Assembly: GCF_011386835.1 (NCBI RefSeq)
Contig: NC_088797.1
Location: forward strand, 32,550,001-32,614,000
From: Chrysemys picta bellii
Lineage: Eukaryota
Direction of reading: 5' to 3'
Length of the DNA: 64,000 nucleotides
Shown: positions 1 to 64,000 of the stretch, piece after piece
Position numbering within the stretch: position 1 is the stretch's first letter
How the letters are laid out: every line of letters begins with the position of its first letter
Translations under genes and position numbers: made by a program
Notes under the pieces: model-generated
Databases searched by the model: none
What the model was told of the DNA's origin: nothing
What the model saw: only the letters and a program-made list of their open reading frames with translations

Positions 1-447
1 TCAAGTTGAATATGATTCAAGGCTGTGATGCTGTTGCAAAAACAGCAAATGTCACGTGGGATGTAGTAACAGGAGCATTGTATGTAAGACACAGGCTGTA
101 ATTGTACTTGCTGTACTTGAGGTGAGGCCTCAACTGGAGCCCTGTGTTGTTTTGGGCACCACACTTACATGCAAAAGGTTGTTATAAAGATTAGTTGTTA
201 TCCATGTCCACATAGAGTAGGAAGAGAAGTAAGTGGATTAGATTGCAGCATGGGAGATTCAAGTTAGACTTTCTAACCCCAACAATAGGTAAGGACTAGA
301 ACACGTTACACTGGGAGCAGGCAGAATCCCCTTATTGGATAGACACCTGGCAGGGATAGTCAAGGTATACTTGATCCTGCCTCAGTGCAGGGGGATGGAC
401 CAGATCACCTTTGGGGTCCCTTCCAGTCCTACGTTGCTATGTTTCTA
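1..447 (+). mobile_element. CR1 3' fragment
   Basis: GTGAGGCCTCAACTGGAG...GGGTCCCTTCCAGTCCTAC CR1 ORF2 end and tail. Confidence 0.8.
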
Positions 448-746
448 TAAACCGCGCAAAGGGAAACAACAGGAGGGAGAGAAGGGATAGGAAAAGGGAT
501 GATATGGAGAAATACAGAGAGGCAGTTGCACATGGCAGCTTGCAAAGGCAAAAGCTCTTGCGCCCACATCCAGGAAAGACAGAGGAGGAGCTAGTGCTAG
601 ATGGGAGGGGAAGTTCAGACCCTGCAAGTAACAAGGCCCCAGGGAAGTCGTACATGACATGGGGTCTCTGAAATTGAGGCCAATAGAGGGGAGCCAACCC
701 CAGAGCTTGCAATGAGCAGCAGAGACATGATCAGATCATGGTATGT

Positions 747-752
747 TTTATT
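747..752 (-). terminator. Probable VPS51 polyadenylation signal (AATAAA on -)
   Basis: Plus-strand tttatt about 255 nt downstream of the VPS51 stop. Confidence 0.6.
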
Positions 753-1007
753 CAGCACATTCCCCTCCCTGCCCAATAAGATCCAGGCTAGCAGCAGTGA
801 GAATGTTCACAGGGCGTTCACAGGGCATTACCCCCAACCCCCCAATATGTTCACAGGCCATTCTCCGCCATGCTCTCAGGCACCCCTCACAACCATCTGG
901 TGTGGGAAAGATATGGTGAAACGGATGAGTCTGAGGGGGACACGTGTCCACTCCCCGCATAGGAGCAAGCCAGCGTCTGCCTCAAGGCTGGGCTGACTCC
1001 CCTCATA

Positions 1008-4000
1008 TCAGCCCCTCTCACAGATGACCTCAATGACACTCTGCTCCATGGGCACAGGGTCCAGGCAGCGGTGGGCTGTGCTGCCCACGATTTCATCTAG
1101 CAGGAAGTGCACCAGGTTCTCATCGCAGACAAAGCGCCACAGGTAGAGCTGTAGATAGTAGCAGTCCACCTGGATCTGCTGCAGGCCGTAGCGCCCGAAG
1201 GTCCGCAGCCGCACGCACTCCAGGAAGGTCTTCAGGCTGATCTTGATGATGCCGGTCAGGACGGAGACCTGGGGGGTGGGTGGGGAGGTCATTCAAGCAC
1301 TGTCCCCTATGGGCTTGGAGGACACAGAGGGGAAGAATCACCCCCAGAACTCCCTATGTGGCAGAAGTCTCTTGTGGAGGAATGAGGCCAGGTCTGGGCT
1401 GCACCCCCAGCCGGAGGGGCAAGGGGGTCAGTGGCAGCTAGGGAACAGGGAAGTGTGAGTGAACATGGAGTGGGTGTGTGACAGCTCTGGAGGGAAGGGT
1501 CCCCAGAGGACGGGGGAGGTGTGTGGGGAGCTCTGTTTCTCCTTTAATGCACTGGTGGTGGGGGGGGGGGGGGGGCACTGAAGATTAATAGAGCCTAAGG
1601 CCAGAAGAGACCACTGTGATCAGATGGAGTGAGTGTTGGGAGTTGTGTCCCTGCTCTGATGTACTGGGGGGGAGGGGAGGGGGAGAACTAGAGGACAAGC
1701 TGAGTTTAGGGGGCTCTGATCTGTGGGGGGCTCTCCCCCACCCCCAGGGTGGCAGCTCTGCTCACCTTGTTGAACTCCACGGGGCTGAAGATGTCGATGC
1801 GCTCAGAGAACAGCTTCTGAATGTTACTCAGGAGGTTAGTGTCCAGGGGGGCACTGCACGGGGAGGGGTGGGGGGAGAGGCAGAGACAAGGGGTTACACA
1901 CTCACCAGCAGCCAGGAACCCCATTGCACAGCAGGGGATTGGATCTGGGCAGCCCTCCTCACCTGAGGCTGCGCCTGGGAGTGAAACACTGGGTCAAAGC
2001 CCCCCCTCCTCGGGGGTGCAGGTAGGAGCAGGCCCACCTGCCTTCGTGCAGGCCACTCACCCCAACATGTAGCTAGGACGGTAGACATCTCACTGCAGCT
2101 CTGCCAGTGCCCCTCACTTCTGACCTGCAGCCCCCTGCTATCCCAGCCCTGCAGGTGCCCCTCACCTCTGACCTGCAGCCCCCTGCTATCCCAGCCCTGC
2201 AGGTGCCCCTCACCTCTGACCTGCAGCCCCCTGCTATCTCAGCCCTGCTGGTGCCCCTCACTTCTGACCTGCAGCCCCCTGCTTTTCCAGCCCTGCACTC
2301 CCCCCGACAGTGCCCCTCAGTCCTGACCCACTCCACACCCTCTTGCAGCCCCCTGACCTGGGTGTGTAGCTGGGTGCATAGCGGCTCTGCTGCCGAGAGC
2401 TGCTGTACACAGAGAAGGTCCTCTTGCTGGAGTCGCTGCTCTGGGCTTTGCGGACGCCCTCCTCGTACAGGAGCCCCACCTGCAAGCGGGGAGGCAAGAA
2501 GCCTGGGTGAGCGCGGGGTCCCTGGGGGTACAGGAAGCCCTGGATCCTCCTTTTCCCCACTGACCTGCACGTCGATGGAGGTGGTGTCCTCTACCACCCT
2601 CTTCATGACGGCCCGCACGTTGCGTGGCTCAATGGTGTTGACCCAGTCGCGTGTCTCCACACTCTTGCGCAGCATCTGCGAGATGATCAGCCCCTGCACC
2701 TTCACGTAGTGGTTGAGCAGCCTCTGGGCCGCCTCGCGGGCCTCCGCGCACAGGCTGGTAACTGGGGTGATGGGGGAGTGGTCCTAGAGAGGGAGAACAG
2801 CAGGTCAGTAGTGCCGGACAGGGCATTTTCCCCAACACCCACTAGCTCCACGAAAGGCACTCAGGAGGGACAGGCTGCCCCCACCCTTCCCCACATGTGC
2901 CACCCAGCACCACCAGCTCCATGTGGGGTAGGGGCACTCAAGACGGCATGGGCTGCCCCCATCCTACCCTGCCCAGTGCCATCCATACATTGCTTCCCCC
3001 CAAGCTGCCCCCATCCCTGATGCTCCCCATGTCCCCACTGCCTGCAGGTGGGGATGGAATCTCACACCCACTGAAGGAGTGGGGTGGTCAGATCAGCTGG
3101 GACCTGACAGGAAACCCTGTGGCATGCAGCAGTGCTCAGGGGGTGCATGCCCACTCACTAGATCTCCCACTGCCATCCAGCCTGAATACATATATCCTAT
3201 CCCTTCCCCTGGACAGACGATTCCCCAGCCCTGGGTATCCCAACCCCAGGGAACATCCCCTGGAAATTTGGCTTAGTCACCCCCCCTGGGGCCACCTCCT
3301 AACATGCTCCTCTTTGGGGCTCAAACCCCTCAGATGGAGACTGCCTCCTCCACCCCTGTCTAGGTCCATCCTACTAGCCCTTGATGGGAAAGGAGGCCTT
3401 GGGTATTGAGGGGCTTTGAATTGAACATGGGGTCCCAGGTGGAGAAGCCCCAGAGCCAGACAGACAGGGACGCCCCTCCCCGCATATTGAGGGCCTGGAT
3501 CCCAGATCAGGATCTCGGGGGCGAGGGTGTGTTTCCTCCTTGCTCCCCGGTCCCAGGGGTTGGTGCCTGCCCACCTGCACTAGGAACTGCTCATCGGTCA
3601 AGGTGAGGATGTAGCTGATGGTGGAGGTCTCGTAGTCCAGACAGAGGCGGGAGAGCAGGAGCAGCAGGGCGGGGGGAGTGGAGCCACCCTTGTCCCCTGT
3701 GGTCTCACAGAACTGCCGTGCCGTCTGGCAGATGGACTTGATGAAGCCAACGATCAGGCCCTCGCGGACACCCTGGCTGCAGAACTCACCCTGGGGGATG
3801 AAATGGGGGTGGGGGGTGGGAGGGAGGGTTTAGCACTTCCTCTTGCTGCCCGGTAGAGTGGCTCCTCCTGGAGCCAGGCAGCTATCCTGACACCATCTCC
3901 CCACTCCATGTCTGCTCCCCCCCCTAGATGAGGACTGCCCATGGAATACACCCAGACAACAGACCTGGTGGGGATGTGGGTGGGGATCGAAGGGCACCAG

Positions 4001-7000
4001 CAGAAATGTCATAGTGGGAGGAGTCCTGGGAGCTGTGGGTTGGGATTAGGGAGAAAGATACAGGAAAAAGTTACAGGGACATAGGACTCAAAGGGACCTT
4101 TCTAGGTTACTGAGTCCAAACCCTGCTATCACAAGTAACCAGGCCATATCATCCCGGCCACAAACTCCCTTGTAAAACTAGCTGGGCTCTTTCCCCCCAC
4201 TCCACCTGCTGGGAGGCTGTTCCAGACCCTTCCTCCTCTGATGGGTAGAAACCTTCTCAATTCCAGCCTCAGCTGATTCCTAGACACTTTATCCCCATTT
4301 GTTCTTGTGCCAACACTGTCCTTTAGCTTCAATAGCTCTTTCCCTCCCTGGGGTTTGCCCCTCTGCTGTATGGATAGAAAGCAGTCAGATCCCCTCCTGG
4401 CCTTCGTCTGACCAATCTAAACCAGCCCAGCTCTTTCAGTTTCCTCCCCTAAGATCAGCTCTCCTTTCTCCTCATCAGCCTAGGAACTCTTCTCTGCACA
4501 TAAGCCAGTTTGAAAATCTATCTGATAGATGGGGTTTTCAGTCCACCAGACGAAGGCATAGCAAGATCCAATGGCTGGAAGTTGAAGTTAGACAAATGTA
4601 ACTTTGAAATAAAGCAATTTCCTATCGGGGAGAGTGAATAAACCCTGGAACAGTTCACCAGGGAAGCCATGGGCTGGCCACCGCCTGGAGTCTTTAAAGC
4701 AAAACTAGATCTCTTTCTAAACTAGATCTCTTTCATGCTTTAATCCAGCGTTTGGGGAAAATTCTACAGCCTGGGTGCGTGGGAGAGCACTGGGTGATCA
4801 CAATGGTCCCTTCTGGTTTTAGAATCTCGGGAAGTCCCACATGGTTCCTTAGTTCAGGAGACAAAGCACACAGCTGAATGGTGTATCGACATAAAAAGGC
4901 ACATCTATGGTGTAGTCTCAATTGCACAAAGTCCTTGTGGGGGATGGGACATTCATAAAGGCTGCAGCTCTGAAGCCAGTTATGAAGTCAGGAAGGGCCC
5001 AGCAGCAGTCAGGAAACCCCTGCAGACTGATACAGAACAGTATCTGCATGGAACACATTATTCCAGAGGTCCCCAAACTGGGAGGCGTTCCACTCCAGGG
5101 GGCCATGGAGGAACCTTCAGGGGCGGGGGGCAGCAGAGACCAGACCAGCCCCAGGGTTGGGGAGGGAGCACCACCCAGCCCCTCCCTGCCCGCAGCTCTG
5201 GTCCCGTCCCCAGCCACATTCCCGGCCCTGTGCCTGGCCCTGGCCCCAGCCTGGGGTTGGGGTTGGGGTGGGGCTGGGAGCAGAGCAGAGCCAAGCCGCG
5301 CCTGACTGCGGGCCCGGTTGCCAGCCCCCACCACAGCCCCCTGTGGCTTCACCGCTGCCCCCAGTGCTATTATCCCCCTTATACAGATGGGGAAACCAAG
5401 GCACAGAGTGGCTAAGTGACTTGCCCAAGGTCACAGAGGAAGCCTGTGGCAGAGCAGGAAATTCAGCTTGTCTCCCAAGTCCTAGGCTAGTGCCTGAACC
5501 CCTGGACCATCCTTTTGTGTTTCCTCATCTCTACAAATGGAGCTAATGACAGCGACCGCCCTTATATACAGCTTTGAAGATGTCCTGATGAAAGGGGCTA
5601 GAAGAGCTAGGGATTGCTGAGGGGCATCAGAACTGTTGGAGGAGAAACTGAATATACCTGACTCAACCTCTAACTCCCATGGCTCACAGTCCCCTCCTCC
5701 CCCCCAGGCGGTGTCACCTTGAAGTAGGGCTTGTTGGAGAAGGTGATGTCCTTTGCTGTGAAGAGGTGGACGTAGGTGAGCACCGACTTGATCTGGTTAA
5801 GGACAGAGGCCGAGATGGTGCCCAGCAGCTCAGCCAGGTTGGGGCTCTCCTTGCCTGCCAGGCGTGGGGCAGCTAGCGACTGGCGCACATCTGTCAGACA
5901 GTCCTGGTAGAAGCTCTGCAGGGCCAGCAGGTACTGGCGGATGCGCTCCTTGGCAGCCCGCACCACAATCTCCGTGCCCTCTGCTGCCACATTGGAGGCC
6001 GGCAGCAGCTTGGCCAGGGCTTGTAGGCGCCGGTGGAAGCGGTCCAGGGCCCGCACCAGCAGTGAGTTGTCCCCAACCCCTTTCTCCAACTGGATGCGCC
6101 GCTCCACCAGGGAGAAGTATGTCTCCATGAGGGAGTTGACAAAGGCCACCAGCTTGTCCTGTGCCATGCGAGTGATGCCCTGCACCCCTTCTCGGCTGAC
6201 AAAAAGCTCCTGGTAGGAGGCAATCACCAGGCACATGTTGCTGACAAAGATGTTGCAGCCACGGTCGATGAACTCCAGGACGTCAGTGATAGGGGCACCA
6301 CCTGGCTGCCCCAGCTCTGCTTCTAGGGCCTCCAGCTCAGCCTCCAACCGGCAGCGGGCATGGGAAAGGAACTCGTCACACAGCTCCTCTGCTGGTTCAT
6401 CCAGCTGCAGCAGCAGCTCCACGCATTCAGCCAGGTCCTTTGCCCCAGAGCCCCCGTCCCTATCAAGGAAAGGAGAGGACATTGGAAATGGCAGGGGAGC
6501 TGAGACATGGACCCCCCACTCCCAATGCACCTGCAGCAGGGTTTAAGGGATGGCTATGGGAGTTAACAACAGCATCCAGCTTCTGGACCTGGAATCCAGT
6601 CCATTTGTCTCAATTGGGGTAATAATTCTGAAACCTAATGATAGACCTCAATGTTGCTGATTTCCACCATGCCGTCACTATTTATGTTGACATTAAGTTT
6701 CAGAGTTAACAAACCGACTGAAATGAATGGGGGAAGTTGGTGATTAAGGTAATAGTTAACCTATCATCCTTTAGATCAGACCTTTGCACCCATCTACCCT
6801 GGTATCCCTCCCACTCTGGGTCAGACTAATGTAGCTGTCCCACCTCGCTCTTTGTTCACTCCCCCAACACTGGATCAGATCCAAGGGCCTGTACCTGAAT
6901 TTCTCCCGCAGCTTCTGCGCCAGGTTGGCCATGATCTTCTGGCAGTCGTCCTGGATGCCCTGGAAGGAGGGCATGTGCTGGTACTGGTGCAGGATAGAGC

Positions 7001-9115
7001 GGGCTTTGCTGTAGTAGCGCACTGCCTGTCCATAGGCCTCCAGCTCCACACACTTGGTGAGGCGGGCAGGCAGCTCAAAGAGAAACTGCAGCTTGCGCAG
7101 GAGCGTGTGGACCCCTGGGATCCAGAGAAACCCTGTTAGAGGCAGTGCCAGCATCCCCTAGCACGCACCTCCTCCCTATGCCCTTCTCCAGCTGCTCAGG
7201 CAGGATATGGCCTGGAGCTCTTCATGGACCCTCCTACCACCCCTGCTCTATCCTGATTCTTCTGGTCACTGGGTGGTTTGCTGGGCTGCTCTTCCCCCTC
7301 CATCAGCTGCCATCTTGGCCCTAGATCAGGGAAACCAGGGTAATACTGCCTTCCCTAGCTGTGGAGAAGAGCAGCCACAGCACTGGCCAAGCAGGGGAAT
7401 GAACAGTGCAGCTACAGGGCTCTCCCTCCCAGGCTTCCCTCCACACCTCATTTCTATCCTTGGAAGCCCTAGATCCACTCCTGAGTCCCTGTCTCCTGAG
7501 AAAGGACGTGGCATCTTGGCCCAGCCAAGGCAGAGGACAGCACACCTGCCACCCTCTCCCAAAATCCTCTGCTCTTGAACCTCTCATTGGATTTCCTGTG
7601 TCGAATACAACCGATGAGCTCATCTAGCCTGACATGCCTCCAGACGCCATCCCTACTACCCTGGATCAAACCAATGAGCCTATTCAGCACCGTATCCCTA
7701 CCACCCCAGATCAGACCCTTGGATCTTTTCAGCTGGCTCAGAGGGCGGCTTGTGGCCAGTACCCGAGAGCTTGGTGATCTGCTCATGCTGGTCCTGCAGG
7801 GTGCTGCTGATGCGGGCGCTGAACTCCGTGATGACAGCCATGTTGGCAGCCAGGCAATCCATCTCGTCCTCCATCTTCTTGAAGTCGTTCTTCATCTTGC
7901 GGATTGTGTCTGGGGAGTAGAAGGAGGAAATCAGCCAGGCCCAAAGATTCAGCCCCAATGCTAAGGCCACATCTGGATGACTGGGATCTGGGCAGCCCTG
8001 CATGGTACCTGTGGCTGAGATGAACTTGTTGTAGTTCTCATAGACCAGGGTCTGCATGTCGCTGTCCAGGGCACGGATCTGCTTTACCATGTCAGTCTCA
8101 CAGTCCATAAGCTGGGCTAGTGAGCACTCCTTCCGCAGCTAGGGAGAGTAACAGTGAGTGAGGGGCATAGCCAGGGATGCCAGCTCTGCCAGTGCCCTTC
8201 AATCCCCACCTGTTTCCCCATTATCTCAACCCTGGGCTTAGGCCTACAGTTCTGCCAATTCCCCTCAATACTGATCTGCAGCCCCTTACAATTTCAGGCC
8301 TAAACTATGTGCCCTCCCCAGCTCTGCTGGTGCACCTCAAGCCAACCTGCAGCCCCATCAATCTCAGGCCTGAACTCCCCTATTTTGCTGGTACCCCTCA
8401 ATCATGACCCACAGCCCACCCAATATTGGGGAATGGAGGTGCATGGGAGGGAGCAGAAAGGAGGGCTCCCCAGGGGAGGCAGGCAATAGTCACCGGCAGG
8501 GGTTGCGATATTGAAATGGGTTTGACAGGATGGTTTCCCTGAGAGACAGGCTATAAAGTCGAGCCCTTTTGGGGAGAATCCCCAGGTGCAGTCACTGCTG
8601 TGACAGGGTTCCAGGGAGGGAAGTGTGTGTGGAGAGTGCCACTGCGGGAGCTACCCCACAGGAGTCTGGGTCCCTGGTAGAGGTAAACCAGGGACTTGAG
8701 GGGCAAACCCTAGAGAATCAGTATGGGAGGGGAGGCTCCTCGGGCAGGGCTCGGCAATCCAGGCGTGGGGGGAGTCCGACAGAGGGGTCAGTGTGTGGGG
8801 GGCTCATAGAGGAATATTGGGGGGAGGGCCTTAGTACACAGGGATCCACAGGTTTTGAGGGTCCCCCTGGGTCTGAGCACATCCAGCGTCAGGGAGCACC
8901 TTAGTGAGGAACACTTCCGGGTCGAAGTGCGCCCCATTGATGTCAGTAGGTCCCCCGGGATCCCCTCCTGGGGGCAGGCCGCCCCGAGCCTCCCCCGCCG
9001 GGTCCGGCAGCCCGTAGTAGAGCTTCAGCATCCCGTGCGGCCGCCGCTTCCCGCCCGGCGGCTCCGAGCCGGGCTCGGCCGGCCCCGGCAGGGGACCCCC
9101 CTGGGGAACCGACAT
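1008..9115 (-). CDS. VPS51: Vacuolar protein sorting-associated protein 51 (GARP/EARP tethering subunit), 10 coding exons, 786 aa
   Basis: Exons in transcript order: 9115-8900, 8138-8009, 7909-7763, 7114-6895, 6459-5718, 3790-3575, 2783-2565, 2479-2358, 1853-1766, 1268-1008. All introns are GT-AG with matching phases; total 2361 nt = 787 codons ending TGA. Translation contains [64 protein letters not shown] and [15 protein letters not shown], matching VPS51 as I recall it. Confidence 0.97.
2107..2295. repeat. 48-bp tandem repeat, about 4 copies, in VPS51 intron 8
   Basis: GTGCCCCTCACCTCTGACCTGCAGCCCCCTGCTATCCCAGCCCTGCAG repeated. Confidence 0.9.
4075..4830. mobile_element. Two back-to-back CR1 3' fragments (minus about 4075-4495, plus about 4500-4830)
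   Basis: Both carry the ORF2-terminal NG(W/D)K...WN region, in opposite orientations. Confidence 0.65.
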
Positions 9116-9166
9116 CCTCCCCCGGCCGAGAGCCACACAGGTTTGTTTGGACGGGAAAAAGACACT

Positions 9167-9325
9167 GAGGTCACTTCCGGGATCAGTGACGTTCTGTTGA
9201 GAACACCCCCCCCCCCCCGCCAACGATGATGAGGTCATTTCCGGGATCAGTGAAGTTCTGTTGAGAACATTCATCCCCAATGGCGGTGAGGTCACTTCCG
9301 GAATTGGAAGCGTTCTCTTGATTCA
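9167..9325. promoter_or_regulatory. VPS51 proximal promoter with a triplicated AGGTCA-ETS module
   Basis: GAGGTCA(C/T)TTCCGG at 9167, 9231 and 9288; the first two continue GATCAGTGA(C/A)GTTCTGTTGAGAACA. CpG-rich, 50-200 nt upstream of the VPS51 ATG. Confidence 0.7.
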
Positions 9326-9505
9326 GCAAAGTTCCCCTGTACCGACGCGTCGCCAGTGGGAAGCAGCGACGCGCTGTTTGGCAGACAATAGCCTCTAGCT
9401 CTACAATAAGCCTTTGGCGGCCGGGGGAGGGCAACTGTGACCACGACAAGAAGGTGACATTTTGAAGGTGGCATTGCAACTGAATGATATCTTGCAATGA
9501 GCCAA

Positions 9506-9736
9506 TGACATCACAGGCGCTGCGTGGTTCCCTGAGCCTGTGGCAGTGCCCTGTCATGCTGTGACGTCAGCATGTTAGCATATGACATCATCCAGTTCCA
9601 TGCACATATGAATTAATCAGACATCTACACAGCATTTCCCAGACCATTTTATGATGTCAGCACACAGGCATGATTTTATGACATATCCTGGTCCTTATTT
9701 TACCAAATTACACCTTCAAACTGGTTTGTGACATCA
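9506..9736. promoter_or_regulatory. Cluster of five CRE-like octamers between VPS51 and TMEM262
   Basis: TGACATCA at 9506, 9583 and 9729; TGACGTCA at 9562; TGATGTCA (reverse complement of TGACATCA) at 9652. Confidence 0.55.
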
Positions 9737-9806
9737 TGCTGTTACCGTAGAATGTCTCAATTATTACAATCTATTAGTCTAGTTAATCTGTGCATCCATC
9801 CATAAA

Positions 9807-9930
9807 TAGGGTGACCAGACAGCAAATGTGAAAAATTGGGACAGGATATGGGGGGTAATAGGAGCCTATACAAGAAAAAGACCCTAAAATCAGGACTGTC
9901 CCTATAAAATCGGGACATCTGGTCACCCTA
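9807..9930. mobile_element. hAT MITE (TAGGGTGACC family)
   Basis: TIRs TAGGGTGACCAGA / TCTGGTCACCCTA; flanked by ATCCATAA repeats; same family as 30880-30996. Confidence 0.8.
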
Positions 9931-9939
9931 ATCCATAAA

Positions 9940-10130
9940 TCTAACTATCCCCAGGCACACTCATCATCTAATCTATCCATCCATCCATCCCTTTCCACAC
10001 CCATCTAATGCATCCAACCCATCTACCAGTCTGTGCCCTCACATACCATCTAATCTGTCCAGACATCCATCCATCCATCCCATCCCCATCTAATATTCCC
10101 ATACATGCTCATTTATCCATCTATAATCTA
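9940..10130. repeat. Degenerate (ATCC)n/(ATCT)n microsatellite
   Basis: Repeated ccatccatcc and ctaatct motifs. Confidence 0.7.
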
Positions 10131-10258
10131 TCATGCATGGGGACAATCTAATTTGTTTATTGCTGTGATATCTAAAGTTGGGGGTAAGAGTTCATAATGA
10201 TTCCCCATCCTGAATCCTCTTTTCCCCTCTCCCAGTGTTCCTCCACTCAACCTTCTGC

Positions 10259-10467
10259 CTGGGCCGGCTCCAGACACCAGCTTGCCAAGCAGGTGCTTGG
10301 GGCGGCCACTCTGGAGAGGGGCAGCACCTGCGGCAATTTGGCGGACGGTCCCTCACTCCCGCTCGGAGCGAAGGACCTGCCGCTGAATTGCTGCCACAAA
10401 TCATGACCGCAGCTTTTTTTTTTTTTTTTTTCCGCTTGGGGCGGCAAAAACCCTGGAGCCGGCCCTG
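10259..10467. mobile_element. hAT MITE upstream of TMEM262
   Basis: TIRs CTGGGCCGGCTCCAG / CTGGAGCCGGCCCTG; perfect 8-bp TSD CCTTCTGC. Confidence 0.85.
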
Positions 10468-10698
10468 CCTTCTGCAATCCCTAGCCCCTATGGATGTTCT
10501 GCAAACCCTTCTAGAACTCTCAGTTCTTTATGACCTCAGCAAGGATTCCGAACCACTCCTAGCCTGCAGTGAGGTCACGCCATCACTACAAACAGCCTCC
10601 AGCCTGCCTCCTGGAGCTATTTACTCCCTCCCAGCACCATGGTCAGCATCAAAGTTACCAAGCAGATGGTCCCTACACCTAGCATGGGATGGGGAGGT

Positions 10699-11907
10699 AT
10701 GAGCTGGAAGGACCCCTTTGTCACAGTCACTTTCCCCAGCAAAGTAATCTTCACCAGTGCCTCCCTCCTGCTGCTGCTGGTTCACATGGGTATCTTCGGA
10801 GGAGACCTCTACCACTTCACTGTGACCCAGGAGTTCGATCTCATGAGCTTTCATGGCACCACAGTACTACTGGTAAGGGGAGTCCCCTTGCTCCTTGTGT
10901 CTTGCAGCTTGGCCTAGAGGTTAAGGCACTAGTCAGGTACTTTGGACACCTGCTTTCTACTCCTATCTCTGCCACAGACTCTGTGACCTCAGGCAAGTCA
11001 CCTCATCTCTGAAGTGGAGATAACCCATCCCTACTGGACAGGGATCTACGGGCTCTGGCCACTGTCAGACCTTAGGTTCAATCCAGGTTGGCCATTTCTA
11101 TATCCCTTATACATTTGAATACTGAGGGATGGCTATAGTATGAGGGCTGTGAGGAGGGCAGTATTAGGACTCTTGGGTTCTAATCTCATCTCTGGGCAGG
11201 AGTAGTAAGACATTTAGGAGGGGAGTGGGGTCTAACAGGTTAGCACCGGGGAGTGACAGATCAGGGAAGGGTCCTGACCATCTCCCTGACCATTTGCATT
11301 GGTCTCTGCAGGTATCCCATGTGATGAGCTTTTACTGGGCCTTGCTTGGAACATTTTACACTTTGGAGGCCAATGACAAGGTTCTCAGGGGGTTTGCCCT
11401 GACCTCACTGGGTAAGTAACTCCAGCCAGATGCCTGAACTGATGGGTGTTCACAGCAAGGGCAACAGGGGAAACTCAGATGAGTCTAATCAGTTTAAGTG
11501 GTTGGGGGAAGGAGCAGGAGTCAGGATTACTGGATTCTATCCTCAACTCTAGCTGAGAAGTGTGCTCCACTGGGAGCACCTTCCAAAGCCAGTTTGCATG
11601 GGGTATGGTAGCTGGGATTTAGGTTGCCCAGCTCAGGAGGTTTCTGAGCATGACTCAGAACCACACAGGGGCACAGCCTGGGGACCCGTGTGTGTGAGGG
11701 CGAATGTGTGGACTCAGTTATTCTGGGGAGGACTGCAACTGTTTATCTGCCCCTCTAGTCCAGTCGCAAAGGGAAACTCTGAACCCCATTCCCATCCCCT
11801 TGACCAGGGCTCTGGCTCTATCCCTTCTAGTGATGAACTTCGCCCTCTTCGTGGGCCGCTTCTGCCTGGACTACCTGACTATCGAATACAGGGAGGAGTT
11901 TTACTGA
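10699..11907 (+). CDS. TMEM262: Transmembrane protein 262 / CatSper auxiliary subunit eta, 3 exons, 116 aa
   Basis: Exons 10699-10872, 11312-11411, 11831-11907 (GT-AG, 351 nt). MSWKDPFVTVTFPSKVIFTSASLLLLLVHMGIFGGDLYHF...MSFHGTTVLLVSHVMSFYWALLG...LTIEYREEFY aligns without gaps to human TMEM262 as recalled. Position and opposite orientation between VPS51 and ZFPL1 match human. An in-frame ATG at 10639 could add 20 aa. Confidence 0.9.
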
Positions 11908-14648
11908 GCCCCAGCCTGGCCTTGTCCAAAGCAGCCCTGGAGAGAGATGCACACGCAGCATTCATCCCCAGATCTGTTGGACTTGGGAAGGGGGAGGGAA
12001 GGGGGCAGTAACACACTGCTCAGGCTGTAGCCAAAATCAAGTTTAATAACAATACAGGATATTGCTGTAGTGTTAGAGACGGTGTCATTCATTAGTCATG
12101 TCACCTTCCTGGGAGGTGGGAGCAAGGCAGTCATTACAGCCAGGATCTTTCCCCCAACACACCCAATGGGCATTCAACAACTCAGGTGACCAACCCTCAG
12201 TGGGAGCATTTGATGGCTACAGGGCTCATCTGTTCCATAGCAGTGGCCCATCACAACCCCTACCCCAACACCCTAACCATAGGGTCAAGCTAATGGACAT
12301 GGGCCCGATCCAACCCTCTGGCTCACGCTGGAACCAACACAAGGGAGGGGAAGAGGTTCAGATTCCAGCCCCTTCATCCCCCACCACAAATAGCTCCCAC
12401 CCATTGGTGGAAGCCTACAGGACTTATGTTCATAGCTCTCCTTTCCACTGGCAGTGGCTTGTGAGGAAGGTGATATTTTTCCTCTACTGCCTCCCCGCCT
12501 AAGTCCCATGCCACCTCCCCTACCCCAGGGCTAGCAGAGCCATTAGCAGAAAAGGGTGGGAGCTTGGGAGGTTGCAAAACAGCAGATCTGGACTAAGGCC
12601 CAGTCAAAGAGCTGGACACAGGAAAGCAGTGGAATTGGAGGCAATGGTCAGTTTTTGGGCAGGGGGCGTGGTGTGTGCTCTCTTTGGTTACTGCGGCCGC
12701 CCCATGCATTTCAAACCCTACAGGAAGAACTGTCTCCTATCAACCATTTCAATAAATAGAAGGAAAACAACTGTATTCAAAGCATGAAACCCCATCCCCA
12801 CCAGAACTCTGAAAATCCACAAGCCAGGAAGTCTCTTCCCCTCCCACCCCCCATCTTTAAGCTCCAGTGCTGACCAGCATGTCCCATCCCCTCCCTAAAC
12901 TCCAGAACAGGTCAATACTTCACACACACACACACACACCCCTTTCCAGTAGGGGACAGCCCAAAGCACCCATGGCGACAGCTCTGTACAGAGATGGAGG
13001 GACCAACCTTGGAATTACACCCCCCCTCACCCCCATGGGATGCAAGGAGACACCAACCACACCCCATTCTCGTTAGTAAAATAATCACACCCAAGAAGCC
13101 CAGCCAACTCCTTCCCTTTCCCCTGGTATTCTGAGATGGGAAGCGAAGGCTCCGCTCAACGGAGATGACGTTGGAGGAGGGGGTTAACGACATCTCATTC
13201 CTGCAAATAATGCTGGACATAGAGGGGTGGATCTCAGTATTTGCCCATTGAATTCTGGCAAAGTTAAGGCCCAGGTAGTTACAGATGTTAAAAATTAGAA
13301 TAGGTGAAAGTAAGTTATACCTCCCCCGCCCCCTCAATATAGCTCAGTAGGAGGGGAGGGCAAATGAGGATGCAACAAGGGGCTGGTTACTGTCATTTGG
13401 TTTGAGCTGCATTTGCAAAACTAAAACGTGTGTGTGTGTGGCAGGGAGAGGGTTGGGATCCAGTGTCCATTCCATTTGAACCCCCAAAGGATGTGTGGGA
13501 GCAGAGGGATGATGGAAGATTCTGTACCACTCCCATTCCCAGCAAAGCAGAAGGGCAGTTTTATGTGTGGTCTGTGGGTGGGGCTGCAATCCTGCCCCAT
13601 CCCCAGGCAGGAAAGGAGGTTTCTGTTGGAACAGGCTTCCCCCAAAAGTCCCAGCAGCTGGCTGTGTCAAACAGATCAGCTGTCTCCCATCAAGTTGAGA
13701 CCAGGAAAATAATTACATCTCCCTCCTCGGGGCAAAGGGGTTTTGGGGACAAGGGTGAATAAAGCACAAGGTGGCTTAACGTAGCAGATGGGCTTAGAAT
13801 CAGAGAGCTCTGCAGTGTTTTGAGGCTAGAGGAATTGGTCCATCAAATATGGGATGGGTTTTACAAAGCACCTCTGAGGAAGCAGAGGCTGCCCAGGATT
13901 AGAGAATGGGAAAGGGGAACAAAAGAGCCCTGAACCCTTTCAAACACCTGCATTCAGACAATTGTGTTCTCACTCACTGAGACATACTGGGTTGGCAAGT
14001 TCCAAGTGATGGACAGTTGAGAGGCTCCTAGGGGAAGGGCATTCAAGCCCAGGGTTTAAGGAGCCAGATACCAGTTTCAGGGGGGCACGGCTGTAATGCC
14101 ATGGAGTTCACGCTTCCAAGAAGGTGCGGGACGTTTGCCCTTCAGTGCTGCCACCACCCAGCTTTTTTGCAGGCAGGAATGGAAATGCCCAATTTCCCTG
14201 CACACACACCACCAGCAGCATGGCTAGTTACAGAGTGGAGAAACTGAGGCATGGGGCTGGGAAGTGACTCACCTGAGACTGAACAACAGGGTCAGCAGCA
14301 GTGGGAACAGAACTCAGGAATCCTGGCTCCCCATCTCCCTGCTCTGACCAATAAATCCTTGTGGGCTGGCAACAGAACCCAGGAGTCCAGGCTTCCATTC
14401 CTGCGCTGCCTCTCACTTGCCCCAGTCCTTGGACACACTCGCACTAGCAGCACAAGCCCTCCCCGATCACCAGACGCTTTCCTCTTGCCTGGCCCATTCC
14501 AAAGCTGAACAGCTACAGTGGAAAGGATTCTCAGCTGGAGCACTTCGCGACCAGAGGGCTCATTCCAGCCCATCTCGGGGGCCCCAATCCACAGCTGTAC
14601 AAGCCTCCCCTTTCCTCCCAATCCTGCTCTGCCCACCCCACCTAGAGA

Positions 14649-14654
14649 TTTATT
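14649..14654 (-). terminator. Probable proximal ZFPL1 polyadenylation signal
   Basis: AATAAA on the minus strand about 210 nt after the ZFPL1 stop. Confidence 0.55.
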
Positions 14655-14863
14655 TGAGTCTCGTTTTTAAAAGAGGCCAAAGTCACTTCACACACCCCCT
14701 CATCAGTTTCATGTTTTGACTCTCAGCTGAGCTGACCCAGCAGTGTCCTGGCTGGGGGCTTCCCCTTGTACTCCCCCCAGAGCCCCACTTGCAGCTGCCA
14801 GTCCCCAGCATCCCTGCCTTGGCAGGCCATTCTTGGTGCCCAGGGAGGAGCCACCAGCTCAGT

Positions 14864-19392
<4,529 letters not shown>

Positions 19393-19469
19393 TCACTGAT
19401 AACACAGCAGGAGAGAAAGCATACTGAGCAAAATCAAAGCCCAGATCAACCCCACTCCCCTCCCAGTTC

Positions 19470-19880
19470 TGGAACAGAACCCAGGAGTCCTGGCTCCCAA
19501 TCCCCCTCTGCTCTAACCCACTAGACCCCACTCCCCTCTTGGCTCCAGGGAGGAACCCAGGAGTCCTGGCTCCCAGTCCTGTCCTAACCACTAGACGCCA
19601 CTCTCCTCCCCAGTGCCAGGAATAGAACCCAGACGTCCTGGATCCCAGCCCCCAAGGCTCTAACCACTAGACACCACTCCCCTCCCCAGTGCCAGGGATA
19701 GAACCCAGAAGTCCTGGCTCCCAGCCCCCACGGCTCTAACCACTAGACACCGCCCCCCTCCCCAGTGCCAGGAATAGAACCCAGGAGTCCTGGCTCCGAG
19801 CCCCCAAGGCTCTAACCACTAGTCCCCACTCCCCTCCCCAGTGCCAGGGAGGGAACCCAGGAGGCCTGGCTCCCAGCCCC
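19470..19880. repeat. 76-bp tandem repeat, about 5-6 copies, in ZFPL1 intron 1
   Basis: CTAACCACTAG at 19584, 19660, 19736 and 19811. Confidence 0.9.
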
Positions 19881-19915
19881 GCTTTGCCCCTCCATAGGGT
19901 CCCCCTGACACTCAC

Positions 19916-20146
19916 AGGCTCCTATTGAGACTGAGTCCGCTGTTGCCACGTCTCTTCCGGGTAGGATGCAGTTTGATGACGTTCGACCTGAGCGAGTCCC
20001 CGCAACCCGGCGCTCTCAGGGAAAGTTCCGGTTCAAAGGCTCGCGAGAAGTAGCTGCTGCGTCACTTCCATTGTAGCGGCGGGTGATTCGAACGGGGCTT
20101 GGCGGCGGGTTCCAGCCCGCGCGGCGCGGAGCGGACAGGCCCACGG
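19916..20146. promoter_or_regulatory. Bidirectional CpG-island promoter for ZFPL1/CDCA5, with a CDE/CHR element
   Basis: CDE GGCGG 20078-20082 + 4 nt + CHR variant TTCGAA 20087-20092; reverse CHR TTCAAA 20032-20037; CTCGCGAGA 20040-20048; GTCACTTCC 20061-20069. Only 230 nt separate the ZFPL1 exon-1 donor from the CDCA5 ATG. Confidence 0.8.
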
Positions 20147-23100
20147 ATGGCGGGCGGGGGCCAGAGGCGGACCCGGTCTGCGGGCGCGGCCCCAGCGGGG
20201 AGCAGAGCCCGGGGGGGTGAGTGCTGCCCGGGGCTGTTCGTGGGGTGCTGGTGCGGGGGTCTGTGCTGTGGGCGGGTCCCCAGCGGGGCGGGGTACGCGG
20301 GGGTGGGGGCTCTGCGGGGCACTGAATGCGCGGGGGGCGGGGTCTGTGGGGGACACTGGGCTCTGCGGGGTACGCGGGGGTGGGGGCTCTACGGGGCACT
20401 GAGTGCGCGGGGGGCGGGGTCTGTGGGGGACACTGGGCACTGCGGGGTACGTGGGGGTGGGGGCTCTACGGGGCACTGAGTGCGCGGGGGGCGGGGTCTG
20501 TGGGGGACGCGGGGGTGGGGGCTCTACGGGGTACGCGGGGGTGGGGGCTCTACGGGGCACTGAGTGCGCGGGGGGCGGGGTCTGTGGGGGACACTGGGCA
20601 CTGCGGGGTACGCAGGGGTGAGGGCTCTGCGGGGCACACGGGGGTGGGGGCTCTGCGGGGCACTGAGTGCGCGGGGGGCGGGGTCTGTGGGGGACACTGG
20701 GCACTGCGGGGTACGCGGGGGTGGGGGCTCTACGGGGCACTGAGTGCGTGGGGGGCGGGGTCTGTGGGGGACACTGGGCACTGCGGGATACGCAGGGGTG
20801 AGGGCTCTGCGGGGCACGCGGGGGTGGGGGCTCTGCGGGGCACTGAATGCGCGGGGGGCGGGGTCTGTGGGGGACACTGGGCACTGCAGGGTATGTGGGG
20901 GCAGTGGGCACACTGCGGGGTGGGGGCTCTGCGGGGTACTGAGTGCGTGGGGAGTGGGTCTTTGGGGTGCGCTGGGGGTAGGGGCTCTGCGGGGCACTGA
21001 GTATGTGGAGGGGGTCTCTGGGGGGCACTGGTATTGGATATTTCCCTCAGGTGGGGTCGGGGCAGTAATTTCTCTTAGGGGGATTCCAGGAGGAACAGGA
21101 TACAAGGAAGAATCATAGAAGATTCTTGGAAGAGACCTCAGGAGGTCATCTAGTCCAACCCCCTGTTCCAAGCAGGACCAACACCCACTAAATCATCCCA
21201 GCCAGGGCTTTGTCAAGCCGGGCCTTAAAAACCTCTAAGGATGGAAATTCCACCACCTCCCTAGGTAACCCATTCCAGTGCTTCACCACCCGCCTAGTGA
21301 AATAGTGTTTCCCAATATTCAACCTAGGCCTCCCCCACTGCAACTTGGGACCATTGCTCCTTGTTCTGTCATCTGTCACCACTAAAAACAGCCGAGCTCC
21401 ATCTTCTTTGGAACCCTGCTTCAGATAGTTGAAGGCTGCTATCAAATCCCCCCTCACTCTTCTCTTCTGCAGACTAAACAAGCCCAGTTCCCTCAGCCTC
21501 TCCTCGTAAGTCATGTGCCCCAGACCCCTGATCATTTTTGTTGCCCTTCGTTGGACTGTCTCCAATTTGTCCGCATCCTTTCTGTAGTGGGGGGCCCAAA
21601 ACTGGACGCAATACTCCAGATGTGGCCTCACCAGTGCCAAATAGAGGGGAATAATCACTTCCCTCGATCTGCTGACGGAGCTCCTAGTAATTCAGCCTAA
21701 TATGCCATTAGCCTTCTTGGCAACAAGGGCACACTGCTGACTCATTCAATGTAATCCCCAAGTCCTTTTCTGCAGAACTGCTGCTTAGCCAGTCGGGTCC
21801 CCAGCCTTTAGCGGTGCATGGGATTCCTCTCCATGGGAGTGCTGATGGGCTTGGGGAGCAGGGTCTGAGGAGGAAGTGATTCTCTCAGGATTTGAGGGCA
21901 TGTTTCCTAAGGGCTGGGAGGGGGGTCCTGGAGAATCAGGATGTGGGGAGAGGGGGTTCCATTGGCGGAGCAAGGTGCATGGGAATGTCTCCCTCAGGTT
22001 AGAGAACTCCTTGGGGTAGGATGCAGGACTGGAGGGTGTTTCACAGCTTCCTAACATCTTATGCCTATAAGAAGGCAAACACCAGGAGGTAGGAAAGTAC
22101 TGAGAAGCAGTTAAATGTCCCCACATTGGTAGTTTGGATGAAGGGGCTTCCACATGCAATGAGAACAACCAGCTTTCAAAGTTTTTCTCTCTCCCTCAAT
22201 TTCAGACGCTGTCTCCCCTCCTCCGAGGCGCAGGTCCGAGAGGATTGCAGGGTCTCCTACCAGGCGTGATTCCCAGAGGAAACCTTTGGTGGAGAAGAAG
22301 ATGGTGGGGAGCCCAGTGAGTAATAATGCATCCCTGTTAGTTCCAAAATCCAGCGGTGGGAGAGTTTGGAGTAGGTTATACCAGCCCCGAAAAGCTCGAT
22401 TTCCCATCCTGGAGAACTCAACAGGCTTTTTGGTACAGGGCACAGGCCAGTTAACAATGGCTTCCACTTTCAAGGGATCTGACCCCCTCCAATCCAGTGA
22501 CCTAGATAAGGGACTTTGACTGCCCCGTCTTACACTTTGATGCTGTAATTATGAGACCTGCATATCTGAATTTCTTCACCACAATTCCCAAGTGGTATGT
22601 ATGATCGTGATACACTTTTAACTTATTTATATGCCGTTTGAGCTGCTACCTTTCTGTTGGGCCTTTGGACATTCTAGGTAACATCATTAAACCCTTTCTA
22701 CCACCTCAAAAGGCCCCTCCCATGAGTTTTTCATTTTGTACTTTATTTACAGGGTCTAGCACCAGTATTAAATCCCCCACATGAAATGACTGATCACCGG
22801 TATTGTGATCAGATCATTCTTTCTGAGCAACATGGCTTTTAAAAAGTGAGGCTTTGCTGCACTATCCCCATCATGGATTTTAAATCCTCCCTGAACATAT
22901 TCAGTCACCGGTTCCCCCCTCTGCTTCAGTGCCCCCTCCCAGGAGTCTAATGAGATCCAGGAGACCTCTGACCATTCTTCTATACAGGAGGTCAAATGGG
23001 CAAGCCCCATGGACTCTGGGGGCACCTCCTGATATGCAAACAGATAGTAAACAGGGATGTAGTGTTACTCTTCCATTCCTAGCATGGATTTTAGGATCCA

Positions 23101-26100
23101 GTTGAACCTGTCAATTAATCCATTTGTTTCTGGGTGGTATTTTTCCCCACACATTCTTCATAAATCTCCAAATAGCTGGGACATGGAATCTGATCCACTA
23201 TTTGATGAGACCTCTTTTGGAAAGCCCACCTGCTGAATATGGAGAACTGTGCCTTAGCAACAGTTTCAGCTCCCACATTTGACAGAGCAACTGCTTCTGG
23301 ATACCTGGTAACAAAATCCACCACCAATAATATACATTTTCCCCCTCTGAGTTGGTCTGGGTACAGGCCTTATGATGTTCATAGCAAGCCTGAAAAATGC
23401 TGCTTCAGTTGCCAGTAGAGGATGCAAAGGAGCATGGCAGAGACAGAAGTCACAAGGCTTGCAGTATTCCTCTACTTCATTTTGAATATGGGGCCAATAG
23501 AAATTTTTCTTTAGCCTTTCATATGTCTTCTCCATTCCTAAGTGACCAGCGAAAGGGCAGTTTTGGGCTAAGCTTTAACTCCACACAATACTTCGTGGGA
23601 ATGATTATTTGTAGGGCCCCCCGGGACTTCTGTTTTCCCCAACCGAGGCTTCCCTTTAAATCCTTCCCTCTTCTGAAGGCCTCCTGCTGTACTCTCTATC
23701 TGGGTCATTACTGAGGATGGCCTCCCTTATGCTCCCCCAGGAGATGTCTGCTGTTCGTTCTGCAGCAAACTCCATTTGGCTCTTGCTTGTACCGAGAGCT
23801 GTCTCAGGTAAGGAGGGGACGACTCCTCATTTCCCTCCCCTTTAGACACATTGCTGAGTTCTGCTCGTTAGGTTGCCTCTCACATGCACACCCCTCCCCG
23901 CCCCCCACAGCATTTACCTCTGGTACCTTTGGGACACAATACTAATAGCCTTGGCCAGTGATATTCTGTCATTTCCCACCAATACATCAGCCAGTAAATT
24001 CTTAAAAACTCCTACGTTCAAAGTACCCCTTAAGCCTTCCCACTCTAATTCAATGGGAGCTAAAGACACCCTGGTTCTAAACTGCCCCAAGGCCAGGAGT
24101 TTTACCTCTTTCCCGGGAGCATATCTACCTCCTTAATGACATATGTGATGATGTCTCTCCACCCCAAATGTCGATCCTCCCCGGCACATTTGGCCATTTA
24201 CCTTGGCCTCCCTAATACACTCTTTATCTACCTCCAGGAGGTCAGACTGCACAAAATTTAACTAGAACCCCCTTTGGCATCACTGAAGGCTCTGAACTGA
24301 GGGTAGCTGCATTAACTTGGATAGATCAGGCATTGTATTTGGACTCCCCATTGTTTGTGCGTGTGTTCTAGGGACCCACATAACAGAAAATACTTTGGAC
24401 TGTTCCCTCAGGCTGGGATCTGATCATTAGGGTTACCAGGAGGGGTCCTGTACTGGACTTGCATGTGCTTCTCCTCCTCCCCCCCCTTCTTCCTTTTCCC
24501 TAGGAACAAACCAGGGTCTCCCTTTTATCCCAGGCTTTTGCCCTTCCTTTTGGGACTTGTGCTCTAGGAATGGTCTCGCTTGCAGGTATAAGTCAGCAGC
24601 ACTGGCTGCCTCTTCCACAGTTGCTGGTGCCATTTCCCACACCTCTGCCCTCACCTCATTAGAGCAGACACCAAAGAACTGCGCCTGAGCAAATAGATCT
24701 ACCAACCGGTGATCATTTTCTCCCCTTTTACTTTTCATCCATTTTCACCATATTTCCTGTTATCCAGTTGTTAGATTTCTACACTTTAGGTGATATATCT
24801 ATGGGGTAATTTGAAACTTTTCTAACGCCGACTCCTTAAACCAATCATACAACATAGCATTATTTCCATAATTAAACCAGTTGTTCTCAACCTATTTACC
24901 ACCGTAAGCCACATATGCAGCTTTCAGTGTGTTATGTGGGCCACATCCACACTATATACTCCCTGTATGGCCTCAGGATGTCACATGGGCAGCTGTGTGC
25001 TCATTGGGCCGCAAGCAGCCCATTCGCTGCAGGTTGAGAATGACTGGATTAAATATTTATAAGGCTTTGCCAGTCAATTTGGGAGGTAAGATGGGCAAGT
25101 CTGTTCAGCAGGGATTTTGTGCATCCTGCCTATCCTTTCAAAGGTGGCCATATTCTTCAGTGGACTCTCTCTCCTTGTAACTCAGGCAGTGGGTGATCCC
25201 AAGGAGGATTACTTGTGGGCTGAGAGTTCTGTTTTTTAAGCTTGTGGTGCCTTTCCTTCTCCCTTCCTTTAACTTCTGTGACCTGCTTTCACTCCTCTGC
25301 TTTCCGCTTTTTGGCTTTCTCTGCTGCTTCCCGTTTATGATCTCCCTCTTGGCCAGTTCTAAATGAAGGGCTGCCCCTCTGGGACCTGTGCCAGGCTGGT
25401 TTCCTAAGCCTGCACCTCCCACTCAACTTCAGGTAATTTTGATGGATGAATCAGTTCTCCATGATGCTTATCATATTGCATGAATAGAGATTTTTATCCC
25501 CTCTACTATTTTCCCTGTAGCTTCCAGGCTATGATCTGTGCACAGTTTTTCCAACTGTGGTTTGGTATGTTTGGCATGTCTCTGGCTTACTCATCCTGTC
25601 CTTTATGTTCTATTTCCCTTACCCATAGTAAATCAATGGAAAACAACAAACCATAACCTTTTTCTTTACCTGTTTCCAAGCCTCCCCAACTTCACCGGCC
25701 ATGGGCAACACAAACCCTCCCCTTTGGGCCTCGCAGGCCCTGCTGTTACTCCACAAGCTAGCAATTGGCACACTCAAGCCCTCTGAGTGTCTCCCTGGAG
25801 TCACCAGCTCCTGCTCCTCTGGACACTCGCAGTATTCACAGATTTGCTGCTTTCAAAGAAGCAGTACAGCCCAGCTTACCAGTTCCACCTGAGGATCACC
25901 GCTCTGCTTCATACACAGCACTGAGATATGCTTATAGTGAAATCAAGTATAAATTTATTTAACAAACCATAGTAGCAAGTACAAGTATTGGAAACAAATG
26001 GTGATATATAAAATAAAATCATAACACACGTTCCAGACCTAGACTTAATTAACAAGATACTGTCATGTCTGGTGGAGTACTGCTCACCCAAAATCCTTGT

Positions 26101-29100
26101 ACAGCTTTTCAGCCAGGCTGGCTGGGACCCTCCTTTCATGAGACAGCACGCTGTCAGTCCGCCTGCTCGATCAGTGGTTCTCAGCCAGGTTTCAGGAGGT
26201 CTGCCAAAATAAACCAGAGAGCAGAGCCGGCGTTAGACTCGCTGGGGCCCAGGACAAAAAGCTGAAGCCCGAGCCCCGCCGGGGGCTTGAAGCTGAAGCC
26301 AGAACAACTTAACTTCACAGGGCCCCTGGGCAATTGCCCTGCTTGCTACCCCCTAACACCAACCCTGGCTTTTAATCTACTGGATATGCAGAAAAACAGT
26401 AGTTGTGGCACAGGTGGGCTGCGGAATTTTTTTTAGCATGTTGGCGGGGCCTCAGAAAGAAAAAGGTTGAAAACCCCTGTGCTAGATGAAAGATTCAGTG
26501 TGTTCCTTTTCACCCTAAGATATCCCAGAACAATCCTTTGTCTTTATTTGTAAACAGGACATCCCCTGCTCTCTGTTACACTGTGCAGAGGAGATTTCCT
26601 CTCTTGTAGATTTCACAAACTTTCAGTGTGTACTTAGCTCAGTGTGCAAACAGGCAAACAGTATACAAATGGCTAGACGGGGAGATAGGTGTTTATCTCC
26701 TACCTGAAAGGAACATTTCCAAGGTATGTCACCTTCTGTTGGCCTGCCTTAACTCCAAAACCTTCATAGCATAATTTTCAGTGTAGATACATAACTTCTT
26801 CAATATCTGTTCATACGTTCTGTAATGATTATGATGGCCAGTGGGCTACCTCATATGCCACCCTTTGGTGTGAACTACTATGCAGCCATCTGACCCAGGA
26901 GATCCCTGTAAAAATGCTATACCTCTCTGCCCCGTTCCCCCTGCCAGTTGGCATCACGGGGTCCCTGGGTCACAGGCTGATTACCAGGAAAGCTGCTTAA
27001 GAGCTTCTGCCACCTGGACCCTCAGGAGAGGTAGAAGAACCATCTCGACTTTATCTTTTGTACCATTCCTTGCATATGTACTCACACCCTTCCTTGGGAA
27101 GTTGGCGGTAAGAGACAACGGTCCTGCTCTGTCTCTGGCATGCCAAAGAAGTCTGATGGTCCAGATCCCGTTACATGATGGTCTGGCCTGTTACAGAGCC
27201 ACACAAATGCCCAGCCTCCCTTGTCCATATCTAACTTCCTCACCCTAATTATGTTGGGGTGTCCTTATCCTATGGATTAGTATAGTAATGGTTTCAGCTA
27301 ATTGTCATATACATCAATTCGTTGCCAAGGCCAGTTTGCAGTTAAGCATTTGCCAACATTTTATCCTAAAATATCCAAATCTAGTATCAGTTCAGTGTTC
27401 CTGTGGTTACCTGGTATTACGTTGTACAAACTCTCTGCTTTAAGCACACTATTCCCAGTTCCCCAAACCTCAGGGTCACTGTCGGGCCACTTATCTATAA
27501 CACAGTTCATGAGCCTCAAAGCCTTATTATGGTAACAGGTTAAGCTAATGTCTTACAGGATACAGGCCTGTAAGTTCCTTGCGTTACTGTTAAGTAAAAT
27601 AAAATGCTAAAGCTAGCTCAATGAGCTACAGCTGTGGGTCGTCAACGATGATTGTGTTCCAGTCTGACCTTTCTTTCCTTGAGCACATCTCTCTTTTGTC
27701 TTATGCTTGGACTGGAAGCTTTGTGAAGCAGGGGCCATTTTTGTAGTTCTGTGTACATCATGTAGCGAAATGGGGTCCTAGGCTCTGCTACAGTACAAGA
27801 AACAAATAATAAGTCTTGTCTCTTTTATCCTATTTATGTAGCTTCCAGCTCCAGTGGTGAAGCGATCGATCATGGTGAAAAAGATCATGCCCCGAAAACA
27901 GCAGGTCTGTGAGTCAAACCTTCCTGTCGCTGTTGTTTGTGTATGCACATGAACTGAAATCTGTTTTGATTATACTCCCCAACTCCAAACCAGCCACAGA
28001 CCAAGCATCGCTTTCCAGCCTGTAGGATAAGTACAAGAATACAGAACTAAAGTTAGCATACGTTTGGCTAAGGGGTGTGTGGGTGTGAGTGAGTAATCAG
28101 TAGTATGTCTAAAGGTGCATGTGTCTTATTAACTCTGTTTTCTCCTAGAGCTGCAGGAAGAAATCACAGACAGTGTGGAACCGGCTGTCCAACACTATCT
28201 GTGATTTGGGGGGCGTGTCATAACTATAAAGGGAAGGGTAACAGCCCTCCTGTGTACAATACTATAAAATCCCTCCTGGCCAGAGACTCCAAAATCCTTT
28301 TACCTGTAAAGGGTTAAGAAACTCAGGTAACCTGGCTGACACCTGACCCAAAGGACCAATAAGGGGACAAGATACTTTCAAATCTTGGTGGGGGGAAGGC
28401 TTTTAGTTAGTTAAAGAAGGCCCCAAACAGCAAGTAAAAGAAGGCCATGAAAATAATTAGTATTACTTGTGGTGTGGGAAGGTTGTATGGTTTTAAAAGT
28501 AACTAATAAAATAAAGAGCTGCAGTAACAAGACAAAGAAAAACTGTCTTAAAAGAAACAAGCCCAAACCTTCCCACTGTTGTGCTAGTAAGCAAGGGAGG
28601 AGGTGGGGAGAGAAGATAAGAAAGAAAAGGCCTTGTGAAGAAAGGAGGCTGTAAATCTTATCTGGATAAGACTTGGAATAAGGGTGAATAGTCTCAAATT
28701 GATTTTTAGCTGAAGTCAGTAATTGGCAATGACATCGCTTGTTTGATAAAGGGTATAAAAAGTAAATGTTTAAAGGGTTCATTGCTAATACCTGCCTAAC
28801 CACACTGGAACTGATCAATATGGGTCTAAGCACCCCCTGGGTTTAGCCCATTTATAAGTATCTCTATCAAAAGTTCATAAATGTTTTGTTACTGTTTAGA
28901 TGCAGTAAATTGCTTACTAGTTAGACTTTTTAGGCACGTTTAAATCAACTGTATAAATATCATTTGGCCTTGGGATTTAATAAAGTAATTTATGGTTAAA
29001 TTAGTGTTTGGTGGTTTCCCATATCAATATTAATAATTCCAACATAGCCCATTGAGAAAGGAAAGGCAAACCTCATTTGTTTCTGTTTCCGGCTCTGGAA

Positions 29101-32100
29101 AGGAGTGCTAGCTAGCATTTAGAGCAGAGTGGGCTGGATGGCAGGACACCGACTATTAGTTCTGGCGCTGCAGCAGGTTTTCTGTATCATGTTACAGGTG
29201 AGGCAAAGAGTGCTTAAATGACTTGGGCAGGATCATGCAAGGCTGTGAATAGGACCCAGGAGTCCTGGCTCCCCGCCCTTTTTCTGTACTCGTTAGACAC
29301 ACTGCCTTCCAGAACTGGAAGAGAACCCAGAAAGCCTGATTTCCAGTCCACTGCTCTGACCATTAGACAACAGCCCCCCGCGACCCATTATGAAGCTGAG
29401 ATGTTTGTATCTGACTTGGAATGAATTCCATCTTTGTTCATTTAATGTATGGACTTTAAAAATCAGACTTCAGCAAACTCAGAAAACTGGTAGGTAGGTT
29501 CTGTCATGGATCCACAGCTACACCCCAGCTTTTAAACAGTCTCTTGGAAAGCCCCCCTTTAGCGTGGCAGATCCCTAAGGAGTCCCACTCCTTTCTCCGA
29601 GGTAGGCTGCACTGCCTCCTAGACTGAGTGTCTGGGCTCCAGCACTTCTGCTCTACATTGTGAGCTGTGCCCAGCAAGTCCAACTGAGATAGTCTCCTGG
29701 TAGAGACTTGTACACTCTTTAGGGACTAGTGCGTCTCAGCAGATATTTATTGTAGCTAGGTAACAGAATGCAGGGGTTCAGAACAAATCATGCCAAAGCA
29801 ACCTAATTTCCTTCTTTGGAAAGATAATGGGCCTAGTGGATAGGGGCGCAGCAACAGGTGCGATATGTTTGGACTTTAGTAAGACTTTTGATACAGTCTC
29901 ATGTGACATTCTCATAAGCAAATTAGGGAAATATGAAATTACGATAAGTTGGGTGCAAAACTGGTTGAAAGACTGTGTCCAGTTTTTGTTCTCAAAGAGT
30001 AGTTATGAATGGTTCGCTGTCAAACTGGGAGAGCCTATCTAATGGGGTCCTGCGGGGATCTGTCCTGGGTCAGGTACTATTCAATACTTTATTAATGACT
30101 CAGATAATGGAGCGGAGAGTATGCTTATAACATTTGTGCATGACACTGTGATGGGTTGGATCACAGAAACCCCTTTGGGGCTGCCAACTGATGTGCCAAG
30201 ACGACTTCTGTCCCTGCTTTCTTGCCCTGGCAGCTTAGGACTCCAGCATTCTGCCTGGTTTGAGCCAGACTCGCTAGCCTGCTGCAAACCCAGGTCTGGA
30301 CCACATCCCCAAAGCTGCAGACTTAACTGAAAGCAACTTACAGAAGTGTTCCTGTCTTTAGCACTCAGATGCCCAACTCCCAGTGGGGTCTAAAACCCGA
30401 ATAAATCCGTTTTACCCTTTATACGGGTAAACTCATAAATTGTTCGCCCTCTATAACACTGAGAGAGAGAGATGTGCAGCTGTTTGCCCCCCAGGTATTA
30501 ATACATACTCTGGGTTAATTAATAAGTAAAAAGTGATTTTATTAAATACAGAAAGTAGGATTTAAGTGGTTCCAAGTAGTAACAGACAGAACAAAGTGAA
30601 TTACCAAGCAAAATAAAACAAAACATGCAAGTCTATGTCTAATACAGTAAGAAACTGAATACAGATAAGAGATCACCCTCAGAGATGTTTCAATACGTTT
30701 CTTTCACAGACTGGACGCCTCCTAATCTGGGCACAATCCTTTCCCTGGTACAGCCCTTGTTCCAGCTCAGGTGGTAGCTAGGGGATTCCTCATGATGGCA
30801 GCCCTCTTTGTTCTGTTCCACCCATTTATATATCTTGTGCATAAAGTGCTGAATCCTTTGTCCCTCTCTGGGTTCCCACTAGAGTGACCAGATAGCAAGT
30901 GTGAAAAATCGGGATGGGGGGTAATTGGCACCTATATAAGAAAAAGCCCCAAATATCAGGACTGTCCCTATAAAATCGGGACATCTGGTCACCCTAGTTC
31001 CCAACCCCTCCTTCTCAATGGAAAGGCACCAGGTTAAAGATGGATTCCAGTTCAGGTGACATGATCACATGTCACTGTAAGCCTTCATTACCCACTTGCC
31101 AGCACACACGTATACAGGAAGACTTGCAAGTACTGTAAAACAGCCATCTGCAGTCAATTGTCCTGGTTAATGGGAGTCATCAAGATTCCAAACCAACATT
31201 AATGGCCCACACTTTGCATAATTACAATAGGCCCTTAGAGTTATATTTCATATTTCTAAAAGTGGTACATTTATACAAATAGGATGACCGCACTCAGTAG
31301 ATTATAAGCTTTGTAATGATATCTTACAAGAGACCTTTTGCATGAAGCATATTTATATTCACACTCATTAGCATATTTTCATAAAATCATATAGAATGCG
31401 TCACAGACACCAAACTAGGAGGGATTGAACTTTGGAGGACAGGATTAGAATTCAAATGGCCCTGATAAATTGCAGTTGTCTTTACTGAATTTCATCTTGT
31501 TGATTTCAGAGCAAAGTACTACACTTAGCAAGGAAAAAAATCAAATGCACAAATATAAAATGGGGAATAACTTGTTCGGTCGTAGTACAGTACTACAGAA
31601 AAGGATCTGGGGGTTCTAGTGGATCACAAATTCAATATAAGCCAATAGTGTAGTGCATTTGCAAATAGGCTAATATCATTCTGGGGTGTATTAACAGGAA
31701 TGTCATATGAAAGACTTGGGAGGTAATTGGCTTACTCTGCTTGGCAGTGGCGAGGTCTTGGATGGAATATTGTGTCCAGTTCTGGCTGCTACACTTTAAA
31801 AGAGATGAGGACACATTGGAGAGAGTCCAGAGGAGAGGAACAAAAAATGATAAAATCCTATCTATGAAGAAAGATTGAAAAACTTGGGCATGTTTAGTCT
31901 TGAGAAAAGAAGACTGAGGGGGACCTGATAGCAATATTCAAATATATTAAGGGCTGTTATAAAGAGGCCAGTGATCAATTGTTTTCCACATTCACTGAAA
32001 GCAGGACAAGAAGTAATCGGCTTAATGTGCTGCAAAGGAGATTCAGGTTAGATACTAAGAAAAACTTGCTAACCCTAAGGATAGTTAATAAGTTACCCAG

Positions 32101-35100
32101 GGAGGCTGTGGAACCCCTGATATTGGAGGTTTTTAAAAACAGGTTAGCCAAGCACCTGTCAGGAATGTTTACTAGGTTTACTTGGTTCGGCCTCAGCGCT
32201 GGTGGATGGACTAGATGACAGATCCCTTCCAACACTACATTTCTTAGTGTATATTGTACTGCTACTTGTCTGGAGAAGTTATTAATGGCGCAGCTACTGT
32301 GTGAGCACCAGTTTAGACTGAAAATATGCCTATTCTGACTGCCACATCTCATAAAGAGATTCTCAACTGTTACAATACAGGAAAAATCAGGAATTTGGGA
32401 AACTGGGATGATGTGGATGTGGATTTTGAAAGCTATTTTCTAATCTATGTAGCCCACCTTATAGATCTTAAAGCCAGAGGGACCATTAGATCACCTGGAT
32501 TGTTATGCAGGCCAGAGAATTTCACCCAGTTACCACTGCATTGAGCCCAATAACTTGTCTGACTAAAGCATCTTCCAGAAAAGATATCAAGAGATGGAGA
32601 ATCCACCACTTCCCTTCAGAGTTTGATCCAGTTAATCACCTTCTATTTAAAAAAAAAAAAAAAAAGGCTGGGGCGTGGCTCATTTCTAATTGGATTGTGT
32701 CTGGCTTTAACTTCCAGCCATTGGTTCTTATTCTGCCTTTCTCCTCCAGGCTGCTAAAGAACCCTTTAGTACCTGGGATTTTTTTCCTGGTGAAAGTATT
32801 TATATGCCGTAATTGAGTCACCTCTTGTTCTTCTTCAAGAAGCGTCCCTATAGGTGCTCCATGTCTGGATACGTACACGCCCGTGCGCTCTTCACTGGAG
32901 ATTTTTGTCAACAGTGTCCGTGGGTCTGCACCCCAGACACCCTAGTGCCCATTACAAGAGTATATGGGGGAGATGGACCTGCTGCCACTCCAGTTCCTTC
33001 TCAACTGTCTGTGGCTTGAGATGGAGCATCACGGTGTCCGTTAGGAACCACATGTGCAGGCCCCAGTACCATCCAGGCTCCTATGTTATGAGGACCTCTG
33101 ATTCCTCAAAGAGCCCAAATCACCGTTATTAAGAGGTACTGAGAGATACTCCCCACTGTTACTTACCCTTTGTCCATTTCTTCAACTGGTACTGACACAT
33201 TCCCTGTGCAATCTTTGAGGGCTCTGAGAAATACTTTCAGCTCGTACCGTTATAACATTCTCCTGCACCACCTCACCAGCCTCCCTTTCTAACCTCAGTA
33301 CTGACACAAGTTCAGGTCTCTTCCCAGGGCCTGGTACCACCCTGACCACCAGTACCTACACCCCTGACCACCCCCCAGTGGATACAGAGGATAACACCTC
33401 ATCTGACTCAGAAATGTCTGTATATGGTTCCTCCCCATTCCAACCTCCCTCCTTAGAGATTCACACTGAAGAAGGAGCTCATAGCAGGAAGTACACCCGG
33501 TTACCATGGCAAGGACAACCTTGGAGTCCCACCACAATGGGCTTACTCCTTAGGTGACCGTTTCTAAAGGGTCCCATCCCAAAAGAGGACATAAGGATCA
33601 TCAACCAATGCCCCTAGGTCCTGCCACCCCTGGATACCTCCCCCAGAGCAGGAATCAGTGGAAGAGGAAGAAACATCACCTTCCCACAAATCTTCCTTAT
33701 CACCAAATGAGGCTGTGACAGCCCCCCCCCCCCCCCCGTCCCTGCCCCCCATTCTAGCCTAATGACTTCAAGGCCTTTGAAGAACTCATGAAAAGGGTAG
33801 CAGGCACCTTATATGTCTTATTAGAGGAGATTTAGGAGACCCAACACTCCATGTTGGAATAGCCTTCATTCACTTCCTCAGGACAAGACTGCTTTGCTCA
33901 GCAAGGAAGCTTTGCTTACTTCAGCATGGATGGTGGCAAACTGAAGCCACTGTCCCACCTATGTGTAAACAAGCTGACAAAAAGTATTACATCCTCCTCC
34001 CTGCAGGACTGAGTATTTTTTTTTCTCCTATCCTGATTCCCAATTCTCTGGTGGCGGAAGCTGCTAACAAACAGACCAGGCAACATCAGTTCTGTTCCAC
34101 AACATCTGATAAGGATCTAAAACGACTGGACCTTCTGGACCCTAAGAAGCACTCCTCAGCCCCCTGGCAGTTCAGAGTGGCCAATTATCAAGTCCTGATG
34201 GCCAAATATGACTTGACTGTCTATTCAAAAATTCCATCTTTTAATGAACACTTGCCTCAGGAGCACAGAGAACAATTTCAGGTCCTTGTTGCAGAAGAAG
34301 CCTCGCTAGATGCTACCGACACAGCTGTACGTTCCCTGACTACAGCAGTAGTCATACACCCAACTTCCTAGCTACGGTCTTCTAGCCATCCCCAGGAGGT
34401 ACAAAATACTATAAAGGACCTTCCTTTTGAAGGCCTCAATTTGTTTAGTGATGGCACAGATGGGTCCCTCCCCATCTCTCAAGGGCTCCCGGGCGACACT
34501 AAAATCTCTGGGCATCTCTATGTACACCTGCAATGAAAAGAAAATACAGCAGGTCGCAGACGGCTCAATGATCTTGCCCAGTCCACTACCAGCCCAGGAG
34601 ACCTCCCTGGAAGAAGCACAAATTCCCTAAGAAAGGGCCTTCTCCATCAGCAATGTCCCAGCCAGCAATGACTTCAAAATGTCCGTTGCATCCTATGTTG
34701 CATCTATTCCCCTCCATTCCCTACCTTCCTGGGAGCTCATCATCTTGGACAGATGGATTCTAGAAGTAATTTCCATAGTCTGTTCCATCCAGTTGAGCTC
34801 CTTCCCACTCCCTGTCCCTCTTCAGGGACCCCTTTACTTCCCTCCACAAAGACAAGAGGTATAATCCCTCCTAGTTCTGGGGATGATCTAAACTGTCCCA
34901 CTGGACTTCATTGGGAAAGGGTTCTAGTCTCAGTACTTCCTCGTCGTGAAGAAAATGGGAGTGGGTAGGTGGGTGGAGGAGACCAATTCTAGACCTCAGG
35001 ATTTTAAACATCTTCATTAGCTCCCAACAGTTCAGTATGATGACCCTAGCAACAATATTTCCCTTTCTGAATCTGGGAGATTAGTTTGGTTGTGTCCTTC

Positions 35101-38100
35101 AACCTTATTTTCATGGTGTCATTCATCCCTCACACAAACAATTCCTATGTTTTGTGGTAGGCAAGGACGCTGCCAGCATTGCGTCCTAATCTTCGGCCTC
35201 TCCACCATTCCCCTCCCCATCCAAGGGTCTTTAACAAAGTTTTGTCAGCCACAGCAGCCTATCTTTGCCAGATAGGCATTATCATCTTTTCCTGCCTAGA
35301 TGACTAGCTCCTGAAAGGCCGCTCACTTCTCAAAGCACAGAGAGCAACCAGCAAGACCGTCTCTGTTTCACTTGCTGGGTCTCCACCTAACACCCACACA
35401 ACATATAGACTTAATCTGGGCCACTCTGGACTCCTTCCACCAGAGCATACTTATCCAGGGACAGATTCACTCCCGTGTCCAACCTTGTTTCAATAATCCA
35501 ACAGAGTCCACTAACCACTGTGAAGATATGGACCATGTGGCAATCTGTATGTTCACGACTCCCATTTTTGGTGTCTTTAAACATGGTTGAGAACCATCGA
35601 CACCCCCTACAGACACAACCTAGCCAAGCGGGCGTCAGTACCTCAGAAGAGCCTTGATTATCTGAACTCGTGGAAGGACCCACAAAAAGTGTTCTTGGGA
35701 GCTCTGTTTGTACAGCATCCTTCAATGAAGATCATCACCACAGATGACTGTCACATGTTGGGGTGCACACTCCCAAAACCTCACAGTTCAGGGCAAATGG
35801 ACCACTCAGGAGGCGATCCTCCATATCAACATATTGGAGCTCAGAACAGCCAGCTGCACTTGCCATCACTTCCTACTATACATTAAGGACAACAGTGTAG
35901 CAGTGTTACATCAATCAGCATGGAGGAGCAAGATCCCAGTCCTTGTGCACCAAAGCAATAAAACTATGGTACTAGTGCCTATCACATTGCATACAAGTGT
36001 GAGCGCTTTTCTGCAGCCCTCCTCTCAAAGCGTGACTACTTGATGTCTCTACTTCCTGTAAAATGCTCTTTACCTCACAATCTCGATTACCTGCTGAATT
36101 TAAAAACCACAGACTTATTGCTGAGCTCCATCAAAGTTCACCTAGCTGCCATCACAGCTTCTTACCTTCCCAGAGAAGGGTTCTCAGTCTTTGCCCCACC
36201 CCACCACTGCAAGATTTATCAAAGGCCTATTCAACATCTTCCCTCCTATCAAGGAACTAACTCTGCCATGAGACCTCACTTTATTTCTTGCCTTTTACCT
36301 CGACAGGACTAGGCCCTTTTCAGGTTTCCCCTTGACTCTTCACCTCTGTAGCAGAACAAATTAAGGGACATCCGATCTCCACCCAAAAACTGTCCATGCA
36401 GTTTTCAGGTTGTGTTCTATCATGCTGTGAGTTTTCAGGGGTTCATCCCACTCTCCAAAAGTTATTGCTTGTACCACCAGGGCTCAATCTACCTCTGTAG
36501 CCATTCTCAAAAATTTACCCATCTCAGACATCTGCAAGGCAGCCCCCTGGTCTTTGCCGCACACATTTTACCAGCATTACTCTCTTGTGCCCTATTCCAG
36601 GACCGATGCAGCCTTTGGTGGTGCTGTCCTTCGAGCAGTACTGAATCCACTTCCTCGCATTGGGGCCTCACTTTGAGATGTCTCCCCCTGTGGGTGATCC
36701 ACTACCTGCTCTCCTTCCCCTTGGCCTCAAGAGTCTCTTTCTTGGGACTTTTGTGATTGAGAAGGAACTTGAGTGGGCTCAGGTCCGCCCCTCCTTATAC
36801 ACCCTCAGATCTGGGCACAAGAATCTCTGCGGTGCAAGCGTGGAGCTGTGGACACAAATCTCTGGTCAAGAGTCCACGTGTGTCCTGATGTGGAGCACCC
36901 CTAGGGGGCGACATCTTGAAGAATTCAAGTTACTATACCAGGTAAGTAACTCCTCCATCTTTTTGATAAAGAGCTCAGTCAGTTTAGTTTGTATCCAACT
37001 GTCAGGCGTTTTCTCCTCCTCCTCTCTCTCCCCCCGCCCCCCAAAAAATCATTTTTGTGGCTGATGTGACTTGTTTGGCTGGTGTAAATTGTATTAATTT
37101 CTATTTTGCCTTCCAGCCTGCTGTTGCTTTGACTGAAGCAGAACAAACCCCATGCGTAAGTTATTGTAACCTTGAAACATTTGTTTCAATTATTAATCCT
37201 TGATTCCTTAAGCTGGCGTGGAGTAAAATGAAAAGCCCCACTGTGGTGATATGGCATAATTATATACCTGACAGCCTGTCGAGTTACATTCCCTATGTGT
37301 TGCTGAGCACATATCTCATCCCAGACACCCACTTCTGAGAGTTCTCAAGTTCTGAACTGAGACATCTGATGTTTGGGAAATGATCGGATTTTTATGAGTG
37401 TCCTAACAAGTAGCATTGGGTCTGGTATTTCTAAACACACCATAAGAGTGTCCATGCTCTGTATGTGCACGTCTAGCCTCAGTGTGGTTCAAATGTTTTG
37501 TCTTGCTTTGCACCCCTCCTCCCCTTGTCCTCCCACAGTCTTTTGGCTACACACTAATTGAATTCATTTGTTCCTCCAAGATGACTGGTACTGCTTGGAC
37601 TCCACGGCGCAGCCCCAGGGTAAGTGTCTATGTTCTCCTTTGGGTTTTGCTAGTATATTGGATATCAGGGGAAGGATGGTCCCAGTGACTTAGGGCACTA
37701 GCCTCAGACTTGGAAGACCTTGAACTTTGACAGACCTGCTTTAACTTAAAGTAAATATGAGCTGAGCTACTTCCTTTAGACAGCCCTGAGACTGAAGTGT
37801 TGATTGGCCCCGCCAGTGGGGGTAGGGGGGCGGCTGGGAGTTCCATAGGTTAGCTGTATTGGTGAGGGAGAAAAAGGGATAAACTCCATCTCCTTTCCTT
37901 GCAGATCTCCCAGAAGGCAGGAAAGGAGAACTTCCCAGTGGAAAGCAGCGAGGCCAAAGGCTGTGGAAGCACTGATGCTAACCCAGTCTTAGCATCATCT
38001 CTCCCTGCCAATGCCTCAGGCCTGGTGGAGAAGGCTGCCCTGTCTACAGTTAGCATCAATGTATGTGACTCTCCTCAGGATGAGAGGGATGTGCTGATGT

Positions 38101-38644
38101 CTAAGAAAGTGCGCCGATCCTACAGCCGCTTGGATGCCTCACCCAGCTTGGACATGTCCACACCCACATTCACCCAGAAGAAGTGCTCACTCTTTGGCTT
38201 TGAGAAGCTCCTAGTGCCTGATGCACTGGCCGATGTGTCTCCAGTGGGTAAGGTTTCCCCTGCCCAGGAGACTCCAGTGGAGCCCAATGCCTTGGGCTCC
38301 ACTAAGGAATGGGACACAAACATTCCTGGCATCTCCTTCCCCAAAGAGAAACGGAAGAAAAGGAGGATCCCCCAGATTGATGTGAGTACTGCCTGCTTAG
38401 GTGGGAGACCTCAAAGGAATTCTAGTATCACTCAAGTGCTCTAGTTGAGGGATGGGGAAATCTTTGGAGCAGGTACCCCTGCATTCTGTTAGCTGCTCTG
38501 TATCAATCAGCTTGTGCTTGTTATAATTACAGTTTTTTGTTGTTTTTACTTCCTCTGCTCTAGAAATCTGAACTGGATGAGTGGGCTGCTCAAATGAATG
38601 CACAGTTTGAAGAAGCAGAGCAGTTTGATCTTCTTGTGGAATGA
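20147..38644 (+). CDS. CDCA5: Sororin (cell division cycle associated 5), 7 coding exons, about 292 aa
   Basis: Exons 20147-20216, 22206-22315, 27842-27904, 37117-37155 (least certain), 37581-37619, 37905-38381, 38564-38644 (879 nt, all GT-AG, frame-consistent). Contains N-terminal [22 protein letters not shown], a KEN box (GKEN), [12 protein letters not shown], the FGF motif (LFGFEKLL) and the C-terminal [26 protein letters not shown] sororin domain. Head-to-head with ZFPL1 as in human. Confidence 0.93.
20280..21010. repeat. G-rich, CpG-rich minisatellite (about 77-bp unit) in CDCA5 intron 1
   Basis: GGTCTGTGGGGGACACTGGG recurs at 20341, 20418 and onward, with variant units. Confidence 0.9.
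21111..21828 (-). mobile_element. Young 5'-truncated CR1 LINE in CDCA5 intron 1
   Basis: Uninterrupted ORF2 C-terminus 21658-21188 ([21 protein letters not shown]...[17 protein letters not shown]) plus a CR1 3' UTR. Confidence 0.92.
22400..25430 (-). mobile_element. Degenerate Gmr1-like Ty3/Gypsy LTR retrotransposon in CDCA5 intron 2
   Basis: Minus-strand order: gag/SCAN-like ([10 protein letters not shown]...[19 protein letters not shown]), protease region, integrase ([20 protein letters not shown]; [14 protein letters not shown]; WEGPF), then an RT/connection fragment (YLGH; [11 protein letters not shown]). Boundaries approximate. Confidence 0.75.
24878..25046. mobile_element. hAT MITE inside the Gypsy remnant
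   Basis: TIRs CAGTTGTTCTCAACCT / AGGTTGAGAATGACTG; degenerate 8-bp TSD AATTAAAC / GATTAAAT. Confidence 0.7.
25740..27200 (-). mobile_element. LTR-type sequence flanking the Gypsy remnant, interrupted by a hAT MITE
   Basis: Repeat-like sequence directly 5' of gag, split by the MITE at 26172-26479; ends not resolved. Confidence 0.45.
26172..26479. mobile_element. hAT MITE
   Basis: Ends CAGTGGTTCTCAGCC...GGTTGAAAACCCCTG; 8-bp TSD TGCTCGAT / TGCTAGAT. Confidence 0.75.
28217..29043. mobile_element. Composite LTR fragments in CDCA5 intron 3
   Basis: Begins TGTCATAACTATAAAGGG (Gypsy-LTR-like start), changes character near 28400 and ends ...TTCCAACA; no TSD found. Confidence 0.45.
29770..32245 (+). 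mobile_element. CR1 LINE 3' fragment interrupted by a solo LTR
   Basis: RT remnants ([23 protein letters not shown]|TKLGG) and a CR1 3' end (GATCCCTTCCAACACTACATTTCT). Confidence 0.85.
30147..31405. mobile_element. Solo LTR with 5-bp TSD, containing a hAT MITE (30880-30996)
   Basis: TGTGATG...CGTCACA; TSD GACAC at 30142-30146 and 31406-31410. MITE TAGAGTGACC...GGTCACCCTA with TSD GTTCCCAC / GTTCCCAA. Confidence 0.85.
32440..32826 (-). mobile_element. CR1 3' fragment
   Basis: Minus-strand [17 protein letters not shown] remnant and CR1 tail. Confidence 0.7.
32827..36955 (+). mobile_element. Degenerate DIRS-type (tyrosine recombinase) retrotransposon
   Basis: Inverted termini GTTCTTCTTCAAGAAGCGTCCCTATAGGTGCTCCA / TGGAGCACCCCTAGGGGGCGACATCTTGAAGAATTC. 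ORF1-like DKDLKRLDL...[16 protein letters not shown]; RT remnants; RNase H HINILELR; YR N-terminal [12 protein letters not shown]. Confidence 0.8.
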
Positions 38645-38716
38645 AGCCTCTCCCCAGTAACCTGCATTATTCTTTTGTACATAGAGCTGATGTGTTGTTT
38701 TTTCAGTCTAAAAATT

Positions 38717-38722
38717 AATAAA
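38717..38722 (+). terminator. CDCA5 polyadenylation signal AATAAA
   Basis: 73 nt after the stop codon, followed by a GT-rich tract (gttgtgtctgtctctc). Confidence 0.7.
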
Positions 38723-39707
38723 ATAGTTGTGTCTGTCTCTCTCTCTTTAGAAGTCTGCTCTATAGATTCTGGTATATATTGCTTACTAGGGCTGTCAAGC
38801 AATTAAAAAAAAATCACTCTATTAAACAATAATAGAATACCCTGTAATTAAATACGTCTGGCTGTTTTCTACATTTTCAAATATATTGATTTCAATTACA
38901 ACATAGAAAAGTGTATTGAAATTACAAAAGTAGAATTATGTACAAAAATAACTCATTCAGAAATAAAACAATGTAAAACTTTAGAGCCTACAAGTCCACT
39001 CAGTCCTTCAGCTAAGCAAAGGCGATAATGCTGCGGGTTACAAAAATGTAGAAAAGCATTTAAAAATCTTTAATACATTTTAGGGCTGTCAAGCAATTAA
39101 TCACTATTAATAGTGCAATTAATTGCACTGTTAACAATAAAATACAATTTATTTTAATTATTTTTGGATGTTTACTACATATTCAAATATATTAATTTCA
39201 ATTACAACACAGAATACAAAGTATACAGTGTTCTCTTTATATTTATTTTTTATTACAAATATTTGCACTGTAAAAAAACAAAAAAATATATTTTTCAATT
39301 CACCCCATACACAATGTAAAACTTGAGCCCACAAGTCCACTCAGTCCTACTTCTTGGTCAGCCAATCACTCAGACACAAGGTTGGTTACATTTTGCAGGA
39401 GATAATGCTGCCTGCTTCTTGTTTACAATGTCACCTGAAAGTGAGAACAGGTGATCGCACGGCAGTATTGTAGCCAGCGTCGCAAGATAGTTATGTGCCA
39501 GATGTGCTAAAGATTCATATGTCCCTTCATGCTTCAATCACCATTCCAGAGAACATGCTTCTATGCTGATGACGGGTTCTGCTTAATAACAATCCAAAGC
39601 AGTGCAGACTGACGCATGTTCATTTTCATCATCTGAATCAGATGCCACCAGCAGAAGGTTGATTTTCTTTTTTTGTGGTTTGGGTTCTGTAGTTTCCACA
39701 GCAGAGT

Positions 39708-39950
39708 ATCAGGGGGTAGCCGTGTTAGTCTGTATCTACAAAAACAACAAGGAGTCTGGTGGCACCTTAAAGACTAACAAATTTATTTGGGCATAAGCTT
39801 TCGTGAGTAAAAACCTCACTTCTTCGGATGCATAGAGTGAAAGTTACAGATGCAGGCATTTTCACTCTATGCATCCGAAGAAGTGAGGTTTTTACTCACG
39901 AAAGCTTATGCCCAAATAAATTTGTTAGTCTTTAAGGTGCCACCAGACTC
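39708..39950. mobile_element. Short Penelope-like insertion with a perfect inverted repeat
   Basis: 10-bp TSD ACAGCAGAGT (39698-39707, 39951-39960); 91-bp arms 39752-39842 and 39860-39950 with a 17-nt spacer; GTAGCCGTGTTAGTCTGTATC and CGAAAGCTTATG are sequences I associate with sauropsid Penelope termini. Confidence 0.8.
39871..39911 (+). ncRNA. Minimal hammerhead-ribozyme-like motif (mirror copy at 39791-39831 on -)
   Basis: Stem I GCAT/ATGC, core CCGAAGA(A), stem II GTGAG-loop-CTCAC, GAA, palindromic AGCT stem III, then T. Confidence 0.5.
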
Positions 39951-40954
39951 ACAGCAGAGTGTTGCTCTTTTAAGACTTCTAAAAGCATGCTCCACACCTC
40001 CTCCCTCTCAGATTTTGGAAGGCACTTCAGAGTCTTAAACCTTTGGTCGAGTGCTGTAGCTATTTTTAGAAATCTCACATCAGTACCTTCTTTACATTTT
40101 GTCAAATCTGCTGTGAAAGTGTTCTTAAAACAAACATGCTGGGTCATCATCCGAGACTGCTATAACATGAAATATATGCAGTATGTGGGTAATGGGTGTA
40201 TCTGGCATGTAACCACTTTGCAATGTCGACTACAAAAGTGCCATGCCACGCCTGTTCTCACTTTCAGATGATCTTGTAAACAAGGAGCAGGCAGCATTAT
40301 CTCTTGTCAATGTAAACAAACTTGTTTGTCTTAGCAACTGGCTGAACGAGAAGTAGGACTGAGTGGACTTGTAAGCTCTACAGTTTTACAGTATTTTGTT
40401 TTTGAGTGCCGTTATGTCACTAAAAAAAATAAATCTCCATTTGTAAGTTACACTTTCACTATAAAGAGATTGCACTTCAGTACTTAGTATTTTTCAATTC
40501 ACCTCATACATTTATTTTTACAGTGCAAATATTTGTAATAAAAATAATATAAAGTGAGCACTGTGCACTTTATACTTGTGTTGTAATTGAAATCAATATT
40601 GAAAAATTAGGAAAACATCCAAAAATTAATACATTTCAGTTGGTATTTTATTTGTTTTAGTTATTTACATATTAATACTTGAGTACAGTCATCAACTCAG
40701 TAAGGTAGCTATAGATTAATGTTGGAGTGGCCTCCTCCTTGCAGTTGGATAGAAGGGGATAAGGGATACCTGCCCATTGGAAAACATAATTCGCAATGAG
40801 CATCACTGTATGATGTGGAACTCTGTGCATCTTGCATATCTTCAGTAATTAATGTAACCTGTGTATTGCAACCTGCGTATGTCAGGGGTGGGATGCAAGT
40901 CCTTCAGCCTCCTCCATGGCAGGGCCTTGGAGGGAGAATCAGCAACATCGACCG

Positions 40955-41210
40955 TGGCGCCCGCCCCGCCCCCTAGCTGAGGCTGGGTAAGGAGAGAGAC
41001 GGAGGCATCGGAGGCCCAGCCGCTGCTCCCTCGCATGGAGGCTACTTCCTGGTTTGAACCCAGCGCCTGCCTCCCCATTGGCTACACCCGTGACCAATAG
41101 GAGACTAATCACAGTTTTAAGGCACATGTGCAAAGACAGTCGTGACAGTTTTCCTCCTGCCACCGAAGCATTTGGTTCGGCTGCTCACAGGCAGCCACCA
41201 GGTGGCACCA
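40955..41210. promoter_or_regulatory. Orphan promoter/insulator-like motif cluster
   Basis: GC box CCGCCCCGCCCCC near 40961-40973, ETS ACTTCCTG near 41044-41051, CCAAT boxes near 41078 (-) and 41094 (+), CTCF-like CCACCAGGTGGCAC 41195-41208, donor-like G|GTAAGG near 40987. Confidence 0.45.
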
Positions 41211-43488
41211 GAGAGACAGCGCGTCAGGGGCTGGAGCTGCTCTAGCGGGAGCAGTTCCCCGCCCTGTCTGGCACAGAGGCTGCTGTTACACGGGGTGACC
41301 TTGCACAGGGAGCGTCTGGGGTGCAGAGAAGGGCCCACTCCTGTGTGTGCCACCACCTGATCATGGGGGAGCCTGCAGGGACCCTGGCTGATTCCCTCCC
41401 AGCTTGGGCTTTTGCCAGCAGCGCAGGGAGACTCACATCCCCCGCAGCTATTCCTGCCCAGCCCCCTCCCCATGCAGCTTTTTAACCCCCGGCTCTTTCC
41501 AGCCACACGTGTGCACAAAGCCTGTGCGAGTGGAACGCTTTGCACCCACCCCAGACCCACACTGCTGCTCCTGGCCGCAACCAAGCCACTGAACACTGCC
41601 CCCGGAAAGCCCCAGGCAGCACAAGGCCTTGGCGCTATGGAAAGATGGGGGGGCTGGATCCTGCTATTGGTAACAGCACGAGGCCTGTCGATCCCACTCG
41701 CCCCCCGGCACAGGAGGGGAGGCCGGACTCCACATCAGAGTGACGTGGGTGAAGCAGACATCACTGATGCTTCAGCATAAGGGTGAGGCCTTGGCACATG
41801 AGTTGCAACGCCGCCGGCATTCCCATGGAGCCAGCTGAGATTTCCTTGCCGCTAGAGCCCCACAGGGCCAGAAGCCACAGTCCACCTCCCCATGTGTGCA
41901 AAGCAGCTTGATTACATCACCCAACAAAAACTTCTGGGCGGGCAGAGGGACTGGATTGATGGCATGAAAGGCTTTGCATCCCGGGGGGGCTCTCAGTGGT
42001 GAGGGATTTGGGGAGAGGCTGCTGCTGCCAACTCACTGTCACTGCCCCCCCCCCCAACAAGCCATACTCCCCAACTGCTTGTTTAAGAACTGATTAAATC
42101 CCTGCCCCATCGATCCCTGCCCCAGGAAGCCAATGGGGACTGGCTCTAACCTTGCTGTATCTTTGCTGGGGGCAGCGGGATCACATGATATCGATCGGGG
42201 GGGGGGGGGGAGATGAACACTGCACTTTGGCTCTGGCAATGGAGGCGGAATCCATCTTTAGCTTCTGCCCGACGAGTTTTGGGGAGAAAGCCAGGCTGGT
42301 CCCCTCCTGGTGGAAATAGCAGCCGAGTCTTTGGGCCTAGTTTATCTACAGGTGGGAGAAGGACCATGTGGGTCACGGAGAGTGTGAGTGCAAAGGACTG
42401 GGGATCACAAGGGTGGGTGTGTGCAGAGTCCTTATTTATTCCAACACTCATCCCAGATCAGACTCATGAGATGCTTTGTTTGGGGCTGTAAACTCACCCC
42501 CCCCCCCCCCCGCTTCAATAAACCCACCCCAGAGGTGGCTACCGGCACGCGGGATCCCTGTTATAAACAGCCCCAGCTAGCTAGGAGCAGAGATCGCTGA
42601 GCTGGAGGTCTGTAACCGAGGCAGGAGGAGCAGCAGGCCTGGAGAGGGATCTGGCTAACAGGAGAAAGAAAGGGGGTGGGGGGTTGTCACTCAACTCAGT
42701 GGGTCTGACTCAGCCCCACCCCCACGCCAGGGCTGCTCTCCAAACCCTGACTCTGTCCCTCATGATACACACACGGTTATTTTCACTAGGGCAAGACAGA
42801 GTGGCCAGTGTATAACCCCTGCACAGGCAGCGACAGCCCCTCGCTTCACACCACCACGCCAGCTGCCTTCCTGCTCTGGACTCTTGTGCACCATTTGCTC
42901 TGTGATTGTTCAAACAGTCCCTATGCTCCAGCCCACATGTGACTATGCCAATGCAGGAGGTTCAGCCACCTCGTGGAGTGGGCAGTGCCAGCCTCAGTGC
43001 CCGTCCGTCACACTGCGAATGCTAGTTCAGGGCTGTTGCGCCAAATCATTCCAGGAGCTGGGAAAACTTTTTTCTTTGAAATCACCAACCAGCCTAGGCA
43101 ATACCAGACAGCCCTTTGCATGAAGGCTGTGGAGTTAAAAGCTAGGGAACAGCCTCAGTGAACAACTCTGCCCCAGAAGCACATTTATTATTTGTATTCT
43201 GATAGCGCCTGGGAGCTGAACTGCGCTTGGGGCCCCTGTTGTGCTGGGCACTGCAGACCCACAGTCCCTGACCTGAAGAGCTCACAGCTTAAACAGACAC
43301 AGGGTGGGAGGGGAAACTGAGGCAGCAAGAGAGGAAATGACTTGCTCTAGTCATCACACTGCAGGTCAGTGGTAGAGGTGCGAACAGAACCCAGGTGTCC
43401 TGAGGCCCAGTTACTGCCTCCCCACTCTTTAAAGCCTATGGCTCAGTTGCACTGTCCCTGCAGTTGGGACAGGGAGTAGGTGGCTTTA

Positions 43489-43700
43489 GGAGCTTGCCTA
43501 CATTCGCCACGCTACAACGGCTGAGCCGTAGCCCTTTGGTGTAGACATTGCTGCAGCGATAGGAGGGTCTCTCCGTTAATCTGCCTCCCACAGAAGCAGT
43601 AGCTACGTCCATGTCTATGCAGGGGTGAGGTCGGCTTAACTACACCACTGGGGGTGTGTGTGTGGATTTGGGTTGACAACTTTAGAGTGTAGACAGGGCC
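43489..43700. mobile_element. PIF/Harbinger MITE (older)
   Basis: TTA TSD on both sides; degenerate TIRs GGAGCTTGCCTACA / TGTAGACAGGGCC. Confidence 0.65.
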
Positions 43701-44593
43701 TTAATCTTTGCCCTCCCTGGCATGAGTTGGAGCAGCCTTCCCATGGTCCGCAGGGGGACAAAGTAGCCAGGGGGCAGTGCACTCCCCTTACACCAGTTCT
43801 ACACCTGGGAAGGCCCCTCCCCAGAGCAGTCGAATGGGGTGAGTGGCATAACTGAGGATGAGGCCCATCATCGTTAGTTACCCGATCACATGATCCACGG
43901 GACTTTCCATGAGCACCTGTGGCGTCCGGGAGAAGAGGACTCCGGGTTTGCCTAAGAGTTAAAGATGTGTGGTTAGATCGTGTCACAGCATCCCTGCTGC
44001 AGGAGGGGTCATAGGAGGGAAGGATGGCTTGGGGGCTAGGGCCCCTGCTTTGGCCTGGGCGTTAATTCCCTGCCCTGTCACAGACTCCCTGGGTGACATT
44101 GGGCAGGTCACTTGCCCTCTCTGGGTCCCCGTTTCCCCATCCCTAACATGGGGATAATGGCACTGGGGGGGGACTGGGCAAATAGACGTATGAGACACTA
44201 CTGCGATGGGGGCCCAGAAAGCCTGGGAGTTTGACATCCCCTCTCCCCGAAATCCCACAGCTCTGCTACCCCCCAGAATGCATCCAGCCCAGCAGCAGCG
44301 CTTTGCACCCTGGGATACAACCCTGTGCTTCTAGCAGTGCTGCCAGGGAAGCAGCAGGGCCTCACGCCTCGGGTTTAGTGACGTCACTATCCGTATCCAC
44401 GGGTACCAAGGTTGGGGCCCCGCTTGCGCTCTGCGCTGCCCAGACTCACAGAGGCTCGCACACGACGCTCCGCTCCAGATTCAATCTGACAACAGAGCAA
44501 CAGCGGAAACGCCAGTGCCTGCAAAGGCCCCGTTTTGTGAATGATTTCGCTTTAAAATGAACTGCCCAGTTCCCTTGAGTTTGCCTCACTCGC

Positions 44594-44859
44594 CAGGGCC
44601 AGCTCCAGCTTTTTTGCTGCCCCAAGCAGCGAAGTGGGGGGGGGAAGGAAAAAAAAATAAAGCTGCGATGGGCGGCACTTCGGCGGCAGCTCAACCGCGC
44701 CGCTTCATTCTTCGGCGGCAATTCAACGGCGGGTTCTTCGCTCTGAGAGGGACTGAGGGACCCGCCGCCAAATTGCCACAGAAGACCCGGATATGCCGCC
44801 CCTTTCCATTGGCTGCCCCAAGCACCTGCTTCCTTTGCTGGTGCCTGGAGCCAGCCCTG
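44594..44859. mobile_element. hAT MITE, same family as 10259-10467
   Basis: TIRs CAGGGCCAGCTCCAG / CTGGAGCCAGCCCTG; TSD TCACTCGC / CCACCCGC. Confidence 0.75.
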
Positions 44860-46089
44860 CCACCCGCACACCAATACCTCGCTCTTACAAAGCACTTGCA
44901 GTGTGTAGCTCTCAGAGTCCTTTACCCCAGGAAGTCAGCATCACTATCCTCATGTTACAGATGGGGAAACTGAGGCACCACGCAGGGAAGTGACTTCCTC
45001 AAGCTCACCCAGCAAGACAGTGGCAGAACTAGGATCAGAACCAGGTGTCCTGAATCCTCACTCCAGTGCGCTATCCACTAGGCAACACTGCTGCCTCCTC
45101 CTGTTACTTGCAGAATAGCGGGTGAGTGGCTAATTAAGATGCACAGGATTGTAACGGATGGCCAGCGTTAAGGGTGTGCATGTCAGAGCTTTGCAACCCG
45201 ATGGGACTTGACTGCCAGTGTCAGCTTCAGGGCAAATATAAAAACAACCCGACCCTTGCAGGCTTGGTAGTCTCAGATCCCCTCCTTCTGCCTATGGGGG
45301 TTGGTGTGGTGGTGGCTGCATGCCCCGCTCCTGCCAGCTGCTGCCACTTCTCTGCACTTTGTGCGTCGCAAAGTGTGTGTGCCCAGCAGTCACAGCGCAC
45401 AGCACAATGGGAGACAGGCGTGGGCATACAGCTGCCCCCAAGCCAACCCCAGGAGCAGGAGGTGGGCGGAGACGGACCATGGGCATGAGGAGCCTCCCAG
45501 CAGGCCAAGCCCCAAGAGCGAGGGGCAGCGCTTGCACAGAGTCGGGAGCAGCGACCTGGGAGGAGGAGGGAACCAACCACGCCCGGGTGGCTGGTACTGG
45601 GCCAGGATGGGGGGGATCAGGTCTGGGGGTTAATTAGCCCTGGCGGCTCCACAGAGGAAACGACATAAAGCAAACGGAGTCCGTGCTGGCGGCTAGACCC
45701 TCGCACACGACAGGACCAGCTAGTGTCGGTTTCGGGTCGGCCTGGGTACGAGAACTCAGGCTCTCGTGTGCTCAGGATCAGGCTCCAATTGTCTAGTTGA
45801 GCTCATGTCAGGCTTTAAAATTAGCCCCGAGCAAACCTCTAATATGAGTAGCAATGTGTCTGTGTCTCCCCCTAGTGGATAGTTATATATGAACCTACCA
45901 CATGCACCAGCAACATTAACTCTGGCATCTCCTGCCTTCTGAGTGCTTATCACAATGCAGCCTTAAATACGGGGAGTTTAAAGAGATCACTAACAACAGC
46001 ACAAATTATTATCATCATTTCTTATCCATGGTCCAGTGCTGACTAGAGTCCTCAGCTGAGATTGGGGCCCTTGTTACCTATCAGCTCTG

Positions 46090-47191
46090 TGTTCTTGGGG
46101 ATTCAGGGCACAGTACCCAGCCTGTCTGACTCATGAAAGACCTTTCCCCCCTCCCCCCACTTGAACCAAAGGCGATCAGAAGAAAGACTTACAAAAAGCA
46201 ATGAAAAGGCAGTGGGAGACCCACCTAAACACCTCTGGACAAGGGTGACAGGATTAAGGAAACTCCCCTAGCCTCATTTGCATCGGAGATGGGACAGGGA
46301 AGCATCTACATTAGCATACAGAATGGAGAACAGAGATTCCAAGGCAAGAACCGCACGGAACTCTGGGACCAGAAAAGCAGGGCATGATGGGGGATCTCTG
46401 CTCCAGCTGTTAATGAACCCACGCCTGCACACACCGAGCTCGGCAGTTATCAGACCAATTCTAGTAATAAATCCTTTATTGGGATCCAAAATAGTGGAGC
46501 TGTCTAACTGCATCGTGAACTCCCTCGAAGGAACACAGCCCCTAGCCAGGAATGATCAGTTCCTATTGTCCAGCCTGAACAAAACAACTTTGGTATACTC
46601 CCTTGAGCCATCAGTTTACCCACAAACAACTCTAGTGTTCTCCCTTGAACCATTGTTCTTTCCCTGCAAAAACCCCGACCCACCCTCAAGTAAATGCTCT
46701 GATGCCTGGATCTAAAATCTGCATCAGTTCCATTGGGACTTCATCTTCTCCTGACTGATCGTGCTGGGGGCTCTGCCTGTCTCCAGCACTCCGGACCCTG
46801 AGCTACCACCATCACCTGGGAACCCCGATCGATTCAAGCTTCACGGAGTGGTGAGAACCCAGCTCTCTCTCTCTCAGTATAGCCTTCTGACCCTGACTTG
46901 TGTGATCAGTTATAGCTCTCTAAACCTGACTTTTATAATCAAATGTAAGTTAGATTTAATATTATAACTGTTTTGTTTGTTTGGCTCCCCTATGGTTATC
47001 ATCTGGCAATAAATAACTTTCATGGTTAAGCTGGTTGCTTCTCTCTTTCTCTCTCTCCCCCTCCCCCTCATGGGTGTTTTTTGGCTTCTTCATTCACTCT
47101 GCAGCAATGCACCTCGTACCGAAGTTAAAGATCCCTGCAGCACCCAAAAATCCTGTGGGGTTTGCTCATCAAGTGGGTTACTACCAGAACA
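46090..47191 (+). mobile_element. Probable solo ERV LTR (about 1.1 kb)
   Basis: Ends TGTTCT...AGAACA, internal AATAAA near 47008, U3-like composition; no TSD found. Confidence 0.5.
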
Positions 47192-47729
47192 ATTGTAACG
47201 TGAAAGTGAGGATAGGGACATGCTGAACCTGGGGCATATGAGGGTGACAGCTTGGAAGTGCTGCTCGACCCAGCCTGCTGAGTCCAGGGGCATATAAGGG
47301 GTCAGCTTGGGAGTGCTGATTAATCCAGTCCTCTCAGATGCACTCTGTTAATGTGTGTGTGTTTGTCTGATTCTGGGGCTGGAAGAACCCAGCCCTGGGG
47401 AACCTAGGTCCTGCAGGATAGCTCCATTGGGAGGGAACGTGCAGAAGTAGAGCTCCGTATGAGAACACAAGTGACACAAGCAGTACATTGTTAGAATTAC
47501 AGAACCGCCCCCCAGAAGAGTATCCCTGATAAATGCATGTACCCCAAAGTAACGGGCAAATCTGGTAACACCCTATTGTGCTGGGCGCCACACAGCTACC
47601 CCCTGTAACCAAGATATCCCGCCACTATGCCAGGCGCTGCACAGACACACAGTCAGAAACAGTCCCTGCCCCAAAGAGGTCACAGTTTAAACAGACACTA
47701 AAGCACTATATGAGAAAGAAATCACAGAG

Positions 47730-50240
47730 TCAATAAAGTGAAAAACCTAAATGAATCAAACCATACCATAGATTCTCTAGGGATAGAAATTCCACCCTTG
47801 AACAAGAAGAGTATAGCAGTAGGAAAATACCACCTGACCAGGATGGTGACAGTGACTGTGAAAGACTGTACCCCAGATCAAAACAAGAGTAAGAGAACCA
47901 AGAAAATGCCACTATGGCTAAATAGCAGAGTCAGAGGCAGTTAGAGACAAAAAGGCATCCTTTAAAAATTGGAAGTCGAATCCCGGTGAGGAAAACAGAA
48001 AGGAACAAAAAACTCTGGCAGGTCAAGTGTAAAAGTATAACAAGAGCAAGCCAAGAGAGAGTTTGAAACACTAGCTAAAGACACAAAAACTAACAGCAAA
48101 AAACTGTTTAAGTACAGAAGAAGCAAGCCTGCTAAACAACGAGTGGGGCCACCGGAGGATCAAAGTGCTGAAGGAGCACTCAAGGAAGACAAGGCTGTTG
48201 CAGAGAAGCTAAGGCCTTGGCTACACTCGGGACTTCACACTGCTGCTGCGGCAGCGCTGTGAAGCGCGAGTGGAGTCGCAGCGCTGTATGTACTCCACCT
48301 CTCCGAGGGGAATAGCGTGCAGCGCCGCAGGCTCTGATTACACTGGGGCTTTACAGCGCTGTACTCGCTGTGCTCGGGGGGGAGGGGGGAGGCATTTTCA
48401 CACCCCTGAGCGCAGCAAGTTGCAGCACTGTACAGCGCCAGTGTAGCCAAGGCCTAAGTGAATTTGTTGCATCGCTCTTCACTGCAAAGCATGTGGGGGA
48501 CAACCCCACCCCCAAGCCCTTTCTTTTAAGTGACAGATCTGAGGAACTCTCCTAGATTGAGGTGTCAGTAGAGGAGGCTTTGGAACAAACCGATAAACAG
48601 CAATTAAGTCACCAGGACCAGATGGTATCAGCCAAGAGTTCTGAAGGAACTCAAATGTGAAAATTGCAGCACTATTAACTGTGGTATGTAACCTAGCACT
48701 GAAATCAGCCTCAGGACCAGATGACTGGAGTGTAGCTCATGTAATGCCAATTTTTAAAGAAGGCTCCAGGGGTGATCCTAGTATTTACTGGCCAGTGAGC
48801 CTAAGTCCAGTACCAGGCAAATTGGTTGAAACTATAGTAAAGAACAGAATTTTCAGACACATTGATAAACACAGTATGTTGGGGAAGAGTCAACACAGCT
48901 TTTGTAAAGGGAAATCATGCCTCACTGATCTATTAGAATTCTTTGAGGATGTCAACAAGCATGTGGACAAGGGTTATTCAGTCAATATAGTGTACTTGGA
49001 CTTTCAGAAAGCCTTTGATCAAGTCCCTCACCAAAGGCTCTTAAGCAAACTAAACTATCATGGGATAAGAGGGAAGGTCCTCTCATGGATCAGTAACTGA
49101 TTAAAAAGACCGGAAACAAAGGGTAGGAATAAATGGTCAGTTTATTGGAGAGAGGTAAATTGTGGTGTCCCCCTGGGATCTGTACTGGGACTTTTGCTGT
49201 TCAACATATTCATAAATGATCTAGAAAAGGGGGTGAAGAGTTAAGTGGCATCATTTGCAAATGATCCACAATTACTGATGATAGTTAAGTCCAAAGCTGA
49301 CTGTGAAGAGCTACAAAGGGATTTCAGGAAACTGGTTGACTGGGTGACAAAATGGCAGATGAAATTCAATGTTGATAAGTGCAAAGTAATGCACATTGGA
49401 AAACATAATCCCAATTTACATACAAAATGATGGGTCTAAATTAGCTGTTACCACTCAAGAAAGATCTTGGAGTCCTCGTAGATAGTTCTCTGAAAACATC
49501 TGTTCAATGTGCTGCAGAGGTCAAAAAAGCAAACAGAATGTTAGGAACCATCAGGAAAGGGATAGATAATAAGACAGTAAATACCATAATGCCACTACAT
49601 AAATCCATGGTTCGGGCCCACCCCTTGAATACTGCATGCAGTTCTTGTTGCCCCATCTCAAAAAAGATATATTAGAATTGGAAAAAGTACAGAGAAGGGC
49701 AACAAAAATCATTAAAGACATGGAACAGCTTCCATACGAAGAGAGATTAAAAAGACTGGGACTGTTCATCTTAGAAAGAGATGACTAAGGGGTCATGACA
49801 GAGATTTATAAAATCATGAAAGGTGTGGAGAAAGTGAATAGGGAAGTGTTACCAGAACTAGGAGTCACTTGATGAAATTAACAAGCAGCAGGTTTTAAAC
49901 AAACACAAGGCAGTACTTCTTCACACAACGCGCAGTCAGCCTGTGGAACTCTGCCAGGGTATGTTGTGAAGGCCAAAACTATAACAGGGTTTAAAAAAGA
50001 ATGAGATAAGCTCATGGAGGATGGGTCACTCAATGGCTATTAGCCAAGATGGTCAGGGAACCAACTCCATGCTCCAGGGGTCCCCAAACCTGTGACTACC
50101 AGAAGCCGGGACTGGACGACAGGGACGGATCATTCAAAATGGCCCTGTTCTGCTCATTCCCTCTGAAGCACCTGCCTACTGTCAGAGACAGGACACTGGG
50201 CTGGATGGACCATTGGTCTGACCGTTCCTATGATGAAAGG
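47730..50240 (+). mobile_element. CR1 LINE, about 2.5-kb 3' portion, with an inserted Harbinger MITE
   Basis: ORF 48657-49100 (YWPVSLSPVPGKLVET...KSCLTDLLEFF...YLDFQKAFDQVPH), FANDPQL, and a CR1 3' end. Confidence 0.9.
48213..48454. mobile_element. PIF/Harbinger MITE
   Basis: 15-bp TIRs GGCCTTGGCTACACT / AGTGTAGCCAAGGCC; TAA TSD on both sides. Confidence 0.85.
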
Positions 50241-50485
50241 AAGGAGACAAAGCTGAGGCACAGGGAGGGGAAGAGACATGCCCAAGGTCACGCAGCACGT
50301 CAGTGGCAAAGCTGGGAATAGAACCCAGCTTGGCCTGACTCCCAGGCCAGTGCCTTACCTGTCAAACCACACTGCCTCAAGAAACACGAGCCCTTGTAAG
50401 CCAGCTTGGGTCAGTCCCAATTCTGTGGCGCTTGTGTTAACCCAGGGACCTATGGGGGCTACACGCGAGAGCAACATTCACTTAC

Positions 50486-50688
50486 CTGAGGCTGGCACCG
50501 AGCTCTAGCCAAGTCCCCAGAGAGAAGAGAGCTGTATGCAGCCGGGACAGAGGGCTCTTCCAGCACCGACCAGACCCAGGACACCGGAGCGGGGAAGGGC
50601 CTCAGCAGGGGCCTGGGACCTAGCAAAGAACTGGTCACAAGAAGGGAGAGGTTAGTTTGAGAGACAGCAGCCAAATGCGTTTTATATA
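50486..50688 (-). promoter_or_regulatory. TATA box + initiator + putative non-coding first exon of a minus-strand transcript
   Basis: Minus strand: TATATAAAA 50688-50680; Inr TCAAACT (YYANWYY) with its A at 50658, 30 nt downstream; a 173-nt ATG-free exon ending CAG|GTAAGT at 50486/50485. Confidence 0.6.
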
Positions 50689-51382
50689 CTATGCCTGTGA
50701 GATAGTGAACCTCATCCCATGCAACCCTTGAATCCCAGTCCCCCTTCCCCCACTCCTCTCCCAGCGCTGCTGATAGAACCTAGGAGTCCGGGCTCCTAGC
50801 CCCGCGCTGCTCTAACCCACCAGACAACAGTTCCATTTTGGCAGAGTCAGAGGGTACATTTTGGGACACAACAGCACATTATGGCCAAGATCAGGGCCTT
50901 GTTGTGCCAGGTGCTGCATAGATCTCCTGACTGAGATGAGGGCCTCTATTTGTGCCAGGTGCTTCACAGACTCCCTGCCCAAAAGAGAAGGGGTGGGAGA
51001 GGAAACTGAGGCACAGAAAGGGTAAGGAACTCGCCTGAGGTCACACAGGGGCTCAGTGGCAGACCTGGGAATAGAACCCAGGTGTTCTGACTGGCAGCCC
51101 AGTGCCCTAACCACTGGGATTTGAATGCAGCAGGAATTCAGAGCAGCTTTCCCAGTTAAAGGGCCATGCACCTCATATCTGAGATGCCAGCCCATGTCCC
51201 CGCCCACACCCAGAGTGGCTATGCTGATGTGAGGCCATCCGCGGGCCCAGGGGGGAGGTGTGCTGGCTGTGTCCACCAACCCACCCTTCCCCCTCCCTCG
51301 CCTCCATCACACGCCCCAGCACCCATCGTATTGACACTTGCTGCTTCTGCTCTACTAAGCAGGCTGGTCTAGTTAAATAACC

Positions 51383-54300
51383 ATGGGGAGGGGTCGGCGT
51401 CAGAGCCAGGCAGGAATTGCCAGTGCCGTGAGAAGCTCTTGGATGGTGCGTCCTGCTCTGAGGATGAGCACCTCAGCCATCCGCAGGAAATCCTACAAGA
51501 AAGTCCAGGGGCAGGCAGGGCCCTTCTCCCCAGCACACTGGGACGAGGCCGATGGTGGCCAGGTGCATGCTGGGAAGCTGCAGGTGATGGAGAAGTTCTT
51601 CACCCCGCTGCAGCGCCCCAAGGAGGGGAAGGGCTCAGAGCGGGAGCTGAGCCGGTGCCGCCAGCAGTGGATGGAGGGGCGGATCGACCGCTTCTCCTCC
51701 TCCTCCTCCTCGGCTGCATCTTCTACCACCGCAGTCTCCTGGTCCTCTGAAGCCAGCCTGGAGAAGGAGGCCTTCTTGGTGGGCGGCCCCATGTCCCAGC
51801 CCCAACATTCCCAGTCATGTGTGGACATCTCCAGAGAAGCCAGGGCCTTGCGCCGGGGAGGGGAGGGGACTGCCAGCTACAAGGCTGAGGAGCCCGTCTC
51901 CTTCCCCAGGCTGAAGAAGGGGCACAGCCAGAGCGTGGACCGGCTGTCCCAGCAGCGGGGTCCCCGGGAGGCCCAGTCCCCACCTCCTGCCCAGGCCGGC
52001 GGGGAAAGCCGGCTCTACAAAGCCAGCAGCCTGGAGAGGAGCTTGGTCTTTAATGAGCAGACCGAGATCTTGGCCCCACGGCTGCACAAACGGGCAGGGG
52101 CCCCGGCACCCAGCAAAGGCATCCTCAAGAATGGGGCTGTTGCCAAGAGCGACGGGCTGCGCAAGGCCAAGTCCATTGAGACTTTCCCTGTGCGGGCAGG
52201 CGAGAGGGAGCCCCGGGGCCTGCCGCCCCCCAGGGCCGAGGAGGAGCTGGAGCTGCTGCCGGAGCTGGGGGTCACCAAGAAGCACCACAGCATGGACCAG
52301 ATGAAACTAGTAGAGGAGAAGCTGAAGTTCTCTGAGTTCCTCAATGAGATCACCAGGCAGGTCATGAGCCCCTCCATCCTCAGCTCCCTGGGCTGGAAGC
52401 CACCAGAGGCTGCCAGTGCCGGCAAGGGCTCTGGCACCGACAGCTCTGAGTCCAAGAGCTCCGGCAGCAAAGGCAGCTCCCAGGGGTCCCTGGCTGAGAG
52501 CCGGGAGGGCCAGTGCCAGCAGGAGAGGGGCCCCCACGGCAGGAAGAGAGGCCCCTGGGGGGATCACACCAACCCAGCTCCCTCCAGGCACATGGACAAT
52601 GTCAGCAGCCTGGAGCTGGGCGTGGCCCCCCAGACCAGGCCAGGCGGTGAGGAGCAGAGGAAGCCTGGGGAAGGCAGGCCGGGCCACGGGGAGGAGACCG
52701 AGGGCCATGAGCAGCCATCTGCCCCCAGGAAGGTGGAGAAGGAGCGGGGCAGCCCCCCCAAGGAGCCCTGGGGCAAGGAGCAGCCAGAAGGGACAACACA
52801 ACAAGGCGGGGCCCACTGCAAGGTAGGTGGCAGTAGAGTAGTCCCTTCAGCACTAAGGCCCCACCCAAATCCCTTCCTGACCTGCCCCCATCCCCTGAGC
52901 CTTACAGCCCTAACAGATCCCCCCCAACTCTTCCCAGGCCCTGCAGCCCCCAACAGATCCCCCACCCCACCCCCTCCTGGGTCACTCGGGCTCTGCAGCC
53001 TCAACAGATTCTCCCCCCGACTCCTCCCGGGCCCTGCAGCCCCAACAGATCCCCCCCTGACCCCTCCTGGGTCACTCGAGCTCTGCAGCCCCAACAGATT
53101 CCCCCCCGCCCCCCGGCCAACTCCTCCCGGGCCCTGCAGCCCCAACAGATTTTTACCCCACCCCCCCACCAACCTCCTTCAGGTCCTCTGGACCCTGCAG
53201 CACCAACAGGTTATCCCCCCCAACCAGAATTACCCACACCCTGCGGCCCCAAACAGATTCCCCCAATCTCCCCAGGGTTATACTGCAGCCCCAACCAGGT
53301 CCTCCCAAAACCCCATCTCATCCCCCCATTCCCTGCACCCACCCGTGCCTGCAGCCCCAACCCCACCTCCTACCCCAGAAACACTTAGATCCTGTGCCCC
53401 CCATTTCCTCCCGACCCTCCCCTTCAATCACCCAGCCAACTGCAGCCCCAACCCCCCCCAGCCCCCGAACCATCAGTACCGTCCAGACAAAAGGCCAGAT
53501 ACAATTCACTCTGCAGCCTGTCACCTCCTCCCAGGGAGCAGGGGGTCTATCTCCAGCTCTGGCAGGGGAGTGGGGTCTAGTGGGTAGAGCAGGGGGCTGG
53601 GAGTCAGGACGCCTGGGTTCTATTCCCAACTCTCTGTACGACCTTGGGGATAAGTCCCTTCCCCGCTGTGTGCCTCAGTTTCCCTCTGTGTTCAAGGGAG
53701 CTACGTAGACTCACCCACTCTGAGATCTTGTGCTGGGCATTGGTGGCGTTTTACAAAGACTTGGGTTGTTGCTGAAGTCTGTCTCTGTCTGTCTATCTAG
53801 GAGCTGCAGCTGCAGACAGCCGATACAGAGCCAGCTAAGTGAGTATTGACCACATGCCACATACCTTGGAGCCTCCAGTCAAGATGCATGTTCCATTTAA
53901 GCTGTGTGTAAGGGACAGGAGGTCACTGTCCCGCTCTGCTCAGCATGGGCGAGGCCTCAGCTGGGTGTTGTGTCCAGGCTGGGCCCCGCACTGTATGAAA
54001 GAGGTGAACAAACTGGAGAGAGTCCGGAGGAGAACAACAAAAACGATCCGAGGTTTAGAAAGCCTGACCCGTTGGGCACGTTCAGTCTAGGGAAGAGATG
54101 GCTGATGGGGGACCTGAGAAGAGCCTTCAGTATGTGAATGGCTTGTACAGTGAAGCCGGAGATCAGTTGTTCTGCAGCACACAAAGGAACCAGCTTCACT
54201 TGCAGCAAGGGAGATTTATATTAGACGTTAGGACAAACATTCTAACAGTTAACACGGGAACAGGTTACCTAGGGAGATGGAGAAATCGCCATGATTGGAG

Positions 54301-57300
54301 GGTTTTGAGAACAAGTTGGACAAACATCTGTCAGGGATGCTCTGGGTTTACTTGGCCCTGCCTCAGTGCAGGGCACTGGAATAGATCTCTCTCGAGGTCC
54401 CTTCCAGCCCTACACTTCTGATTCTATGCCCAGTTCCTACATACCCCATCCAAGCCTCCTTTATACCCATACCTTAGTGTCAGGACAGTTTCAGGGTTGC
54501 TCAACCTCTGACTTACAGCTAGAGCACAGTGCGCTCTGGCCATCAGCCGAAGCTGCCTCCTGCGACAGCCGAGAACAGCCAGAGCGCAGCGCGCTCCAAC
54601 CGCATCCCTGATCCGCCTCCCATGGTCCCGGGGGGAGGGGCACAGAACAGCCAGAGCGCAGTACAACCGCATCCCTGATCCGCCTCCCATGGTCCCGGGG
54701 GGAGGGGCACAGAACAGCCAGAGCGCAGTACAACCGCATCCCTGATCCGCCTCCCACGGTCCCGGGGGGAGGGGCACAGAACAGCCAGAGCGCAGTACAA
54801 CCGCATCCCTGATCCGCCTCCCATGGTCCCGGGGGGAGGGGCACAGAACAGCCAGAGCGCAGCGCGCTCCAATCACATCCCTGATCCGTCTCCCACGGCC
54901 CCGGGGGGAGGGGCACAGAACAGCCAAAGCACAGCGCTCCAACCGCGTCCCTCATCCACCTCCCATGGCCTCCGGGGGGAGGGGCACAGAACAGCCAGAG
55001 CGCGTGTTCCAACCGCATCTCTGATCTGTCTCCCACGGCCTCTGGGGAGAGGAGCACAGACCAGCCAGAGCGCAGCGCGCTCGAACCGCATCCCTGATCC
55101 ACCTCCCACAGCCTCCAGGGGGAGGGGCACAGAACAGCCAGAGCACAGCACGCTCCAATCACATCCCTGATCCACCTCCCATGGCCCCGGGGGCAGAGAA
55201 CAGCCAGAGCGCAGTGCACGCCAACCACATCCCTGATCCACCTCTCACGACCCTAGGGGGCAGAGAACAGCCAGAGCGCTGAGCCACAACCCCTCTGCTG
55301 AAAACAGGACCAGTGCAGGGCCCTTATGCCAGCTACTCCCCAGCTATAGGGAGGAATCCCAGGGGGCAGTCTCCACCCTGTTGCCAGCACAGGTGTGCTC
55401 GAGGACAGCAACAGTGGGTTCGTTGCCCGGTGTGCTTCGCGTCAATAAACACACCAGGGGGAGAAGCAAACAAAGTTTATTTGGGATCCCAAAGCGGTGC
55501 AAGGAGACAGGCACGTCTCAAATCAAGCACATTAACAGGAACAGTTTTTCTTCTTTTATACATTTTGCAGTTAAGCCTCACCCCCCCCCCCCCGCCCTTT
55601 CCGCTCTAGCCCTCCCTTTCTCCCCCCCATTCCTCCCTCTACCCCTCCCGTCCCTGGTAATAGTTAAGTCATTCTTGGCAGCTATAAGCCTAGCTTGTTA
55701 GTAACTTCTTTAAACCGTTATCTTGTCCTTTTTCCCTTCAGCCAGAAACATGCAGACCTCATTATTACTGCTTGAGCAGGGGCTTGCACACAGATAACTG
55801 GTTGCTTACATATTCCAATTGCACCTGGCTTTTGAGGTTGATTAGAGTTTAAACATGGAAGGATAGAGTTTGGTTCACTTAGGCCTAGTGCAGGAAGGCT
55901 TCATTGACACTTAGTGGCCTTCCACCCTCCCGAGTTACCTAGGGTGAGGCTTAATGACGTCAACAACTCCCTCCTTTGAGAATACTCAACAAGCTTTTGG
56001 CTGAGTTTTCTCATATTCTGTGGACAAGATATGATTAAGTGCTATGAAGCTGGGGTTTTCAATGAGAGGGTATGCCGGGATTTTTGAGGAACGGGGGGCA
56101 CAAAGCTTACGGAGGAGCATTTTAAAACAAGCAATTAGGAGGAGGGTGACCAGGCACAATACCACACCGGTGAGGAGGAGACGCACAAGGCCACCCCCCA
56201 GTCCTCCTAGGTTGGGCAACCAACTTCAAAGGGAATTGAAAACTGTGGGTTTCCTTTCCTGGGCCTTCCACTGCTTGAAAGCCTGTTTGGCCGACAGGAT
56301 GTGCTTGTTAATGTCCTGTGAGTTTTCCGGGACATAAGTACAACATTCATTCCCAATAAGGGCACACACCCCGCCCTGGAGGCTAAAACATAATATAAGG
56401 CCTGTCTGTTTTGCAGGGACAGCAACCGGAGCTGGTATAGCTCTGAGTTAAGGCTCTTCTCTATGGCCAAGGTTTCATTAGCGAATGTGGTGAGAAACAC
56501 GGAGAGCCTATGATAAAATTGGGTTAGCTGTTCCACCCCATAGGATGGGAGGAGGATTATACCCAACCTGTCTCCTTCCTTAATGGGCTCTGAGGTGGCA
56601 TACAAAGATTTACGCTGCCTGGGGCGGCCAGGGGTTGTCCCTTAATGCATACTGGGATTCAATGGTACAGTTTTGTCACAAGGGGGTACCCGAGGTATTT
56701 CTTCCCCTACTGAACCATCCCCAACAGATATCTGACCAATTTTGGGGGACCACCCTCCAGGGTAACCCTGCTGTGTGGTGCAGGATTTGGGAACATACTC
56801 AGCAGTTAGAGAGGTTAAACTCTTGGGCAAAGCAAACCTTCAAGGACTCATATGTGTTTGTTTCCAAGTTAGTAGGGATCCCTTTCCATCCCACATGTGC
56901 CTTGGGGGAAACGGGAGGTAACGAAAGGAGTGTCCCTATGGCAAAGAGTACCACTGTGGCAGACCCTGGACCTGAACTCATGCTGGGCAGGTGACCCTAG
57001 GGCCTAACAATTACAATTCCCCAAATACCCACAAAATATCAATTACCAGTAGTATGCAGATTAAAAACAAAAGGACCAGGCCACCAGGTTAGGCCGGCCC
57101 TGTGAGAGTAAACACAACCAACGCTTAGAGTTTTCACGGGGAGTGCGCTGCGACTGTCCAAAGAGACCACAGGGCATTCCCAGCAGGCCTTATTGTCTTT
57201 TGAATAACAGTTTAAGTCTCAGGTCGTCGCTGGCAGTCTTTTTCCGTAGGCTGGACGGTCCACCATTCAGGAGCGGGCACTGCCTTCAGACGGGAGTGAT

Positions 57301-60300
57301 TGAATCCAGTTCTTGTGTCCCTTGACCTTTGCTGCTGTGTGGGAGACCAGCAGGACGGTGTGGGGTCCCTTCCACTTCTCTTGGAGAGGCTTGTCCTTCC
57401 AGGTCCGAACGAGAACGGAATTGCCTGGCTGCAAGGAATGGACAGGGGCATCCAGCGGGAGAGGCTGCAAATCTCTGGTATACCTGTGGAGAGAACAGAG
57501 AACAGCAGACAGAGAGCACATGTACTGAGATAAAAAGCCACACCCCATTTCCCACTCCCCTGCCAGAACCGGTGTACCGTTCATAGGCCATGCCCTTCCA
57601 AACATAATCTCGAAGGGACTGAGCCCTAACCTGCCCTTTGGGAGAGAGCGCATGTGGAGCAAAACAAGGGGTAAGGCATCAGGCCACTTAAGGGAAGCCT
57701 CTTTGCAGACCTTTGAGAGGTGCCGCTTAAGTGTCTGATTTGTGCGTTCCACTACTCCACTGGCCTGCGGTCGTCATGGAGTGTGGAGCTTCCAGGGGAT
57801 TTGCAGGGCATCCGATATCTTCTGAACAACTTGGGATGCGAAGTGTGTTCCGTTGTCAGATTCCATCCACTGGGGGAGGCCGAAGCGGGGAATGATCTCC
57901 TTGACAAATTTCAGAGCCACCGTTTTGGCAGTGTTGTTATGGCATGGGAAGGCTTCAGGCCATCTGCTGAATCGATCCACCAAGACGAAAAGGTATTTGA
58001 ATCCTCGGGTCTGGGGGAACTCAGTAAAGTCTATTTGCCAAACCAGCCCTGGGCCTGGGGTAGGTTCCAGAGTGGCTGGTGGCACTGACACTCCTGGTTG
58101 AGGGTTGTTCTTTTGGCAGACTAGACATTCAGCCTGTACCTGGGAGGCCAGGGGTGTAATAGCCTCCCTGCCAGCGTATAATTCTTTGTTTCTTCACCAG
58201 GGTCAGTTCTTAATGTCTTTTGTAGTCAGGAATTCCTGGACTTTGTGGTTTCAAAGAAGCAAGTGTTCCTTCTTCTCTTTTCCTGAAACAGTGTGGTTCA
58301 GCATCATACAGGGGAGAGGTTACTAGCACATCACCCTGTCTTTAAATAGGCTTATCATCAGTTGGAGAGTCCTCCCGAGGTGGAGGGGTCTTTTTACAGT
58401 GAGAAGCCTGGGTCCAGGTGGGCAGTCCTTGGTACTTCACAGCGGTGTTGGTGGTGAACAGGACTTGGAAAGGGCCTTTCCAGTGTGGAGCCAAAGCAGT
58501 TTTTCGTTGATGGACTTTACGTGGACTCAGTCTCCTTGTTTCAATGAATGGCAGGGCTGCTAGGGTATTTGGGTAGCACTTCTTTTATCTGTGAGAAAAG
58601 AAACCTAACACATTTCATTAATGCCTGACAGTGTTTTGCAGATCTCATAGTTGCTTGGGCCCATTCAGGCCCCCCCTTTTCTTGGCTGTCGGCCAAGTCT
58701 TAGCTTTGGGTAGTGTCCTTGGATGGTGCCAGCATCTTATCTTTGGACTGAGCTTGCTAGCTGTATTTTTTTCCCTCAGTTAACTCATTCTGTTCTTTTT
58801 CTTTTTCTCCTTTTTGGCTTCTTTTAACTTAGAAAGGAAACTTCCACTCTTCACTCATACACCTTTTCCCAACAATGAACACATACACATTGCCATTATC
58901 CAGCAAAATAACTTCTATACAGAGCTTTGGAGCAACAAACCAGGACGAGCACACCCACTTTTGAGGAGTCCAACAAAGTTCAGGAGGCTCACAGTGGCTT
59001 TAAGGCAAGGGGTGAGACCCACAGCAGCCATTAACAAGTCATCCACATATTGCAGGAGGAGGACCCTGTCCTCATTGTCCCACTCCTCCAAGTCTCTGGC
59101 CAGGGCCTGGCCGAAAAGGGTGGGGGAATTTTTAAATCCCTGGGCCAGCACTGTCCAGCAAAGCTGCTTTTTAACCCACCTTTTGTCATCCCACTGGCTC
59201 CACTCTGTGGCTTGCATGGCTGAGGGCTCAATTGCAAGGGTCATTATCCAGGTATTCTCCGGGGGTAAGGTGAGGGTTATTTCATCTTGGGTGAAATGCA
59301 GGGTGGCTCCTAAGCGACAAAGCAGGTCCCGTCCCAGTAGAGGTGTTGGACAATCAGGGAGGTAAACCAGTTTGTGAGATAGAGTTCTGTTTCCCAAAGC
59401 ACATTCCGCTGGGGCATACACTGGGCACTTGGTTCCTTTCCCTGTGGCACCCACCACAGTGAGGGACTCTGACACAGGCAGCTGCAGGGGTCGATTTACG
59501 GCGGCTCGTGCAGCTCCAGAGTCTATTAAAAAGTTGATGTCCAAGTCTCCCACCCTCATGTTTACTCGGGGTTCCAGGGGCAGGATAGTCTGTCTCCCCT
59601 GACACTCCTATTCTTGATCCTCCGCTGCCATCATAGGGGTACCTTCTCTTTCGGGGCACTCATTTTTCCAATGTCCCTCCTTTCGGCATCTGGCACACTG
59701 GTTGCGACCCAGACGCCTTTCCTGTGAGCCAGGGCGCCCACGGCCTCTCATTCCCCGGCCCCTTCCACCTTCCTGGAATTTTCCCCTGCCACCGGCCTGT
59801 ACTGCTGCGACCATCATTTTTGCTTGCCTCTTTTCCTTTTCTTAAGACACAACCTGATTATGCTCCACCTCAGACAGCAGGGTCCGCATAAGGACATTAC
59901 AATCATCCCAGTCAGGGTTACAGCTAGCCAGGCACCCTTCAAAGACCGAGATAGACTTGCTTGGGTTTGTAGAGAATTCCCCTGCCTGTGCCTTAAAGGC
60001 TGCTAGGTCCACCGGGTTAAAAGGCACATGGGTGTAAACCTGCATAGTAGTGGCCTGATTCCTATCTGAGCCATGTCTGGACACCACGGTCTCAGTGATC
60101 AACAGCTAAAATTCCACCGAGGGGGCAATCTCTGGGACCTGAGACACCTTGTCTTTATATGGTGGGGGTGTGATAGCCGAAGGGGACACCGGACCTGCCA
60201 TTACAGCTGTGGGGGGGTTCTGGGAACTAACAATAGCTACTACCGAACCTGTCGGAGTCAAATTACACTTTTGCAAAATATCTAACCTATCTCTTAGCAA

Positions 60301-63300
60301 CATAAACAACTGTACATACATATGTTCATTCCATTTACCCGTTTGCTGACAAAACAGAAGTAATTGAAGGATCGTGTTATAATTAAGTGATCCTTCCGGT
60401 GGCCACCTTTCCTGGTCCTCTAGCTGATATTGAGGCCAGTCTACTGTACAGAACCTTTTCAGTTTACTTTTAATCAACGGATCCGATCCAAACACTTTCC
60501 AATTCACCAGAATGCATTCCAAGGGTGTACACCTTGCCCTGCCTGCCATACTCTGTCCCTGCCCCGTAGGGAGACACTGGGCGTCCCCAGGTCATAACAG
60601 GTAGACACTAGGCGTCCCCAGGTCAAGACAGATAAAGTCCCCACTGGACTGTTCCTACCTTATCCAAGGGTCCGGTTCTGCACCGTCGCCCTATCCATGG
60701 GACCGGTTCCCCACCGTCGCCCGCAGCTGCTTCTCCACTACTCGAGCGCGTTGCACCGTTGTGCCCTCTGGGGTCGACCAAACCACGTCTCCGCCGAGGC
60801 CCCCGGTAAAGTCACCGGTGCGCGCTGGGCGTCGGTCGTCGCCGCAATCTGTCGACCTCCGAGAGGGGTCCGGGCAAGGCTAAATTTCAGCCTCGAGCCC
60901 CACGTTGGGCGCCAAAACTGTTGCCAGCACAGGTGTGCTCGAGGACAGCAACAGTGGGTTCGTTGCCCGGTGTGCTTCGCGTCAATAAACACACCAGGGG
61001 GAGAAGCAAACAAAGTTTATTTGGGATCCCAAAGCGGTGCAAGGAGACAGGCACGTCTCAAATCAAGCACATTAACAGGAACAGTTTTTCTTCTTTTATA
61101 CATTTTGCAGTTAAGCCTCACCCCCCCCCCCGCCCTTTCCGCTCTAGCCCTCCCTTTCTCCCCCCCATTCCTCCCTCTACCCCTCCCGTCCCTGGTAATA
61201 GTTAAGTCATTCTTGGCAGCTATAAGCCTAGCTTGTTAGTAACTTCTTTAAACCGTTATCTTGTCCTTTTTCCCTTCAGCCAGAAACATGCAGACCTCAT
61301 TATTACTGCTTGAGCAGGGGCTTGCACACAGATAACTGGTTGCTTACATATTCCAATTGCACCTGGCTTTTGAGGTTGATTAGAGTTTAAACATGGAAGG
61401 ATAGAGTTTGGTTCACTTAGGCCTAGTGCAGGAAGGCTTCATTGACACTTAGTGGCCTTCCACCCTCCCGAGTTACCTAGGGTGAGGCTTAATGACGTCA
61501 ACAACCCCACAGAGTACAAAGGGGCCTTAGTACCCCAGAGGTGTGAGGGGGACTGCGCTTGAATACATGGGGATGGGTGTGCTCTAAGAGCCCCCTGCAT
61601 CCTTGGAGTGGCTCTGCAGGGGGAGCGCCGATGGAGGGCTGTAGGCAGAGGGGGGCATGCAGCTCAAAGATCCAACAGGGGAGCAGGCCAGCAGTTCTGG
61701 CCCAGATGGATCCTGGTCCTAGCTCCAGTCACTCCAGCCAGGTCCAGGGCTCTGGCATGACAAGACATCTGGGGCTCAGATTCCCCACTGCCAGTGCTCT
61801 CTGTGACCCCAGGTTGCCCAGAGACCATGGCGTGGAGCAGGCGGAAGGAGCAGGTGCAGGGGCCAAGTCTGGCCCTGCTGGGCAGCAGGATCTGCAGCAG
61901 ACCTGGGAAGAGCTGGAGTTGCTGAAGGAGAAGTTCAGCAGGTAAGGGATGCAGAAGCCTGGCCTTTGGGTGGGTGGGGCCTCCTCACAGCCACTCCCCC
62001 AGGAGGTGGAGTCTATTACAGCCCTACCCCCTTGTGGGTTGAGTCTGCTCTCATAGCCACACCCACCAGGAGGCAGAGTCTAGTATAGCCCTTCGCCCCT
62101 TGGGGGCAGAGCCTGCTCTCCAGTTCACTCGCTTGGTGGTTGAGTCTGTTATAGCCCCACCCCTCTTGGAGGCATCAAGTCTATTCTCACAACACTACCT
62201 CCTTGGAGACAGGACCCTTCCCCACATGCACAACTAACCTGTGGGACTCCCCACTGTAGGTACAAAGAGCTCTGATTGGTGGAGCTGGGTTACCAGTAGC
62301 ACCTCCTGCCATTGCACAGCTCTGAGTCCCTCCCTCGCTTCTCCCTGAGGTTCAAGTTTCTTGTCACCCTAGGCCCTTCTGGGCACTGTCCAACCCACGT
62401 GGCATGGCTCCCCTTGGCCTCCGCTACACTGCCAGCAACACAGGAGCCTGTAAGAGACCAGCCCCCATTAACAATAATTATGTCTATACTGAGAGAAGGT
62501 AGAGATTGGGAATGTATCCCACTGCCTCCATCAATCACACACTAAGTCACATGGGTTCTTAGTTTGTATGCTTGTCTGTCGGGCACTCGGCAAAACAGGG
62601 TCCCGAGATCGATCTTGCAAGCTAAGCAGAATTATGTCTCACTAATACTTGGACGGGAAACCTCCAAAGAAAATTCACAGTCCTGCAAAGGATGCGGTGG
62701 AGACTCAGTATAGGGTGCTTTCCCCTCACAATCAGCACTGACCCCATACCCCAGCACAGTGCCACCCAATGCTGGGCAAGAGATCATTATATAAACAGCT
62801 CCCATGCCCTCCCCCCCAGAGGCGGCTGCATCTTAGCACCGGACGAGGGATCCCTGTATGAACAGCCCCCACACGCCATCTCAGCACCAGGTGAAAGATC
62901 CCTGCATCTGTAGGGAGGTTTTCAAGACAGTCTCAATCTCTTGTCTGTTTCCCCCCCAGGCTGCAGGAGGACTATTCCAACACCCAACGCACCAACCAGC
63001 TGCTGGAGGAGAAACTTCACCTCATTGTAAGGGCAGCTTCATTGCTGGCAGGGAGCAGTCCCAGATTTGGGCTTACAGACCCCCACATTGAAAGGGAGCA
63101 ACCCCATGGTCAGATCCATGAGCCCTGGAGACTCAGCTGCCCAGACAGGGAACAACCCATTACCTCATTCAATGTAGGCTCTTACACTGGGCCCATCACC
63201 GTGGTATTTGAGCCTCTAACAGCTGCTCTATCCATATATTAAGTGCACCATGTAGCTACACTCCCGAGGGACGTGGGGGTCTGATTTTTCCATCCCACAA

Positions 63301-63797
63301 TCTCTCCCATAGTTCTGATGAGACATGAAGCCAAATCTCTCTCCCCCGCCCCCCACCAGGGTATTCAGCTGCCCTGACAATTTGCACAGAGATTTGGATA
63401 TTAACCAGGGTATCCCAGCCAAATCCCAAACCACTTCATGGGCCTAAATTGCTCCCTGCCTGGCAGTTTCAATCAGACACAGGATCATCCCACATGTCAT
63501 ATCTTCAAATGCTGTCCAACATTGTTGTGCAGATGTTAAACAGCCCCCATATCCCACCCCAGAGGTGGCTGCATCTCAGCGCTGGGGGACCAGGAGTCCT
63601 GATTCCCAGCCTCCAAGCACTAGGCCATTCTTCCCCTGACCATCTAGTCTTGCTGTCCTGAGCCCTTTGCTGTCTCCCTCCCCCCGCAGGCTCAGAGCAT
63701 GGCAGCTGAGAAACAAACCCTGAACCAGCACATTACTGAGCTGCTCGAGAGGCTTATTAGTGCCCAGAACACCATCTGCACGCTGGAGAGACTCAAC
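51383..63797 (+). CDS. Uncharacterised BEGAIN/TJAP1-family coiled-coil protein; 3' part runs off the window
   Basis: Exons 51383-52822 (480 codons; ACCATGG Kozak, in-frame TAA at 51374), 53801-53838, 61813-61941, 62960-63026, 63690-63797. All GT-AG with consistent phases 0/2/2/0/0; 594 codons in the window. Spliced C-terminal part QQDLQQTWEELELLKEKFSRLQEDYSNTQRTNQLLEEKLHLIAQSMAAEKQTLNQHITELLERLISAQNTICTLERLN parallels TJAP1 (recalled: SREELDKFKDKFRRLQNSYTASQRTNQELEDKLHTL...RKTLDWEIVELTNKLLDAKNTINKLEELN). Confidence 0.85.
52880..53490. repeat. Degenerate C-rich tandem repeat (CTGCAGCCCCAACAGAT core)
   Basis: The core recurs about 10 times just after the 52822 donor. Confidence 0.75.
53900..54428 (+). 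mobile_element. CR1 3' fragment
   Basis: ARPQLG...SRLGPALYER remnants; tail GGTCCCTTCCAGCCCTACACTTCTGATTCTATG. Confidence 0.85.
54570..55280. repeat. 67-bp minisatellite, about 11 copies
   Basis: CAGAACAGCCAGAGCGCA at 54643, 54710, 54777 and onward; later units are more diverged. Confidence 0.92.
55379..55965 (-). repeat. ERV 3' LTR (587 bp)
   Basis: Preceded on the minus strand by the PPT CTCAAAGGAGGGAGT; polyA signal at 55481-55476. Confidence 0.95.
55986..56981 (-). pseudogene. env: ERV env (gamma-type), SU largely deleted, TM frameshifted
   Basis: Signal-like MSSGPGSATVVLFAIGTLL; C*VC (broken CWVC); LQNRQALYYVL immunosuppressive domain; CALIGNECC (CX6CC) after a 1-nt frameshift near 56380; hydrophobic anchor LVRLLLTGVVLCLVTLLLIACF. 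Confidence 0.88.
57190..58190 (-). pseudogene. pol: ERV integrase with an internal stop and a terminal frameshift
   Basis: CLVC, WQIDF, ESDNGTHF, VERTN (D-D-E intact), WKGPHTVLL; TGA at 57776-57774 replaces Trp in HTP-W-RPQASG. Confidence 0.9.
58960..59607 (-). pseudogene. pol: ERV protease fused in frame to a partial RT
   Basis: FLIDSGA and LLGRDLL protease motifs, then a jump to WTVLAQGFKNSPTLF...LLQYVDDLL. The RT N-terminal half, connection domain and RNase H are absent. In frame with gag across the TAG. Confidence 0.9.
59608..60567 (-). pseudogene. gag: ERV gag (matrix, PPPY late domain, truncated capsid, one CCHC knuckle), disrupted
   Basis: (ACG)GQGQS-MAGRARCTPLECILVNW...WPQYQL...GSLNYNTILQL; TPPPYK; frameshift near 60105; most of CA deleted near 59840; CARCRKEGHWKNEC; TAG at 59610-59608. 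Confidence 0.9.
60897..60914 (-). other. ERV primer-binding site for tRNA-Lys1,2
   Basis: TGGCGCCCAACGTGGGGC, 4 nt after the 5' LTR; this is the canonical 18-nt Lys1,2 PBS. Confidence 0.9.
60919..61503 (-). repeat. ERV 5' LTR (585 bp)
   Basis: TG...CA ends; TATAAAAG and AATAAA on the minus strand; identical by eye to the 3' LTR except the poly-C run (11 vs 13). Confidence 0.95.
62590..62770 (+). mobile_element. 5S rRNA-derived SINE (AmnSINE1-like)
   Basis: GATCTTGCAAGCTAAGCAG...TAATACTTGGACGGGAAACCTCC resembles the 5S internal promoter (GATCTCGGAAGCTAAGCAGG...TAGTACTTGGATGGGAGACC), then diverges into SINE body. Confidence 0.6.
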
Positions 63798-64000
63798 GTG
63801 AGCTCAGGGGTGGGGGAGGCGGGCGGCCTGGGGAGCACAGACTGGGGGAGCACGGGGAGGGTTCCTGGCAGTGGGGGTGGCGTGTGGGCTATGGGGGGAG
63901 GGGGCAGGCAGAAGTGGTGCTGGGAAGGAGTGGGAAATGCTTCCATCTGTGGAGTCAAAAATCCAGTACCAAGGAAATGTTGCTAGATTCCGGAGCCAGT

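What the first reader, a model, noticed from the sequence alone, without database searches (positions are those of the whole stretch)
51383..63797. Unnamed BEGAIN/TJAP1-family gene with a large N-terminal extension beside CDCA5
Seen: five GT-AG exons splice in one frame (480 + 114 codons). The last three encode a coiled coil that aligns with the TJAP1/BEGAIN N-terminal coil, including 67-nt and 108-nt exons and a phase-2 junction in KFSR|LQ. Known: TJAP1 (tight junction/Golgi) and BEGAIN (PSD-95 partner) start close to this coil, and I recall no such gene next to human CDCA5. Inference: this is a further paralogue with about 500 extra N-terminal residues, possibly lost in mammals and uncharacterised.
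Basis: partly seen in the sequence, partly recalled or inferred. Interest (0 to 1): 0.78.

Follow-up and report, generated by a model that had tools for sequence, protein, structure and literature searches.

The report
Third TJAP1/BEGAIN-family gene in turtle
This turtle carries an intact, unstudied third relative of two known cell-junction and synapse scaffold genes (TJAP1 and BEGAIN); it is kept from sharks to birds, I found no mammalian copy, and its long front part is an old family module, not a new add-on.

Summary
Five GT-AG exons (51383-52822, 53801-53838, 61813-61941, 62960-63026, 63690-63797) stay in one frame. Annotated proteins of Mauremys and Caretta use exactly these junctions. 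A sixth, last exon lies beyond the window.

The gene sits between CDCA5 and NAALADL1. An exhaustive profile search and a tree place it in a well-supported third clade, 100/99, beside TJAP1 and apart from BEGAIN. That clade holds sharks, ray-finned fishes, amphibians, squamates and turtles. Archosaur copies (alligator, crane, swallow) are diverged. I found no mammalian member.

Orthologues are already predicted in public databases as "uncharacterized LOC..." (si:ch211-276i12.4 in cyprinids) and carry Pfam BEGAIN_coil. I found no study of the gene.

The roughly 450-residue N-terminal part is not unique to this gene. A homologous open reading frame continues from TJAP1 exon 1 in alligator, and it appears in annotated long TJAP1 isoforms of sharks. 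Its core helix also appears in predicted long BEGAIN forms.

The likely function is a dimeric, mostly disordered scaffold with a PDZ-ligand-like C-terminus. This is inferred, not shown.

The scan had already flagged the 3' part of this gene in the adjoining window.

The parts
51383..52822 (+). Coding exon 1, the large N-terminal region. It is 480 codons from the first ATG and 453 from the conserved start at 51464.
   Evidence: The frame is open and the donor at 52823 is GT. It is 90-96% identical to turtle orthologues, with homologues down to fishes. dN/dS against Mauremys is 0.46.
51464..51466 (+). Probable true start codon (MSTSAIRRKSYKK...).
   Evidence: The squamate and salamander orthologues and the Mauremys RefSeq model begin here. 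The 27 codons upstream are open only in turtle models.
51584..51585 (+). Candidate internal phase-0 donor (CAG|GTGATG), 40 codons after the conserved start. Whether it is used is untested.
   Evidence: It sits at the position homologous to the exon-1 donor of alligator TJAP1, which lies after codon 42 (CAG|GTAACA, phase 0). This is an inference only.
53801..53838 (+). Coding exon 2 (38 nt, ELQLQTADTEPA-).
   Evidence: It has AG/GT splice sites. The same peptide is present in P0003 and P0004.
54521..54994 (.). Tandem repeat with a 67-nt unit, inside intron 2.
   Evidence: Found. It is also repeated in Mauremys. The Chelonia mydas model P0002 wrongly translates it.
55379..61503 (-). LTR retroelement inserted in intron 2, antisense to the gene.
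   Evidence: Its terminal repeats are 100% identical over 214 and 300 nt. The element is absent from the collinear Mauremys locus. Its gag/pro/pol-like ORF pieces lie on the minus strand. I only observed it.
61813..61941 (+). Coding exon 3 (129 nt): a linker plus the start of the coiled coil, ending ...EELELLKEKFSR.
   Evidence: It aligns with the alligator and crane copies.
62960..63026 (+). Coding exon 4 (67 nt, LQEDYSNTQRTNQLLEEKLHLI).
   Evidence: It has the same size and phase as the alligator TJAP1 exon at L004 16064-16130.
63690..63797 (+). Coding exon 5 (108 nt), the end of the coiled coil. It is the last exon inside the window.
   Evidence: It has the same size as the alligator TJAP1 exon at L004 17909-18016. 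Exon 6 lies beyond 64000.
37875..38644 (+). Last exons of CDCA5 (sororin), the upstream neighbour.
   Evidence: tblastn with ORFs from the Podarcis Sororin_C gene hit here at 1e-11 and 2e-30.

Best explanation
This is the first five of six coding exons of an intact protein-coding gene. The gene is the third gnathostome paralogue of the TJAP1/BEGAIN family. It is the orthologue of Mauremys LOC120369056 and Podarcis LOC114587059, and the cyprinid proteins named after zebrafish si:ch211-276i12.4 fall in the same clade. It lies between CDCA5 and NAALADL1.

The protein has about 870 residues and is predicted to be almost wholly disordered, apart from three helices:
- a conserved amphipathic helix in the N-terminal region (EEKLKFSEFLNEITRQVMSP);
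- the 78-residue BEGAIN_coil helix, which in TJAP1 is predicted to form a homodimer;
- a short helix near the C-terminus (DYQSAQKILD).

The disordered arms carry conserved short motifs: KLQVMEKFFTP, a serine run followed by WSSEAS, basic serine sites such as RLKKGHSQSVDRL and RKAKSIE, and SKGILKN. In all 16 tetrapod sequences I read, the protein ends in DST[LS]L-COOH, which fits a class I PDZ ligand.

I infer that it works as a dimeric adaptor that tethers partners, most plausibly MAGUK-type PDZ proteins, probably in neurons. This would parallel the way BEGAIN and TJAP1 bind PSD-95/DLG-family proteins.

The N-terminal region is an ancestral family module. TJAP1 skips it in its canonical isoform, whereas every long model of this paralogue includes it.

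Shown here: the gene structure, orthology, clade, synteny and sequence constraint. Inferred: dimerisation, PDZ binding and neuronal role.
For: - Structure and orthology.
- Family: Pfam BEGAIN_coil hits are on record for the orthologues. A coil profile searched against 1.84 billion representatives returned named BEGAIN and TJAP1 proteins.
- Exon sizes and phase are shared with alligator TJAP1.
- Separate clade: support is 100/99.
- Synteny: a Sororin_C gene lies upstream in Podarcis, a NAALADL1-like gene lies downstream in Mauremys, and CDCA5 is in the window.
- Constraint: exon-1 dN/dS is 0.46 against Mauremys, and the motifs are conserved from sharks to turtles.
- Fold: the AlphaFold2 model has confident helices at 272-301, 483-560 and 772-787 and is disordered elsewhere.
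- C-terminus: it is DST[LS]L in 16 of 16 tetrapod sequences and GE[RSQ]TxL in one teleost copy.
- Ancestral module: the N-terminal profile hits TJAP1 long forms at 63-95 bits and BEGAIN long forms at 14-38 bits. The alligator TJAP1 exon-1 frame stays open for 595 codons and carries the motifs.
- Neuronal expression of the zebrafish namesake: si:ch211-276i12.4 is listed among the markers of a mature neuronal cluster of the optic tectum (PMC8869500).
- TJAP1 biology: coil homodimer prediction and binding to a DLG-family protein come from PMC10820826.
Against:
- The link from exon 1 to the coil exons therefore rests on predicted models in other species and on conservation of the architecture. In Alosa pseudoharengus the two halves are annotated as separate isoforms.
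- A 6.1-kb retroelement sits in intron 2 and could disturb splicing in this individual.
- The painted turtle's own protein did not appear in the protein collection.
- The second teleost copy and the shark models lack the T-x-L end. The archosaur copies have a diverged end of the coil and seem to lack the C-terminal region. The PDZ-ligand idea is therefore not universal.
- No binding partner was tested.
Confidence: 0.8

Rival explanations
1. Two transcription units. The large ORF exon and the coil exons are made as separate messages. One is an N-terminal-only protein. The other is a short, BEGAIN/TJAP1-like protein that starts near the coil. On this view the joined 594-codon model is an artefact of gene prediction.
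For: Alosa pseudoharengus LOC143132612 is annotated with isoform X1 as the N-terminal part only (551 aa) and X2 as coil plus C-terminus (341 aa). Several fish representatives start right at the coil (P0040, P0042, P0063). I have no reads for the turtle.
Against: Joined models exist in many independent annotations of turtles, squamates, salamanders, eels, shad, cyprinids and sharks. The frame is compatible across all junctions. The same order, N-terminal module then coil, recurs in TJAP1 and BEGAIN long forms, which is hard to explain unless the ancestor made one protein. Short isoforms may well coexist with the long one.
Confidence: 0.1
2. The copy in this painted turtle is a recently disabled or decaying gene, hit by the retroelement in intron 2, even though the gene is functional in other turtles.
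For: There is a 6.1-kb insertion with identical LTRs that Mauremys lacks. The species' own protein was not found in the protein collection.
Against: All five exons are intact, with consensus splice sites and no frameshift or stop. The insertion is intronic and antisense. A dN/dS of 0.46 shows past constraint, though it cannot detect a very recent loss.
Confidence: 0.07
3. It is simply the turtle orthologue of TJAP1 or BEGAIN, in a long isoform.
For: It shares the coil, the exon sizes and the phase with TJAP1. One bichir member is labelled "TJAP1 protein" by its submitter.
Against: Its clade is separate at 100/99. Alligator and sharks have both genes. It lacks the Pilt domain, which scores 256-362 bits in TJAP1. 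It lacks the DSLT[RK]AQ..LL[ND] end. Its synteny is with CDCA5 and NAALADL1.
Confidence: 0.02

Closest known systems
TJAP1 (Pilt, tight junction-associated protein 1)
   Same: It is the sister clade in the coil tree at 95/85. It shares the BEGAIN_coil helix, the 67-nt and 108-nt exons and the phase-2 junction. Its N-terminus, M-x-S-x-A-..-[RK]K-x-Y-[RK]K-A, resembles this gene's MSTSAIRRKSYKKV by eye. At the TJAP1 locus a long ORF homologous to this gene's exon 1 continues in frame from exon 1 (alligator, and Logan contig L001), and long isoforms are annotated in sharks.
   Different: TJAP1 has the C-terminal Pilt domain PF15453 and ends ...DSLTRAQEQG[TN]LL[ND]. This gene has neither. The Mint-PTB-binding peptide KPYRKAPPEHRELR (PMC10820826) is only partly matched. 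The genomic neighbourhood differs. In amniotes the first half of this gene's coil has degenerated into a non-helical linker.
BEGAIN (brain-enriched guanylate kinase-associated protein)
   Same: It shares the coil domain, and its Pfam family bears BEGAIN's name. Predicted long BEGAIN forms carry the core helix of the N-terminal module, [KP]FS[QKR]FL[DN]EVT..VL[DA]P, in fishes, meerkat and star-nosed mole. A possible neuronal role is shared (for the zebrafish namesake).
   Different: BEGAIN forms a separate clade at 100/98. It ends ...DSLT[RK]AQLYGTLLN. Only the helix of the N-terminal module is recognisable in BEGAIN, not the whole region.
Zebrafish si:ch211-276i12.4 and the many "uncharacterized LOC..." predictions
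   Same: They belong to the same clade and have the same architecture of N-terminal module plus coil. They are database entries only.
   Different: Teleosts have two copies. The si:ch211-276i12.4-type copy has lost the T-x-L C-terminus that the other copy and the tetrapod proteins keep. Several are misnamed after low-complexity matches, as filaggrin, LIM domain-containing protein A, knob-associated histidine-rich protein, cadherin-23 and unc-89-like.

Membership tests
TJAP1/BEGAIN family (Pfam PF27583 BEGAIN_coil) | A match to the BEGAIN_coil domain model. | tested here: met
   Hits are on record for the orthologues P0003, P0004, P0006 and others. The local Pfam copy lacks this model, so the window's own exons gave no hit. 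The turtle orthologues are about 95% identical to the window in the coil.
TJAP1/BEGAIN family (Pfam PF27583 BEGAIN_coil) | Significant sequence similarity to named BEGAIN and TJAP1 proteins. | tested here: met
   A profile of 14 third-clade coils found 282 proteins at E<=0.001. Among them were named BEGAIN (hedgehog, meerkat, Xyrauchen) and named TJAP1 (alligator, Chiloscyllium, Brachyistius) at E 1e-11 to 1e-26.
TJAP1/BEGAIN family (Pfam PF27583 BEGAIN_coil) | Shared intron positions and phases in the coil. | tested here: met
   The exons are 67 and 108 nt and the junction is AG|G both in the window and in alligator TJAP1. I did not examine a BEGAIN locus.
TJAP1 orthologue group | C-terminal Pilt domain (PF15453). 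| tested here: not met
   TJAP1 of alligator and shark score 256 and 362 bits. P0004, P0006, P0016, P0023 and P0052 give nothing at E<=1.
TJAP1 orthologue group | Placement inside the TJAP1 clade, and TJAP1 synteny. | tested here: not met
   It forms a separate clade at 100/99. Its neighbours are CDCA5 and NAALADL1. Alligator has both genes.
TJAP1 orthologue group | N-terminal Mint-PTB-binding peptide KPYRKAPPEHRELR. | tested here: inconclusive
   The window has RRKSYKKVQGQAGP at the same place. The basic-Y-basic core is kept and the PPEHR turn is not. This is a by-eye comparison with PMC10820826.
BEGAIN orthologue group | Placement inside the BEGAIN clade, and the C-terminal ...DSLT[RK]AQLYGTLLN. 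| tested here: not met
   The BEGAIN clade has 100/98 support and excludes the gene. The C-terminus is DST[LS]L.
Class I PDZ-ligand proteins (functional analogy, not a family) | C-terminal [ST]-x-hydrophobic-COOH that binds a PDZ domain. | not testable with these tools
   The motif is present and conserved in 16 of 16 tetrapod sequences and in one teleost copy. Binding was not tested. The turtle's own last exon lies outside the window.

The most novel reading that the evidence does not exclude
The roughly 450-residue N-terminal region is an overlooked ancestral module of the whole TJAP1/BEGAIN family. Its core helix, FSxFL[ND]E[IV]TxxV[LM][SD]P, is still encoded at TJAP1 in sauropsids, sharks and teleosts, and in predicted long BEGAIN forms that include mammals. 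It would be switched in or out by use of a conserved phase-0 donor about 40 codons into exon 1. The third paralogue would then be the always-long member, with a free T-x-L end that docks on MAGUK PDZ domains. Studying it would reveal an unknown function of the long isoforms of the mammalian synaptic and junctional scaffolds.
Probability: 0.3. Interest if true: 0.6.

Novelty: new member of a known kind. Interest (0 to 1): 0.45.

Why it matters
BEGAIN and TJAP1 are partners of the PSD-95/DLG scaffolds, and their own functions are poorly understood. A third ancient family member has been kept for over 400 million years in most jawed vertebrates, and I found no mammalian copy. It is therefore a natural comparison point and a knock-out target in zebrafish or Xenopus.

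The more useful by-product is that the large N-terminal region is shared with long, unstudied forms of TJAP1 and BEGAIN. This points to a conserved helix and a set of motifs that nobody has assigned a partner to.

The finding also adds to a local pattern, alongside the nearby PROX3 noted by the scan, of genes in this CDCA5-NAALADL1-SAC3D1 neighbourhood that I did not find in mammals. It also gives another example of a bird gene hidden in very GC-rich sequence.

It is not a new kind of system. The gene is already predicted by annotation pipelines.

Tried and rejected
1. Pfam scans of the exon translations and of the orthologues gave nothing. The local copy lacks PF27583, so this says nothing about family membership.
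2. PDB sequence searches with exon 1 and with the coil profile found nothing. No solved structure is available to borrow.
3. A word-index search with the coil of P0004 reached only turtles and squamates. I needed the exhaustive profile search to reach BEGAIN and TJAP1.
5. I hoped the Logan and ENA cluster members were spliced transcripts. They read into introns, so they are genomic.
6. I looked for CDCA5 with sororin motifs recalled from memory and failed. tblastn with the Podarcis gene found it.
7. I considered a PP1-binding reading, with SKGILKN as a SILK motif and KLRF as RVxF. I rejected it because the RVxF-like position is Q, N or R in several orthologues.
8. I first read the alligator copy as a pseudogene, because the end of its coil exon does not align. 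The crane and swallow copies share that same altered end and then keep the PPPAFRD motif. It is therefore an archosaur-wide divergence, not a private lesion.
I searched exons by reference and used annotated orthologues as proxies.


Full report
**What is in the window.**
All are bounded by AG and GT, with good pyrimidine tracts. Together they make 1782 nt in one open frame.

Intron 2 is 8 kb long because it holds two extra elements. One is a tandem repeat with a 67-nt unit at 54521-54994. The other is a 6.1-kb LTR retroelement on the opposite strand at 55379-61503. Its terminal repeats are 100% identical, and the element is missing from the otherwise collinear locus of the turtle Mauremys reevesii. 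I only observed this element.

Earlier notes of the scan identify the genome as painted turtle.

**Is it a real gene?**
Exon 1 alone, searched by reference, finds proteins in turtles (90-96% identity), squamates (about 50%), salamanders, frogs, eels, sturgeon, bichir, arapaima and a cyprinodont.

Mapping P0004 onto its own locus and onto the window shows six coding exons. The sixth, of 305 codons, lies about 0.8 kb past exon 5, which puts it beyond the window's end.

Exon 1 has evolved under moderate purifying selection since Chrysemys and Mauremys split (dN/dS 0.46, dS 0.09).

Squamate and salamander proteins begin at MS[AT]SAIRRKSYKK. The start codon is therefore more likely 51464 than 51383.

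Annotated orthologues served as proxies.

**Neighbours.**
- In Podarcis a Sororin_C gene (CDCA5) lies 4.6 kb upstream on the same strand.
- In Mauremys a PA/Peptidase_M28/TFR_dimer gene (NAALADL1-like) lies 1.5 kb downstream.
- In the window, the last CDCA5 exons are at about 37875-38644 on the + strand.

So "beside CDCA5" is right.

**Family.**
The Pfam hit on record for the orthologues, PF27583, is named BEGAIN_coil. My local Pfam copy lacks it.

I built a profile of the coil from 14 diverse members (A2) and searched it against 1.84 billion representative proteins. It returned 282 hits at E<=0.001. Cluster look-ups named the groups:
- BEGAIN: hedgehog, meerkat, star-nosed mole and cypriniforms.
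- TJAP1: alligator, bamboo sharks and teleosts.
- A large set of "uncharacterized" proteins: sharks, rays, chimaera, many teleosts including the cyprinid "si:ch211-276i12.4", and Pogona.
- Lamprey proteins and invertebrate relatives.

A careful maximum-likelihood tree of 69 coils, rooted on the invertebrates, gave these supports:

| Group | Support |
|---|---|
| Third clade | 100/99 |
| BEGAIN | 100/98 |
| TJAP1 | 86/63 |
| Third clade + TJAP1 | 95/85 |

The tree rests on only 124 columns, so deep order is less secure than clade membership.

Cartilaginous and bony fishes both occur in the third clade and in TJAP1. The split therefore predates crown gnathostomes. Teleosts have two copies of the third gene.

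The exon structure agrees. In the alligator TJAP1 locus the homologous exons are 67 and 108 nt, and the junction before them is AG|G, as in the window.

The third clade lacks TJAP1's Pilt domain. It also lacks the ...DSLT[RK]AQ..LL[ND] end shared by TJAP1 and BEGAIN.

**The N-terminal "extension" is not peculiar to this gene.**
One weak hit of the first search, P0031, begins with the TJAP1 N-terminus MSSTAPSKKPYRKAPPQHREIR. The human peptide KPYRKAPPEHRELR is the Mint-PTB ligand described in PMC10820826. P0031 then reads straight on into a sequence with the motifs of the turtle exon 1: LERSL, KGILK, RKSRSVE and EEKLQFSKFLDEITQRVLSP (blastp 1e-15).

The alligator TJAP1 locus does the same. The canonical exon 1 ends at a CAG|GTAACA donor after codon 42, but the frame stays open for 595 codons and is 60% identical to P0031 over 486 residues.

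A profile of the third clade's N-terminal region hits the following:
- annotated long TJAP1 isoforms of bamboo sharks, for example isoform X1 of 921-957 aa against the short 634-aa form;
- long TJAP1-type predictions of several teleosts, at 63-95 bits;
- more weakly (14-38 bits), predicted long BEGAIN forms of teleosts, meerkat and star-nosed mole. In these the core helix [KP]FS[QKR]FL[DN]EVT..VL[DA]P is plain to see.

The module is therefore ancestral to the family.

In the turtle gene a CAG|GTGATG lies 40 codons after the conserved start (51583|51584). It is in phase 0, which is the homologous position of the TJAP1 donor. Using it would give an in-frame short isoform. This is a hypothesis and nothing more.

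**Distribution.**
Members of the third clade were found in chondrichthyans, ray-finned fishes, amphibians, squamates and turtles.

Archosaurs have diverged copies:
- Alligator has a 167-aa model at the very start of a contig, next to an ATG2-like gene.
- The crane Grus japonensis has a locus of 72% G+C next to a PLC-beta gene. It contains an 811-codon open frame carrying KLQLLERFFTP, the serine run, RLRRGLSRSHERL and RFSRFLDELTRRVLSP. The coil exons follow.
- The barn swallow has a related fragment.

In these archosaurs the last third of the coil is replaced by a proline- and glycine-rich stretch. I could not find the C-terminal region.

I found no mammalian member among the hits that I named or classified. 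That is absence from predicted proteins, not proof of loss.

**What the protein is likely to do.**
AlphaFold2 on P0004 with the family alignment gives confident structure for only three helices, at 272-301, 483-560 (the coil) and 772-787. The rest is predicted disordered.

The alignment shows short conserved motifs spread along the disordered parts. The C-terminus is DST[LS]L in 16 of 16 tetrapod sequences. It is GE[RSQ]TxL in one of the two teleost copies. Both fit a class I PDZ ligand.

TJAP1's coil is predicted to homodimerise. TJAP1 and BEGAIN bind DLG/PSD-95-family proteins (PMC10820826, plus my general knowledge of BEGAIN).

Zebrafish si:ch211-276i12.4 is listed among the markers of a mature neuronal cluster in the optic tectum (PMC8869500).

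From these points I infer a dimeric, motif-bearing adaptor, probably neuronal, that may dock on PDZ scaffolds. None of this was tested.

**What is missing.**
There is no transcript evidence from this species. The run search found holders but none on record as RNA. I sent nothing from those places to any search tool afterwards.

The exon 1-to-coil link in the turtle therefore rests on three things: models in other species, frame compatibility, and recurrence of the same architecture in all three paralogues.

**Novelty.**
I found no paper that studies the gene. Annotation pipelines already predict it, and Pfam already covers its coil. It is a new, uncharacterised member of a known family, not a new kind of thing.

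Noticed in passing
window 55379-61503 (minus strand): An LTR retroelement sits in intron 2 of the gene. Its terminal repeats are 100% identical over the 214 and 300 nt compared, and the collinear Mauremys locus lacks it, so the insertion is young. Its coding pieces are fragmented into many short ORFs. I only observed it.
   Followed up: partly
window 54521-54994: An intronic tandem repeat with a 67-nt unit is also repeated in Mauremys. The Chelonia mydas model P0002 (990 aa) translates this repeat as protein (GGAENSQSAVHSNRIPDPPRTAP, several copies) and skips coil exons. That is an annotation artefact.
   Followed up: partly
L004 10001-11785 (alligator TJAP1 locus) and L001 1945-3552: The frame of TJAP1 exon 1 stays open far past the canonical donor, for 595 and 535 codons. 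It encodes a region homologous to the turtle gene's exon 1. This implies a long TJAP1 isoform in sauropsids that the 460-aa alligator model lacks.
   Followed up: partly
L006 8339-12412 (Grus japonensis, 72% G+C, beside a PLC-beta gene): A bird copy of the third paralogue is annotated only as a 132-aa hypothetical protein. Upstream lies an 811-codon open frame with the family's N-terminal motifs and internal GTLGDP-type repeats. The end of the coil is replaced by a Pro/Gly-rich stretch, as in alligator, and the frame stops soon after PPPAFRDPPRP. A swallow fragment (P0213) is similar.
   Followed up: partly
P0104 (meerkat) and P0089 (star-nosed mole), residues about 98-128: Predicted long mammalian BEGAIN forms carry PFSRFLDEVT[AV]RVL[DA]P upstream of the coil. 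This is the same helix as FSEFLNEITRQVMSP in the turtle gene. I do not know whether these upstream exons are expressed.
   Followed up: no
P0001, P0007, P0024, P0035, P0044, P0066, P0190: Members of the clade are misnamed in public records as cadherin-23, unc-89-like, filaggrin or filaggrin-2, knob-associated histidine-rich protein and LIM domain-containing protein A. The cause is evidently low-complexity matches.
   Followed up: no
window 37875-38644 (+): These are the last two coding exons of CDCA5 (sororin), ending ...[24 protein letters not shown]. The 12.7 kb between CDCA5 and the gene contains a CR1-type reverse-transcriptase fragment at 48657-49100.
   Followed up: partly
By its own wording this is a filter that also trips by chance. 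I drew no conclusion and sent nothing from them to any search tool.
   Followed up: no
L005 93-1990 (alligator): The alligator copy lies at the very start of a 42-kb contig, with an ATG2-like gene 1.7 kb downstream on the other strand. In turtle the downstream gene is NAALADL1-like. This may be a rearrangement or an assembly effect.
   Followed up: no
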